Below, piece by piece: positions 1 through 64,000 of a DNA stretch of 64,000 nucleotides. This DNA is from Deinococcus sp. (GTDB lineage: Bacteria > Deinococcota > Deinococci > Deinococcales > Deinococcaceae), in NCBI GenBank assembly GCA_965261005.1, contig OZ253375.1, positions 716,057 through 780,056 on the forward strand. Reading direction: 5' to 3'. The position numbers and the translations under genes were made by a program. The notes beneath the pieces were generated by a model. That model was not told the DNA's origin. It did not search any database and was given only the letters and a program-made list of their open reading frames with translations. Numbering within the stretch: the first letter of the stretch is position 1; every line of letters starts with the position of its first letter.

Positions 1-69
1 GCACGGCGCGCCGCCTTCCTCAAAGTCCCATGAACGCAAGTCCCGCCAACACGCGCGAGGAGAATTCGC

Positions 70-1488
<1,419 letters not shown>

Positions 1489-1515
1489 GATTTTGGATTG
1501 GGAAAAGATACTTGG

Positions 1516-1546
1516 GCGCCCCCGACTTCGGGGGCGCTATCGTTTC
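1516..1546 (+). terminator. Intrinsic terminator-like hairpin after rpoD
   Basis: GCGCCCCC-gacttc-GGGGGCGC 8-bp perfect stem followed by tatcgTTTc. Confidence 0.55.
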
Positions 1547-1549
1547 TGG

Positions 1550-2926
1550 ATGTTGGGTGGGAGCGTCTTGAACCGAACGCTGCTGTGGGGCTGGTCGCTG
1601 GGCGCCGCCCTGGTCGCCTGGGGCCACGCCCCCTTGTGGGCCGTTCTGCTGTGGGCGCTGGGGTTCGCCCTGATGCGCGGCTCAGAGACGGCGCGGGTGG
1701 CGGCGCTGACTTGGCCCCTCGGGGTGGCGGTGCTGGCGGGGGCCGCGCGCTGGCCGGACGTGCTGGCCGTGACGGGGACCTTCGCGCGCCTCGCGCTGGT
1801 GGGCGCCGCGCTGAATTTTGCCCTGGACAGGCTGGAGGAGGGAAGCGTCTGGGGGCTGGGCCTGCTAACCGCCGTGTGGCTGTTCGCGCCCACGCCGCTA
1901 GGTTTGATTGGCCTGCTGCTGTGCGCAGCGCTGTACGGCGAGTCGCGCCAGCGCGGGCGGGTGGGCGTGCGCTCGCGCCCGGCTTTGATTCTGCTGGGCG
2001 GCGTGGCGCTGGGGCTGGGCCTTTTCGCGCTGGCGTTGCCGAGGGCGGAGTTGCCGTGGCAACGTTCCGGCGCAGTTTCCCGAACGGTTCAGGCGCCGGC
2101 ACCACCAATCCGTTCTGCCCAAGACCGCTCCCCCACCGAAGCCCCGACCGGTCAGCCGACGGCCCGCCGCCTCAATTTCGCGCCCGCTCAAGTTCCCCTC
2201 TCGCTGCGCCTGATCGGCGCTTTGCTGCCCTACCTGCTGCCGCTGTTTCTGGCGGTGTTCACCTTGGCGCTAATTCAGCTGCTGCGCCACCGGGAGCGCT
2301 GGACCAAGGCTCGAAGACACTGGAGCGACTACGTCGCCGCCTTCGCCCTTGCCGGCTCGCTGCTGATGGGCCTACTAGCCGCCTTGGTGTGGCAGCGCTC
2401 GGGAGGGTCTGGAAACGCCTTATTAAGCAATCCGCCGGGCGCCGGGGGCGCGGGCGGCGCCGCGCTCCAGAACACCGCGCCGGGTTGGGCGGGCGCGGCG
2501 GCGGGAGCATTCGGCTGGGTCTTGTTGGCCGGGCTGGCGCTGATGTTCGCCGCCCTGATCGTGCTGGCCGTGCAATTGTTGCGCGCGGGACCGGAGAAGA
2601 ACTTGGCCGTTTCAGGCGATGAAGAGACCATCACCCCTCCCCCGCCCGCCGAACCCGCCGCGCGGGTGCGCGCCGCCTACCGCGCCATGCTGGGCGCCCT
2701 GGCGGGGGCGGGCGTGGCCCGCGCCCCGCAGGAGACGCCGGGGGAATTGGCGGCGCGGGCCGGCGGGCAGTTTCCCGGCGTAGAGGGCGACATCGCGCGG
2801 CTCACGGGCCTCTACCAGCCGGTGCGCTACGGCGCGCGGCCGGACGACGAGGGCGCGGGCGAGGCCGAGGCGGCCCTCGCGCGGGTGCGGGCGGGGCTGG
2901 ACACTCAACAGAAGGAGACCTCATGA
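1550..2926 (+). CDS. Multi-pass membrane protein with C-terminal DUF4129-like domain (MoxR-operon partner)
   Basis: Hydrophobic helices throughout. C-terminal RVRAAYRAMLGALAGAGVARAPQETPGELAARAG...LYQPVRYG resembles DUF4129. Stop overlaps the MoxR start (ATGA). Start moved to ATG 1550 because ORF start 1493 overlaps the rpoD terminator. Confidence 0.7.
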   Translation: MLGGSVLNRTLLWGWSLGAALVAWGHAPLWAVLLWALGFALMRGSETARVAALTWPLGVAVLAGAARWPDVLAVTGTFARLALVGAALNFALDRLEEGSVWGLGLLTAVWLFAPTPLGLIGLLLCAALYGESRQRGRVGVRSRPALILLGGVALGLGLFALALPRAELPWQRSGAVSRTVQAPAPPIRSAQDRSPTEAPTGQPTARRLNFAPAQVPLSLRLIGALLPYLLPLFLAVFTLALIQLLRHRERWTKARRHWSDYVAAFALAGSLLMGLLAALVWQRSGGSGNALLSNPPGAGGAGGAALQNTAPGWAGAAAGAFGWVLLAGLALMFAALIVLAVQLLRAGPEKNLAVSGDEETITPPPPAEPAARVRAAYRAMLGALAGAGVARAPQETPGELAARAGGQFPGVEGDIARLTGLYQPVRYGARPDDEGAGEAEAALARVRAGLDTQQKETS

Positions 2927-3852
2927 ACGAGTTCGCCCAACGTCTCATCGGCAACGTCGCCCGCGTCCTGATCGGCAAGGAGGAGGTGACGCGCCTGGCC
3001 CTGGCCGGCGTGCTGGCCGGCGGCCACTTGCTGCTCGAAGACGCCCCCGGCACCGGCAAGACCATGCTGGCGCGCGCCCTGGCCGTGAGCCTCGGCCTGA
3101 CCTTCAAGCGGGTGCAGTTCACGCCGGATTTGCTGCCCTCGGACATCACCGGCGTGAGCGTGTACCGGGACGGCGCTTTTGAGTTCGTGCCGGGGCCGAT
3201 CTTCGCGGGCGTGCTGCTGGCCGACGAGATCAACCGCGCCACCCCCAAGACCCAGAGCGCCTTACTGGAGGCGATGGGCGAGGGCCAGGTCAGCGAGAAC
3301 GGCGTGACCCACGTCCTCACCCAGCCCTTCGTGGTGGTCGCCACCCAGAATCCCATCGAGTTCGAGGGCACCTTCCGGTTGCCCGAGGCCCAGCTCGACC
3401 GCTTTCTCTTCAAGCTGTCGGTCGGCTACCCCACCCCGCAGGAGGAGGCCGCCATGCTCGACCGTTTGCGTGAGCGCCACCCCATCGAGACTTTACAGCC
3501 CGTCTCGGACGGCGCCGAGCTTCTTTCGGCGCGTGAAGGGGTGCGGCGCGTTCACGTCTCACCCGAGCTGCGCGCCTATCTGGCCACCCTAAGCGCCAGG
3601 ACGCGCGAACACGCCGACCTGGCCCTGGGCGCCGGGCCGCGCGCCAGCTTGGCGCTTCAGGCGGTGGCGCAGGCCCTGGCGTGGCAGGACGGGCGGGCCT
3701 ACGTCACCCCCGACGACGTGAAGACGGCCGCCCCCGGCGTGCTGGCCCACCGCCTCTCGTTGCGCACCGAGGCCCGCCTGCGCGGCGTGCGGGCGGAGCA
3801 AATCGTGGCCGAGGTGCTGGGGGCAGAGCCAGTTCCGGTCGAGCAGGGATAA
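2923..3852 (+). CDS. MoxR-family AAA+ ATPase
   Basis: Walker A LLEDAPGTGKT, Walker B VLLADEINRATPKTQSALLEAM, FVVVATQNPIEFEGTFRLPEAQLDRF. Confidence 0.92.
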   Translation: MNEFAQRLIGNVARVLIGKEEVTRLALAGVLAGGHLLLEDAPGTGKTMLARALAVSLGLTFKRVQFTPDLLPSDITGVSVYRDGAFEFVPGPIFAGVLLADEINRATPKTQSALLEAMGEGQVSENGVTHVLTQPFVVVATQNPIEFEGTFRLPEAQLDRFLFKLSVGYPTPQEEAAMLDRLRERHPIETLQPVSDGAELLSAREGVRRVHVSPELRAYLATLSARTREHADLALGAGPRASLALQAVAQALAWQDGRAYVTPDDVKTAAPGVLAHRLSLRTEARLRGVRAEQIVAEVLGAEPVPVEQG

Positions 3853-3855
3853 GGG

Positions 3856-4962
3856 ATGAGCTGGCTCCCCTGGCTGGCCCTGCTGGTCATCCTGATCGTC
3901 GTAACGCTGCTGACCTACCGACGCCCGCCGCAGGTGCGGCTCACGCGCGAGCTGCCGCCGGGCGTGTTCGAGGGCGGGGAGGTCGGGCTGAAGGTGACGC
4001 TTCATGTGCGCGCCCCCCTGCCGGTGCGGGTGTACCTGGCCGACCCGCCGCCCAGAACCCTGGTGCCGGACGTGGCGCTCGACTTCGGCGGCCTGCTGCG
4101 GGGCGAGGGGCAGTACGAATTGACCGCCCGCCTCAAGGCCAATAAGCGCGGCGTGTACGCTTGGCCGGGGGCGCGGCTGCGCTGGGCCGATCCCTTCGGG
4201 CTGCGCTGGCGCGAGGTGGCCTTACCGCACGAGACCCAGCTGGAGGTCTACCCCGGCGCCCACGGTCTGAAGCTGCCCAACCTGCTGCGTCCGTTGCTCT
4301 CGGATGGCGAGCTGACCCGCAGCTTGGGCCTCGACGACCCGCTCAGCTTGCGCGGCGCCCGGCCCTACCAACCGGGAGACCCGCCCGCCAGAATGTCGTG
4401 GAAGCTCAGCGCCCGCGCCGGCACCCCCATGGTCCGTGAGCTGGAGCGCACTGCCAGCGGCACGCTGCACGTTCACCTCGACACACAAGGTGGCGAGACG
4501 TACCTCGACAGCGCCGCCCGGCTGGCCGCCAGCCTGCTGCTGGAGGCGCAGGAGCTGCGGCTGCCGGTCGCCGTCAGCACGCCCACCGGGGCGACCGAGC
4601 CGGGCACCTCGCACGAAGCCCTGCGGCGCGCCCTGCGCCTGCTGGCGGAGGTGCGGGCCTCGGACGCCGAGCCGAATATTCCCATGCCGAGGCGCGGCAG
4701 CAACCTGATCGTGGTGACGAGGGACGCGAACAATACCGTGGTGGAGGCCGCCCTGCGCACCCGCGCCGAGGCGGGCCGGGTGGTGCTGGTCGTGCTACCG
4801 GAGGGGTTTTACCTGGAACCCGGCGAGCTGGGCCGCCCTCTGCACGGCGCCCCGCCGGAGGGCGTGCGTGACCTCACGCGGCGCGCGGGCGTCCTGGCCG
4901 AGTCGGGCGTGCTGGTCTTCGTGCTACGCGGGAACCAAAGCGTGCTGCGGCTGGGCGGCTGA
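3856..4962 (+). CDS. DUF58 domain protein (MoxR-associated, vWA-like)
   Basis: N-terminal TM helix. Motif RGARPYQPGDPPARMSWKLSAR is typical of DUF58. Position is immediately after MoxR. Confidence 0.85.
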   Translation: MSWLPWLALLVILIVVTLLTYRRPPQVRLTRELPPGVFEGGEVGLKVTLHVRAPLPVRVYLADPPPRTLVPDVALDFGGLLRGEGQYELTARLKANKRGVYAWPGARLRWADPFGLRWREVALPHETQLEVYPGAHGLKLPNLLRPLLSDGELTRSLGLDDPLSLRGARPYQPGDPPARMSWKLSARAGTPMVRELERTASGTLHVHLDTQGGETYLDSAARLAASLLLEAQELRLPVAVSTPTGATEPGTSHEALRRALRLLAEVRASDAEPNIPMPRRGSNLIVVTRDANNTVVEAALRTRAEAGRVVLVVLPEGFYLEPGELGRPLHGAPPEGVRDLTRRAGVLAESGVLVFVLRGNQSVLRLGG

Positions 4963-4983
4963 GCGGGTGGGGTAGGGTGAGCT

Positions 4984-5601
4984 ATGACCCACATTCGGGC
5001 ACTCTTTTGGGACATCGGCGGGGTGCTGCTCAGCAACGGCTGGGACCGCGACCAGCGCGCCAAGCTGGTCGAGCAGTTCGCCCTCGACCCCGAGGACTTT
5101 GGGGAGCGGCACAAGCTGATTGTGCCCGAGTTGGAGGCCGGGCGCCTGACGCTGGACGCTTACCTCGACCAGACGATCTTTTTTCAACGCCGACCCTTCA
5201 GCCACGAGGACTTCGTTCAAGCCCTTTTCGCCCAAAGCCAGCCCCATCCCGACACGCTGGTCCTGGCGCGCAAGTTGGCCGGACTCGGGCAGGTGCGCAT
5301 GTACTCGCTGAACAACGAGTCGCGCGAACTCAACGCCCACCGCATTGAGACCTTCAAGCTGAACGACTTTCTGCTGGGCTTTTTCAGTTCCTGCTACCTG
5401 GGCATGACCAAGCCCAGCCCGCTGATCTACAAATTGGCCCTCGACCTCGCCCACGTCGCTCCGGGGGAGGCCGTCATGATTGACGACCGCATCCAGAACG
5501 TGGAGGCGGCGCGCCGGGTGGGCATGCACGCCGTGCAGTACCAGGAGGCAGGGCAGCTCGCGGCGGCGCTGGCAGAGCTGGGGGTGGCGCTTCCCGCTTG
5601 A
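4984..5601 (+). CDS. HAD-superfamily hydrolase (subfamily IA-like)
   Basis: LFWDIGGVLL (motif I variant), SLNNES, KPSPLIYKLA, MIDDRIQNVEAARRVGM. Confidence 0.8.
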   Translation: MTHIRALFWDIGGVLLSNGWDRDQRAKLVEQFALDPEDFGERHKLIVPELEAGRLTLDAYLDQTIFFQRRPFSHEDFVQALFAQSQPHPDTLVLARKLAGLGQVRMYSLNNESRELNAHRIETFKLNDFLLGFFSSCYLGMTKPSPLIYKLALDLAHVAPGEAVMIDDRIQNVEAARRVGMHAVQYQEAGQLAAALAELGVALPA

Positions 5602-5619
5602 GTTGGTCGAATGGTCATG

Positions 5620-6069
5620 TCACCCGGTCGCCTTGCCCGTCCAGAGATTAAACACGGCAACGGGAAAAACGAGGAAGTCGGCCGTGTTACGCGTCACCAC
5701 CGTCAGGCGATGGGCGCTGGCGGTGGCGGCCAATTGGGAATCCAACAGGGCGGGTGGCTGCCTCCGAACGGTCTCCGCGCCCATCAAACGGCCCCACTCG
5801 CGCGCCACATTTAGGTCGAACGGCAACACGTTTTGTCCAAAGCGGGGCAGCACCGTCGCTTCCAGCCACGTTCGCAGACGTTGCGCCCTGACCGGCTCAC
5901 GGTTTTGAAGGAGGGTGATGCCGCGTTCCAGCTCTGCCACCGACACGGCGCTGACAAAGGTCTGGCTCAGGTCAAGGCGACCCAGATAAGCTGTCACGCC
6001 AGGGTCCGGCTTAGCTTTGGAGGACTCGCTGACAATGTTGGTATCCAGCAAAACGGGCGTGATGGACAA
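5620..6069 (-). CDS. vapC: PIN-domain ribonuclease toxin (VapC-type)
   Basis: N-terminal LLDTNIVSE acidic motif. About 149 aa. Lies directly downstream of a small antitoxin gene. Confidence 0.85.
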   Translation of the reverse strand: MSITPVLLDTNIVSESSKAKPDPGVTAYLGRLDLSQTFVSAVSVAELERGITLLQNREPVRAQRLRTWLEATVLPRFGQNVLPFDLNVAREWGRLMGAETVRRQPPALLDSQLAATASAHRLTVVTRNTADFLVFPVAVFNLWTGKATG

Positions 6070-6071
6070 GG

Positions 6072-6335
6072 CTACAAGTCCAGTTCACGCAAACCGCCGC
6101 TGCGGTCACGCTCCAGCCAGTCCTCGTCCGGCATGTCGCTAAAGTCAAAGTCACCGCGCAACGCGTTGAGGGCGCTTTGCGGACGTTTTGACTCTAAAAT
6201 CTGTTCTGTAGGCGCCGGAGTCACCACGGCCACGGGTTTGCCGTGCCTGGTGATGACCTGGGCCTCCTTTTCGGCTGCGCGGATCAGTTGCGAAAGGTTC
6301 GCTTTGGCGTCCTCCATTTTCCAGATTTTGGTCAT
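6072..6335 (-). CDS. Type II antitoxin (Phd/YefM-like)
   Basis: 87 aa. AKANLSQLIRAAEKE...VITRHGKPVAVV is typical of Phd/YefM N-terminal domains. 2-nt gap to the PIN gene. Confidence 0.75.
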   Translation of the reverse strand: MTKIWKMEDAKANLSQLIRAAEKEAQVITRHGKPVAVVTPAPTEQILESKRPQSALNALRGDFDFSDMPDEDWLERDRSGGLRELDL

Positions 6336-6383
6336 CCTGACCTCCTATTCAGGTCAGTTTACCCCTGTTTCCGCACAGAATTT

Positions 6384-6809
6384 TCAGGCGTCTTGCAAGG
6401 TCAGCTTTACATCCACGTTGCCCCGCGTCGCCCGGCTGAAGGGGCAGACCTCGTGGGCGTCCTGGATCAGCTGTTCGGCCTGCTCGCGCGCCATGCCAGG
6501 CACCTTGACCAGCAGCTCCACCTCCAGCGCGTAGCCCACGCCGTCGCGCCTCAGGCCCACCTGCGCTGTCACCGTGGTCGTGCCGAACTCGGGCAGCTTG
6601 TCGCGGCGGGCGACCGCGCCCATCGCGCTTTGAAAGCAAGCCGCGTAGCCGGCGGCGAACAGTTGCTCGGGGTTGGTGCCGACGCCGCCTGAGCCGCCCA
6701 ACTCCCCGGGCACGCTCAGCTGAACGGCAAGGTGGTGGTCGGGCGTCTCGATGTGGCCGGCGCGCCCGCCGTGCGCGGTGGCCTCGGTGTGGTAGATGAT
6801 GTCGCTCAT
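6384..6809 (-). CDS. ohr: Organic hydroperoxide resistance protein (Ohr, OsmC superfamily)
   Basis: TNPEQLFAAGYAACFQSA and AHEVCPFSRATRGNVDV contain the two catalytic Cys motifs of Ohr. Confidence 0.9.
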   Translation of the reverse strand: MSDIIYHTEATAHGGRAGHIETPDHHLAVQLSVPGELGGSGGVGTNPEQLFAAGYAACFQSAMGAVARRDKLPEFGTTTVTAQVGLRRDGVGYALEVELLVKVPGMAREQAEQLIQDAHEVCPFSRATRGNVDVKLTLQDA

Positions 6810-6859
6810 GGGGGCAGGCTAATGGGCGCGGGGCGTAAGGTGGGTCGGGGCGGTCACAC

Positions 6860-7534
6860 ATGAAGGAAATAAAAAGCGGCGTGCTGATGCAGGCCAGAAA
6901 CCTGCGGCGCACCTTGAACGGGCGGACGTTGTGGCAGGATTTGAACCTGGATTTGTGCGCTGGCGAAAGCGTCGCGTTAACTGGCCCCTCGGGGTCGGGC
7001 AAGAGCCTGTTGCTGCGCGCCCTCTCGGGGCTGGACCCTTTGGAGGCGGGTGAAGTGGTATTGGGAAGCAAAGCGCAGTGGGACTGGGCCATGCCGGCGT
7101 ACCGCTCGCGGATGATGTACCTGCCCCAGCGGCCGGCACTTTTTGAGGGCGCGGTGCTAGACAATTTGGGTCGTCCGTTTGCTTTGGCGGCGCGGCGGGG
7201 GCAAGAGCTGAATCGGGCCGAGTTGGACCTGCTGCTGGCGAAGTTCGGGCGCGATCAAGCTTTTTTACAGCTCGACACCGTGACCTTGTCGGGCGGCGAG
7301 GGGCAGATCGTGGCCCTGCTGCGGGCACTGCTGCTGAATCCGGGCATCCTGCTGCTCGACGAGGCGACCTCCGCCCTCGACCCCGATACCGTCCGCGTCG
7401 CCGAGCGGCTGCTGCTGGACTGGTCGCGGGAGGGACCGGAACGCGCCCTTCTCTGGGTCAGCCACGACCCGGCGCAACGGGCGCGGGTAGCTTCACGCGA
7501 AATGTCCATTCACATGAGCGAGGTCGCCCCGTGA
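6860..7534 (+). CDS. ABC transporter ATP-binding protein (FetA/YbbL-like)
   Basis: Walker A GPSGSGKS, signature LSGGEGQ, Walker B LLLDEATSALD. Overlaps the downstream UPF0014 permease gene. Confidence 0.85.
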   Translation: MKEIKSGVLMQARNLRRTLNGRTLWQDLNLDLCAGESVALTGPSGSGKSLLLRALSGLDPLEAGEVVLGSKAQWDWAMPAYRSRMMYLPQRPALFEGAVLDNLGRPFALAARRGQELNRAELDLLLAKFGRDQAFLQLDTVTLSGGEGQIVALLRALLLNPGILLLDEATSALDPDTVRVAERLLLDWSREGPERALLWVSHDPAQRARVASREMSIHMSEVAP

Positions 7535-8325
7535 GCGTGCCCATCAACACCTGGCAGCTGGTCGCGGCGGCGACCCTCTTGACCCTCAACGTCGCGCTGT
7601 CGGCCTCGCTGCGCCTCGGGCTGGGGCGCGAGGTCGTCATTGCGGGGGGGCGCATGGTGGCGCAGCTGCTCCTGGTGGGCCTGATTCTGGGCTGGGTCTT
7701 CGCGCTGCGCACGCCCCTGCCGGTGTTGGGCATCGGCTTACTCATGACGCTGCTGGCGGGGCAGGCGGCGGTGGGCCGCGTCAGGCAGCGCTACGCGCGC
7801 ATCTACCTGGACGCCTTTTTGGCCATCTTCGGCAGCTCCTTTGTGCTGACCGGCCTCGCGCTCACGGGCATTCTGCGGGTGCAGCCGTGGTTCGAGCCGC
7901 GCTACGCGATTCCGATTCTGGGCATGGTCCTGGGCAATACCCTGACCGGCGTATCTCTAGCGCTGGAGCGCTTCACGGGCGACCTGAGCGCGCGCCGCTC
8001 CGAGATCGAGGGCTTGCTCGCGCTGGGCGCGACGCGCTGGGAGGCGGCCCACGCAAGCGTCGCGGCGGCGGTGCGCACCGGCATGATCCCGACGCTCAAC
8101 AGCATGGCCGTGATGGGCGTGGTGAGCCTGCCGGGCATGATGACCGGGCAGATTCTGGCGGGCGCCTCGCCAGATACGGCGGTGCGCTACCAGATCGTCA
8201 TCATGTTCATCCTGGCGGCCAGCAGCGCCCTGGGCAGCTTGGGCGTCGTGCTGCTGGCCTACCGCGCCTGCTTCGACGCCCGTGACCGGCTCAGAATGGA
8301 GCGGCTGACCCAAAGAGTGCGCTGA
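7531..8325 (+). CDS. ABC transporter permease, UPF0014 (FetB/YbbM-like putative iron exporter)
   Basis: Polytopic. IEGLLALGATRWEA and IPTLNSMAVMGVVSLPGMMTGQIL are typical of the YbbM family. 4-nt overlap with the ATPase gene. Confidence 0.8.
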   Translation: MSVPINTWQLVAAATLLTLNVALSASLRLGLGREVVIAGGRMVAQLLLVGLILGWVFALRTPLPVLGIGLLMTLLAGQAAVGRVRQRYARIYLDAFLAIFGSSFVLTGLALTGILRVQPWFEPRYAIPILGMVLGNTLTGVSLALERFTGDLSARRSEIEGLLALGATRWEAAHASVAAAVRTGMIPTLNSMAVMGVVSLPGMMTGQILAGASPDTAVRYQIVIMFILAASSALGSLGVVLLAYRACFDARDRLRMERLTQRVR

Positions 8326-8327
8326 GG

Positions 8328-9659
8328 TCAGTCATTGGCCCCCATCGGCGCCTCACGCTGTCCCTCTCCCGCCGACTGGCCCCCGGCTGACTGCCGCAGC
8401 GCGCCCAGCAATTGCACGCCGGTGGCGGTCTCGACTTGCTCCATCAGGTTCACGATGGCGGCGGGCATGTTGCCGACGGCGCTTTGATAGCCGCGCCCGC
8501 TGCCGGAGTCGATCACGCTCAGCTTGTCCACCTGCACCTCGCGCACGCTTTGGGCGAACTCGCGCACGATGTCGGGCAGCATGTTGAGGACGTAGGCGCG
8601 CTCGCCGCCCTCGCCCGTCTTGGCGAAAGCCTCGACCATCAGGCGCACCGCCTCAGCCTTGGCGCGGCCCCCCTCGATGATGGGGGCGGCCTCGGCCTGG
8701 GCTTGGAGCAGCCTCGCCTCGCGCTCGGCGCGCGCCGGGGTGACCACGTCGGCCTCGAAGCGCTTTTTATTCAGCAGAATGCGGTCCTCTTCCAGGGCCT
8801 GCTCGGCCTGCACCTTGGCGCGCACGCCGGCCACGGCGGCCTCGTTCTCCTTGGCGACCGCCACGGCACCCAACTCGGCGGTGCGGACGCGCAGCTTGTT
8901 CTGCTCCTCGATGATGGCCTGCTGCGCGATGGCCTGCGCCACCTGGGCGCGCTGCTTGCCGCGCGACTCGGCCTCGGACGCCTCGGCGTCGCGCTCGGCC
9001 TCGGCCACCCGCGCCTCCTTGAGGACGTTGGCGGTTTCGCGCCGCCCCAGGGAATCGAGGTAGCCATTCTGGTCCGAGACGTTCTGAATCTTGAGGGTGT
9101 CGAGCTGCATGCCCAGGTTGTGCATGTCGTGTTCGGCCTCCTGAATCAGCTCTTCGGCGAAGCGCAGGCGGTCGGCGTTGATCTGCTCGGGCGTCAGGGT
9201 CGCCACGGCGCCGCGCAGGTTTCCCTCCAGGGTATCGCGCGTGATGGTGGTGATGTTTTCGCGCCGCACGTCCAGAAAGCGCTCGATGGCGTTCGACAAG
9301 TACGGCTCACGCGCGCTGATCTTGACGTTGGCGACCGCGTGAATGGTCAGGGGAATGCCACCCTTGGAATAGGCGTTCTGAATGGTGAGATCGAGCGGAA
9401 TGGTCGTCAGGTCCATCCAAGCGATTCTCTCCAACAAGGGAACGCGAAAGGCGCGCCCGCCGCGAATCACCCGGTAGCCGAGGGTGTCCCCCTCGTCGGT
9501 GCGGCGCGTTCTGCCGGAGATGACCAGCACCTTGTTGGGCGGCACCACGATCAGGAGGTTTTGAACGGCGAGAATCACCAGAATCACGCCCAGCACGATC
9601 AAGCCGATCAACACGATCAGTTCCATAGCACGCTCCTTTTTTTCTACAGCCCGTCCCAA
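8328..9659 (-). CDS. Flotillin / SPFH (band 7) domain protein
   Basis: N-terminal TM helix, SPFH core (RVIRGGRAFRVPLLERI...), long Ala/Glu-rich coiled-coil region. Confidence 0.9.
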   Translation of the reverse strand: MGRAVEKKERAMELIVLIGLIVLGVILVILAVQNLLIVVPPNKVLVISGRTRRTDEGDTLGYRVIRGGRAFRVPLLERIAWMDLTTIPLDLTIQNAYSKGGIPLTIHAVANVKISAREPYLSNAIERFLDVRRENITTITRDTLEGNLRGAVATLTPEQINADRLRFAEELIQEAEHDMHNLGMQLDTLKIQNVSDQNGYLDSLGRRETANVLKEARVAEAERDAEASEAESRGKQRAQVAQAIAQQAIIEEQNKLRVRTAELGAVAVAKENEAAVAGVRAKVQAEQALEEDRILLNKKRFEADVVTPARAEREARLLQAQAEAAPIIEGGRAKAEAVRLMVEAFAKTGEGGERAYVLNMLPDIVREFAQSVREVQVDKLSVIDSGSGRGYQSAVGNMPAAIVNLMEQVETATGVQLLGALRQSAGGQSAGEGQREAPMGAND

Positions 9660-10153
9660 CGGCGCACGTCCACCCGGCCACCCTCGGCGGCGATCACGAT
9701 GACCGGCTCGCCCGGTTGCAACTGGTCGGGGCTGGTCGCCAGCACGTCCTCGGACTGGCCGGCGACCAGCAGGCGGACCTTGCCCACTTGGCCCGGCGCG
9801 GGCGGCACCAAGACCGTGCCGGTGCGCCCGGCCAATTCACCCACGCGGGTGTCCAGTTCGCTGCGCCTTGCGAACGAGAACAGCCAGCCGGCCACCGCGC
9901 CCACGCTCAGCCCCGCCGCCACCGCGAACAGGAACTGCGCCGATCCGGCGAGGCCGATCAATCGCGCGACCACCCCGCCGAGGCCGAAAAAGGCCAGGGC
10001 GAACACCAGGGCGCGAAAGTTCAGCCAGCGCAATACCTCGCCCGTCCCGGCGTGGTCCGCGTCCGCGTGAACGTCGCCGTCATGCCCCGCCAGCAGCGAC
10101 ACCGCCAGCAGCGTTCCGCCCAGCGCCAAACAGATCCAGTAGAGGGTGGTCAT
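9644..10153 (-). CDS. NfeD/YqiJ-like membrane protein (flotillin partner)
   Basis: Start taken at MTTLYWICLALGG. Has three TM helices plus a C-terminal beta domain (GRTGTVLVPPAPGQVGKVRLLVAGQSEDVLA). Overlaps the flotillin gene by 16 nt. Confidence 0.7.
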   Translation of the reverse strand: MTTLYWICLALGGTLLAVSLLAGHDGDVHADADHAGTGEVLRWLNFRALVFALAFFGLGGVVARLIGLAGSAQFLFAVAAGLSVGAVAGWLFSFARRSELDTRVGELAGRTGTVLVPPAPGQVGKVRLLVAGQSEDVLATSPDQLQPGEPVIVIAAEGGRVDVRRWDGL

Positions 10154-10200
10154 GGTGGCCTCGGAAATGAGTACGCGCCGGGGGCCGCAGGAGTTGCGCT

Positions 10201-10839
10201 TTACGGCGTCAGACGCTCGGTTGACCAACGCTCGCCCTGCCGTGTGTACACAAAGCGGTCGTGCAGGCGCCCCTTGCGCCCCTGCCAAAACTCGAAGGTT
10301 GAGGGAATCACCCGGTAGCCGCCCCAATGCTCTGGCCGGGGAACGTCGGCGGAATACTCGCGTTCCAAGGCCCCAAAGCGGTCCTCCAGCGCCTCCCGGT
10401 TTTCTATCGGCGCGCTCTGAACGCCGCTGGCGTGGGCGGCCAGCTGGCTGGCGCGCGGCCGCTTGGCGAAGTAGGCGTCCGACTCGCCGGAACTGACCCT
10501 TTCCACCCGGCCCGAGAGGCGCACCTGCCGCTCCAGGTTGGGCCAGTAGAACAGCAGGGCGGCCTGGGGGTTCTGCGCGAGGTCGCGTCCCTTCCCGCTG
10601 TCGTAGTTGGTGTAGAACACGAAGCCCTCCCCGGTGTAGCCGCGCAGCAGCACCGTGCGCGCGCTGGGCAAGCCGTCCGCGTCCGCCGTGGCGACCGTGA
10701 CCGCGTACGGCTCGCTGAGGTCGGAGGCGAGCGCCTGCTCGAACCAGGTTCGGAACTGCGTCACGGGATCGGGGTTGAGGTCGGCGCGGCGCAGCTCGCC
10801 GGCGGCGTAGTCCTTGCGCAAGCTGGTGAGGTCGGTCAT
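10201..10839 (-). CDS. pdxH: Pyridoxamine 5'-phosphate oxidase
   Basis: [57 protein letters not shown]. Confidence 0.93.
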
Positions 10840-11684
10840 GAGGTCACCCGACCCTCAAGCTGTTGGCCCCTCACCTGTTGGCCCCTCACCTGTTGGCACT
10901 GCGGGCAGAAGTGCGTGCCGCGCTGAGCCAGCACCATCTTCTCGACGCCCATTCCGCAGCGCGGGCAAGGCTGGCCTTCCCTGGCGTAGACGTTGTGCCG
11001 CCCCTGAAACCCGCCCGGCTGGCCGTTCGGCTGGGCGTAGCTGTGGTCGGACAGGGTGGAGCCGCCGGCGGCGACCGCTTCCGAGAGCACCTCGCGGATG
11101 GCGGCGTACAGCCTCAGCGCTTCCTCGCGCGTCAGGCCCTTTTGCGCCGGGTGAACGCGGGCGCGCCACAGCGACTCGTCGGCGTAGATGTTGCCCAGGC
11201 CGGCGACCGGGCTTTGCGACAGCAGCCACGGCTTGACCGCCCCAGCTTGGCCCGCCGCCCCGACAAAAGCTTCCAGTTCGAAGGTCTCCCCCAGCGGCTC
11301 CGGCCCCATCTTGGCGAGGGTGGGCATGGCCGCGTACTCGCCCCTCGGCACCACCGCCCACTTGCCGAAGCGCCGCGCGTCCTGAAAGTACAAGGCGCCG
11401 CCCTCCTCCAGGTGCAGCGTCACGCGGGTGTGCGGCGTCTGTTCGGGGCGAAAGCCGCCGGTCATGCCAAGGTGAACGATCAGGTCGAGCGGCTCTCCAT
11501 CCCCCGCCAAGCGCGCGATCAGGTATTTGCCGCGCCGCTCCAGCCGCTCCACGGTCCGGCCGTGGGCGAGGTGGGTGTCGCGGTACTTGTGCGGGGCGTC
11601 GTGTTCGATGCGCGCGACGCGCCGCCCCACCAGTTGCGGCTCCAACAGTCGGCGGGTGGTCTCGACTTCGGGAAGTTCGGGCAC
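10836..11684 (-). CDS. mutM: Formamidopyrimidine-DNA glycosylase with repeat-derived C-terminal tail
   Basis: [13 protein letters not shown]-terminus, [12 protein letters not shown], zinc finger CPRCG...FCPQCQ. Followed by [18 protein letters not shown]. Confidence 0.93.
10860..10899. repeat. 15-bp tandem repeat (2.7 copies) CTGTTGGCCCCTCAC in the mutM 3' end
   Basis: 10860-10874 and 10875-10889 are identical. 10890-10899 is a partial third unit. Confidence 0.9.
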
Positions 11685-11714
11685 GGGTCAGTCTAGGATG
11701 GCGGGCCAGTGGCG

Positions 11715-11720
11715 TACAGT
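11715..11720 (+). promoter_or_regulatory. -10-like hexamer TACAGT 6 nt upstream of the pcp ATG (leaderless-type arrangement)
   Basis: TACAGTggccccATG. Confidence 0.35.
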
Positions 11721-11726
11721 GGCCCC

Positions 11727-12338
11727 ATGAAGAGGCTGCTCCTGACCGGCTTTGAACCCTTCGGCGGCGACGCGGCCAATCCCTCCGCCGAGGTGGCGCG
11801 CGCCCTCGACGGCGAGATGATCGGGAACGTCAGGATCATCGGCGAGGTGCTGCCGGTGGACGCAGCCCTGGCGCCGCAGGCTCTCGGCGCGCTCCTGACC
11901 CGGCACGCCCCGGACGCCGCCGTGCTGACCGGCCTGGCGAGCGGCCGGCCGCAGCTGAGCGTCGAGCGGGTGGCCGTGAACGTGCAGGATTACCGCATTC
12001 CCGACAACGCGGGCGTGCAACTTCGGGGCGTGCCGGTGGTGCCGGGCGGCCCGGACGCCTACCTGAGCGGTCTGCCCATCCCGGCCATTCTGGCCGCGTG
12101 GCGCGCGGCGGGCGTGCCGGGATACGTCAGCGACACGGCCGGGCTGTACCTGTGCAACCAGGTGATGTACCTGGCGCGGCACGTTCTCGGGGGCGGCGTG
12201 CCGTGCGGCTTTCTCCACTTGCCGGCGAACGCGGCGGTGGCCCTCGGCGCGCAGCAGCCCCTGCCTTATCTGCCGCAGGCGGAGATAGAGCGCGGCGTCC
12301 GGGCCACCCTCGCGCCCGTGGCGGCGGCGCTCGATTGA
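11727..12338 (+). CDS. pcp: Pyroglutamyl-peptidase I
   Basis: MKRLLLTGFEPFGG, SDTAGLYLCNQVMY (catalytic Cys), FLHLP (His). Confidence 0.9.
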   Translation: MKRLLLTGFEPFGGDAANPSAEVARALDGEMIGNVRIIGEVLPVDAALAPQALGALLTRHAPDAAVLTGLASGRPQLSVERVAVNVQDYRIPDNAGVQLRGVPVVPGGPDAYLSGLPIPAILAAWRAAGVPGYVSDTAGLYLCNQVMYLARHVLGGGVPCGFLHLPANAAVALGAQQPLPYLPQAEIERGVRATLAPVAAALD

Positions 12339-12556
12339 CGACGCCCCGAACAGACCGTCACCTTTAAGAAATCTTTCGGTAACTTTCACACAGATATCAG
12401 ATTAAGATTAACTTAATATAAGCAGAGGACCGACCCGCCCCACCTTCCTCTGAACATATTCCGTACAGCTCACCCCCGTTGTTCGCCGCCCCGAGCCGCG
12501 ACAGGTCCGGCCTGTCGCCCGTCCATCCCGCTTCGCCCCCGTCAAGGAGCCTTCTC

Positions 12557-14365
12557 ATGCCCGACGCCACCCCCTTCCACCTTTCCATTTCCAGGCTGGG
12601 CCTGCGCACGTTGGGTCTGGTCAGCCTCACGCTCAGCCTCGCCGCCTGTGGCGGCGTGAGCGCGCCGACCCCGTCGGCGGCGGTGCCAGCGGCCCCGAGC
12701 GCGACGTCCGCCAACGAGAACGCCGGTGAGGGCGAGGCCCTCCTTTGGAGCGAGACGGCGGCGGGCGTTCAGGCGCTGTCGGTGAGCGGCGCCGAGCAGG
12801 CCCTGAGCGCCGCGCCGTGGCAAGCGGCCAGCAGCGGCTGGGGACCCATCGAGCGCGACAAAAGCAACGGCGAGCGGAACGCCGGGGATGGGCACGCGCT
12901 GAGCGTGGGGGGCAAGACGTATGCGCGCGGCTTCGGCGCCCACGCCACCTCGCAGATGACCTTCACGCTCGACGGCCGCCAAACCGGCTTCAGCGCCGGC
13001 GTCGGCGTGGACGACGAGGTGGGCAAGCGCGGCAGCGTGGTGTTTCAGGTGTACGCCGACGGTCAGAAGCTGTTCGACAGCGGCGTGATGCGGGGCGGGG
13101 ACGCGGCCAGGAGCGTCAACGTCGGCCTGACGGGCAAGCGCGAACTCCGGCTGGTCGTCACCGACGCGGGCGACGGGGCCAACTACGACCACGCCGACTG
13201 GGTGAACCCCACCCTGCACGGCACCCAGGAGGTGCGCTACGGCGGGCCGCTGGTCATCACCAAGGGGGGAACCTACACGGGCGATTGGGAAAGCTTTGAT
13301 CCCAAGGTGAGCGCCGTGACCGTCAAGACCAGCGAGCCGGTCGTGATCGAGAACTCGAACTTGCGCGGGGTGGGGCACCTGATCACCGGCTTCAAGAACC
13401 GCCTGACCGTGCGCGGCTCGCACGGCCACAACCTGACGCCGAACGTTCTCGGCAAGGCCAGCGGCAACTTCATTCACCTCGGGGAGGTGATCAACCTCGA
13501 CGTGGAGAACAACACCTTCGAGGGGGGCGGCATCTACCTCGACCGCTACACCGGCGACGGCGTGAGGGACACCGTCACCGTCCTGCGCAACGTGGTGAAG
13601 AACGTGGACGGCCGCTTGAGCGACGGCCAGGGCGGCTGGCTGAGCGGCGACGGGGATGACCAAAAGGCGCGCGTCATCAAGAGCTTTTTGCAGCTCAACG
13701 CGGTGCAGCGCGTCCCCAACGTCGAGATCGCTTGGAACCAGGTGGTTAACGAACCCTCCAAGAGCGTGGTCGAGGACACCCTGAGCGTCTACCGCAGCTC
13801 GGGCACGCCGAACAGCCCGATGGCCATTCACGACAACTACCTTCAGGGCGCCTACCCGCTGTCCCCCGAGCAGGCGCCGACCTACTACGGCGGCGGCATC
13901 ATGCTGTGCGACGGCGCCGTGAGCGATCCGCTCGACTGCGGCTACACCCGCGTGCGTGACAATCAAGTGGTGGCGACCACCAACTACGGCATCGAGATCA
14001 TGGGCGGGGTGGACAACCAAGTCGAGCGCAACCGCGCCGTCACCTCGGGCCGCCTTGCGGACGGTACCCGCATTCCCAGCACCAACGTCGGCTTGGTCGT
14101 GTGGGACTACTCCGGGGTGCTCAAGGTCAACCCGCAGCTCTTCGCGCGCAACGTGATGCGCGACAACGAGGTGGGCTGGACCAAGGTAAGCGCCGACGGC
14201 AAAATCAGCAACAACGTGTGGTGGGCGCCGCAAGGGACCACCAACGGCGGCGTCTTCAGCAACAAAGCCCTCGGCACCGTCACCCCCGACATGGAGCGCG
14301 CCGAGTTCGCGCGCTGGCAAGGCAAGCTGGCCAGCGCGGGCGTCAAGCTGGGCGCGCCGGAGTAA
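12557..14365 (+). CDS. Lipoprotein with NPCBM/NEW2 carbohydrate-binding domain and right-handed parallel beta-helix repeats
   Basis: AAGGAG RBS then ATG 12557. Lipobox LSLAAC. NPCBM core WGPIERDKSNGE...GKTYARGFGAHA...VFQVYADGQKLFDSG...RLVVTDAGDGANYDHADW. C-terminal repetitive N/G/V-rich beta-helix-like segments. Confidence 0.85.
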   Translation: MPDATPFHLSISRLGLRTLGLVSLTLSLAACGGVSAPTPSAAVPAAPSATSANENAGEGEALLWSETAAGVQALSVSGAEQALSAAPWQAASSGWGPIERDKSNGERNAGDGHALSVGGKTYARGFGAHATSQMTFTLDGRQTGFSAGVGVDDEVGKRGSVVFQVYADGQKLFDSGVMRGGDAARSVNVGLTGKRELRLVVTDAGDGANYDHADWVNPTLHGTQEVRYGGPLVITKGGTYTGDWESFDPKVSAVTVKTSEPVVIENSNLRGVGHLITGFKNRLTVRGSHGHNLTPNVLGKASGNFIHLGEVINLDVENNTFEGGGIYLDRYTGDGVRDTVTVLRNVVKNVDGRLSDGQGGWLSGDGDDQKARVIKSFLQLNAVQRVPNVEIAWNQVVNEPSKSVVEDTLSVYRSSGTPNSPMAIHDNYLQGAYPLSPEQAPTYYGGGIMLCDGAVSDPLDCGYTRVRDNQVVATTNYGIEIMGGVDNQVERNRAVTSGRLADGTRIPSTNVGLVVWDYSGVLKVNPQLFARNVMRDNEVGWTKVSADGKISNNVWWAPQGTTNGGVFSNKALGTVTPDMERAEFARWQGKLASAGVKLGAPE

Positions 14366-14399
14366 CCAAAGAAAGAGTACCCAAAAAAGATGCAGGTTC

Positions 14400-14431
14400 T
14401 TCACCCGGCTCCCCGCCGGGTGAAAGCTTTT
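14400..14431 (+). terminator. Intrinsic terminator after the NPCBM gene
   Basis: TTCACCCGG-ctccccg-CCGGGTGAA then agcTTTTa. Confidence 0.6.
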
Positions 14432-14444
14432 ATGGAAACTTTTT

Positions 14445-14684
14445 TTAGGGAAACTTCGGCTTGCCCGCTTGCCAGCTGCCCTGCGGCCCGCCGGCCCAGT
14501 GCCACGCCCCGGCCGGGCGGCTGGCCAAGCAGCGTGAAATGTCCGCCAGGGGAACGCGGCGCGCGAAGCGGGTGGTGGCGTGCCAGCGGGCCAGGGCGCT
14601 CGGCAAGTCGCTGGGCCGGGTTCCAAGGACAGAGGTGCTGGCGCGGTTGACCGCGAGATCGAAGAGGGCGTCCGGCGCGCTCAT
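14445..14684 (-). CDS. Hypothetical small protein (79 aa), possibly a gene remnant
   Basis: ATG 10 nt downstream of the DinB-family gene stop. Third-codon-position GC bias looks coding. No recognisable motif. Confidence 0.3.
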   Translation of the reverse strand: MSAPDALFDLAVNRASTSVLGTRPSDLPSALARWHATTRFARRVPLADISRCLASRPAGAWHWAGGPQGSWQAGKPKFP

Positions 14685-14694
14685 TTAAGCTCGT

Positions 14695-15075
14695 TCAGGC
14701 CGTGCGCACGCCCGCGAGCGCGGCGATCTGACCGGCGTGCCACGCCGAGTGACGCGCGTTCAGGCGGATCAGGGCCGCCACGCTGAGAACGCGGCCGGCA
14801 TACCCGGTTTCGAGGCCCAGCTGGCCCTCGCCGAGGCGCGAGACTGCCGCCATCTCCCACTCCATCAACGCGCTCAGGTCAGCTTCCGCCGGCGGCGCGG
14901 GCGTGCCGGTGACTTGCGCGATCAGGCGCCAGTATTCGCGTTTGGTGTCGGCAAGGTGCAGCGTCAGCCAGGCCATCCTGGGCGGCACTTGGCCGCGCGC
15001 CATGCTCAGGGCGCTCGACACCGATTCCCAGGAATCGAAGTTGACCTCCTCAAGCAGCGCGCGCAGCTGGTCCAT
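14695..15075 (-). CDS. DinB-family (four-helix bundle, metal-binding) protein
   Basis: 126 aa. C-terminal LNARHSAWHAGQIAAL is typical of DinB/YfiT-like proteins. Confidence 0.7.
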   Translation of the reverse strand: MDQLRALLEEVNFDSWESVSSALSMARGQVPPRMAWLTLHLADTKREYWRLIAQVTGTPAPPAEADLSALMEWEMAAVSRLGEGQLGLETGYAGRVLSVAALIRLNARHSAWHAGQIAALAGVRTA

Positions 15076-15465
15076 TCAGGTCAGCTTATAGCCGTTCGCG
15101 TCCGCGCGCAGGCGACCGGCCTCCAGCAGGCGGTCCACGGCGCCGCGCGCTTGGCCCTCGCTGAGGGGAGAGTCGCGCAGCAGATCTTCCAGCGCGAACC
15201 GACCGCCGCGCCGCATGGCGAGGCGCAGCACCATGCGCTCGGCGGCGTCCGGCCTGGGCGGGGCGCTGGACGCCCGGCCGAAAGCGCGCCACACCAACAG
15301 GCCGACCAGCAGACCGGCGATCAGTTCCAGCGGCAACAGCTCGAAAGCGAGCAGCGGGTCGCCTTTGCTTGGAAAGGGGTTGCCGTGGGTGTACACGGCC
15401 CCGTAGGCGATCAGGGCGGCGCCCAGGGCGGCGAGAACAGTGAGCAGCGAGCGCGGCCAATTCAC
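15076..15465 (-). CDS. Small membrane protein with C-terminal winged-helix-like tail (full-length copy A of a duplicated gene)
   Basis: NWPRSLLTVLAALGAALIAYGAVY and LLPLELIAGLLVGLLVW form two TM helices. Tail is AERMVLRLAMRRGGRFALEDLL...GAVDRLLEAGRL. Start uncertain: GTG 15465 is conserved in both copies, and the ORF is open to 15555. Confidence 0.55.
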   Translation of the reverse strand: MNWPRSLLTVLAALGAALIAYGAVYTHGNPFPSKGDPLLAFELLPLELIAGLLVGLLVWRAFGRASSAPPRPDAAERMVLRLAMRRGGRFALEDLLRDSPLSEGQARGAVDRLLEAGRLRADANGYKLT

Positions 15466-15507
15466 TCCCCCATCATGCCGGCGGGCCGGGCGGCAGATGG
15501 TGTGCCG
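15201..15507. repeat. Direct repeat copy A (about 307 nt), partner at 18769-19074
   Basis: Manual alignment gives about 30 mismatches and 1 indel over about 307 nt, in the same orientation. Confidence 0.85.
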
Positions 15508-15671
15508 TTGAGCCGGCGCTGACCGCACCCGCGCGATTGTCTCCGGTGCGTACAAGGCGCCGCCCGACGTGGACGGCGTGCCGGTCTTGACCCAACCGCG
15601 CCGTTTGTCGGGCGTGCCGGTGACCGTCTATACCAGAGGGGACACAGCCGAGGAAAGGTGCATACCTAAGG

Positions 15672-16553
15672 TCAGCCCCAGTTCAGCCACCCAAAAGCCC
15701 GAACCACTTTGTGAAACGACCAAGCGGCGATTCGGCAGATTGGACGTTGGTACCACGGGCGGTGATGGCAGATGTCACGCATGTTCCCGAGAAAGACGTC
15801 GTCCGTACGTGCGCGGTTGCCCTCCGTCTTTTGATAACGCGGAATGTTACGGTATCCGAAGTCATGCACATTGCACGCGGGCCTAAACCTCTCTGAATAT
15901 TTATTAATAATGCCCTGCGCAACCGTGATGGGTAGATTGTTCGTCCGCGCCTTGGTGATCAATTCGGGGACCGAGCAACCGTCACGGCTCCAGTCGAGTT
16001 GATTGAGAAAGGGGGTGTTGCCGGATGACATGAAGATATACTCATGGTCGTAATGATCGACCGTCCCCCAACCGACACTTTTGACGTAGGTCAGCACTGC
16101 CGGCTCGCTCGGTGGAGGAGGTCCAGGCGCGACAGGATCGTCCGGCACACACTCGATGGCGTATGGATCAGAACAGTCAATGGGAATCGCGAGCGCCTGC
16201 GCTGCCTGCGGCGACCCATTGGGCGGCGTCGCCGGACTTTCGGGTTCGTAGTACGACGCTTCCGCCTCCGCGACGAACGTAGGTTCCTGCCAATTGGTGT
16301 ACAACGCCTCCGTGGCTTCGGGCTCCTGCGTTTCGGGACGGTCGGCCAGCCAGTCGGCGCGCACGGCAAGGTCGTTCAACCCCTCTTCCTGGGCTGTTAG
16401 CGGGCCGACCTTGGGATTCAGGTACGCCGCCCACGGACGCGGTCTTGACGCTGAGGGCGCCGAGGACTGGGGTGAGGGCGGCGCGCTCTGTCCACAAGCA
16501 GCGAGCAAAAGGGCGAGGCTGGCGGCGAGCAGCAAACTTCCGTGTGTCCTCAT
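15672..16553 (-). CDS. Secreted lipoprotein with C-terminal prokaryotic phospholipase A2-like domain
   Basis: Lipobox LLLAAC. Acidic/Pro-rich linker. DWSRDGCSVPE...FRPACNVHDFGYRN...RTDDVFLGNMRDIC...ICRIAAWSFHKVVRAFG matches the Cys pattern and the HD-x2-Y-x-N catalytic motif of Streptomyces-type PLA2. Confidence 0.82.
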   Translation of the reverse strand: MRTHGSLLLAASLALLLAACGQSAPPSPQSSAPSASRPRPWAAYLNPKVGPLTAQEEGLNDLAVRADWLADRPETQEPEATEALYTNWQEPTFVAEAEASYYEPESPATPPNGSPQAAQALAIPIDCSDPYAIECVPDDPVAPGPPPPSEPAVLTYVKSVGWGTVDHYDHEYIFMSSGNTPFLNQLDWSRDGCSVPELITKARTNNLPITVAQGIINKYSERFRPACNVHDFGYRNIPRYQKTEGNRARTDDVFLGNMRDICHHRPWYQRPICRIAAWSFHKVVRAFGWLNWG

Positions 16554-16766
16554 ACGTCCCCCTGTGACGACGCGCGAAAGACGAGGCCCAGCACCCGTTC
16601 AAGCGTTGAACGGCGCGCAGATTCAGGTCCTGCCCATCGGCTTTGTGTTCGTCTGCAATTAAGCTAACGACTTTGCGCCCCGATTCGCGCGTGCAAAGCG
16701 TCATGAGAGGCGTGACCATCGTCATGGGTCACACACGGCCGGGCGACGCCTCGCCTAGCATGCGGC

Positions 16767-17894
16767 ATGCTGACGCTCAAAGTCCTGCGCGCGGTGCGTT
16801 GGGTCAGCTTGGGTGGATGGTGCTGGCCGACGTTTTCGATGCTGAGCCGGCCGTCCCTAAAGACGTGGGCCTGGGCGGACATGTTCTCGCGAGGTCTGCC
16901 CACGCTTTCGTTTCTCGTGTACCTGCTGAGTTTCTGGTGCGCGAGCGACCCGACGCGGTCACGGGCGGTGAGGCAACGCTGGTCGGTCGTGCTCACAGGG
17001 GCCGCCCTGGTGCTCAACGCGGCCTTTCCGTCGCAGCAAGCCGTCGGGGCGTTGCTGGTGGCCGGAGCGGCCATTTTGCCAATGCACTTCAACTTGACGC
17101 ACACCTTCGCCCTGATCATCGCCCAGTGCGCCCTGCTGTTTGCCATCTTGGACGTCGCGCTGGGCAGCACGCTCGCGTGGCATGACACCGTATGGGCCTT
17201 TGGGATGGAGAGCGTGCTCGCCCTGGGCATGTCGTTCGTGTTTCACCACATGCGTTCACGTCAGCAAGGCTTCGCCTCGACCGCATACGTCATGTACGCT
17301 GCCGAACACCGCTGGCGGGAAGCCGAGCGGCGGCGGATCGCGCGCGACTTGCACGACGTCGTTGGGTACAACCTCACCTTGCTGAACCTGGAACTTGAGG
17401 TGGCGCGCGCGCAGCAGGACCCCACATTGCGCGCGTCCATGCAGCGCGCGCATGTTTTAGCGGCGCGCCTGAACGAGGATTTGCGCGGCACGGTCAGCGA
17501 ACTGCGCCGAGGAGCCGTCGGTTGGGGCGAGGTCGTGCGGCCCCTCGACGTGGTCATTCCGGGGTTGACCATTCACCTCGCGCTGCGAACCGCCTCGCCG
17601 CTGTCCGAACAAACGACGCATGCTTTGGCGCTGCTGGTGCAAGAAGCGCTCACGAACACGGTCCGGCACGCGGGCGCCACCCACTTTCACGTCGAGGTAG
17701 GCGAGCAGGGTGACGGGGTCCAGCTGCGCGCGTGGGACGACGGCGCCGCGCGGGGGCCGGTCACGCCGGGGCATGGCCTTGGCGGGATGCGCGAACGCAT
17801 CGAGGCGGTTGGCGGCACGCTCACGCTTCGCTTGTCGCCCGGTCGGTCGGTGTGCGTGGAAGCGCGCGTCCCCTTCGCTGAGGACACGGCGTGA
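16767..17894 (+). CDS. Membrane sensor histidine kinase (NarL/DesK-type, HisKA_3)
   Basis: About 5 N-terminal TM helices. H-box RIARDLHDVVGYNL. N/G boxes EALTNTVRHAGA ... GHGLGGMRERIEAVGG. Confidence 0.85.
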   Translation: MLTLKVLRAVRWVSLGGWCWPTFSMLSRPSLKTWAWADMFSRGLPTLSFLVYLLSFWCASDPTRSRAVRQRWSVVLTGAALVLNAAFPSQQAVGALLVAGAAILPMHFNLTHTFALIIAQCALLFAILDVALGSTLAWHDTVWAFGMESVLALGMSFVFHHMRSRQQGFASTAYVMYAAEHRWREAERRRIARDLHDVVGYNLTLLNLELEVARAQQDPTLRASMQRAHVLAARLNEDLRGTVSELRRGAVGWGEVVRPLDVVIPGLTIHLALRTASPLSEQTTHALALLVQEALTNTVRHAGATHFHVEVGEQGDGVQLRAWDDGAARGPVTPGHGLGGMRERIEAVGGTLTLRLSPGRSVCVEARVPFAEDTA

Positions 17895-18526
17895 TTCGGC
17901 TCGGCCTCGTCGACGATCACCTGCTGGTGCGCGAAGGTCTGCGGCGACTGCTGGAGGCGTCAAACGACGTTCGGGTCGTCGCGGAGGCGGCCAGCGTGGA
18001 GGGGGCGGTTCGCGCCGTCCTCGAACATCGCCCAGATGTGTTGCTGCTCGACGTGTGGTTGCCGCCGCGCAGCGGCCTCGACGTCATGGAAGCCTTGAAG
18101 GTTCTCGGATGCCTGCCTCCAACGTTGTTGCTGTCCTCCTTCGAGGATCTGGATGTGCTCACGCGCGCCAAGCGGCTGGGCGCGCTCGGCTACCTGATCA
18201 AGGACGTCAGCGTCGAGGTGCTCTTGGCGGCGGTGCGTTCCGTCGCGTCGGGTCGGCCGGTCACCCGTCCGCTCATCGGCGAGGACGTTCACGCGCGCGC
18301 ACGGACACTTGAGCGCGAGCGCGCGAGCGGTCAGCTGAGCTTGACGCCGCGCGAGCGTGACGTGCTGGGCCTGATCGCGAGCGGGCAGTCGACGCGTGAC
18401 GTCGCGCGCAGCTTGGGCCTACAGGAGGGGACGGTCAAGAATCACTTGTCGAACGTGATCATGAAGTTGGGAGTGCGCGACCGCACCCAGGCCGTGCTGC
18501 GGGCCTTGCAATTCGGGCTGCTGTGA
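17891..18526 (+). CDS. Response regulator, LuxR/NarL-type HTH
   Basis: REC domain (DVLLLDVWLP). C-terminal LTPRERDVLGLIASGQSTRDVARSLGLQEGTVKNHLSNVIMKLGV. GTGA overlap with the kinase gene. Confidence 0.92.
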   Translation: MIRLGLVDDHLLVREGLRRLLEASNDVRVVAEAASVEGAVRAVLEHRPDVLLLDVWLPPRSGLDVMEALKVLGCLPPTLLLSSFEDLDVLTRAKRLGALGYLIKDVSVEVLLAAVRSVASGRPVTRPLIGEDVHARARTLERERASGQLSLTPRERDVLGLIASGQSTRDVARSLGLQEGTVKNHLSNVIMKLGVRDRTQAVLRALQFGLL

Positions 18527-18718
18527 AGCTCAGCATGCAGGCCCCGGCCGCTGAACGCCCACGTCTGAACGTCCATGCCGAGGACATTCCGGAACCAAAC
18601 CGCACGATTTGACGATCTGGTTCGCCGGCTCAGCGGAGAGGACCCACGGCCTTGATGACCCCGTCGTTGGCCGCGCGAACGCGGCGCCCGTCCATTTTGA
18701 GGACGGCGCGGTCGTAGG

Positions 18719-19033
18719 TCAGCAGGCCGTTGACTTCGGTCTCGACGTCGGTCGGTCATCTGGGTGTGGACCGCCGCGCCGCATGGCGAGGCGCAACACC
18801 ATGCGCTCGGCGGCGTCCGGGCGGCGCGGGGCGCCTATGGCCCGTCCGAAGGCGCGCCACACCAACAGGCCGACCAGCAGACCGACGATCAGTTCCAGCG
18901 GCAACAGCTGAAAGGCGAGCCGCGGGTCGCCCCTGCTCGCAAAGGGATTGCCGTGGGTATACACGGCCCCGTAGGCGATCAGGGCGGCGCCGAGGGCGGC
19001 GAGAACAGCGAGCAGCGAGCGCGGCCAATTCAC
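18719..19033 (-). pseudogene. Truncated copy B of the 15076-15465 membrane-protein gene
   Basis: NWPRSLLAVLAALGAALIAYGAVYTHGNPF...AERMVLRLAMRRGG is colinear with copy A. Homology then stops, and the frame ends after 17 unrelated codons (PHPDDRPTSRPKSTAC). The winged-helix-like tail is missing. Confidence 0.55.
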
Positions 19034-19074
19034 CCCCTCATCATGCCGGCAGGTCGGGTGGCCATGGTGTGCCG
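18769..19074. repeat. Direct repeat copy B, partner at 15201-15507
   Basis: See copy A. Confidence 0.85.
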
Positions 19075-19122
19075 CGCTTGTTCTGGCTGGGCTTGTTCTG
19101 ACTACAGTTGGTATAACCAGGC

Positions 19123-19854
19123 GTGAACCCACTCTTCGACTTGAGCGGCAAGCGCGCCTTGGTGACGGGGGCGAGCCGGGGCATCGGCCTGGCGGCGGCG
19201 CGCGCCCTCCAGGACCTGGGCGCCGAGGTCATCATCTGCGCGCGCGGCGAGGCGGCGCTGCGTGAGGCGGCAATGGGGCTGGGCGTGGGGGCCATTGCCG
19301 CCGATTTGAGCGATTCCGGCGACATTGAGCGTCTGCTCACCCAGGCCGGCGACCTCGACATTCTGGTCAGCAACGCGGGCGGGCCGCCCGTCGGGGTGAC
19401 CAGCCAGCTGGACGACGCGGCCTGGGCGCGCGGCTTCGAGCTGACCTTTATGTCCACGGTGCGCCTCGCGCGCGGGGCGCTGCCGCACATGCGCCGCCAG
19501 GGGTGGGGCCGCGTGATCGCCATCACCAGCCTGACGGTCGGGCGGCCCAGCCCCGAACTGCCGGTGTCGAACGCCATGCGCGCGGGCGTGACCAACTTCG
19601 CGCGCTCGCTTGCCTTGGAGGTGGCCGCGGGGGGCGTCACGGTCAACACCGTCGCCCCCGGCTACACCGCCACCGAGCGGCTGCGCGAGGTGACCAAAAA
19701 TCCCGAGGACCGGCGGCGCGTGCTGGACCGCTTGCCCGCGCGCCGCTTCGGCGCCCCCGAAGAGGTCGCCCACGCGGTCGCCTTTCTCGCCAGCCCGGGC
19801 GCCGCCTACATGACCGGGCAGGAGCTGCTGGTGGACGGGGGATGGAGCATCTGA
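19123..19854 (+). CDS. SDR-family oxidoreductase (FabG-like)
   Basis: VTGASRGIGLAAA, NAGG, S...Y(not classical)...PGYTAT, MTGQELLVDGG. Confidence 0.88.
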   Translation: MNPLFDLSGKRALVTGASRGIGLAAARALQDLGAEVIICARGEAALREAAMGLGVGAIAADLSDSGDIERLLTQAGDLDILVSNAGGPPVGVTSQLDDAAWARGFELTFMSTVRLARGALPHMRRQGWGRVIAITSLTVGRPSPELPVSNAMRAGVTNFARSLALEVAAGGVTVNTVAPGYTATERLREVTKNPEDRRRVLDRLPARRFGAPEEVAHAVAFLASPGAAYMTGQELLVDGGWSI

Positions 19855-19862
19855 GCTGACTT

Positions 19863-20285
19863 TTAGATGGCCACCTCCGGCCGCTCCAGAACAGCTTCCA
19901 GCGCGATCTCGGCGTTTAAGGTGGCGGCCACCGAGCAGTACTTTTCGTGCGACAGCCGGGCGGCGCGCGTCAGGGCCTCCTCGGTCACGCCCTCGCCCCA
20001 CGCGACGTGGCGCACGGTAATGTGGGTGAAGCGGCGCGGTTGGCTTTCCGCGCGCTCGCCCTCCACCTCGATGCGGTAGCTGGTCAGCGGCGTCCTCTTC
20101 TTGTTCATCACCGTCACCACGTCGTAGGCGGTGCAGCTGGCGAGGGCGGCCAAGAGGGCCTCGGTGGGGCGCACGCCCACCGCCAGGGGCGAGGCGTCAA
20201 TCAAAAGCTGCTGGCCGCGCTCGTTGAAGCCGGCGTAGCGTTGCTCGCCCAAATGATGCACGGTCATCTTCATGGTTTGGCTCAT
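19863..20285 (-). CDS. OsmC-family protein
   Basis: PTEALLAALASCTAYDV and HEKYCSVAATL give the two-Cys OsmC pattern. Confidence 0.85.
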   Translation of the reverse strand: MSQTMKMTVHHLGEQRYAGFNERGQQLLIDASPLAVGVRPTEALLAALASCTAYDVVTVMNKKRTPLTSYRIEVEGERAESQPRRFTHITVRHVAWGEGVTEEALTRAARLSHEKYCSVAATLNAEIALEAVLERPEVAI

Positions 20286-20300
20286 GGCCGGATTAAAGCA

Positions 20301-21587
20301 TCAAACGGGAGGATGGTCCGTTTTCAGATTCAGGGGTTCGCCCACCGCCTCGTCCTCGTCCTCGATCACGGCGCCCAGGCACACCCGGAAGGTCGCGCCG
20401 CCGCCCGGCGTGTCCAGCACCTCGATGCGCCCCTTGTGCGCCTGCACCACCTGCTGAGCGATGGTGAGGCCGAGTCCCGCGCTGCCGGCCTCCTTGCCAC
20501 GGTAGAACTTGTCGAAGATGCGCCCCTTGATGGCGTCCGGAATGCCCGGCCCCCGGTCAATCACGTCCGCCTCGATCCAGGCGCCCGCCGCCCTCGCCTC
20601 GACGCGCACCAGGTTGGGGCTGCCGCACACCCGCACCGCGTTGGACACCAGATTGCCGAAGACCTGAGACAAGCGCACCGGGTCGCCCACCACCTCCAAA
20701 ACTGCGGGCGACTGCACCCGCACGCCGTGGTCACGGCCCACTTGGGCGAGCAGCACCGACACATCGAGAAAGTGCGGCTCGATGGTGGACTGCACCAACT
20801 CGTTGCGCGACAGCTGAAGGAGGTCGTTGACCAGGCGGGTCATGTTCTCGGCCACGCGAATGGAGTCGGCAATGGTCTGGCTCGCGCCCATCTCGCGCTG
20901 AGCGCGGCGCAGGTAGCCGAGGAGGGCGGTCAGCGGGGTGCGCAGCTCGTGGCTGGTCTCGGCCAAAAAGGTCTTTTGCAGCTTGAGGGCCTCTTCGAGC
21001 TGGCCGGCGGTCTCCTCCAGCTTGAGGCGCCCTTCCTCGGCCACCTTGTTGAGGCGCTCGACTTCCTCTAGGCGCGCTTGCAAGGCCCAGTTGAGATCGC
21101 GAATCTCGGCCTCGGCCTTTTCACGGCGCCCGCGCTCGGCCGCCTCGGAAAGGGCGCGCACCACCGCCGGCACCAAGCGCTCCAGGCGCTGCTTGAGCAC
21201 GTAGTCGGTCACGCCCTTGCGCAACGTCTCGACCGCGACCTCCTCGCCCATCGCCCCCGTCACGATCAAAAACGGCATGTGCCGGAAGTAGCGCCGCACG
21301 TATTCGTAGGCGCTCATGCCGTCGTAGTCGGGCAGCGAGTAGTCCGACAGCACCAGGTGGGGGGCGTAGTCCGACAAGGCGCGGGTAAACGAGGCCTCGT
21401 CCTCCACCTGAAGCACCTCGCAGTTCCAAGGCAGCTCGCCGCCCTCCAGCATGGCCCGGACCAGCTCGTGGTCGAGCAGGTTGTCCTCCAAGTGCAGCAC
21501 GCGCAGGGTGTCGGGAAAGCCGTAGGCGTCCGCTTCTCTTTGAAAAGGGTCTCTTTGAGAAGAGTGTTGTTGAAATGAATCGTTCAT
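20301..21587 (-). CDS. Hybrid REC-histidine kinase (N-terminal receiver, coiled coil, HisKA, HATPase_c)
   Basis: REC LVLSDYSLPDYDG...KGVTDYVLK. H-box FLAETSHELRTPLTAL. GLGLTIAQQVVQAHKG. Confidence 0.88.
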   Translation of the reverse strand: MNDSFQQHSSQRDPFQREADAYGFPDTLRVLHLEDNLLDHELVRAMLEGGELPWNCEVLQVEDEASFTRALSDYAPHLVLSDYSLPDYDGMSAYEYVRRYFRHMPFLIVTGAMGEEVAVETLRKGVTDYVLKQRLERLVPAVVRALSEAAERGRREKAEAEIRDLNWALQARLEEVERLNKVAEEGRLKLEETAGQLEEALKLQKTFLAETSHELRTPLTALLGYLRRAQREMGASQTIADSIRVAENMTRLVNDLLQLSRNELVQSTIEPHFLDVSVLLAQVGRDHGVRVQSPAVLEVVGDPVRLSQVFGNLVSNAVRVCGSPNLVRVEARAAGAWIEADVIDRGPGIPDAIKGRIFDKFYRGKEAGSAGLGLTIAQQVVQAHKGRIEVLDTPGGGATFRVCLGAVIEDEDEAVGEPLNLKTDHPPV

Positions 21588-24500
21588 GACGTTCCTCCTG
21601 AAACGGCGCCGCGCCCCGCCAGCGATGGGGCCGCCAGCGGCAAGGCCACGAAAAAGCTGGCCCCGCCGTCCAACTCGCTTTCCGCCCAGACCCGGCCGCC
21701 GTGACGGCCGACAATGCGCCGCACGTTGGCGAGGCCGATGCCGGTGCCCTCGAACTCCTCGCTGCGGTGCAGGCGCTGAAAGACCCCGAACAGCTTGTCC
21801 GCGAAGCGGCTGTCAAAGCCCACGCCGTTGTCGCGCACCTCGATAATGGCCTCGCCGCCCCGCTCGTGCGCGCTCAGCTCGACGCGGCTGAGCGCGCGCT
21901 TGCGGCTGTACTTGAGGGCGTTGGCCAACAGGTTGGTGAAGACCAGCTTGAGCAGGCCCGCGTCGCCCTGCACGGTGGGCAGGTCGCCCAGGCGCCACTC
22001 CACTTGCCGATTCTCGTACTCGTGCAGCAGCTCGCCGCGCACCTCGCGCACGGTCACGTTGAGGTCCACCGGCGCGAGGCGCAGTTCCTGGCGACCCATG
22101 CGCGAAAAGCCCAGCAAGTCGTCAATCAGGGCGCTCATGCGCGTGGCGGCGTCCGTGATAATGCCCAGGTAGCGCTCCGCCTTGTCGCCGAGGTTGCCGT
22201 CCGTCTCCTTGCGCAGCAAATCGCCGAAGCCCACGATGTGCCGCAACGGGGTGCGCAGGTCGTGCGACACCGAGTAGCTGAAGGCCTCCAATTCCTGGTT
22301 GGCCTCCAGCAGCTCGCGCGTGCGCACCTGCACCCGGCTCTCCAGGCTTTGGTTGAGTTCGTTCATGGCGCGCTCGGCCTCCCGCGCCTGCACGAACAGG
22401 CGTTGGTTGTCGAGCACGGTGGTCATGCGGTTCACCACCTCCTGCGCGAGCTGCACGTCGCGCGGCTCGGGCGCGTGGTCGTAGCCGAGCAGCAGGGCGC
22501 CCAGCGGGGCCTCGTCGCGCGCCACCAGCGGCAAGGCCACCATCCGCCTGAGTCCCACGGCCGCGAGGCCGGGCGTCGGGCTGACCACCTGGAGCGTTCC
22601 CGAGGCCATCACGGCCCCCACGAGCTGACGGGCGCCCTCGGCGTGCGCCTGGAGCAGTTCCGAGATGTCGGCGCTTTGCGCGGCGTGCAGGCGGCGCAGC
22701 TCGCCGTCCTCCTCAAGCCACAGCGTGGCGCTTTGCACGAAGCGCTGGGTGAACGCCCTCAGCACGCCGGTCCAGTCGCGCGCCTCGCCGAGGGGAGCCG
22801 CGATCAGGCGCCCCACGTCGGCCAGCAGCCGCGAGCTGGCCTCGGCGTAGGTCTGGTCCTCGACGTCGTTGGCGGCGCCGACCCACTCGATCACATCCCC
22901 TCTAAGGCCGGCCCCATCGCGAATCGGGGCGCCGCGCAGCACGAAGGTCCGGTAAACGCCGTCCGCACGCCGCAGGCGGACTTCCTGCGCGAAGGGGGCG
23001 CCGCTTTCCAAGGAGTGCCGCTGGGCCGCTTGAAAGCGCGCCCAGTCGGCCGCGTACACGACCTCCGGCGAAAAGCCGCCCTGGGCATGCGCCTCGCCCA
23101 CGTACTCGGCCCAGCGGCGGTTGAAGTAGCTGGTCTGCCCCCCCGCGTCACTCAGCCACACGATCTGCGGCAGGCCCTCGATCAGGCCGCGGTAGCGCGC
23201 CTCCGAGCGCCGGAGTTGCCCCTCAAAGGCCATGCGCTCGTCGATGTCGGTGCAGGTGCCCACCCACTCGATCACCGCGCCGCTCGCGTCGCGAATGGCG
23301 CTGGCGCGGCCCACGAACCAGTGGTACTCGCCGTCATGGCGGCGAAAGCGGTACTCGATCTGGTAAGGTTCGCCGTCCTTCCACGAACGCTCCCAAGCGG
23401 CCAAGGTGCGCGCCACGTCGTCCGGGTGCAGCGCCTCCGCGAAGCCGTAGTTGAGGGACGCCTCCTCGCTGAGGCCGGTGTAGGCGTACCAGCCGCCGTT
23501 GTAGTAGAGGTGCTTGCCCTGGGGGTCCGTCACCCACACCATCTGCGGCAGCGCCTCCAAGACGCCCCGGTAGCGCAACTCGCTTTCGCGCAGCGAGGCG
23601 CGCGAGGCGGCCAAGCTCAGCGCCAAGTCCTCGGCGCGCTCGCGCGCGCCCACTTGGCGCAGGGTGCCCCAAAAGAGGGTCAGCGCGACGGCGCCGCCCA
23701 GCAGCGCGATGAAGAGGGGCACGAAGCGCAGGGTGTCCGCGCCGAACTGCGGCCCGGCGCGGTACGCCAGCGTCCAGATTCGCCCGCCCACGTCGAGGGT
23801 ACGCGTATCGGCAAAGGCTTTCCGTGAACCGCTTTGCCCGTACAGCACGTCGGCGCCGTCTTGCACCCTCAGCGAGACGGCGCCGTAGCGGCCCGCCACC
23901 TTCAGGCTCCCGACAAAGTCGCCGAAGCGAAACGGCGCGTACACCACGCCGACCACCGCCGCGCGGCGCTCCGCCGGCGTGTCGGTCCCGGCGCCCGCGC
24001 GGTACACCGGCAAGTACAGCAAAAATCCGCTCTGCTGCCGCGCCTTGAGGTCTTCTTGGACCAAGCGAATTGGGGCGGAGGCCGCCACCTGGCCGCTTGC
24101 CACGGCGCGCTCGATGGCGGCGCGGCGCTTTGGTTCGGAGAACATGTCGTACCCGAGGGCGTACTGGTTGGCCGCGTCGCGCGGCTCCAGGTAGGTGACC
24201 GGCACGTAGGCGGGGCGCTCGCCGGGCGGAAACACCCGGTAGCTCTCGGCCCCCTGGGCGCGCAGATCGCGCTGCAAGGCGCCCAAGCCGGACGGCCCCA
24301 AAAGGGCGGCGAAGCCGAGGCCCTGAAGGCCGGGATACTGCTGGGGCAAGTTCAGCGCGGCCACATAGCGCGCGAACTCGTCGCGCGACACGCTTTCCTG
24401 CACGTTCCACAGCCCGCGCGTGGCGCGCATCACGTCCAGATAGCCGTCCAGCCGCTGGGCGACCGACTGCGTGAGGGTGTCCACCTCGCGTGTGAAGCGC

Positions 24501-24637
24501 GCCTGCTGCTGCAACTGCACCAGGTGGCGCACGAACAGCGCGCTGAGCAGCGTCAGCGACAAGATCAAGGCCAGCACCAAAAAGGCCCAATTGACGGGCC
24601 GGCGGCGCAACGTGAAGGTGGTCGGCGACTTCGCCAT
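21584..24637 (-). CDS. CHASE-PAS-PAS-GAF sensor histidine kinase
   Basis: Start at MAKSPTTF (24637). TM helix, CHASE-like periplasmic domain (YPGLQGLGF...YVPVTYLEP...LGYDMFSEPKRR...LVQE...GFLLYLPVY), two PAS domains (WVTDPQGKHLYYN; WLSDAGGQTSYFN). H-box FSYSVSHDLRTPLRHI, GTGIGLANVRRIVGRHGG. 4-nt overlap with the downstream REC-HK gene. Confidence 0.88.
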   Translation of the reverse strand: MAKSPTTFTLRRRPVNWAFLVLALILSLTLLSALFVRHLVQLQQQARFTREVDTLTQSVAQRLDGYLDVMRATRGLWNVQESVSRDEFARYVAALNLPQQYPGLQGLGFAALLGPSGLGALQRDLRAQGAESYRVFPPGERPAYVPVTYLEPRDAANQYALGYDMFSEPKRRAAIERAVASGQVAASAPIRLVQEDLKARQQSGFLLYLPVYRAGAGTDTPAERRAAVVGVVYAPFRFGDFVGSLKVAGRYGAVSLRVQDGADVLYGQSGSRKAFADTRTLDVGGRIWTLAYRAGPQFGADTLRFVPLFIALLGGAVALTLFWGTLRQVGARERAEDLALSLAASRASLRESELRYRGVLEALPQMVWVTDPQGKHLYYNGGWYAYTGLSEEASLNYGFAEALHPDDVARTLAAWERSWKDGEPYQIEYRFRRHDGEYHWFVGRASAIRDASGAVIEWVGTCTDIDERMAFEGQLRRSEARYRGLIEGLPQIVWLSDAGGQTSYFNRRWAEYVGEAHAQGGFSPEVVYAADWARFQAAQRHSLESGAPFAQEVRLRRADGVYRTFVLRGAPIRDGAGLRGDVIEWVGAANDVEDQTYAEASSRLLADVGRLIAAPLGEARDWTGVLRAFTQRFVQSATLWLEEDGELRRLHAAQSADISELLQAHAEGARQLVGAVMASGTLQVVSPTPGLAAVGLRRMVALPLVARDEAPLGALLLGYDHAPEPRDVQLAQEVVNRMTTVLDNQRLFVQAREAERAMNELNQSLESRVQVRTRELLEANQELEAFSYSVSHDLRTPLRHIVGFGDLLRKETDGNLGDKAERYLGIITDAATRMSALIDDLLGFSRMGRQELRLAPVDLNVTVREVRGELLHEYENRQVEWRLGDLPTVQGDAGLLKLVFTNLLANALKYSRKRALSRVELSAHERGGEAIIEVRDNGVGFDSRFADKLFGVFQRLHRSEEFEGTGIGLANVRRIVGRHGGRVWAESELDGGASFFVALPLAAPSLAGRGAVSGGTS

Positions 24638-24645
24638 GCAGCGCC

Positions 24646-25452
24646 TCAGTTTACCGCTTGGCGCGCCGCCGACAGAAACACTTCGGCGCCCACGTCCGCG
24701 CCGGTCCACAGCGCAAAGCTCAGCCGCGCTTGGTGGGCCAGCATGCCCAAACCGTTTTCGGCGCGGTACCCGCGTCCACGCGCCTCGCGCAGCAAACGGG
24801 TCTCCAGCGGGCGGTACACCATGTCGTAGACCAGAGCTTCCGGAGACAGTTCTGGAAAGGCGGGCAGCGGCAGTTCGTCCGGGGCGTTCAGGCCGGCCGA
24901 GGTGGCGTTGATGAGCAAGCGCAGCGACATCCAGGGCAGCTCCGTGAAGCTGGCCGCGCGAGCACCGAATTCTGCGGCCAAGCGGCCCGCCCTCTGCGGC
25001 GTGCGGTTCCAGATCCACACCTGGCGACCCCCCTGCGCCAGCGCGTACACGGCGGCGCGCGCCGCGCCGCCCGCGCCCAGCACGGCGGCGGGTCCGGGCG
25101 GCGCCTGGGCGTCCCCCAGGGCGGCCAGCAACCCGGACGCGTCGGTGTTGTCGCCGTAGAGCGCCCCCCCGCGCACGACCAGCGTGTTCAGCGCGCCAAT
25201 GCGCCGGGCCGCCCCGCTCAAGCTGCCGACAAGTCCCACGGCCGCCTCTTTGTGCGGCAAGCTGAGGTTGGCGCCCAGCGCACCCGAAGCGGAGAGGGCG
25301 CGCAGCTTGGCGGCCAACCCGTCCGGCGGCACCCGCACGGCTTGGTATGTGCCGTCCAGGCCGGCGGCGGCGAAGGCGGCGGCGTGCATGGCCGGCGACA
25401 GCGAGTGCGCGGCGGGGTCGGCGAACAGGTAGGCGCGCAAGGGGACGGGCAC
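24646..25452 (-). CDS. aroE: Shikimate dehydrogenase
   Basis: ADPAAHSLSPAMHAAAF, NLSLPHK, NTL, GDNTDASG, VLGAGGAARA, NRT, INATSAG, YDMVY. Start uncertain (GTG 25452 chosen; the ORF is open further upstream). Confidence 0.85.
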   Translation of the reverse strand: MPVPLRAYLFADPAAHSLSPAMHAAAFAAAGLDGTYQAVRVPPDGLAAKLRALSASGALGANLSLPHKEAAVGLVGSLSGAARRIGALNTLVVRGGALYGDNTDASGLLAALGDAQAPPGPAAVLGAGGAARAAVYALAQGGRQVWIWNRTPQRAGRLAAEFGARAASFTELPWMSLRLLINATSAGLNAPDELPLPAFPELSPEALVYDMVYRPLETRLLREARGRGYRAENGLGMLAHQARLSFALWTGADVGAEVFLSAARQAVN

Positions 25453-25631
25453 GCCGCAGGGTAACGCGGCGCAAACGGCGCAAATGGGGCGGGGGCCGGG
25501 CAAGTGTGCCTCAAGGCACTTCTGTGGCGGACGCGAATGCCAAAATAAAGGCGAGCAATGACCTTTCCACCCTCGCCGCCCCGCTGCCCCGCGCAGGGGG
25601 CCGCGCGCCGTTTTGGCGCGCAGGAGACCAG

Positions 25632-27821
<2,190 letters not shown>

Positions 27822-27825
27822 ACCC

Positions 27826-28305
27826 TTGATCGACTTGGTCGTTCGTAAAACGCCCCCGCCCGGCGTGCGGCCCACCCTGCGCCGTTCGCTCACGGCGGTC
27901 ATGCGCCACTTCGGGGTGGCGGACAAGGCAGTGACGCTGGTCCTGATCGGCGACCGCGCCATGCGGCGGCTCAAACGCGAGGCTTGGGGCGAGGACGCGA
28001 CCACCGACGTGCTCTCGTTTCCCAGCTACGTTCCCGGCGACCCCTTCGTGCCGCCGCACCTGGGCGACATCTTTATCAGTTTGGACACGGCGGCCCGGCA
28101 GGCGGAAGCGCGCGGCGTTGACCTCGGGCGCGAGGTGGCGTTGCTGGCGTCGCATGGTCTGACCCACCTGATGGGCTTCGACCATCCGCACGCGCGGGGA
28201 CTCGGCTACGAGGAGGGGGCGGTCGGGCCGGAATGGGACCCGTTCCACACGGCGTGGCGAGCGGCCCAGCGCGAATTGGCGCGGGTGGGGTTAGAAGATG
28301 GCTGA
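27826..28305 (+). CDS. ybeY: rRNA maturation endoribonuclease YbeY
   Basis: TDVLSFP, LGDIFIS, HGLTHLMGFDH zinc motif. TTG start 27826 is 5 nt after the phoH stop. Confidence 0.9.
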   Translation: MIDLVVRKTPPPGVRPTLRRSLTAVMRHFGVADKAVTLVLIGDRAMRRLKREAWGEDATTDVLSFPSYVPGDPFVPPHLGDIFISLDTAARQAEARGVDLGREVALLASHGLTHLMGFDHPHARGLGYEEGAVGPEWDPFHTAWRAAQRELARVGLEDG

Positions 28306-28660
28306 GCGGGGCCGCTCGCTGCTGGCGCCGTTCCAGTTCGCTTGGGCCGGCGTGCGCGCGGGGTGGCGCCTTCAGCGTAACTTCCGCATCGAGGTGGTCT
28401 GCGCCGCCCTGGCCCTGGGGGCGGCGTGGTGGCTGGGGGCGCCGCTCACCCCCATCGTGCTGGCCTGCGCCTTGGTGCTGTCGCTGGAACTGCTGAACTC
28501 GGCCGTGGAGGCGACCGTGGACCTCGTCTCGCCCGAGTGGCACCCGCTCGCCAAGCTCGCCAAGGACGCGGCGGCGGGCGCCGTACTCCTGGCCGCCTTA
28601 GGGACTTTGGGGGTGGCGGCGCTGGAACTGTTGCCCCGATTGCTCGGCAAGCTCGGCTGA
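28298..28660 (+). CDS. dgkA: Diacylglycerol kinase (prokaryotic DgkA family)
   Basis: NFRIEVVCAALAL, LELLNSAVEATVDLVSPEWHPLAKLAKDAAAGAVL. Confidence 0.88.
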   Translation: MAERGRSLLAPFQFAWAGVRAGWRLQRNFRIEVVCAALALGAAWWLGAPLTPIVLACALVLSLELLNSAVEATVDLVSPEWHPLAKLAKDAAAGAVLLAALGTLGVAALELLPRLLGKLG

Positions 28661-28768
28661 AGGTGAAGAGCGTTCTGCGCTTACCAAGTGGCCGGGAGCG
28701 GGCATGGTATGCTTGGTCCGTTTTATGGACGACCCCCCCAGTTTTGACTTTCCAACCCCGGTTGCTGA

Positions 28769-28799
28769 CGTCCCGGCGCCTGTTCGCGGGACGGTTTTT
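28769..28799 (+). terminator. Terminator-like hairpin downstream of dgkA, inside the 245-nt leader of the CorC-type gene
   Basis: CGTCCCG-gcgcctgttcg-CGGGACG then gTTTTTg. Confidence 0.5.
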
Positions 28800-28906
28800 G
28801 TTGGGGGCCGGTTTCGTTCACCTTCGCTTGAGGGGCGCCCTCGCGCCCTTCCGACGCGCGCCACGCTCTGGTCTCGCGCGTCCGGCGCTTTGGAGCGCGC
28901 CCCTGA

Positions 28907-30242
28907 ATGAATGACTGGCTGGGCATCGCGGCCCTTTTTCTGTTGGTGCTGTTCAACGGCTTTTTCGTGGCGGCCGAGTACGCCCTCGTCAGCGTGCGGC
29001 GCACCCGCATCGACCAGCGCGCCGAGGAAGGCAGCTCCAGCGCCAAGCTGGTGCAGCGCGTGCTCGGCAACCTGAACCTCTACATCGCCGCCATTCAGCT
29101 CGGCGTCTCAATGGCCAGCCTCGCCATCGGCTTCGTGGCCGAGCCGGCCATCGAACACCTGGTGCGCCCGCTGTTGGTGGGCGCCGGCATGCAGGGCGAG
29201 TCGGCCATCACGGCGGTCTCATTCACCATCGCCTTTGTGCTCTCGACCACGCTGCACATCGTCTTCGGCGAGCTGTTTCCCAAGTCGGCGGCGCTTCAGC
29301 GCACCGAGGAAGTGGTCCTGAGCTTCACCCGCCCCTTGGTGCTGTTCACGGCGGTGTTCCGGCCGGTCATTCTGGCGCTGAACTTCTTCGGCGCCGTGGT
29401 GCTGCGTCTGTTCGGCCTCAAGGCCAACGCCGAGCATCCCATCGCGCACTCCGAGGAGGAGATTCGCATGATCGTCACGGCGTCGAGCCAGGAGGGGGTG
29501 CTGGCCGACTCCGAACGCGAGTTGGTCAACAACGTCTTCGACCTCGCCGACACCGCCGTGCGCTCGATCATGACGCCGCGGGTGGACATGGTGATGGTGG
29601 AGGGCGCCTGGTCGCTGCGCGGCGTGCTGGAGCTGTACGAGCGCCACAACTATTCGCGGGTGCCGGTGTTTTCGGAGTCCCCCGACAACGTGATCGGCGT
29701 GGTCCACACCCCCGACGTGCTCAAACATTTGCACGAACTCGACCACGTGACCGCCCGCGACATCATGCGCCCCACCTACTACGCGCCCGAGAGCATGCGG
29801 GTCAGCGATTTGCTGCGGACCATGCGCGAGCGCAAGGGGCACATGGCCATCGTGGTGGACGAGTTCGGCGGCACGGCGGGGGTGGTGACCTTGGAGGACG
29901 TCCTCGAAGAGATCGTGGGAGAAATCTACGACGAGACCGACGACGAGGAGGTGCAGCGCGTGGTGCGGCTCTCGGACCACGAGTATCTGCTCGACGCTTC
30001 TCTGGACGTGGACGAGGTGGAGACGCTGCTCGTCACCGAACTGGATGAGGAAGAGGAGCATGAGTTCGATACCCTGGGCGGCTTCGTGACCCAGCACTTC
30101 GGCTACATTCCGCAGCCGGGCGAGGTCTTCGAGTGGGAAGGCTGGACCTACGCCGTCGAGGAGGCCGACCAGCGCCGGGTGGTGCGGGTGCGCGCCAGCA
30201 AACCCCTCATGGAAGAGGTCGGTTTGGAGGACGAGGTCGCCC

Positions 30243-30253
<11 letters not shown>
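28907..30253 (+). CDS. CNNM/HlyC/CorC-family transporter (DUF21 + CBS pair + CorC_HlyC)
   Basis: N-terminal DUF21 (NGFFVAAEYALVSVRR), CBS region (IMTPRVDMV...YSRVPVF...), CorC_HlyC C-terminus (FDTLGGFVTQHFGYIPQPGE). Confidence 0.9.
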
Positions 30254-30632
<379 letters not shown>

Positions 30633-30640
30633 AGTAGAGC

Positions 30641-31201
30641 ATGTCCCAGGCCCTGAAGCCGTTTATCAGCGTCGAAGAGTACCTGCGCGGCGAGCAGGAG
30701 TCCGAGGTGCGCCACGACTACGTGGACGGCCAAGTGTTCGCGCAGGCGGGGGCGAGCGACAAGCACAATAGGATTACAGGCAACGTCTTTGCCTTGTTGT
30801 GGAATCTAACGCGCGGCACCTCTTGCCAGCCTTATATCAACGACATGAAGGCGCGCATACACGACAAGATTTTCTACTACCCCGACGTGATGGTGGTCTG
30901 CGAAAGCGCCGCCGACGAAATCTACTTCAAGCGCCGCCCCTGCCTGATCGTGGAGGTGCTGTCCCCCGCAACGGAAGCCTTGGACCGGGGCGCCAAGTTC
31001 GATCAGTACCGCCAGCTGCCCAGCTTGGAAACTTACGTGCTGCTGCACCAGGATAGACCGCGCGCCGAGCTGTACCGCCGGGTGGAGGCGGGTAGGTGGC
31101 TCTACGAGGTGCGAGAGGGGGAGGACGTTCTGCCGCTGAGCTGCCCCAAGGCGGACTTGTCCCTCACAGAGATTTACGAGGGCGTGCCCCTGCCGGACTG
31201 A
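30641..31201 (+). CDS. Uma2-family (DUF820) endonuclease-like protein
   Basis: YLRGEQESEVRHDYVDGQVF, YPDVMVVC, LIVEVLSPAT, KFDQYRQLPSLETYVLL. Confidence 0.85.
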   Translation: MSQALKPFISVEEYLRGEQESEVRHDYVDGQVFAQAGASDKHNRITGNVFALLWNLTRGTSCQPYINDMKARIHDKIFYYPDVMVVCESAADEIYFKRRPCLIVEVLSPATEALDRGAKFDQYRQLPSLETYVLLHQDRPRAELYRRVEAGRWLYEVREGEDVLPLSCPKADLSLTEIYEGVPLPD

Positions 31202-31237
31202 GCGCAACCTTCGGCGGCCCCGGCGCGTACCTGGGAC

Positions 31238-31624
31238 ATGTCCAGCTCCTTGACCAATCCCATTCCCCAAGACCAGCGCACGCCGGTGATCATCGAACAC
31301 CTCGCGCCGCTGGCCGCCTTTTGGCTGCCGGTGCTGGGCAACGTGATCGGGGCGCTGGTCGCGTGGCTGCTGCTGCGCGACCGCCACGCCGCGCTGGACG
31401 AGCAGGGCCGCGAGGTGGTGAACTTCCAGATCTCCATCTCGCTGTACTTCATCGCCTTTACGGCGGTGGTAATCTTGACCTTGGGCATTGGCATCTTGCT
31501 GCTGTGGCCGGTGCTGGTCGGCCTGTACGCGCTACAATTTATCACCATGATCCTGGCGGTGGTGGCGGCGCTGGACGGGCGGCCGTACCGCTATCCATTT
31601 TCGATTCGCTTTCTCAAGGCGTAG
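31238..31624 (+). CDS. DUF4870-like small membrane protein
   Basis: EHLAPLAAFWLPVLGNVIGALVAWLL...EQGREVVNFQISISLY, three TM helices. Confidence 0.7.
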   Translation: MSSSLTNPIPQDQRTPVIIEHLAPLAAFWLPVLGNVIGALVAWLLLRDRHAALDEQGREVVNFQISISLYFIAFTAVVILTLGIGILLLWPVLVGLYALQFITMILAVVAALDGRPYRYPFSIRFLKA

Positions 31625-31658
31625 CGATTCTCAAGGCGTAACAACCGGCCACACCCTT

Positions 31659-31664
31659 TACAAT
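31659..31664 (+). promoter_or_regulatory. -10-like TACAAT 6 nt upstream of ATG 31671
   Basis: TACAATtccgctATG. Confidence 0.35.
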
Positions 31665-31670
31665 TCCGCT

Positions 31671-32408
<738 letters not shown>

Positions 32409-32428
32409 GTGCGCTAGATTCGGGCCAT

Positions 32429-32959
32429 ATGACGGTTCCCATCCAATTCAAGGACACCATTCAGATTCGCGGGCGGGCGGACACGCTGTTTCGCAACGTG
32501 ATGGACCCCCGGCGCCGCGCCAAGTGGGACCCCAACGTCGCGGGCGCCAACTTCGTGGAAGGGGAGCGCCTGGGCAGCGGCACCTTGGTGCGCTTCAAGC
32601 TGCCCCGGCGCCTGCTCGGCTTCAGCTTCACCGCCAAGTACGGCTCCTACCAAGCCCCGACGCGCGGGGGGTGGGAAAGCGTGAGGCCCTTCGGCCCCCT
32701 CGAAAGGCTGGCGCAGGGCTGGGTGTTCAAGCCTGTTCCCGGCGGCAGCGAGGTCACCTTGTCGGTGAACGCGCGGGTGCGCTACCGCTGGCTGGCCGGC
32801 CCGGTGGAGCGGCTGCTGCGGTCGGCCTCGGCGCAAACCCTGATCGAGTTGCAGCGCCAGGTGGACGCGGGCGGCGCGCGGGCCATGCTCGACACCGCGC
32901 GAGAAGTGGCGAAGCAGCAGAAGGCGGCCAAGAAGGGGAAAAAGGCCGGGCCGCGGTGA
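32429..32959 (+). CDS. SRPBCC (START/polyketide-cyclase-like) family protein with Lys-rich tail
   Basis: Size and pattern (IQIRGRADTLFRNVMDPRRRAKWDPNV...). Weak assignment. Confidence 0.6.
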   Translation: MTVPIQFKDTIQIRGRADTLFRNVMDPRRRAKWDPNVAGANFVEGERLGSGTLVRFKLPRRLLGFSFTAKYGSYQAPTRGGWESVRPFGPLERLAQGWVFKPVPGGSEVTLSVNARVRYRWLAGPVERLLRSASAQTLIELQRQVDAGGARAMLDTAREVAKQQKAAKKGKKAGPR

Positions 32960-33004
32960 CCCATTCCTAAACCCTTCTTGAGCCTTTTCACGGCCTCGCC
33001 GGCG

Positions 33005-33010
33005 TAAACT
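33005..33010 (+). promoter_or_regulatory. -10-like TAAACT 7 nt upstream of the gnd ATG
   Basis: TAAACTtgaccgcATG. Confidence 0.3.
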
Positions 33011-33017
33011 TGACCGC

Positions 33018-34024
<1,007 letters not shown>

Positions 34025-34028
<4 letters not shown>

Positions 34029-35611
34029 CCGGCCCGAGCACCAGCTCACCAGTTGCCAGTTCACCGGGCACCAGTTCGCCGGCGACCGCTTCGATGGAGG
34101 CGCCCCCCGTCACCAACCCGCTGCGCGAGGGGATGCGCCGCAAGCGGGCGCCGGAGCCGTGTTCGCTGGTGATCTTCGGCGTGACGGGGGACCTCGCCAA
34201 GCGCAAGCTGCTGCCGGCGGTGTTCGGCTTGTGGCAAGACGGCCAATTGGGGCCGGGCTTTTCGGTGGTGGGGGTGGGCCGCGCCCCGATGGACGACGCC
34301 GACTTCAAGGCGATGGTGCAGGACGCCCTGACCACCAGCAAGGAGACCGACGCCATTTTGGAGGGCAGCTTGGAGCGCTTCGCGGACCTGCTCTCCTACG
34401 TGGGCGGCGAGTTCGGCGAGGGGGCCACCTACGCCGACATCGGTTCGGCCCTCGAAAAGGTCGAGACGGCGCGCGGGGCCGGGCACAACGCCCTCTTCTA
34501 CCTTTCGACGCCGCCCAGCCTGTTCGAAATCGTGTCCAAGGGGCTGGGCGAGGCGGGCCTCGCGAACGAGCAGAACGGTTGGCGCCGCCTGATCATCGAA
34601 AAGCCCTTCGGGACCGACCTGGGAAGCGCCCTCGACCTCAACGCCGAGATTCACCAGTTTTGGCAAGAGGAGCAGGTCTACCGCATCGACCATTACCTGG
34701 GCAAGGAGACCGTTCAGAACGTCCTCGCGATTCGCTTCGGAAATTTGATCTTCGAGCCGATCTGGAACCGCTCCTACGTGGAGCACGTGCAGATCACGGC
34801 CGCCGAGGACCTGGGCATGGAGGGGCGCGGCGGCTACTACGAGGAGGCCGGCGCCGTGCGCGACATGCTGCAAAACCACTTGTTGCAGCTGTTCACCTTG
34901 GTCGCGATGGAGCCGCCGGTCGCCTTCGACGCCGACGCCATTCGCGACGAAAAGGTCAAGGTGCTGCGCGCGGTGCATCCCATCCCGGCCACGCGGGTGG
35001 CCGAGGTGGCGGTGCGCGGCCAGTACGGTCCCGGCACCATGTACGGCGAGCGGGTGCCCGGCTACCGCGAGGAAAAGAACGTCGCGCCGGACTCCGTGAC
35101 GCCCACCTACCTGGCCCTCAAGCTGGAGGTGGACAATTGGCGCTGGAAGGGCGTGCCGTTTTTCCTGCGCACGGGGAAGCGGCTGCCCAAAAAGGTCACC
35201 GAGATCGCGGTGGTCTTTCGCCGGCCGCCGCTGGGTTTGTTTCCCGGCGGCTTGGAGCGCAACGTGCTCGCCTTTAGAATCCAGCCCGACGAGGGAGTCA
35301 GCCTCAAGCTCTCCAGCAAGACCCCCGGGCAGGAAAATACCCTGCGCGAGGTGGTGATGGACTTCCGCTACGACGCCTTTGGGGCCGAACTGGAGAGCGC
35401 CTACTCACGTCTGTTGCTGGACGCCATGCTGGGGGACGCCACCCTCTTTCCGCGCGAGGACGAGGTGGAGCGCGCTTGGAAGCTGGTCAGCGGCATTCTG
35501 GAAGCTTGGCAGGCCCCCGACCCCGCCCTGCCCAACTACGCCGCCGGCACCTGGGGACCCGACGCCGCCGACGAGTTGATCGGCGAGGGCCGGCGCTGGA
35601 GACACTTGTAG
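34025..35611 (+). CDS. zwf: Glucose-6-phosphate 1-dehydrogenase
   Basis: [43 protein letters not shown]. Start is either ATG 34025 (ATGA overlap with the gnd stop) or ATG 34094. Confidence 0.92.
34038..34097 (+). repeat. Four tandem 15-bp units between the gnd stop and the conserved zwf core
   Basis: GCACCAGCTCACCAG / TTGCCAGTTCACCGG / GCACCAGTTCGCCGG / CGACCGCTTCGATGG. Confidence 0.8.
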
Positions 35612-35624
35612 AAAAAGGAGTCGT

Positions 35625-36593
35625 ATGCCGCAAACACTCGCTCTAAAGCCGCTCGGCCCGGTCGTCTCGGACGTGCGCGGCGCGCAGCTCGCGCTCGACG
35701 CCTTGTGGGACCAGACCGAGATCGAGTCGCGCGCCTACACGGGCAACTTGATCGCACTGACCGAAAAAAAGCACCTCGTGCGGGTGCAGGAGGCGCTGGC
35801 CACCATCGGCGGGCGCTACGCGGGGCGCCAGATCGTCGGCGTGATGGACGGCGACGACACCGTAGACGTCGAGGTGAGCCTTGTGCCGCAGCGCGGGCTG
35901 TACGTGGAGCGACTCGTGCTGGACGCCAACGCCGAGCAGCTTCAAGGGGCCATTTTGCCCCTTCTGCGCCCCGCCACCATGAACCACCTGTGGTGGGCCT
36001 CCAACACCCCTCCCGGCGGGGCGCTGCTTCAGGAACTCGCCGAGATCGCCGACCAGGTGATCGCCGACACCCTGGCGCTCCACCTGCACGAGGACGTCCG
36101 CTTCGCCCTCTCGGACCTCGGCTGGGCGCGCACCAGCGTGTGGCGCGAGGCGACCGCGCAGCTGTTCGACGCCCCCGAGGCGGCGGCGCAGTTGCGGCGG
36201 CTCACGCGGCTCAGGGTCAGCTTTGCCGGCAGCAACGACCGGCCGGCGCGGCTGTTCGCGGGCTGGGTGGCGTCCAAGCTGGGCTGGCTGAGCGCGGGTG
36301 GGGTCGAGATCGCGCCCGAGCCGGGCTGCCAACGTGAAAACGGCGATTTGTGCGGTGTGACGCTGTCCGGCCCAGCTGAGAATGGCGCTAGCTTCGAGCT
36401 GCGCGGCGGCGAGGGCTACAGCGTGCGGACCACGGTGCGCTACGGCAGCGTCGAGCACAGCGTGGAGAGCAGCTTGCCGCCGCTCTCGCTGGGCGAGGGC
36501 CTGGGCCAGCTGATGGCGCGGCCGGCGCAAAACGACAACTTCGAGGACGCCCTCAAGGTCGCTCGGCGCCTGAAAAGCGGGAACCCGGCTTGA
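35625..36593 (+). CDS. opcA: OpcA (glucose-6-phosphate dehydrogenase assembly protein)
   Basis: Position directly after zwf. [17 protein letters not shown]...[15 protein letters not shown]. Typical length. Confidence 0.82.
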
Positions 36594-37255
36594 GGTGGCG
36601 TGATTTCCCGTCGCCGCAGGCGTTGGGCGAGGCGGCGGCGGCCGATTTCGCCGTTCTGGCTGGGGAGGCGGTGCGGGAGCGCGGCGCCTTTCGCGTCGCG
36701 CTGTCGGGCGGCAGCACGCCCAAGCACCTGTACCGGGCGCTGCTGGGTCAGCAGGTGCCGTGGGCGCAGACGTGGGTCTACTTCTCGGACGAGCGCAGCG
36801 TGCCGCCCGACTCTGCGGAGAGCAACTTCAAGCTGGCCCACGATGAGCTGCTGAGCAAGGTGGCCGTGCCGCAGGATCACGTTCTGCGAATGCGCGGCGA
36901 ACTCGATCCGCAGGAGGCGGCGCGCGCCTACGAGGCGCAGTTGCCGGCGCAACTCGACCTGGTGCTGCTGGGCATGGGTGACGACGGCCACACCGCCAGC
37001 CTGTTTCCCGGCACGGCGGGGCTGGGCGCGGCGGGCCGGGTGACGGCCAACTTGGTGCCCAAGCTGGACACTTGGCGCCTGAGCTTTACCTTTGAGGAGA
37101 TTGGCGCCGCACGTGAACGCTGGCTGCTGGTCACCGGCGACAACAAGGCGGCCATCTTAAGGGACGTGGCGGCGGGCCAGGGGGACTACCCGGTGGCGCG
37201 GGTCAAGGACCCGACTTGGTACCTCGACGAGGCGGCGGCCAAGCTGCTGAAGTGA
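36590..37255 (+). CDS. pgl: 6-phosphogluconolactonase
   Basis: [38 protein letters not shown]. Confidence 0.9.
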
Positions 37256-37309
37256 TGGGCGGGCGCTTCTCAGCGGGCCGTCAGGCGCGGGTGCCATAGT
37301 GGGTCATCC

Positions 37310-37705
37310 ATGCGACGGCTTTTTGCTCTGATTCCCCTCCTCCTCAGCGCGGGCCTCGCGCAGCCGCTGCCCGCCGGCAGCTGGACCCTCTACCGCACGG
37401 GGCGCGGCAACCAGCACGACACGGTCACGCGCGCTCACAAGCCGACCATCCGGTTTGAGAACGGGCGCGTGACGGGCAACGCGAGCTGCAATACCTACTT
37501 CGGCGGCTACAGCGCCGAGGGGGCCGAACTTGAGCTTGGTCCCCTCGGCGCGACCAGGAAAGCCTGCGCCTTTCCCGCCGAGGGCCTGCTGGAAGCGCGC
37601 TTTCTCAACTCGCTCGCCAAGGTGAAGCGCTACGGCGTGTCGGGCGGCTTTTTGGTTCTGTACACCACCGACCGCGAAACGTTGGTTTTCAAACGCTCGG
37701 GGTAA
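37310..37705 (+). CDS. META-domain (HslJ-like) secreted protein
   Basis: Signal peptide. ENGRVTGNASCNTYFGGY...LGATRKAC is typical of META domains. Confidence 0.8.
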   Translation: MRRLFALIPLLLSAGLAQPLPAGSWTLYRTGRGNQHDTVTRAHKPTIRFENGRVTGNASCNTYFGGYSAEGAELELGPLGATRKACAFPAEGLLEARFLNSLAKVKRYGVSGGFLVLYTTDRETLVFKRSG

Positions 37706-39134
37706 CGCCGACCAACGCCAAGGCCCGGTCAATCCGGCCGAGGGTGCGCTCCCGGCCCAGGGCTTCCAGCATCTCGAACATGCCGGGGCTTTCGGAGGTG
37801 CCCGCCAGCGCCGCACGCAGCGGCTGCATCACCTTGCCGGCCCCCACGCCGGCCGCCCCCGCGAAGCCGCGCAGCAAGGGTTCGGTCGTTTCCGGCGAAA
37901 AGTCCTCCGCCTGAGCCAGGGCGTCCCGCAGACCGGGCAGCAGGTTCTTGCCGTCCTCTAACAGCCGCAGCGCCTTGTCACTGAAGGGGTAGTCCTCGGT
38001 CCAGAAATAGCGCGACTTGTCCCAGAACTCGCCCAGCGTGTCCATGCGCGGGGCCAACATGGCGACCACCTGCTTGAAGTAGCCGTCGAGGGGCAGGTCG
38101 TGGCCCCGCTCCTTTAAGAAGGCGTGCAGCCTCTCGGCCAATTCCTCTAAGCTCAGCACCTCGCGCAGGTACTTGCCGTTCAGCCAACTGAGCTTGGCGA
38201 GGTCAAAGACCGAGCCGCCCAGGCTGACGCGCTCCCAGGAGAAGTGCCGGGTCATATCTTGGACAGTAAAGACCTCGCGCCCGTCCGGCATGGACCAGCC
38301 CATCATGCCCAGGTAGTTGAGCAGCGCTTCGGGCAGAATGCCCTGCGCGCGGAACCACTCGACGGAGGTATTCCCCTTGCGCTTGGACAGCTTGGTCTTG
38401 TCGGGGTTGCGCAGCAGCGGCAGGTGAATCCAGACGGGCTGGGGCCAATTGAACGCCCCATACAGCAAGACGTGCAGCGGCGCCGACGAGAGCCACTCCT
38501 CGCCGCGCAGAACGTGGGTCACACTCATATCGTGGTCGTCCACCACCACGCCGAGGTGGTAGGTCGGAAAGCCGTCCGACTTGAGCAGCACCGCGTCCTC
38601 CAAACCCGCGTTCTCGAAGACGACGTCGCCGCGCAGCTCGTCTTTCACCACGGTCTGCCCCTCGCGCGGCACCTTGAGGCGGACGACGTGCGGCTCGCCG
38701 TTCTGCGCTCTCGTCTGCGCCTCCTGCGGCGAGAGGTCGCGCGACGGCACCCGGATGACGGTGCCCGCCGCCTGCGCCTGGGTTCTCAGGGCGGCGAGTT
38801 CCTCGGGCGTCTCAAAGGCCCGGTAGGCGGCCCCGCTCGCCAAGAGGTTGTCGGCGGCCTCGTGGTACAGCGGCAGCCGCTCGGACTGGCGGTAGGGGCT
38901 GTGCGAACCGCCCAGGTCCGGCCCTTGGTCGTGGGGGATGCCCAGCCAAGCGAGGGCGTCCAGAATGCGCGCCTCGGACTCGGCGCTGTAGCGCTTGCGG
39001 TCGGTGTCCTCGATGCGGACGATGAACTGCCCCGAACTCTGGCGGGCCAGCACGAAGTCGAACAGCGCTTGGTAGGCGGTCCCCACGTGCGGGTCGCCGG
39101 TGGGACTGGGGGCGATGCGGGTCACGACGGTCAT
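37689..39134 (-). CDS. gltX: Glutamate--tRNA ligase
   Basis: Start MTVVTRIAPSPTGDPHVGTAY (HIGH-type motif). KLSKRK (KMSKS-type). The 185 upstream codons of the ORF track are rejected. Confidence 0.95.
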   Translation of the reverse strand: MTVVTRIAPSPTGDPHVGTAYQALFDFVLARQSSGQFIVRIEDTDRKRYSAESEARILDALAWLGIPHDQGPDLGGSHSPYRQSERLPLYHEAADNLLASGAAYRAFETPEELAALRTQAQAAGTVIRVPSRDLSPQEAQTRAQNGEPHVVRLKVPREGQTVVKDELRGDVVFENAGLEDAVLLKSDGFPTYHLGVVVDDHDMSVTHVLRGEEWLSSAPLHVLLYGAFNWPQPVWIHLPLLRNPDKTKLSKRKGNTSVEWFRAQGILPEALLNYLGMMGWSMPDGREVFTVQDMTRHFSWERVSLGGSVFDLAKLSWLNGKYLREVLSLEELAERLHAFLKERGHDLPLDGYFKQVVAMLAPRMDTLGEFWDKSRYFWTEDYPFSDKALRLLEDGKNLLPGLRDALAQAEDFSPETTEPLLRGFAGAAGVGAGKVMQPLRAALAGTSESPGMFEMLEALGRERTLGRIDRALALVGVTPSV

Positions 39135-39188
39135 GGGGCCAGGATACTGCCCCCCTCGAAGTAACAGGGTCGGCGAGAACGCGCAACT

Positions 39189-39194
39189 TAAGAT
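39189..39194 (+). promoter_or_regulatory. -10-like TAAGAT 6 nt upstream of the tam ATG
   Basis: TAAGATtcggccATG. Confidence 0.3.
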
Positions 39195-39200
39195 TCGGCC

Positions 39201-40007
39201 ATGCCCTGGAACCCCGACACCTACTTGCAGTTCGCCGCCGAGCGCGCCGCCCCGGCGCACGACTTGTTCGAGTTGATCTCCCCCGAACCTCACAGCGTCG
39301 TTGATTTGGGCTGCGGCACAGGGGAGCACACCGCCGCCCTGGCCGCCCGCTTTCCGGGAGCAGAGGTGACGGGCCTCGACAGCTCGGAGGAGATGCTGGC
39401 GCGGGCACGGAATTTGTTGACAGGGGTAGGGGAGGGTTTGAAACCCTCCCCTACCGGGCGGCAGCCCAACCTGACCTTTCGGCAGGGCCGGATTGAAGAC
39501 CTCGCTGGCGGGTACGACCTGATCTTCTCCAATGCCGCGCTGCAATGGCTGCCGGACCACCGCGACTTGCTGGCCCGCTTGTGGCGGCACCTCAACCCCG
39601 GTGGCCAGCTGGCCGTGCAGGTGCCGTCCAACTTCGACCATCCCTCGCACCGTTTGCTGGCGGGGACGGCGGGAGAGGCGCCGTTTCATGACGCTTTGGG
39701 AAACTGGACCCGCTACGGCAGCGCCCCGGTGCTGGGCATCACAGAGTACGGCGAGACGCTGTTTCGGTTGGGCGGGCAGGACATCACCGCCTTTGAGAAG
39801 ATCTATCCCGTCGTACTGAAGGACGCCGACGGCGTGCTGGCCTGGACCTCAGGCACGGCGCTCTTGCCGTACCTGGAACGTTTGCCGGAGGAACTGCGCG
39901 GCCCCTTTCGCGAAACGTACCGGCGAAAGCTGTGGGCCGAGTGGCCCGCCGGCCCAGTGTTCTACGCCTTTAAAAGGACGCTGTTCGCGGCAAATAAACC
40001 GTCGTAG
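39201..40007 (+). CDS. tam: Trans-aconitate 2-methyltransferase-like SAM methyltransferase carrying an in-frame hairpin-element insertion
   Basis: WNPDTYLQFAAER, VVDLGCGTGEHT, GLDSSEEML, IFSNAALQWLPDH, as in E. coli Tam. Confidence 0.85.
   Translation: MPWNPDTYLQFAAERAAPAHDLFELISPEPHSVVDLGCGTGEHTAALAARFPGAEVTGLDSSEEMLARARNLLTGVGEGLKPSPTGRQPNLTFRQGRIEDLAGGYDLIFSNAALQWLPDHRDLLARLWRHLNPGGQLAVQVPSNFDHPSHRLLAGTAGEAPFHDALGNWTRYGSAPVLGITEYGETLFRLGGQDITAFEKIYPVVLKDADGVLAWTSGTALLPYLERLPEELRGPFRETYRRKLWAEWPAGPVFYAFKRTLFAANKPS
39426..39454. repeat. 29-nt hairpin element copy 1 (inside the tam coding sequence)
   Basis: GTAGGGGAGGGTTTgAAACCCTCCCCTAC, 14-bp perfect arms. Confidence 0.9.
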
Positions 40008-40032
40008 GGGAGGGTTTGAAACCCTCCCCTAC
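40004..40032. repeat. 29-nt hairpin element copy 2 (contains the tam TAG stop, between convergent tam and argS)
   Basis: Identical 29-mer. An extra right-arm fragment AAACCCTCCCC lies at 40039-40049. Confidence 0.9.
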
Positions 40033-40069
40033 CCACCACAAACCCTCCCCGATCATTCTCCTCGGCTCC

Positions 40070-41926
40070 TCACATCTCCGTCGGCACCTCGATGCCCAGC
40101 CAATTCAGCGTCTCTTTGAGGGCCGCGTGCATGCGCGCCACCAGGGCCACGCGCGCCTCGCGCAGGCCGGGCGCGCTTGCCATCACGTTGGTGTCGTTCT
40201 TGCCGGCCGCGTCCTTGTGGTTGTACCAAGCGTTGAAGACGTTCGCGAGGTCGAGGGCGTACTGCGCGACCGGGTGCGGCGAGTGCTGCCGCACGGCATT
40301 ATCCAGCACCTCGGGGGCGCGGGCGATCACCTTGGCGAGACCCAGCTCCAAATCGGTCAGCTGCGCCCAGTCGGCGTTCTCGGTCGTGTGGCCGGCCTGT
40401 TTCGCCCTCTCAACGATCTTGGCCGCGCGCACCGCCGCGTACTGCACCACCGGGGCGGTGTCCCCCTGAAGGGCCAGCGCCTGGTCCCAGCGAAAGTCAA
40501 TCTGGCGGGTCGGTTCGCTTTTCAGCATGGCGAAGCGCAGGGCGCCGATGCCGACAATGCGCGCCACCTCGGCCGCGTCCGCCAACTCGCGCTCGCCCAA
40601 CACGGCGCGGGCGCGCCCCCTGGCCTCCTCAAGCACCTCGTCCACGCTGAGGGTCACGCCCTTCCGGCCCGACATGGGCTGTCCCTCCAGCAAGACCGTG
40701 CCGTAGGAAAGGTGAAAGGAGCGCTCGGCCTGCGACGGCGCCTCCGCCACAGCCAGGGACGCTTTGACAATGGTCTGCGGGTGGCTCTGGCGGTCGTCAA
40801 TCACGTTGATGACCTCCGTGGCGTGCGCGAAGCGGTCGCTTGGCTGACCTTCCCCCGTCTGACCACCCGGCGCCGAGGTCCACAGCTCCCGGCCGCCGGG
40901 CTGCGTTTCAAACGGCGCGTACTTCAATCCCTCGAACAAGCCGAACTTCCAGAACTGCTGGGCGATGTCCTTGGCGGTGTAGGTCGCCGTGCCGTCCGAG
41001 CGGATCAGGACCAGGGTCGGGTCTTCCAAGCCGGGGATGAACTCGGACACGTCCATCACGAAGGCGCCGGCATATTTCCCCTCGGTCGGGTGCGAGGTGT
41101 AGGGACTCGCCTCCAAAAGGTCCATCGCGCGCCGCAGAAAGCCGCTGCCCACGATGTCCGACTCCCACACCAGCAGGTCGTAGCGGGCGCCCAGGGCGGA
41201 GCAAGTCTCCAGCTGCGCCCGCACGATCTCCTCCACGTCGGCGCGGCGCTTCCCGGCCTCCAGGTCATGCAGGACGGCGCGGATACCCTCCTCGTACTGC
41301 GCCTTGTCCGGCTCGGCGTTCAGGTCCACGTACAGCTTACCCAGCCAATGGTCCAGGCGGTTCTTCCAAATGGGCTGATGCTGTCTCCACGCCTCGAACG
41401 CCTCACGCCAATCCTGGCCGGCGTACAGCCCCCGCGCGAACAGCGACTCGGCCGCTTGGCGCCCGGTGTCGTCAATGTAGTTCTGCACCTCGACGGTGAA
41501 GCCCGCCGCGCGGAACACCCGCGCGAGGCTGTCGCCCAGCACCACGTTGCGCAGGTGGCCGACGTGCAGCTCCTTGTTGGGATTGACCGAGGTGTGCTCG
41601 ATCACGACCTTGCCGGGCTGAGGTTCCGGGGAAAAAGGGTTCTCCAGCACCGCGCGCACAAAGGCGCCGGGGTCCAGAAAGAAGTTGAGGTACGGCCCCG
41701 CCGCCTCCACCCGCGCCACCCCGGCGGGCAGCGCGACCGTTTGCGCGAGCTGCGCGGCGATCTGGGCCGGGTTCTGCCGAAGCGACTTGGCGATGATAAA
41801 GGCGGCGGGCGTGCCGTAGTCGCCCGGCTTGTCCGGGGGCGTCTCTTGAATGGCGGCCTCGACCTGGGCGCCGAGTTCCCGGGCGGCGGCCTCCACGGCC
41901 AGCTTCAATTGTGCTTTCAAGTCCAT
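40070..41926 (-). CDS. argS: Arginine--tRNA ligase
   Basis: SVNPNKELHVGHLRN (HIGH). Typical Add-1 and anticodon-binding domains. ATG 41926 is preceded by GGAGAG. Confidence 0.95.
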   Translation of the reverse strand: MDLKAQLKLAVEAAARELGAQVEAAIQETPPDKPGDYGTPAAFIIAKSLRQNPAQIAAQLAQTVALPAGVARVEAAGPYLNFFLDPGAFVRAVLENPFSPEPQPGKVVIEHTSVNPNKELHVGHLRNVVLGDSLARVFRAAGFTVEVQNYIDDTGRQAAESLFARGLYAGQDWREAFEAWRQHQPIWKNRLDHWLGKLYVDLNAEPDKAQYEEGIRAVLHDLEAGKRRADVEEIVRAQLETCSALGARYDLLVWESDIVGSGFLRRAMDLLEASPYTSHPTEGKYAGAFVMDVSEFIPGLEDPTLVLIRSDGTATYTAKDIAQQFWKFGLFEGLKYAPFETQPGGRELWTSAPGGQTGEGQPSDRFAHATEVINVIDDRQSHPQTIVKASLAVAEAPSQAERSFHLSYGTVLLEGQPMSGRKGVTLSVDEVLEEARGRARAVLGERELADAAEVARIVGIGALRFAMLKSEPTRQIDFRWDQALALQGDTAPVVQYAAVRAAKIVERAKQAGHTTENADWAQLTDLELGLAKVIARAPEVLDNAVRQHSPHPVAQYALDLANVFNAWYNHKDAAGKNDTNVMASAPGLREARVALVARMHAALKETLNWLGIEVPTEM

Positions 41927-42020
41927 GTCGCCGCTCTCCACATAAGGGGGAATTCTAGCAGAGCGCCGGCTTCAGCTGCCTGTCACCCAACCGTCAGCTT
42001 CGGGCGGCACAGTAAGAACT

Positions 42021-42551
42021 GTGAAAAATGCATTGCTCTTGGCGGTGAGCGCCGTCTTGTTGTCTTCATGCAACGTTCTGCTGGAGGGGAACGGGCCGGG
42101 AAGGAGTGGCGTCCGCATCGACGCCCTGCGCTTCGACAGCAACTTCACGCTTGGCAACGGCGTTTCTTACGGGAACGTCTACTTCCCGCGCGGCGGCCCC
42201 GTGATCTGCGACAACGTGACCACCGTCCTGAGCTACGGCTTCGTCTACGGCGGCGACCTCGCCAGCTGGACCAGCACGCTCGTCGGCCTCACGACCGGGC
42301 AGGAATCCGACGACCAGGAGTTCTACCTGACCAACTACCCACCGCTGAACGGCACCGTCACGGTGAACAACTACTACGTCGGGCCGCGCACGGTCCCGCT
42401 GAACCTCGGCAAGGTCAAGGCCCAAGGCATTGTCGTGAACCCAGAGGTGATCGGCGTGACCAAGGTGCGCGTGCGCGCCTTCGATTCGTACGGTCAGTCA
42501 GACTACGAGACGTACAGCAACCCGCTGCCCGTGCTGGGCAATTGTTACTAG
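42021..42551 (+). CDS. Lipoprotein of unknown function (paralog 1 of 3)
   Basis: Lipobox LLSSC. Cys pair (ICDNV ... GNCY). QGIVVNPE motif. Confidence 0.7.
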   Translation: MKNALLLAVSAVLLSSCNVLLEGNGPGRSGVRIDALRFDSNFTLGNGVSYGNVYFPRGGPVICDNVTTVLSYGFVYGGDLASWTSTLVGLTTGQESDDQEFYLTNYPPLNGTVTVNNYYVGPRTVPLNLGKVKAQGIVVNPEVIGVTKVRVRAFDSYGQSDYETYSNPLPVLGNCY

Positions 42552-42561
42552 GAGGAAACGT

Positions 42562-43116
42562 ATGAAGAAGACACTGATGTTGATGGGTGTAGGTGTATTG
42601 CTGGCGAGCTGCGGCTCTACTCAGGTTGGCTCGGCGAAGCTGACCATCACGGGTTTGCGCACCGAGTACCGGACCACAGCCGGAGCGTATGTGGCCTGCG
42701 ATAACGTGGCCTATCCTGACGGCACGACGACCAGCACGACCCAAGTCGCCGCTGCTTTCAACGCGACGGGCGACGTGTCCTCAGTGCAAGTAGCTTTACA
42801 CGGCAACTCTACAGCCAAGTACGACAACAACTACGTGGCGACCTTTACACGCGAGCAGCTCGACGCAGTTGGAGGCAACGATTTCGTGGCCCTCTTTGAT
42901 GCGGACGCGTCCAAGAACGTCTTGCCTCAGAGCATCACGGTCAACCCAGCCAGGCGATACATCAAGATCGTCACACCCGTCGGCGATTCCCCTGGCAGCT
43001 TCCGCACGGATATCACCCTCACGAATGAAGGCAACTCGGGCACCGCCTTTGGTTTGACCAACATTGCCGTTTATACGGGCTGCAACGTGACGAGCAAAAC
43101 GGACGAGCAACTTTAA
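42562..43116 (+). CDS. Lipoprotein of unknown function (paralog 2 of 3)
   Basis: AGGAGG RBS. Lipobox LLASC. Cys pair (ACDNV ... GCNV). QSITVNPA motif. Confidence 0.7.
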   Translation: MKKTLMLMGVGVLLASCGSTQVGSAKLTITGLRTEYRTTAGAYVACDNVAYPDGTTTSTTQVAAAFNATGDVSSVQVALHGNSTAKYDNNYVATFTREQLDAVGGNDFVALFDADASKNVLPQSITVNPARRYIKIVTPVGDSPGSFRTDITLTNEGNSGTAFGLTNIAVYTGCNVTSKTDEQL

Positions 43117-43131
43117 CCTTCCCAGCTGTGC

Positions 43132-43162
43132 GCGGCCCCTCCACGGGGCCGCCGTCTTTTTT
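43132..43162 (+). terminator. Intrinsic terminator
   Basis: GCGGCCCC-tccac-GGGGCCGC then cgtcTTTTTT. Confidence 0.7.
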
Positions 43163-43216
43163 CACCTCTAAACAGCCCATCACATTTCATCAGCTTTTCT
43201 CCCGAACAATACGGGC

Positions 43217-43723
43217 ATGAACAAGCTGTTCGTTCTGCCGCTCGCCCTGCTGCTCGCCGCCTGCGCGCCCCGCGCGACCGAACAGGTGGCCGCGCCGACG
43301 GTCGCGCCGACGCTCTTTGATGCCCAAAACCAGCAGACCTTCTGCGTCAGCCGCAACGCCTACCTGGACTTCGGCCTGGACTACGCCGGCGACGTGAACC
43401 GCGTCGAGGTGTACGCGACCGAGGCGGGCAGCGGGGCGCCCGGCGGGCAAAATCCGGGGCGCTTCGTGGGCGGCTCTGGCGACGTGTTCAGGATCAACCG
43501 GGGGCACGTCTCGGGCAGCGTCGTGTTCCAGCCCGAGGCGGGCAGCGTGCGGGTGGTGCCGACGGGCGGCGCGCAGGCGCTCGCGATCACGGTCAACCCG
43601 GCCACCAGTTACGAGCTGTACTTCCGGGCCTACTCGGCCTCCGGCGCGCCGTCCGCCTTTGTCGCGGGGCAAACAATCACGCCGGACGACAGCGTGAACT
43701 GTGACCCCGATTTGCGCTACTGA
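43217..43723 (+). CDS. Lipoprotein of unknown function (paralog 3 of 3)
   Basis: Lipobox LLAAC. Cys pair (FCVSRN ... NCDP). LAITVNPA motif. Confidence 0.7.
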   Translation: MNKLFVLPLALLLAACAPRATEQVAAPTVAPTLFDAQNQQTFCVSRNAYLDFGLDYAGDVNRVEVYATEAGSGAPGGQNPGRFVGGSGDVFRINRGHVSGSVVFQPEAGSVRVVPTGGAQALAITVNPATSYELYFRAYSASGAPSAFVAGQTITPDDSVNCDPDLRY

Positions 43724-43752
43724 TTTTCCAAGCCCACCTATACTGGGGCCAC

Positions 43753-43797
43753 ATGGCTCACAACAACACAGCCCACAACGATACAGCCCACAGCGAC
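43753..43797 (+). repeat. 15-bp tandem repeat (3 units) at the gene 5' end
   Basis: ATGGCTCACAACAAC / ACAGCCCACAACGAT / ACAGCCCACAGCGAC. Confidence 0.8.
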
Positions 43798-44181
43798 GCG
43801 GCCCTGTACGACCAGTGGATTCTTTTGATGGGCTGGCTGCGCGAGGTGGCCCAGGCGCGCGGCCTCGGCTTCGAGAAGGTCTCCGACTTTCCCGACTACA
43901 TTTACCGCATGGAGCGGCCCTACGATTTGCCCACGACGGTGGCGAGCGTGGGCGTCACCCACGGAGGGCAGCCGCTGCTGATCGCCTCGGTGTCGCCGCG
44001 CCACGTCCAGCTCAAGAGCGTGCAGCTGCGTTTGATGGGCGGCAGCAAACACTGGCACCTGCACGCGGGCGACGGCGGCCTGCTGGAAGGCAAACGCCCC
44101 TTCACCCAGGAGCGGCTGACCGCCATCGTGGACGGGGCGCTGGAGGGGCTGGTGCGGACCCTCTCAGCCCCCTCTACCTGA
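43753..44181 (+). CDS. Hypothetical protein with N-terminal pentapeptide repeats
   Basis: TATACT -10-like hexamer 8 nt upstream. MAHNN-TAHND-TAHSD, then a non-repetitive 125-aa body. No recognisable domain. Confidence 0.5.
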   Translation: MAHNNTAHNDTAHSDAALYDQWILLMGWLREVAQARGLGFEKVSDFPDYIYRMERPYDLPTTVASVGVTHGGQPLLIASVSPRHVQLKSVQLRLMGGSKHWHLHAGDGGLLEGKRPFTQERLTAIVDGALEGLVRTLSAPST

Positions 44182-44626
44182 TCCACACAAAGGCCGTCAG
44201 CGCCGCCAGCACGCCGAGAAGCGCGCCCACCGCCACCTCCAGGTAGGTGTGGCCCAGCAAGACCCGCAGCGGCTTGGGCGCGAAGCCCTCGCGGACCACG
44301 TCGCGCAGCTCGGTCAGCAGCTCGTTGAGAACGCGGGCCTGCTGGCCGCTGGAGTGGCGCACGCCGGTCGCGTCGTAGATCACGATCAGCGAGAAGACCA
44401 CCGCCACGGCGAACAGGGGGGCGCCCACCCCCTCGGTCAGGCCGACGCCAGTGGACAGGGCGACCACCATGGCGGTGTGGCTCGACGGCATGCCGCCGGT
44501 CTCCACGAACTTGTCGGGTTCCCAACGGCCCGTAAAGGCGAGAATGAGCAGCACCTTGATGACCTGCGCGCTCAGGCTCGCGAGCACGGCAGTCCACAGC
44601 CAACGGTTATTGAGGAGTTCAAGCAC
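44174..44626 (-). CDS. Divergent PAP2-family membrane protein (DUF212)
   Basis: SLSAQVIKVLL, GGMPSSHTAMVVAL, YDATGVRHSSGQQA, LGHTYLEV. Confidence 0.85.
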   Translation of the reverse strand: MLELLNNRWLWTAVLASLSAQVIKVLLILAFTGRWEPDKFVETGGMPSSHTAMVVALSTGVGLTEGVGAPLFAVAVVFSLIVIYDATGVRHSSGQQARVLNELLTELRDVVREGFAPKPLRVLLGHTYLEVAVGALLGVLAALTAFVWIR

Positions 44627-44638
44627 GGGCGTCCCAGT

Positions 44639-45511
44639 CTAGCGGTATCCGCCGCTGGGCTGAGCCTGGAAAGCGCGCTCCGCCGCCGTCACGGTGTTGG
44701 CCAGCAGCTGCGCCACCGTCATGGGGCCGACGCCGCCGGGCACCGGCGTGAGGGCGCCCGCCACCCCCGCCACCTCCGGGTGAACGTCGCCGGAGAGGCG
44801 CGGCTTATCGAACTCCTGAAGCCGGTTGATCCCCACGTCAATCACCGTTGCGCCGGAACGGACCATCGCCGGGGTGATGGCGTGCGCCCGGCCCACGGCC
44901 ACGCACAGCAGCTCAGCCTCGCGGGTGACGGCGGCCAAGTCGGGCGTGCGCGAGTGGGCCACCGTCACGGTCGCGTCGGCGCGCAGCAGCAAGGCGGCCA
45001 GCGGCTTGCCGACGATGTTGCTGCGGCCGACGATCACGGCGCGCCTGCCGGCAAGGGACACGTCGTAGTACGCCAGCAATTTCATCACCCCCTGCGGCGT
45101 GCAGGGGGGCAGCGCCTCGCCCCCCGTCCACAGCCCGCCCACGTTGAGGGGATGAAAGCCGTCCACGTCCTTGGCGGGGTCAATCGCCGAGATAACCCGC
45201 GCGGCGCTCACCTGCGCCGGCAGCGGCAGCTGCACCAGAATGCCGCTCACGGCGGGGGCGCGGTTCAGGCGCGCAATCAGGGCCAGCAGCTCGCCTTCCG
45301 GGGTGGCCGCGTCCAGCGCGTGTACGGTCGAGCCGAGGCCGATCTCGCGCGCCCGCCTCGCCTTGAGGTTCACGTAGCTGACCGAGGCCGGGTCGTCGCC
45401 GAGGCGGATCACGTGCAGGTGGGGAACCTGCGGCAAGCGCACCAAACGGGCGGCGGCGTCCTCCAGCACGGCCGCCGCCGCCGGCGCGCCGAAGAGAAGG
45501 CGGGCGCTCAA
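44639..45511 (-). CDS. folD: Bifunctional methylenetetrahydrofolate dehydrogenase/cyclohydrolase
   Basis: GDDPASVSYVNLKARRA, GILVQLPLP, KDVDGFHPLNVG, VIVGRSNIVGKPLA, PGGVGPMT. Confidence 0.95.
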   Translation of the reverse strand: MSARLLFGAPAAAAVLEDAAARLVRLPQVPHLHVIRLGDDPASVSYVNLKARRAREIGLGSTVHALDAATPEGELLALIARLNRAPAVSGILVQLPLPAQVSAARVISAIDPAKDVDGFHPLNVGGLWTGGEALPPCTPQGVMKLLAYYDVSLAGRRAVIVGRSNIVGKPLAALLLRADATVTVAHSRTPDLAAVTREAELLCVAVGRAHAITPAMVRSGATVIDVGINRLQEFDKPRLSGDVHPEVAGVAGALTPVPGGVGPMTVAQLLANTVTAAERAFQAQPSGGYR

Positions 45512-46005
45512 GCTTCCGGCTCCTCCACAAGTTCTGGCTCTCGCGTGGGTTCTGGCCCGCGCGTGCGCCCGAAGCTGCCCAGCACGCCGTTCACGAACTT
45601 GCCCGACTCCTCACCGCCGTACTTGCGCGCGAGGCGCACAGCCGACTCGATCACGACCGGGGCCGGCTGGTCGCCGTGCAGCAGCTCGTACACCGCGAGG
45701 CGCAGCACGTTGAGGTCGGTCTGGGCCATCTGCGCGAAGCTCCAGCCCCGAATGGTCCCGCGCAACGCGCCGTCCACCTCCTCGCGCCCCGCCTCGTAGC
45801 CGAGGACCAGCGAGCGGGCGAAGTCGCGCGCCTCGCCGGCGAGAGAAACCTCGCCCTCCGCCTCCACCCGCGTCAGCGTCTCCGCAATTGGCGTCCCGCC
45901 CTGCGCCGCCTCGAACAGCACCCGAAAGGCGAGGTCGCGCGCCGCGCGGCGGCTGGACTGCGGCGCCTGGGCCTGTTCACGGCGGCGCGTCATCGCCTTC
46001 CCCAA
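45508..46005 (-). CDS. nusB: Transcription antitermination factor NusB
   Basis: RRAARDLAFRVLFEA, LNVLRLAVYELL, VVIESAVRLARKYGGEESGKFVNGVL. Start is TTG 46005 or ATG 45993. Confidence 0.9.
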   Translation of the reverse strand: MGKAMTRRREQAQAPQSSRRAARDLAFRVLFEAAQGGTPIAETLTRVEAEGEVSLAGEARDFARSLVLGYEAGREEVDGALRGTIRGWSFAQMAQTDLNVLRLAVYELLHGDQPAPVVIESAVRLARKYGGEESGKFVNGVLGSFGRTRGPEPTREPELVEEPEA

Positions 46006-46030
46006 GTTAAGCCCCGAGTCAAACCCCAGG

Positions 46031-46363
46031 TCAAGCGCTGCCCCTGGGCAAGTTCAACCCCTGCACGGTGACGTTTACGGCGCGCACCCTCAGGCCGGTC
46101 ATGCTCTCCACGTTCTCGGTGACGGCCTGTTGGGCGCGCTGGGACAGACCCAGCAAATTCTTGCCGTACTCGACGTTCACGCCCACGTCGAAGGTCACGC
46201 CCTCCCCCTCGCGGCTCACCTTGAGCGCCCGCGGGCGCCGGGCGGTGCGGCCCAGCACCTCGCCCACCTTGATGGGGGCGGCGGCGATCTCCAGCCCCTC
46301 GATGCCCGACAAGGCCGTGCTGGCGATGTCGTACAGCACGTTTTTGGCAATGTCCACTTCCAT
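46031..46363 (-). CDS. Asp23/Gls24-family envelope stress protein
   Basis: IAKNVLYDIASTALSGIEGL...GVTFDVGVNVEYGKNL...AVTENVESMTGLRVRAVNVTVQGL. Confidence 0.85.
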   Translation of the reverse strand: MEVDIAKNVLYDIASTALSGIEGLEIAAAPIKVGEVLGRTARRPRALKVSREGEGVTFDVGVNVEYGKNLLGLSQRAQQAVTENVESMTGLRVRAVNVTVQGLNLPRGSA

Positions 46364-46400
46364 AGCTTCTCTCCCCTATCCCAGCATCCATGGCCCGGCG

Positions 46401-48539
<2,139 letters not shown>

Positions 48540-48605
48540 TTAAAACGTTGTTGTATATTTCTTTATGAACGGTGGAACAACGCCGCTTCCCTGGAGGAAA
48601 CGACC

Positions 48606-49730
<1,125 letters not shown>

Positions 49731-49747
49731 GCGAAGGGTTGAGTTGA

Positions 49748-49776
49748 AGCGCCCCCGGAATATCGGGGGCGCTTTT
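49748..49776 (+). terminator. Intrinsic terminator after the BMP gene
   Basis: AGCGCCCCCG-gaatat-CGGGGGCGCT then TTT. Confidence 0.7.
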
Positions 49777-49786
49777 GAAGTTGCCC

Positions 49787-49815
49787 TTGACCCTGCTCAA
49801 GCACGTCACTAGGAT
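49787..49815 (+). promoter_or_regulatory. Sigma-70-like promoter for tRNA-Val
   Basis: TTGACC - 17 nt - TAGGAT, ending 15 nt before the tRNA 5' end. Confidence 0.45.
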
Positions 49816-49830
49816 GTGGAGGCTGACTTC

Positions 49831-49905
<75 letters not shown>

Positions 49906-50085
49906 GAAAAAGCGGGTGCAGGATGTAAGGGAGGCTGTTGCTCTGTGTCCTTCCTCACTGCTCATTGTTTAACCATTCCTATTCCAGCTGCAACCCATGT
50001 GACGGCAGACGTGAATAGCCCACCGAGGTGACCCCCGGCGCCCACGACATTCACCTGACAAGAGGTCCATTACTCTGGAGATCAC

Positions 50086-50841
50086 ATGTCTCCCCTGCTC
50101 AGCGTCAAGAACGTCAACATCTACTACAACGACAAGCGCGCCGTACACGACGTCAGCATGGACATCGAGCGCGGCACCGTCAACGCCCTGATCGGCCCCA
50201 GCGGCTGCGGCAAGACCACCTTTTTGCGGGCGCTGGACCGCATGCACGACCTGACGCCGGGGGCGCGCGTCGAGGGTCAGATTCTGCTGGACGGCGAGGA
50301 CATCTACGGCGATGTGGACCCCGTGACCATTCGCCGCCGGGTCGGCATGGTCTTTCAAAAGCCCAATCCCTTTCCCACCATGACGGTGTTCGACAATGTG
50401 GTCAGCGGCCTCAAGCTGGCCGGCACACGCGACCGCCGCACCTTACTGGAGGTGGCCGAGCGCAGCTTGCGCCAAGCCGCGTTGTGGGACGAGGTGAAGG
50501 ACCGGCTGAACACCCCGGCCACCGGCCTCTCGGGCGGACAGCAGCAACGCCTGTGTATTGCGCGCGCGCTCGCCGTGGAACCGGAAGTCCTGCTGATGGA
50601 CGAGCCGACCAGCGCCCTCGATCCGCAAAGCACCGCCCGCATCGAGGACTTGATGGGCGACCTCAAAAAGGCCGTGACCATCGTGATCGTGACCCACAAC
50701 ATGCAGCAGGCGGCGCGCGTCAGCGACACCACCAGCTTCTTTCTGAACGGCGACATGATCGAGCGCGGCCTGACCGACCAAGTATTCACCAGCCCCAAGG
50801 ACGAGCGCACCGAGGCCTACGTGACCGGCCGCTTCGGTTGA
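50086..50841 (+). CDS. pstB: Phosphate ABC transporter ATP-binding protein
   Basis: [52 protein letters not shown]. Confidence 0.95.
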
Positions 50842-50940
50842 AGAATTTTTCAACATCTTAAAACTCTCTTCACCACAACGTGCCGGCGGCTGACGTTCTC
50901 CTGAAGAACTGGCGCCACACTGATGTGAAACAGGTTCTTT

Positions 50941-51600
50941 ATGCGCGACGCCCTCACCTCCAGCATTCACGACCTCTCCAACGGCTTTCTGCGCATGCAG
51001 AGCGTCGCCTTGGAGCAGCTCGCCCACCTGCGCGAGGCGCTGCTGACAGGAGACTTTCGCGGACTGACCGGGGCCACCGCCGAGCTTGAGCAGGAACTCG
51101 ACCGCTTGGAACGCGAGTTGGAAACGGCCTGCCTGACCGGCATCGCGCGCTACCAACCGGTTGCCAGCGATCTGCGCTTTTACATGACCGTGTTCAAAAG
51201 CCTGGCCGACTTGGAACGGGTGGGCGATTACGGCCGGCAGACCGGGCGCGACCTGGAGGAATTGGCGGGCAGCCTGCGCAGCAGCTCCCTTCAGGACGTG
51301 CTGCCCCTGGTCACGCGACTCGCGGAAATGGTCGAGCGACTCGCGTTCGCCTTCGCAGAGCGCGACCTGGGCGCCGCCCGCGAGGTGACCAGCCTCGACG
51401 ACGACGTGGACGCCTTTTACGGGCAGCTTCAGCGCGCCAGCCTGACCCGTATTCTGGAGGACCCGCGCGATTTGCACGTCTCGCTGCGAATCAGCCGCCT
51501 CGCGCGCAGCTTGGAGCGCCTCGGCGACCACGTGGTCAATGTGGCCGAGCGGCTGGAAGCGTGGCTCATTCATAGACCCCAGCCGGCCACAATAGAGTAG
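50941..51600 (+). CDS. phoU: Phosphate signalling complex protein PhoU
   Basis: Two PhoU repeats with LERVGDY / LERLGDH motifs. Position after pstB. Confidence 0.9.
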   Translation: MRDALTSSIHDLSNGFLRMQSVALEQLAHLREALLTGDFRGLTGATAELEQELDRLERELETACLTGIARYQPVASDLRFYMTVFKSLADLERVGDYGRQTGRDLEELAGSLRSSSLQDVLPLVTRLAEMVERLAFAFAERDLGAAREVTSLDDDVDAFYGQLQRASLTRILEDPRDLHVSLRISRLARSLERLGDHVVNVAERLEAWLIHRPQPATIE

Positions 51601-51624
51601 ACCCCTATGTCGCACAGATGGCGC

Positions 51625-51653
51625 TTGACAGCGTTGAGGGAAAATTGTATAAG
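51625..51653 (+). promoter_or_regulatory. Near-consensus sigma-70 promoter in an AT-rich island
   Basis: TTGACA - 17 nt - TATAAG. A second similar box GAAAATTATACT follows 10 nt later. Confidence 0.45.
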
Positions 51654-51713
51654 TTGTGAAAATTATACTTAGGGCGTCTCGGTATACTTCGTTCATTTCA
51701 ACAAGGCCTCTCG

Positions 51714-51812
51714 ATGGATCAGTTCATGAACGGCGCCGCCGGCACCGTCTCGGGGAACACCGCTGCGGCCACCGAGCCGGTTCTCGACACCTCACACCCC
51801 TTCAAGTTCTAA
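51714..51812 (+). CDS. Candidate 32-codon small ORF (or the body of a small RNA)
   Basis: ATG...TAA encoding MDQFMNGAAGTVSGNTAAATEPVLDTSHPFKF. Lies between a strong promoter and a strong terminator. Below the ORF-track length cut-off. Weak SD. Confidence 0.3.
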   Translation: MDQFMNGAAGTVSGNTAAATEPVLDTSHPFKF

Positions 51813-51841
51813 TTCGAGTCCTGAGAGCAGCACATGGAGCG

Positions 51842-51873
51842 GGGCGGCCGGGAATGATTTCCGGCCGCCCTTT
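51842..51873 (+). terminator. Intrinsic terminator-like hairpin
   Basis: GGGCGGCCGG-gaatgattt-CCGGCCGCCC 10-bp perfect stem, then TTTa. Confidence 0.6.
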
Positions 51874-51904
51874 ACCGCTGCCCTTTGCCATTAGACTGTT
51901 CCGC

Positions 51905-52495
51905 GTGACCAGAGCCGCGACCGTCCAGCGCCACACCACGGAGACACGGGTCGAGGTCAGCCTCGACCTCGACACACCCTCGACCGACCAAGCGTTGCGG
52001 ACGGGGCACGGCTTTTTCGACCACATGCTGGAACAACTGCGGCGCCATGGCAGACTGGGACTTGGGATAGTCGCCGAGGGCGATCTGCACGTCGAGGTGC
52101 ATCACCTCGCCGAGGACGTGGGCATCACGCTAGGACAGGCCATCTCCGGGGCGCTGGGAAACCGCGCCGGCATCGAGCGCTACGGCAGCGCCTTCGTGCC
52201 GATGGACGAGACGCTGGCGCAGGTGGTGCTCGACCTTTCCGGCCGCGCCCACTTGGCCTACTCGCCCGAGCAGCTGGACGTGTGGGGCGACGCCGGGGGC
52301 TTCACGCACTACCATCTGCGCGAGTTTCTGCGCGGCTTTTGCAACCACGCGGGGGCCACCCTGCACGTGCGGCTTTTGGCCGGCCGCGAGGCCCATCACG
52401 TGATCGAGGCGGTCTTCAAGGCCTTTGCACGCGCGCTGCGCGACGCCGTCCGCGTGAGCGGCGGGGACGTGCCCAGCACCAAGGGGACTTTATGA
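51905..52495 (+). CDS. hisB: Imidazoleglycerol-phosphate dehydratase
   Basis: RHTTETRVEVSLDLD, TGHGFFDHML, DLHVEVHHLAEDVGI, GREAHHVIEAVFKAFARAL. GTG 51905 chosen as start (uncertain). Confidence 0.9.
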   Translation: MTRAATVQRHTTETRVEVSLDLDTPSTDQALRTGHGFFDHMLEQLRRHGRLGLGIVAEGDLHVEVHHLAEDVGITLGQAISGALGNRAGIERYGSAFVPMDETLAQVVLDLSGRAHLAYSPEQLDVWGDAGGFTHYHLREFLRGFCNHAGATLHVRLLAGREAHHVIEAVFKAFARALRDAVRVSGGDVPSTKGTL

Positions 52496-53115
52496 GCCGC
52501 ACCCTGCTGATCGACTACGGCGCCGGCAACGTCCGCAGCGTACACAAGGCTTTGCTGCGCGCCGGGCTGGACGTGGAGGTGTCCGGGGACCCAAGCCGGG
52601 TGGACGGGGCCGCCGCCCTGGTGGTGCCGGGTCAGGGGCACTTCCGGCAGGTCCTGGAAGCCTTTCGGGCGTCGGGCTTCGAGGAACCGCTGCGGGGGGC
52701 CGTGGCGGCCGGCGTACCGCTGCTGGGCATCTGCGTGGGCATGCAGATGCTGTACGAAGGGTCCGAGGAGGCGCCGGACACGCCGGGCCTGGGCCTGTTC
52801 GCGGGCACGGTGCGCCGCTTCGCCGGGAACGGCCTAAGCGTGCCGCAGATGGGCTGGAACTCGATTGACCGGGTGGGCGACTCCCCCATTTTGCGGGACG
52901 TGGCCTGCCCCGCCTACGTCTACTTCGCCAACTCCTACTACGTGCCCCTGGACGCCGAGGCGGACGACGGCGCCATCGCCGAGTACGGGGCGCCGTACTG
53001 GGCCGCCGTGTCGCGCGGCCACGTCCACGCCACCCAGTTCCACCCCGAAAAGAGCGGGCCGGTGGGCCTGAACATTCTGGAAGGGTTTCGGCGACACGTG
53101 GTGGGGGCGGAATAA
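52492..53115 (+). CDS. hisH: Imidazole glycerol phosphate synthase, glutamine amidotransferase subunit
   Basis: IDYGAGNVRSV, VPGQGHF, LGICVGMQML, HATQFHPEKSG. ATGA overlap with hisB. Confidence 0.93.
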   Translation: MSRTLLIDYGAGNVRSVHKALLRAGLDVEVSGDPSRVDGAAALVVPGQGHFRQVLEAFRASGFEEPLRGAVAAGVPLLGICVGMQMLYEGSEEAPDTPGLGLFAGTVRRFAGNGLSVPQMGWNSIDRVGDSPILRDVACPAYVYFANSYYVPLDAEADDGAIAEYGAPYWAAVSRGHVHATQFHPEKSGPVGLNILEGFRRHVVGAE

Positions 53116-53148
53116 AAGGCCAGCTTCAAAATTCTAGTCACGGACGTC

Positions 53149-53154
53149 TATACT
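53149..53154 (+). promoter_or_regulatory. -10-like TATACT 6 nt upstream of ATG 53161
   Basis: TATACTgtgaccATG. Confidence 0.35.
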
Positions 53155-53160
53155 GTGACC

Positions 53161-53409
53161 ATGAGTGTGCAAAAAGTGTACGAAGTCAAGATGACGGACC
53201 AGGGCCGCATCGTCGTGCCCCAGAAGTTACGGCGTGAGCTGAACCTCGACACGAGCGCGGCGTTCGTGATGTACCGGGACGGCGACCGCGTCGTTCTGGA
53301 GCGCCGTGGAGAGGCCCGTGCCCGGCTCGCCAACCTGGCCGCGAAGTTGCCCGGAACAGACGCCTTTCTCGCCGAGCGCCGCGCCGAGGCGAGACGCGAG
53401 CAGGAGTGA
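53161..53409 (+). CDS. AbrB/MazE/SpoVT-fold antitoxin (VapB-type)
   Basis: KMTDQGRIVVPQKLRRELNL looped-hinge-helix motif. Overlaps the downstream PIN gene. Confidence 0.8.
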   Translation: MSVQKVYEVKMTDQGRIVVPQKLRRELNLDTSAAFVMYRDGDRVVLERRGEARARLANLAAKLPGTDAFLAERRAEARREQE

Positions 53410-53792
53410 GCGTCGTGCTCGACGCCAGCGCCGTGATCGCCTGGCTCAAAGAGGAGGTAGGCGGCGAGCGGGTGGAGGCTGTCCTAAAACGTGGAGACGC
53501 CATTATTTCGAGCGTCAACCTGGCCGAGGTGCTGGCCCGCTTTAGCGATTTTGGCGCCGAGCCGGAAGGTGTCGCGCGTGACTTGGAGATCGAGGGCCTC
53601 AACATCGAGCCGTTTGGTTCGCAGGACGCCGCCTTGAGCGCTGCATTGCGCGCCCGCACCCGCAGCGCCGGCCTTTCCCTGGGCGACCGGGCTTGCCTGG
53701 CACTGGCCCAACGGCTCGGCGCGCCGGCCCTGACCGCTGACCGCGCTTGGAGCGCGTTGAATGTCGGCGTTCAGGTGGAGTTGCTGCGGTAG
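53406..53792 (+). CDS. vapC: PIN-domain toxin (VapC-type)
   Basis: VVLDASAVIAWL, SSVNLAEV, LSLGDRACLALA, LTADRAW. Confidence 0.85.
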   Translation: MSVVLDASAVIAWLKEEVGGERVEAVLKRGDAIISSVNLAEVLARFSDFGAEPEGVARDLEIEGLNIEPFGSQDAALSAALRARTRSAGLSLGDRACLALAQRLGAPALTADRAWSALNVGVQVELLR

Positions 53793-53810
53793 TCTCGGGT
53801 TGAACGCGGG

Positions 53811-55436
53811 CTACACCCGCACCAAGTAGGCCGACTCGATCAGGTCCAAGGCGCGAATCTCTTCGAGCTGCTCGCCCGTCAGGGCGTCGTCGAGGGTCAG
53901 GGTAAACAGGGCCTCGCCGCCCTTTTCGGCGCGGCCGAGGGACATGCCGGCGATGTTGACGCCCCAGCGGCCCAGCAAGCTCGACAGCTGGGCCACCGCC
54001 CCCGGCCGGTCCTGGTTGGATAGGATCAGGATGTATCCCTCCGGCTCGACCTCCACCCGGAAGTGGCGCAAGCGGGTCAGGCGCGGCAGCTTGCCGAAGA
54101 CCGTGCCGCCCACCGTGCGGGTGCGGCCCGCTTGGGAAGCGATCAAGAGGATTTCGCTTTGGTACGGCCCGGCCGCCTCGCGCTCGCGGGTGGAGACCCG
54201 CAGGCCGCGCTCGCGCGCGAGGGCGCGGGCGTTGATCAGATTGGGAAGTTCGTCGGTCACGCCGCTCAGGTAGCCGATCAGGGCGCTGGTGACCACGCTG
54301 GTTGTGAGCGGCGCGGCGTCCCCCGGCAGCGGACCGCGAAACTCCACCTCCAATTCCGAGGCGCCCGGCAGCAGTTGGCCCACGATCTTGCCCAGCTTCC
54401 CCGCCAGGTCCAGGTGCGGCCCCAGCAGCTCGCGCGTTCCTGCGTCCAGCGCCGGGGCGTTCACGGCGCCCCTGGACACGTCGCCTCGCAGGGCGGCCAA
54501 CACGCGGTCCACGATCTCGGCGCCGACCCGTTCCTGGGCCTCGCGGGTGTTGGCGCCGAGGTGGGCGGTGATGGAGAGGTTGGGCGCCTTGAGAAGGGGG
54601 TGGTCCGGCGCGGGCGGCTCCTCCACGAACACGTCGAGGCCCGCCGCGAACAGGTGGCCGCTGCTGAGCGCCTGCGCCAGCGCCGCCTCCTCCACGATGC
54701 CGCCGCGCGCCGCGTTCACCACGATGGCGCCGGGGCGCAGCAGGGCCAACTCGCGCGCGCCGATCATGCCGAGCGTCTCGTCGGTCAGGGGGGTGTGGAC
54801 CGTCACGGCGTCCACCTGAGCGAGCAGATCGTCCAGCGTCGCCGCGCGCCGCACATCCAGCCGGGTAAAATTCCCCTCGGCGATGTAGGGATCAAAGGCG
54901 ACCACGTTCATTCTGAGGCCCTGCGCCCGCGCCGCCACGATGGAGCCGATGCGGCCCAGGCCCACAATGCCGAGGGTCTTGTCCTTGAGTTCCAGGCCCA
55001 AGAACTTGCGGTCCCACCTGCCCGCGCGGGTCAGGGCGTCGCTGCGCGTGAGGCCGCGGGCCGCCGCCATCAGGTGCGCCACCGCCAGCTCGGCCGCCGA
55101 GACGTTGTTGGACTCGGGCGCGTTCAGAATCAGCACGCCGCGCCGCGAGGCCGCCTCAAGGTCGATGTTGTCCACGCCCACCCCGCCGCGCCCGACCACC
55201 CGCAACGCCGGCCCGGCAGAGAGCAGCTCGGCGTCCACCTTGGTGCGCGACCGCGTGATCAGGGCGTCGTACTCTCCCAAGCGGGCCAGCACTTCTTCGC
55301 GCGGCATGTTGGGCACGTAGTCGATGGCGAAGCCGGCGTGGTCGAGGTCGCCGAGGGTCATCTCGTCGCAGATCAGGACGCGAAAGGGCGCGGGCGGGGC
55401 TTGGGGGTTGACGTCGGCTTGGGTCGCGGCGCTCAT
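53811..55436 (-). CDS. serA: D-3-phosphoglycerate dehydrogenase (long form with ASB and ACT domains)
   Basis: GIVGLGRIGSIVA, NAARGGIVEE, HLGANT, C-terminal ACT domain. Start at MSAATQ (55436). Confidence 0.93.
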   Translation of the reverse strand: MSAATQADVNPQAPPAPFRVLICDEMTLGDLDHAGFAIDYVPNMPREEVLARLGEYDALITRSRTKVDAELLSAGPALRVVGRGGVGVDNIDLEAASRRGVLILNAPESNNVSAAELAVAHLMAAARGLTRSDALTRAGRWDRKFLGLELKDKTLGIVGLGRIGSIVAARAQGLRMNVVAFDPYIAEGNFTRLDVRRAATLDDLLAQVDAVTVHTPLTDETLGMIGARELALLRPGAIVVNAARGGIVEEAALAQALSSGHLFAAGLDVFVEEPPAPDHPLLKAPNLSITAHLGANTREAQERVGAEIVDRVLAALRGDVSRGAVNAPALDAGTRELLGPHLDLAGKLGKIVGQLLPGASELEVEFRGPLPGDAAPLTTSVVTSALIGYLSGVTDELPNLINARALARERGLRVSTREREAAGPYQSEILLIASQAGRTRTVGGTVFGKLPRLTRLRHFRVEVEPEGYILILSNQDRPGAVAQLSSLLGRWGVNIAGMSLGRAEKGGEALFTLTLDDALTGEQLEEIRALDLIESAYLVRV

Positions 55437-55479
55437 GGGGCCATTTAACCCCATTTGTGGGGAAAAGCCACCCAGAGGG

Positions 55480-56076
55480 TTAGGCAAATCCGGCCCGGAC
55501 CTTCAGCGCGCCCCTCAGCAGCCGGGCATACTCGCGCTCTCCCACCTGGTAGGTCCCGAAGCGCGCCAAGTGGGGATTCTGGATTTGCGCGTCGAACAGG
55601 ACGAAGCCGCGCGCCCGCAGATGGTCCACCAATTTCACCAGCGCCACCTTGCTGGCGTCGGTAACCGCGTGAAACATGCTCTCGCCGACGAAAGCGCCGC
55701 CCAGGGTCAGGCCCAGCACCCCGCCGGCGAGCTGCCCGTCCTGCCACGTCTCAAAGCTGTGGGCGTGGCCGGCCGCGTGCAGCGCCAAGTAGATGGCGCG
55801 CAGCTCGGGACTGATCCAAGTCTCTTGGCGCGCCGCGCAACCGTCCACCACGCCCGCAAAATTGGCGTTCCGTCGCAGCTCGAACTTCGGGTAGGCCCGC
55901 GAAAGAGACTTCGGCGCGTGAAAGCGTTCGTCCAGCGGCACCAAGGCGCGCACCCGCGAGGTGTACCAGCCCAGGCCGCGCCCGTTGTCCATCAAAAAGG
56001 CGCCGGCCGCGTAGCCCGCCAGGATCTCAGGAAGCAGCATCTCGGGAACCGGAAGCTCGGGCACGCCGGACTTCAC
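55480..56076 (-). CDS. aat: Leucyl/phenylalanyl-tRNA--protein transferase
   Basis: GHAHSFETW, LAGGVLGLTLGGAFVGESMF, DAQIQNPHLARFG. Confidence 0.88.
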   Translation of the reverse strand: MKSGVPELPVPEMLLPEILAGYAAGAFLMDNGRGLGWYTSRVRALVPLDERFHAPKSLSRAYPKFELRRNANFAGVVDGCAARQETWISPELRAIYLALHAAGHAHSFETWQDGQLAGGVLGLTLGGAFVGESMFHAVTDASKVALVKLVDHLRARGFVLFDAQIQNPHLARFGTYQVGEREYARLLRGALKVRAGFA

Positions 56077-57098
56077 GGCAGCAGCTTGTTATAGAACTCT
56101 TTCGGGTCCACCGCCTCGCCGCGCAGGCGCAGCTCCAGGTGAAGGTGCGGCCCGTTCGACAGGCCGGTGGTGCCCACCAAGCCGATCTTCTGGCCGCGCG
56201 TCACCTTGTCGCCCGCCTTCACCAGCAGTTTGGATTGGTGCATGTACAGGCTGACCACGCCCGCGCCGTGGTCGATCATGACCAGGCCGCCGCGCACGGG
56301 ATACTGGCCGGCGACCACCACCGTGCCGTCGTTGACGGCCAGCACCGGCGTGCCGACCGCAAAGGGGTAGTCGATGCCGTAGTGGTACGCGAGCGGCTCC
56401 CCCGAGGTGTAGTGGCGGGTCTGTCCAAAGGCGGTCGAGATCACCCTCACCCCGCTGACGCCCAGAAAGGGACGGGTCCAAGCCTGGGCGGTGCGGCGGG
56501 CGTAGGCGCGCTCGACCAGGGCCTCCTCCTGGGCGCGCGCCGGGGCCTGGCGCTTGCCCGCGATGGCGGGGGGAAGATTCAGGTTCTGCACCGGCAGCTT
56601 GAGGCCCACCACGGGGACGCTGCCCCGCAGCACCTCGTCCCCGACGCGCACCTCGTAGGTCAGCGGCCTCTTTTGGCCCAGCACCACCCGGCCCAGCACC
56701 ACGTAGCTGTCCGCCGCGCCGAAGGGCGCCAAGTCCTCGGCGGGGGAGCGCACGTCCTCGCCCGTCTCGGACAGAAAGCGCACGCGCGCCAAGGCCGCCC
56801 CCACGCCGCTCAGGCGCAGGCTGAAGGCGTCTCCCTCGCGCAGCAAGCTCGGCAGCTGCACGCGCACGCCGCCCACCTCCTGGGCGCGCGCCTCGCTGGG
56901 CAGGGTGAGCGTCTGGCCCACCGCCAGGTCGCTGCCGGCAAGGTTATTGAGCTTGATCAGGTCGGCCACCGTCACGCCCTCCTTTTGGGCGAGGCCGTAA
57001 AGCGTGTCGCCGGGCTGCACGGTGTAGGCGAGCGCCGGACGGAGGGGTGCGGCGAGCAGGGCGAGCGACAGGCAGAAAAGGCGGGCGCGGCGCGTCAT
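56073..57098 (-). CDS. LysM-domain M23-family metallopeptidase
   Basis: Signal peptide. LysM YTVQPGDTLYGLAQKEGVTVADLIKLNNL. M23 HYGIDY ... GTTGLSNGPHLHLELR. Confidence 0.9.
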   Translation of the reverse strand: MTRRARLFCLSLALLAAPLRPALAYTVQPGDTLYGLAQKEGVTVADLIKLNNLAGSDLAVGQTLTLPSEARAQEVGGVRVQLPSLLREGDAFSLRLSGVGAALARVRFLSETGEDVRSPAEDLAPFGAADSYVVLGRVVLGQKRPLTYEVRVGDEVLRGSVPVVGLKLPVQNLNLPPAIAGKRQAPARAQEEALVERAYARRTAQAWTRPFLGVSGVRVISTAFGQTRHYTSGEPLAYHYGIDYPFAVGTPVLAVNDGTVVVAGQYPVRGGLVMIDHGAGVVSLYMHQSKLLVKAGDKVTRGQKIGLVGTTGLSNGPHLHLELRLRGEAVDPKEFYNKLLP

Positions 57099-57210
57099 GA
57101 GCCTGAGTGTAGCTTAGGTGTACAGCTTGGGTTCCCAGGCTCCGAATTCTCAGGCTGACGAGCTGACGTCGGGCCAGGAGAGGGGTGCCGCCGGGAAGAA
57201 GCTCAAAAGC

Positions 57211-57216
57211 TATACT
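57211..57216 (+). promoter_or_regulatory. -10-like TATACT 6 nt upstream of ATG 57223
   Basis: TATACTcctcccATG. Confidence 0.3.
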
Positions 57217-57222
57217 CCTCCC

Positions 57223-57444
57223 ATGACCTCCTCTTCCCTCTCCGACCGTCAGGCCCGGCGGCGCGACGTGCAGCGCGCCGTGGACAAGGCCGTGGAGCAG
57301 CAGCGAACCGCCACGCTGATCGCCGTCGTTCTCGGGATCGTCGCCGGGGTGGCGACCGCGACCGGCGTCGCGGTGTGGGTCTTGGGCCGCGCCCGCCGCC
57401 CCGTGCTGATCACCGACGACCCGGAAGCGCCGCTGTTCGTGTGA
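57223..57444 (+). CDS. Small single-pass membrane protein (73 aa)
   Basis: One TM helix [23 protein letters not shown]. Stop overlaps the start of the next gene (TGATG). Confidence 0.45.
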
Positions 57445-58244
57445 TGGCCACTTTTTTTCGGGAAAACCTCTTACAGGGCCAGCACGCCCTGATCACCGGC
57501 GGCGGCAGCGGCATCAACCTGGGCATCGCCCAGGGGTTCGCCGCCCACGGCTGCGCCGTCACGCTGCTGGGGCGCAATTTGGAAAAGGCGAGTGGGGCGG
57601 CCGAGGGGATCATTGCTGAAGGTGGGCAGGCCCTCGGCGTGTCGGCCGACGTGCGCGACTTCGCGGCCATGCAGGCGGCAGTGCAGCAAGGGGTGGACGC
57701 GCACGGTCCCCTGGATATCGTGGTCTGCGGGGCAGCGGGCAACTTTCCGGCCCCGGTGGACGGTATCTCGCCGAACGGGTTTAAGAGCGTGGTGGACATC
57801 GACTTGCTGGGCACCTTTCACACCGTCAAGGCCGGCGCGCCCCACCTGCGGCTGCCGGGGGCGAGCATCCTGGCCATCTCGGCCTACGGGATGCCGGTCC
57901 CCATGCAGGCGCACGTGGTCGCCGCCAAGGCGGGCGTGGACGCCCTGGTGAGGGTGCTGGCCGTCGAGTGGGGAGAACGCGGCGTGCGGGTCAACGCCAT
58001 CATCCCCGGCCCCATTGACGGCACCGAGGGCATGCGCCGCTTAGCCCCGACGGGGGCAGCGCGCGAGGCGGTCGCGCGGGGCATTCCGCTGGGCCGCATG
58101 GGTGAAACCGGCGACGTCGCCAACTTGGCGCTCTTTCTGGTCTCGGGCGCGGCCGGCTTTATCACCGGCGCGGTCATTCCCTGCGACGGCGGCAGCCAAC
58201 TGATGGGCGCGGGCGTGACGGCGCAGGCGTTCACGGCGCAGTAA
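57444..58244 (+). CDS. SDR-family oxidoreductase (2,4-dienoyl-CoA-reductase-like)
   Basis: [43 protein letters not shown]. Confidence 0.88.
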
Positions 58245-58280
58245 TTCAAGACTTCACCGACGTCCGGGCGCTATAAGCTG

Positions 58281-58304
58281 GCCCCCATGCCCCCATGCCC
58301 CCAC
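58281..58304 (+). repeat. 8-bp tandem repeat GCCCCCAT x3 spanning the GH31 start codon
   Basis: GCCCCCAT GCCCCCAT GCCCCCAC. Two ATGs 8 nt apart, and only the second (58295) is in frame. Confidence 0.85.
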
Positions 58305-60682
58305 GCCTGACCGACTTCACGACCGACCAAACCCTGCTGCACGCCTGGGGCGCCAGCGACGCCCTGGAAGTCTCCATTCCGCACGAGGGCGTCTTGCGCG
58401 TCCGCCACGCGCCCGGCGCGCGGCTGCTGTCGCTCACGTATCCGCGTTTGCCCGAAAAGCGCTCGTTCGCGGTGGTGGGCGGCGAGTCGCAAGCGCTCAC
58501 GGTGACGCGCCAGGACGACGTGTTGCGTATTTCAGGCGGCGGGCTGCGGCTGGATCTGAGCTTGACGGACGGGCTGTGGCAAGCCTACGACGCGGACGGG
58601 CACAGCCTCGCGCGGGCGACCGAGGTGCGCGCCGACCCGGCCAGTTTGCGGCGGAGGACCGGCTTCAGCTTACACGCTCCTCCGGGGGCGGCCTACCTGG
58701 GCTTCGGCGAGAAGGTGGGCGGTTTTGATAAGCGCGGGCTGCGCTTCACCTTTTGGAACACCGACCACTTTCCGCACCACACCGACTCGGACCCGCTCTA
58801 CGCCTCGGTTCCCTTTTGCACGGTGCTGGACGGCGGGCGCGCGGCGGGGCTGTTTCTCGACGAGACGTGGCGCACCGAGGTGGACGTGGCGAACCTCGAC
58901 CCGGAAACGCTGTCGTGGTCGAGCGCCGGGCCGGAGCTGGACCTCTACCTGATCGCCGGCCCCGGCCCGGCGGACGTGCTGCGGCGCTACACCGACCTGA
59001 CCGGGCGCACGCCCCTGCCGCCGCTGTGGTCCCTGGGCTACGTGCAGTCGCGCTGGGGCTACGAAAACGAGGACGACGTGCGCGCCGTGATCGGGGGCTT
59101 CCGGTCGCGCGACCTGCCGCTCGACGCCATCTGCGTGGACATCGACTACATGGACGCCTACAAGGTCTTCACCTGGGACCCGCAGCGCTTTCCCGACCCG
59201 GCCGGCCTGATGGCGGAGGCGGCGGAACGCGGCGTCCAACTGGTCCCGATCATAGACCCCGGCGTGAAGGTGGAAAGCGGCTACCCCGTCTACGAGGAGG
59301 CCGAGCGCGAAGGGTACCTGGTCCGCAACTCGCGCGGCAGCACCCTGGTCGGCGAGGTGTGGCCGAGGCCGGCGGTCTTTCCCGACTTCACCCGGCCGGA
59401 GGTGGTGAATTGGTGGGCGGGGCACTTCTCGGCCTTTGCCGCCGCCGGCGTCCACGGCGTTTGGAACGATATGAACGAGCCGAGCTGCTTCACGGTCCTC
59501 AACGTCGAGAGCGACCTCGGCGAGGTCGAGCGCAGCGTCGGCGCCATCGAGGGCAAGACGCTGCCTTACGACGCCCGCCACGGCAAGAGGCGCCACTTGG
59601 AGGTCCACAACGCCTACAACCTGGGCATGAACGAGGCGGCGCGGCTGGGCTTTTTGCGCGCCCACCCCAACAGGCGCCCCTTTTTAATCAGCCGCTCTGG
59701 CTTCGCGGGCCTTCAGCGCTACGGCGCCCTGTGGACCGGCGACAACACCAGCGCTTGGTCCCACCTGCGCCTCTCGGTTCCCATGCTGCTGGGGCTGGGG
59801 CTGTCGGGCCTGGCCCACTGCGGCGCGGACGTGGGCGGCTTTCTGGGCGACGCGAACGGCGAGCTGCTGGCGCGCTGGACGCAGCTGGGGGCGTTTTACG
59901 CCTTTATGCGCAACCACTCGGCGGCCGGCACCCGCGACCAAGAGCCGTGGCGCTTTGGCGAGGAGGTGCTGAACGCGGCGCGCGGCGCCATCCAGATGCG
60001 CTACCGCCTGCTGCCCACGCTGTACACGCTGATGTGGGAAGCGGGCAGAAGCGGCCTGCCCCCCATGCGCCCGCTGGCGCTGCATTACCCCCAGGACGCG
60101 GACGCCCTGCGCGAGGACGGCGTCTTTTTGTTCGGCGAGGATGTATTGGTCGCGCCCGTGCTGGGAAGTGGGGCGCAAAAGCGGCTCGCCTACCTGCCCC
60201 AAGGGCACTGGCTGGAACTGTTCAACCTGCCGCTCAATGTGGCGGTGGCCGGGCAAATTCACGAGGGCGGGCAGTCCGTGGTGGCGCACGCCGACTTGGG
60301 CACCGTGCCGGTCTACCTGCGCGCCGGGGGCGCCGTCGCCCTGACGGACAGCGCGCCGCATACCGGGGAGGCCAACTGGCCGGTTCTCACGTGGCACGTC
60401 CACGCCGCCGATCAGGTCACGGGCACGCTCTACGAGGACGCGGGTGACGGATACGGCCCCGCCCGCGTGACGAAGTTGCGCGGCGAGCAGGAGGGTGGAA
60501 CGTTGCGCCTGACGCGCGAGGTGACGGGCGACCTGCCCGCCGGGCGGGATACGGAGACCTTGTTTGTTTATGGTCTGGAGGGAACAGAAAGCGTCTCAGG
60601 CGCAACCTCCTGGGCCTTTCAGGGCGGCGCGCTGCGGCTGGAGGTAGCGGCCGATTGGCGTGACATCGAGATTGTGAGCTGA
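58295..60682 (+). CDS. Glycoside hydrolase family 31 alpha-glucosidase
   Basis: DIDYMD, GVWNDMNEPS (catalytic nucleophile region), WTGDN, FMRNHS. Confidence 0.92.
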   Translation: MPPRLTDFTTDQTLLHAWGASDALEVSIPHEGVLRVRHAPGARLLSLTYPRLPEKRSFAVVGGESQALTVTRQDDVLRISGGGLRLDLSLTDGLWQAYDADGHSLARATEVRADPASLRRRTGFSLHAPPGAAYLGFGEKVGGFDKRGLRFTFWNTDHFPHHTDSDPLYASVPFCTVLDGGRAAGLFLDETWRTEVDVANLDPETLSWSSAGPELDLYLIAGPGPADVLRRYTDLTGRTPLPPLWSLGYVQSRWGYENEDDVRAVIGGFRSRDLPLDAICVDIDYMDAYKVFTWDPQRFPDPAGLMAEAAERGVQLVPIIDPGVKVESGYPVYEEAEREGYLVRNSRGSTLVGEVWPRPAVFPDFTRPEVVNWWAGHFSAFAAAGVHGVWNDMNEPSCFTVLNVESDLGEVERSVGAIEGKTLPYDARHGKRRHLEVHNAYNLGMNEAARLGFLRAHPNRRPFLISRSGFAGLQRYGALWTGDNTSAWSHLRLSVPMLLGLGLSGLAHCGADVGGFLGDANGELLARWTQLGAFYAFMRNHSAAGTRDQEPWRFGEEVLNAARGAIQMRYRLLPTLYTLMWEAGRSGLPPMRPLALHYPQDADALREDGVFLFGEDVLVAPVLGSGAQKRLAYLPQGHWLELFNLPLNVAVAGQIHEGGQSVVAHADLGTVPVYLRAGGAVALTDSAPHTGEANWPVLTWHVHAADQVTGTLYEDAGDGYGPARVTKLRGEQEGGTLRLTREVTGDLPAGRDTETLFVYGLEGTESVSGATSWAFQGGALRLEVAADWRDIEIVS

Positions 60683-60699
60683 GTTTGAAGGAGGGCTTC

Positions 60700-61899
60700 A
60701 TGCGGCGGTACCTTGAAGGGGTGACCGCCACGTTCGATGCACCCGCCCGCTTTGTCACAGCGGCCTTTGACGCCTTGTCCGCCAACGTGGCGATTTTGGA
60801 CGAGGACGGCGTGATCGTGGCGGTGAACCGCGCTTGGCGCACCTTTGCTCGGGAAAACGGCGCCCACGCCAACGGCGGCGACGACACCGGGCAGAACTAC
60901 CTGGCGGTGTGCGAGGCGACGACCGGGCCGGACGGCGAGTACGCGCGCGGCATCGCGACTGGCATTCGCGCGGTGCTGGCCGGCCGCGAACAGCTGTTCG
61001 AGCTGGAGTATCCCTGCCACGCGCCGCACGAGCCGCGCTACTTCCTGGCGCGCGTCACCGCCTTTGTCCAAGACGGCGGGCGCTTCGCGGTGGTCGCGCA
61101 CGAAAACGTCACCCGCCGCAAGCTGGCCGAGCTGGAGTTGCAAAAGCTCAACCGCACCCTGGAGGCCCACGTCGCGGCGCGCACGGCCGAACTCGCCGCC
61201 AAAAATACCGAGTTGGAAGCGTCCAACCGCGAACTCGCCCAGTTCGCCTACGTCGCCTCGCACGATCTGCAAGAGCCGTTGCGCACGGTGGGCAGCTTCG
61301 CCGACCTGCTGCGGCGGCGCTACACGGGGCAGCTCGACGACCAGGCCGACGTGTACCTGAACCACATCGGCGAGGGGGTCGGGCGCATGCGGCGCCTGAT
61401 TCACGATCTGCTCTCGCTGGCGCGGGTGGACGGCGAACCGCTGCACGGCGACCTCGACGTGGGGGCGCTGTTTCAGGAGATGTGCCTGGACATGCCAGCC
61501 CTGCGCGGCGCCCGGGTGGAGCTTTTGCCCGCGCCGCCCGCCCACGCCAACCGCGCCCAAGTCGCCCAAGTGCTGATCAACCTGCTGGGCAACGCGGCCA
61601 AATTCCGCTCGGAAGAGCCGCTGCACGTCTCGTTTGGGGGCTGGTGCGAGGGCGAGATGGCGCACTACGTCCTGCGCGACAACGGCATCGGCATCGCGCC
61701 CGAACACCTGGAGCGCATCTTCGGCATGTTCCAGCGGCTGCACGGCCGCGCCCGCTTCGACGGCAACGGCATCGGCCTGGCCATCTGCCAAAAGATCGTC
61801 GAGCGCCACGGCGGCCGAATCTGGGCCGAATCCGGGGGGGTCGAATCCGGAGAGGCTGGGGGCAGCGCCTTTCACTTCACGCTGCCCGCCGCCCACTGA
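60700..61899 (+). CDS. PAS-domain sensor histidine kinase (cytoplasmic)
   Basis: AAGGAGG RBS then ATG 60700. PAS (VAILDEDGVIVAVNRAW). H-box FAYVASHDLQEPLRTV. GNGIGLAICQKIVERHGG. Confidence 0.88.
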   Translation: MRRYLEGVTATFDAPARFVTAAFDALSANVAILDEDGVIVAVNRAWRTFARENGAHANGGDDTGQNYLAVCEATTGPDGEYARGIATGIRAVLAGREQLFELEYPCHAPHEPRYFLARVTAFVQDGGRFAVVAHENVTRRKLAELELQKLNRTLEAHVAARTAELAAKNTELEASNRELAQFAYVASHDLQEPLRTVGSFADLLRRRYTGQLDDQADVYLNHIGEGVGRMRRLIHDLLSLARVDGEPLHGDLDVGALFQEMCLDMPALRGARVELLPAPPAHANRAQVAQVLINLLGNAAKFRSEEPLHVSFGGWCEGEMAHYVLRDNGIGIAPEHLERIFGMFQRLHGRARFDGNGIGLAICQKIVERHGGRIWAESGGVESGEAGGSAFHFTLPAAH

Positions 61900-61981
61900 C
61901 CCGCCCGTCCTTGCCCGCCGCCCGCTGACCCGCCCACTACATATGTGTAAGCTCTTTTCCGTTCGTTCACGGCCGCGCGGT

Positions 61982-61987
61982 TACAAT
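61982..61987 (+). promoter_or_regulatory. -10-like TACAAT 8 nt upstream of ATG 61996
   Basis: TACAATgtcgcgatATG. Confidence 0.3.
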
Positions 61988-61995
61988 GTCGCGAT

Positions 61996-62454
61996 ATGCG
62001 CCGCAGCCAACCCATCGAAATCCTCTTGGTCGAGGACAACCCCGGCGACGTGCTTCTCACGCGCGAAGCCTTTCAGGAAGCCAGCATTCGCAACAACTTG
62101 TCGGTCGCCGAGGACGGCGAACAGGCGCTGCGCTTTTTGAAGCGCGAAGGCGAGTACGCGGGCGCCCCGCGCCCGGACATTATCTTGCTCGACCTCAACA
62201 TGCCGCGCATGAGCGGCCACGAGATGCTGAACGTCCTCAAGCAGGACCGTGAGTTGCGCGCCATTCCGGTGGTGATTCTGACCACCAGCGACCATGAGCA
62301 GGACATCATCCGCTCGTACGAGCAGTACGCCAACTGCTACATCTGCAAGCCCACCGGCTTTGAAGACTTCTTTTCGGTGGTGCGCTCGGTGGAGAACTTC
62401 TGGCTGAACACCGCGCAGCTGCCGCCGCATACGGAACGGGCGCGCGAAGGGTAA
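61996..62454 (+). CDS. Stand-alone receiver-domain response regulator (Rcp1/CheY-like)
   Basis: ILLVEDNPGD, DIILLDLNMPRMSG, PVVILTTS, ANCYICKP. Confidence 0.92.
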   Translation: MRRSQPIEILLVEDNPGDVLLTREAFQEASIRNNLSVAEDGEQALRFLKREGEYAGAPRPDIILLDLNMPRMSGHEMLNVLKQDRELRAIPVVILTTSDHEQDIIRSYEQYANCYICKPTGFEDFFSVVRSVENFWLNTAQLPPHTERAREG

Positions 62455-62467
62455 CCCCCCACCCCGG

Positions 62468-62490
62468 CCCTCCCCCTCAAGGGGGGAGGG
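62468..62490. terminator. Hairpin between convergent genes
   Basis: CCCTCCCCC-tcaag-GGGGGAGGG. Confidence 0.5.
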
Positions 62491-62514
62491 AGAACGGCGC
62501 GAATCCTGGCCGCT

Positions 62515-63459
62515 TTACCCTGGGTTGTTCAGAAGCGCCGCCTCTTTCTCCGGCGTCAGGCCGAAGTCGTTCATGGGCCGCTCCGTTTCGCGCACCCAAG
62601 CCAGCAGGTCGCGCACGCTGTCGGGCAGGGGGCGGCGCGTCAGGCCCTGGCTGAGCGCCCGAGCGTCCGGGGCGCGCATGGCCCCCGCCCAGCCCTCGCC
62701 GGCCAGCGGCAGCGCGACGCCTTGGGCCTCCATGGCCGCGTCGCCCCGCCACACGACCTCGGCGGCGCGGCCCCCCGCCTTCCGCACGGCGCCCAGCACC
62801 TCGCCCCAGGTCAGGTGTTCGCCCACCGCGTTGAAGGTGCCCGGCACGTCCCGCTCCACCAAGCGCACCACGAAGGCGGCCAGGTCGCGCGTGTCAATCA
62901 CCTGAAACGGCCTTTCCGGCGAGCCGATCATGGGAAACGTCTCCTTGTCGGCGAGGTTCCTGGCCCAAAAGGTGAAGCGGTCGGTGTGGTCATGTGGCCC
63001 CACGACCAGGCCGGGCCGCACAACAGTTGATCGGTCGCCGTAGACTTCGCGCACCACCCCCTCGCAGAGCACCTTGAGGCCGCCGTAGGTCTCCCCCGTC
63101 ACGGTTTCCACGCCGGGATCGGCGAGTTGGGCGAGCGGCGCGTCCTCGTCCTGGCCGTCCGCGTACACCGAGATGGTCGAGATAAAGAGGTAACGCTTCA
63201 CCGCCCCGACCAACAACTCGGCGCTGTGCCGGACCACGCGCGGCAGGTAGCCCGACACGTCAATCGCGGCGTCCCAAGTGCGACCCTTCAGCGCGCCGAG
63301 GTCGCCGTCACGGTCGCCGCGCAGCCGCTCGACCACGCGCGGCAAATCGTCCCCGCGCTGCCCGCGCGTGAAGACGCTGACCAGGTGGCCGCGCGCCACG
63401 GCCTCCAGCACGATGGCCCGGCCGACGAACTGCGTTCCGCCCAACACCAGAAGGTTCAT
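62515..63459 (-). CDS. NAD-dependent epimerase/dehydratase-family protein
   Basis: MNLLVLGGTQFVGRAI Rossmann motif. YGGLK (YxxxK). Confidence 0.85.
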   Translation of the reverse strand: MNLLVLGGTQFVGRAIVLEAVARGHLVSVFTRGQRGDDLPRVVERLRGDRDGDLGALKGRTWDAAIDVSGYLPRVVRHSAELLVGAVKRYLFISTISVYADGQDEDAPLAQLADPGVETVTGETYGGLKVLCEGVVREVYGDRSTVVRPGLVVGPHDHTDRFTFWARNLADKETFPMIGSPERPFQVIDTRDLAAFVVRLVERDVPGTFNAVGEHLTWGEVLGAVRKAGGRAAEVVWRGDAAMEAQGVALPLAGEGWAGAMRAPDARALSQGLTRRPLPDSVRDLLAWVRETERPMNDFGLTPEKEAALLNNPG

Positions 63460-63480
63460 GGACGCATTTGACCACACCCC

Positions 63481-64000
63481 TCAAACGAAGCCCAGAAAAG
63501 TCCCCAACCGCGCGTCCTCGAAGTCGGGCACGACCAGCGCCGCGCCGGCCTCCACAAGCGCCCCGGCGGGATGGCCGGTCGTGAGGCCCACCGTCCGGAT
63601 GCCCGCCGCCACCGCCGAGCGCACGCCCGAGGGCGAGTCCTCGAAGGCGACCGCCTCGTCCGCCCCCACCTTCAGCAGGCGCAGCGCCTCTTGGTAAGGG
63701 TCCGGCCAAGGCTTGCCGCGCGGCAGGTGCCCCGCCAGCACCACCCGCGCGAAGTGCGCCCGAATGCCCAGCGCCTCCAGCACAAAGGCGGCGTTCTCGC
63801 CGGGCGCGTTGGTGACCAGGGCCAAGGGTACCCCCCGCCGGGCGGCCTCCTCAAGCAGTGGCAGGGCGCCCGCGATGGGCGGCAAGTGCAGCGCCGCCTC
63901 GCGAAAGGCGGCCTCCTTGGCGTCCACGAACAGGGCGCCCTCCGCCTCGCTCAGCTGTGGCAGCACGTCGCGCACGATGTCGGGGTTCAGCCGCCCGCTG
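63481..64000 (-). CDS. HAD-superfamily hydrolase (beta-phosphoglucomutase-like), 5' end outside the window
   Basis: LALVTNAP, GKPWPDPY, AFEDSPSGVRSAVAAG. The frame stays open to the window edge and motif I (DxD) is not yet reached. Confidence 0.75.
   Translation of the reverse strand, partial: SGRLNPDIVRDVLPQLSEAEGALFVDAKEAAFREAALHLPPIAGALPLLEEAARRGVPLALVTNAPGENAAFVLEALGIRAHFARVVLAGHLPRGKPWPDPYQEALRLLKVGADEAVAFEDSPSGVRSAVAAGIRTVGLTTGHPAGALVEAGAALVVPDFEDARLGTFLGFV

What the first reader, a model, noticed from the sequence alone, without database searches (positions are those of the whole stretch)
15201..19074. AT-richer 3.3 kb cassette (PLA2-like lipoprotein plus two-component system) bracketed by about 307-nt direct repeats of a partially duplicated gene
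**Seen in the sequence.**
- 15201-15507 and 18769-19074 are direct repeats. My manual alignment gives about 30 mismatches plus one 1-nt indel in about 307 nt.
- Both repeats are the 5' two-thirds of the same minus-strand membrane-protein gene.
- Copy A continues into a winged-helix-like C-terminus and abuts the DinB-family gene.
- Copy B keeps the promoter-proximal part next to the SDR gene, but loses homology after ...AMRRGG and stops 17 codons later.
- The interior carries a secreted phospholipase A2-like lipoprotein (minus strand) and a divergently oriented NarL-type kinase/regulator pair.
- The interior is visibly less GC-rich than its surroundings, for example ctctgaatatttattaataatgcc.

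**Inference.**
- The cassette was acquired horizontally and integrated by recombination within, or with a homolog of, the membrane-protein gene.
- The repeats could support excision or loss by homologous recombination.
- No integrase or transposase is present.
Basis: partly seen in the sequence, partly recalled or inferred. Interest (0 to 1): 0.7.

Follow-up and report, generated by a model that had tools for sequence, protein, structure and literature searches.

The report
Phospholipase–sensor cassette inserted with target duplication
A 3.3-kb piece of DNA carrying a secreted phospholipase A2 and a sensor kinase/regulator pair was spliced into a small membrane-regulator gene of a Deinococcus chromosome, duplicating 306 bp of that gene; it is a clean but ordinary example of gene gain without any mobile-element enzyme.

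Summary
Positions 15201-15506 and 18769-19073 are direct repeats with 30 mismatches and one 1-nt indel (blastn E 7e-116). They cover 41 nt of upstream sequence plus codons 1-88 of a 129-codon two-helix membrane protein with a winged-helix C-terminus.

Seven contigs from four related Deinococcus lineages have SDR | membrane gene | DinB-like gene contiguous and single-copy. So the 3,262-bp interior (15507-18768) is a lineage-specific insertion.

The cargo is:
- a PLA2 lipoprotein;
- a HisKA_3 kinase with an overlapping NarL-type regulator;
- a previously unnoticed 139-nt 3' remnant of a GH2-like glycosidase gene, fused directly to the truncated copy B.

The cargo was therefore a random chromosomal fragment, not a mobile element. 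Only the PLA2 gene is compositionally odd (GC3 0.68, z = -4). The kinase and regulator fall in the normal range.

The two repeat copies are each other's closest relatives. They diverged about equally, with dN/dS 0.32. My best model is a circularised fragment from a related Deinococcus that integrated by one homologous crossover. The main rival is an in-situ target duplication that has since aged.

No donor or close relative was found. The kind is known and the interest is modest.

The parts
14445..14684 (-). Conserved 79-aa ORF, the last gene of the native membrane-gene / DinB-like / 79-aa unit (left flank, not part of the insert).
   Evidence: A 79-aa gene sits in the same position in L001, L003, L004 and L006. 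No Pfam or NCBIfam hit.
14695..15075 (-). DinB-like gene (126 aa), native left flank.
   Evidence: 79-81% aa identity to the gene following the membrane gene in L001/L002. Pfam DinB_2 only below threshold.
15076..15465 (-). Copy A: the full-length 129-aa protein with two transmembrane helices and a C-terminal winged helix.
   Evidence: Equals P0001. Hydropathy gives 2 TM segments. Model and fold search indicate a winged helix at residues 74-128. Its 3' third is orthologous to L001/L002.
15201..15506 (.). Direct repeat A: codons 1-88 plus 41 nt upstream, including the conserved CACACCAT and GGCATGxTG motifs.
15507..15671 (.). Left end of the cargo: 165 nt of unexplained sequence between repeat A and the PLA2 stop codon.
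   Evidence: No homology to L001/L002 upstream regions. No Pfam or plasmid hits in any frame.
15672..16553 (-). Secreted phospholipase A2-like lipoprotein (293 aa), the compositional outlier.
   Evidence: PF09056 57 bits. PDB PLA2s 7ygk/1faz with the HD motif aligned. Lipobox and catalytic motif conserved in homologues. GC3 0.68, z = -4.0.
16554..16766 (.). Divergent intergenic region between PLA2 and the kinase (GC 0.62), the presumed shared control region.
   Evidence: No consensus sigma-70 site found.
16767..17894 (+). HisKA_3 (NarL/DesK/LiaS-class) sensor histidine kinase with a hydrophobic N-terminal half.
   Evidence: Pfam HisKA_3 + HATPase_c. NCBIfam partial matches to UhpB/MadS/LiaS, all below cutoff. 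Full-length homologues exist only in three Deinococcus sources, at 48-51%.
17891..18526 (+). NarL-type response regulator whose start overlaps the kinase stop codon.
   Evidence: Response_reg + GerE. 64-66% identity to the regulators paired with the homologous kinases in L011-L013.
18630..18768 (-). 3'-terminal remnant (about 45 codons plus stop, with one 4-nt frameshift) of a GH2-like glycoside hydrolase gene. It is the right end of the cargo and is fused directly to repeat B.
   Evidence: 122 library hits at E <= 1e-3 (best 6e-7), all to the ...YTQTTDVExEVNGLxTYDRxVxKxD C-terminal motif. tblastn lands on genes annotated as sugar-binding domain or GH2 proteins. Reading frames are shown. GC3 of about 0.9 in that frame is my own count from the sequence.
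18769..19073 (.). Direct repeat B.
18719..19033 (-). Copy B: truncated ORF of 88 native codons plus 16 unrelated codons. It keeps both TM helices and helix 1 of the winged helix and lacks the rest.
   Evidence: Substitutions at positions conserved in the close homologues (P32A) and in most homologues (P70R). This exact 104-aa product is not in the protein collection.
19074..19122 (.). Native part of the SDR / membrane-gene divergent intergenic region. It is retained only next to copy B.
   Evidence: Aligns with L001/L002 through into the SDR start.
19123..19854 (+). SDR gene, native right flank.
   Evidence: 83-86% aa identity to the SDR next to the membrane gene in L001/L002. Pfam adh_short_C2.

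Best explanation
**What is shown**
- The ancestral locus was SDR <-> membrane-wHTH gene - DinB-like gene - 79-aa gene.
- In this lineage a 3,262-bp fragment (15507-18768) was inserted.
- About 306 bp of the target was duplicated: 41 nt upstream plus codons 1-88.
- The result is an intact copy A still joined to its downstream genes, and a truncated copy B still joined to the native SDR-side intergenic region.
- The cargo is a piece of ordinary chromosome. It holds a PLA2 lipoprotein gene, a HisKA_3 kinase/NarL regulator operon, and the last ~45 codons of a convergent GH2-like glycosidase gene whose broken end is fused base-to-base to the broken membrane gene.

**Inferred mechanism**
1. DNA from a related Deinococcus was taken up. 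In that donor, the PLA2-kinase-regulator-GH2 block lay just upstream of its own copy of the membrane gene.
2. A fragment running from inside the membrane gene to inside the GH2 gene was circularised by end-joining. That joint is 18768|18769.
3. The circle integrated by a single homologous (Campbell-type) crossover within the shared ~306 bp.
4. This automatically yields the two direct repeats, about 10% apart because they come from two genomes.
5. The repeat retains the conserved motifs next to the start codon that fit a leaderless-type promoter. Copy A and its operon probably stay expressed.

**Inferred function**
- The cargo is a self-contained unit: a lipoprotein plus an intramembrane-type kinase plus a regulator.
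- The regulator probably controls the divergently transcribed PLA2 and/or responds to envelope or lipid perturbation.
For: **Insertion and empty sites**
- Relatives with the uninterrupted site.
- Junction anatomy: copy A is orthologous on its 3' side and copy B on its 5'/SDR side.

**Cargo is a random fragment**
- The GH2 remnant runs right up to the junction.
- The cargo has no recombinase and no terminal inverted repeats.

**Repeats fit two genomes of origin**
- A and B are sister sequences: 90% to each other against 81-83% to L001/L002.
- Outgroup-polarised changes are about equal (A 11-12, B 14-15).
- dN/dS(A,B) is 0.32, like the orthologue comparisons at 0.35-0.55. This is as expected if both copies diverged as working genes in separate genomes.

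**Precedent**
- Single crossovers of circularised incoming fragments give 109-950-bp duplications flanking the insert (PMC3240628).

**Module coherence**
- The homologous kinase/regulator pairs in D. planocerae (L011), L012 and L013 are each preceded by a lipoprotein gene.
- In L008 the closest PLA2 (57%) sits directly upstream of such a kinase.

**Promoter inference**
- CACACCAT and GGCATGxTG are conserved 6-38 nt upstream of the GTG in A, B, L001 and L002.
- Leaderless mRNAs with an ORF-adjacent -10 are common in Deinococcus (PMC4007540, PMC12340547).
Against: - No donor or near relative was found. The closest homologues are 57% (PLA2), 48-51% (kinase) and 64-66% (regulator), so the predicted donor arrangement is unobserved.
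- The dN/dS argument rests on only 9 nonsynonymous and 10 synonymous codon differences.
- Copy B carries changes at conserved residues, which also fits a decaying in-situ duplicate.
- PLA2 has GC3 0.68, unlike a close Deinococcus donor. The cargo would have to be a mosaic already.
- PLA2 is divergent from the kinase here but in tandem with it in L008.
- No promoter or expression data exist, and the consensus sigma-70 scan found nothing.
- The function of the module is inferred from gene linkage alone.
Confidence: 0.55

Rival explanations
1. In-situ insertion with target duplication. The foreign fragment 15507-18768 was ligated into a staggered break (nicks about 306 nt apart, or a repair/replication template switch) in this lineage's own membrane gene. 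Both repeats started identical and have since diverged about 5% each. Copy B was either retained under some selection or is decaying slowly.
For: - The final structure is the same as in the best explanation.
- A and B are each other's closest relatives.
- Copy B has lost conserved P32 and P70 and has slightly more derived changes.
- dS(A,B) of 0.19 is below the dS of 0.27-0.36 to L001/L002, so the timing is possible.
- The GH2 remnant already carries a frameshift.
Against: - A dead copy B should push dN/dS towards about 0.6-1 and give B clearly more changes than A. The observed values are 0.32 and roughly equal branches, although counts are small.
- It needs two illegitimate joints plus an unusually long 306-nt fill-in.
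- The documented route to 100-950-bp flanking duplications is a single crossover.
Confidence: 0.27
2. The arrangement is ancestral. The two copies are old paralogs, and the cassette was lost repeatedly in relatives by recombination between the repeats.
For: Recombination between the repeats would precisely regenerate the SDR | single gene | DinB-like layout seen in relatives.
Against: - All 17 related loci examined lack the cassette.
- A and B are 90% identical to each other but 81-83% to L001/L002, so their split postdates the split from those relatives.
- The GH2 stub and the odd PLA2 composition mark imported DNA.
Confidence: 0.04
3. An unrecognised mobile element (transposon, integrative element or recombinase-in-trans cassette) inserted site-specifically into the membrane gene.
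For: It is a discrete 3.3-kb unit with direct repeats at its ends.
Against: - No transposase or integrase domain occurs in any cargo ORF.
- There are no terminal inverted repeats.
- The 'target duplication' of 306 bp is far longer than transposase-made ones.
- One end is a broken housekeeping-type gene.
- No second copy exists in the window or in plasmids.
- The homologous modules in L008 and L011-L013 sit in unrelated contexts without such repeats.
Confidence: 0.04
4. Assembly artefact: a collapsed or chimeric join across a repeated gene.
For: None specific. The window genome itself could not be retrieved for read-level checks.
Against: - The repeats differ at 31 positions, so they cannot be confused by an assembler.
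- The proteins of the locus (copy A, the DinB-like protein, the kinase and the regulator) are recorded on a single 2.96-Mb contig.
- Both junctions lie inside continuous reading frames with a coherent gene-fusion structure.
Confidence: 0.02

Closest known systems
Campbell-type (single-crossover) insertion-duplication of a non-replicating circular DNA, as with suicide plasmids or circularised incoming fragments (PMC3240628)
   Same: - The insert is flanked by direct repeats of a few hundred bp of a chromosomal gene.
- One copy is 3'-truncated and fused to foreign sequence, while the other is complete.
- No dedicated recombinase is involved.
- The duplication size (306 bp) lies within the reported 109-950 bp.
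   Different: - This is a natural event in Deinococcus, not an engineered or conjugative plasmid.
- The repeats are 10% diverged.
- The circular intermediate and the donor are inferred, not seen.
Homology-facilitated illegitimate recombination during natural transformation
   Same: It combines one homologous anchor with one illegitimate joint to add foreign genes without mobile-element functions. Deinococcus is naturally transformable (my own background knowledge).
   Different: Classical HFIR replaces or deletes recipient DNA of similar size and usually shows 3-10 bp microhomology. Here recipient DNA is duplicated, not deleted, and microhomology cannot be assessed without the donor.
Prokaryotic secreted phospholipase A2 (Pfam PF09056; Streptomyces violaceoruber PLA2, PDB 1faz/1lwb)
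   Same: - The C-terminal ~110 residues match the family above threshold.
- The DGCS and CxxHDFGYRN motifs and the cysteines are conserved.
   Different: - It is a 293-aa lipoprotein with a long Pro-rich linker and a ~16-residue loop insertion. This form is shared only with P0050-P0052.
- It is only 32-40% identical to the usual ~210-aa Deinococcus PLA2, of which the same genome has a copy (P0120).
Three-gene envelope-stress modules of accessory protein + HisKA_3 kinase + NarL regulator (LiaFSR-, DesKR-like)
   Same: - The kinase is a HisKA_3 type with a hydrophobic N-terminal half. Its regulator is NarL-type and overlaps the kinase gene.
- In homologous loci a gene for an exported protein lies immediately upstream.
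   Different: - The partner is a lipoprotein (PLA2, or an uncharacterised 255-273-aa family), not LiaF.
- All NCBIfam matches are far below cutoffs.
- In the window the partner gene is divergent rather than co-directional.

Membership tests
Campbell-type insertion-duplication (single homologous crossover) | Insert flanked by direct repeats of one chromosomal segment | tested here: met
   306-bp repeats at 15201-15506 and 18769-19073.
Campbell-type insertion-duplication (single homologous crossover) | Uninterrupted, single-copy target site in relatives | tested here: met
   L001-L007 and L014-L023.
Campbell-type insertion-duplication (single homologous crossover) | Each repeat copy is contiguous with native sequence on one side only, and one copy is truncated | tested here: met
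   Copy A has the native 3' side. Copy B has the native 5' side and is truncated at codon 88.
Campbell-type insertion-duplication (single homologous crossover) | Incoming circular molecule carrying the homologous segment (a donor allele) | not testable with these tools
   No donor or closer relative is in the databases. The best membrane-gene homologue is 78%. The balanced branches and dN/dS 0.32 are only indirect support.
Transposon / insertion sequence | Transposase gene, terminal inverted repeats, short (2-14 bp) target duplication | tested here: not met
   No such domain, no terminal inverted repeats, and a duplication of 306 bp.
Integrative element / genomic island with site-specific recombinase | Integrase gene and att repeats, often at a tRNA gene | tested here: not met
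   No integrase in the cargo or the adjacent syntenic genes. The only tRNA in the window is at 49831-49902.
Prokaryotic phospholipase A2 (PF09056) | Domain match above the curated threshold | tested here: met
   57.0 bits against a 29.4 cutoff, residues 183-288.
Prokaryotic phospholipase A2 (PF09056) | Catalytic His-Asp pair in the CxxHDFGYRN motif and conserved cysteines | tested here: met
   ACNVHDFGYRN aligns to 7ygk and 1faz. The columns are invariant across 8 homologues.
Prokaryotic phospholipase A2 (PF09056) | Phospholipid sn-2 hydrolysis activity | not testable with these tools
   Needs an enzyme assay.
Bacterial lipoprotein | Signal peptide ending in a lipobox cysteine | tested here: met
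   The N-terminus is hydrophobic. LLAAC(20)GQ is conserved in all aligned homologues except the truncated P0052.
NarL-class two-component system | HisKA_3 + HATPase_c kinase adjacent to a receiver + GerE/LuxR regulator | tested here: met
   All four domains are above threshold, and the genes overlap at 17891-17894.
LiaFSR / DesKR equivalogs | Score above the NCBIfam equivalog cutoff | tested here: not met
   LiaS scores 52.7 against a cutoff of 450, MadS 54.9 against 500 and MadR 141.9 against 300. The pair is class-level relatives only.
Winged-helix DNA-binding domain (C-terminus of the duplicated gene) | Three-helix bundle plus beta-hairpin wing | tested here: met
   The model has helices at 74-85, 92-98 and 103-116 and strands at 119-122 and 125-128. 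Foldseek hits are Z-alpha, MarR, GntR and Rrf2 domains, with probability up to 1.0 and TM 0.84 on the target but E only 0.02-0.2. The Pfam PaaX hit is sub-threshold.
Glycoside hydrolase family 2-like protein (remnant) | Match to the conserved C-terminal motif of annotated GH2 / sugar-binding-domain proteins | tested here: met
   E down to 6e-7 in 1.8 billion proteins. Motif comparison. Annotated hits.

The most novel reading that the evidence does not exclude
Two readings are not excluded.

1. Copy B is not a dead stub. It could be a maintained 104-aa two-helix membrane protein, expressed from the native promoter, that modulates its full-length winged-helix parent (for example as a decoy or partner). 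This is hinted at by dN/dS of about 0.3 on both branches.
2. The lipoprotein-kinase-regulator trio, with a PLA2 or an uncharacterised lipoprotein as the exchangeable first member, could be an undescribed Deinococcus three-component system. The exported lipoprotein would be a co-sensor or effector of membrane-lipid state.
Probability: 0.12. Interest if true: 0.5.

Novelty: new member of a known kind. Interest (0 to 1): 0.28.

Why it matters
- It is a tidy natural example of how a naturally transformable, multi-genome-copy bacterium can add a working gene module using only homologous recombination and end-joining.
- Both scars are still readable: a 306-bp duplication and a broken GH2 gene.
- It shows that flanking direct repeats of a host gene, without an integrase, can flag such events in raw sequence.
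- It links a divergent PLA2 lipoprotein to a rare kinase/regulator family, which gives a testable regulatory hypothesis.
- It does not open a new class of element or mechanism.

Tried and rejected
- **Own genome.** A look-up for the window's own genome and name failed. P0001 is not on record as a gene position, and the genome-contig scan did not return it.
- **Plasmid origin.** Only short regulator-domain hits were found.
- **Inverted repeats.** Searches around the PLA2 gene and at the cargo ends, done to explain the inverted PLA2 orientation or a transposon, gave only chance-level pairs.
- **Promoters and terminators.** The sigma-70 scan found no promoters, and terminator counts were near the shuffle expectation.
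- **Left cargo end.** Translations of 15507-15671 had no Pfam or plasmid tblastn hits, so this piece is unexplained.
- **Upstream lipoproteins of L011-L013.** These 255-273-aa proteins have no detectable similarity to the window PLA2 or to any window sequence, and the one scanned (L011) has no Pfam hit.
- **NCBIfam.** No hits for the membrane protein, the DinB-like protein or the 79-aa protein.
- **Literature.** A search for Deinococcus + PLA2 + two-component returned nothing relevant.
- **Crossover point.** I considered locating it from the order of A-derived and B-derived sites. I rejected this because neither model predicts a pattern.

Full report
**1. The observation**

The region holds one long direct repeat. 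The repeat finder reports 15201-15494 and 18769-19062 at 90% identity without gaps. With one 1-nt gap the homology runs 15201-15506 / 18769-19073, giving 305 aligned positions, 30 mismatches and one gap column. blastn gives a 307-nt alignment at 89.9% identity with E = 6.6e-116. No other long repeat of this region exists in the 64-kb window.

**2. What is repeated**

- The repeated gene lies on the minus strand. Its real product is 129 aa, starting at GTG 15465. This is the form present in the protein collection (P0001) and in all homologues.
- The repeat covers 41 nt upstream plus codons 1-88.
- Hydropathy gives two transmembrane helices.
- An AlphaFold model built on 16 homologues (mean pLDDT 80) shows helices at 74-85, 92-98 and 103-116 followed by a beta-hairpin.
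- Foldseek matches that part to winged-helix domains (Z-alpha, a Sulfolobus DNA-binding protein, MarR, GntR and Rrf2 regulators). TM is about 0.84 on the target and probability reaches 1.0, though E-values are weak (0.02-0.2).
- Copy A (15076-15465) is complete.
- Copy B (18719-19033) keeps both membrane helices and only the first helix of the winged helix. It then reads 16 unrelated codons and stops.

**3. It is an insertion**

- The closest available relatives all carry SDR (divergent) | one 129-135-aa membrane gene | DinB-like gene | 79-aa gene, with nothing in between. They are L001 (a 637-kb ENA contig, 76% aa), L002 (78%), L003, and L004-L007 (four samples).
- The window's left flank (14447-15528) and right flank (18771-19900) both align to L001. 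The alignments overlap by about 326 bp there, and that overlap is the duplicated piece.
- Ten more Deinococcus species found in the genome collection have a single copy. It is followed by the DinB-like gene in all but D. lacus (L023), where no DinB-like match was found.
- A multiple alignment fixes the junctions. Copy A is orthologous to L001/L002 on its 3' side and diverges completely upstream of 15506. Copy B is orthologous on its 5' side, right through the intergenic region into the SDR start, and diverges completely beyond 18769.

**4. The cargo (15507-18768, 3,262 bp)**

*PLA2 lipoprotein.*
- 15672-16553 (minus strand) encodes a 293-aa lipoprotein with the lipobox LLAAC.
- Its C-terminal domain matches prokaryotic PLA2 (PF09056, 57 bits against a cutoff of 29.4). 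It aligns to solved PLA2s with the CNVHDFGYRN motif intact.
- It belongs to a rare long subtype. P0050 is 57% identical, P0051 48% and P0052 50% over half the length.
- Ordinary ~210-aa Deinococcus PLA2s are 32-40% identical, and the same genome has one of those (P0120).

*Kinase and regulator.*
- 16767-17894 (plus strand) is a HisKA_3 + HATPase_c kinase. 17891-18526 (plus strand) is a receiver + GerE regulator overlapping it.
- Full-length kinase homologues exist in only three sources at 48-51%: D. planocerae and two metagenomic contigs. Their paired regulators are 64-66% identical.

- The minus strand of 18630-18768 is the 3' end of a glycoside-hydrolase-family-2-like gene.
- It reads HTQMTD, then a 4-nt slip, then DVETEVNGLLTYDRAVLKMDGRRVRAANDGVIKAVGPLR*.
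- It matches the ...YTQTTDVEIEVNGLMTYDRAVLKMD... C-terminal motif of many proteins (122 hits at E <= 1e-3, best 6e-7, in 1.8 billion proteins).
- It also matches genes annotated as sugar-binding domain or GH2 proteins.
- The remnant runs right up to base 18768. So junction 18768|18769 is a direct fusion of two gene interiors.

*Remaining pieces and mobility genes.*
- The 165 nt at the other end (15507-15671) matched nothing.
- No cargo ORF has a recombinase domain. No terminal inverted repeats exist, and plasmid searches gave nothing useful.

**5. Composition**

| Feature | GC3 | z |
|---|---|---|
| 52 other genes of the window (mean, sd) | 0.873, 0.048 | |
| PLA2 | 0.684 | -4.0 (lowest of all) |
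| Kinase | 0.827 | -1.0 |
| Regulator | 0.840 | -0.7 |

The 'AT-richer cassette' is really an AT-richer PLA2 gene plus its upstream spacer (GC 0.62). The kinase and regulator are unremarkable. The PLA2 homologue in L009 sits on a 62%-GC contig, whereas the one in L008 has GC3 0.91. The cargo may thus be a mosaic of different ages. This is an inference.

**6. The cargo as a functional unit**

- In L011, L012 and L013 the homologous kinase/regulator pair is preceded on the same strand by a 255-273-aa lipoprotein. These form a family of their own (44-52% identical to one another), carry an ...MACGN lipobox, and the L011 member has no Pfam match.
- In L008 the nearest PLA2 homologue is followed 120 bp downstream, on the same strand, by a kinase. 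That kinase's N-terminus is 61-67% identical to the L011-L013 kinases.
- So lipoprotein + kinase + regulator recurs, with PLA2 as one possible first member.
- In the window the PLA2 gene is inverted relative to that layout and shares a 213-bp divergent spacer with the kinase.
- I infer that the regulator controls PLA2 and/or that the system reports envelope or lipid perturbation. Nothing here tests that. NCBIfam matches to LiaS, MadS, UhpB, NarL and MadR are all far below their cutoffs.

**7. History of the repeats**

- A and B are 90.2% identical. Each is 81-83% identical to L001/L002. Their common ancestor is therefore younger than the split from those relatives, which rules out ancient paralogs with repeated loss.
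- Polarising the 31 differences with the outgroups gives 11-12 changes on A, 14-15 on B and 4 ambiguous.
- Over the 88 shared codons, dN = 0.062, dS = 0.191 and dN/dS = 0.32. Comparisons of A or B with the L001/L002 orthologues give dN/dS 0.35-0.52 and dS 0.27-0.36. For the flanking SDR and DinB-like genes against L001/L002, dS is 0.32-0.49.
- Balanced branches and a constrained ratio are what two working alleles from two genomes would show. A dead in-situ copy should be visibly faster and less constrained.
- Against this, the counts are small: 9 nonsynonymous and 10 synonymous codon differences. Copy B has also replaced conserved prolines: P32, conserved in the close homologues, and P70, conserved in most.

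**8. Mechanism**

- The most economical route needs one illegitimate joint and one homologous crossover.
  1. A fragment from a related Deinococcus extends from inside its membrane gene, through the PLA2-kinase-regulator block, to inside a GH2 gene.
  2. The fragment is circularised, making joint 18768|18769.
  3. The circle recombines once with the recipient's membrane gene.
- In this model the other boundary (15506|15507) is simply where donor and recipient synteny differ.
- This is the Campbell-type outcome. In E. coli conjugation experiments, single crossovers of circularised incoming molecules gave duplications of 109-950 bp of the homologous locus flanking the insert. Classical homology-facilitated illegitimate recombination instead deletes recipient DNA (PMC3240628).
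- The rival is insertion of 15507-18768 into a staggered break with a 306-nt fill-in, followed by divergence. It gives the same map and is not excluded.

**9. Consequences for the host genes**

- The repeat retains two blocks conserved among A, B, L001 and L002: CACACCAT at about -38 to -31, and GGCATG(A/C)TG ending 6 nt before the GTG.
- Deinococcus mRNAs are frequently leaderless with a -10 element adjacent to the ORF (PMC4007540, PMC12340547).
- It is therefore plausible that copy A and its downstream genes are still transcribed from the duplicated 41 nt. This is an inference, and the generic sigma-70 scan found no site.
- The longest perfectly identical runs between the repeats are 33, 32, 27 and 24 nt. 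Loss by homologous recombination is possible but should be infrequent.

**10. Verdict**

Two corrections apply: the compositional signal is confined to PLA2, and the cargo ends in a broken GH2 gene, which shows it was a random chromosomal fragment.
- The event belongs to a known kind, recombinase-free insertion-duplication of acquired DNA.
- The proteins are recognisable family members, although the PLA2 subtype, the kinase family and the duplicated membrane winged-helix protein are all uncharacterised.
- Interest is modest.

Noticed in passing
window 15672-16553 (-): The deposited annotation of the PLA2 gene appears to start 58 codons too late. P0049 is 235 aa, against a 293-aa ORF, so it omits the signal peptide and the lipobox that are conserved in P0050, P0051 and other homologues.
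   Followed up: partly
same genome, outside the window (protein P0120): The genome also carries a second, ordinary 214-aa Deinococcus-type PLA2 that is 32% identical to the cassette's PLA2. The cassette copy is therefore an extra, divergent one.
   Followed up: no
window 14445-15465 (-); L001-L007, L014-L022: The membrane winged-helix gene and the DinB-like gene are adjacent in nearly all Deinococcus loci examined, and the closest relatives also carry the 79-aa gene. None of the three has a Pfam or NCBIfam family above threshold.
   Followed up: partly
window 12479-14365 (+): An NPCBM + beta-helix gene lies between the 79-aa gene and the pyroglutamyl peptidase gene here. Its homologue follows the 79-aa gene in L001. 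In L003, L004 and L006 it is absent and the peptidase follows the 79-aa gene directly. This is a second variable spot next to the finding.
   Followed up: no
window 42200-43116: This is the lowest-GC stretch of the whole window: 880-bp windows fall to 0.58. It contains an ORF at 42562-43116 with GC3 0.72, so it is another compositional outlier.
   Followed up: no
L011 6985-7806, L012 3693-4460, L013 463-1269: An uncharacterised 255-273-aa lipoprotein family (lipobox ...MACGN, Pro-rich linker; no Pfam hit for the L011 member, the only one scanned) always sits directly upstream of the kinase/regulator homologues.
   Followed up: partly
L001 1213-3414, L004 731-2857: The PhoH-like ATPase gene in the relatives carries weak LAGLIDADG_3 hits between two PhoH segments, which suggests an intein.
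   Followed up: no
window 49831-49902 (+): This is the only Rfam match in the window, a tRNA gene. It is unrelated to the insertion site.
   Followed up: no
window 19034-19122: The SDR / copy B intergenic region carries about 35 extra nt (…CCAACTGTAGTCAGAACAAGCCCAGCCAGAACAAG…, with the AGAACAAG repeat) compared with L001/L002.
   Followed up: no
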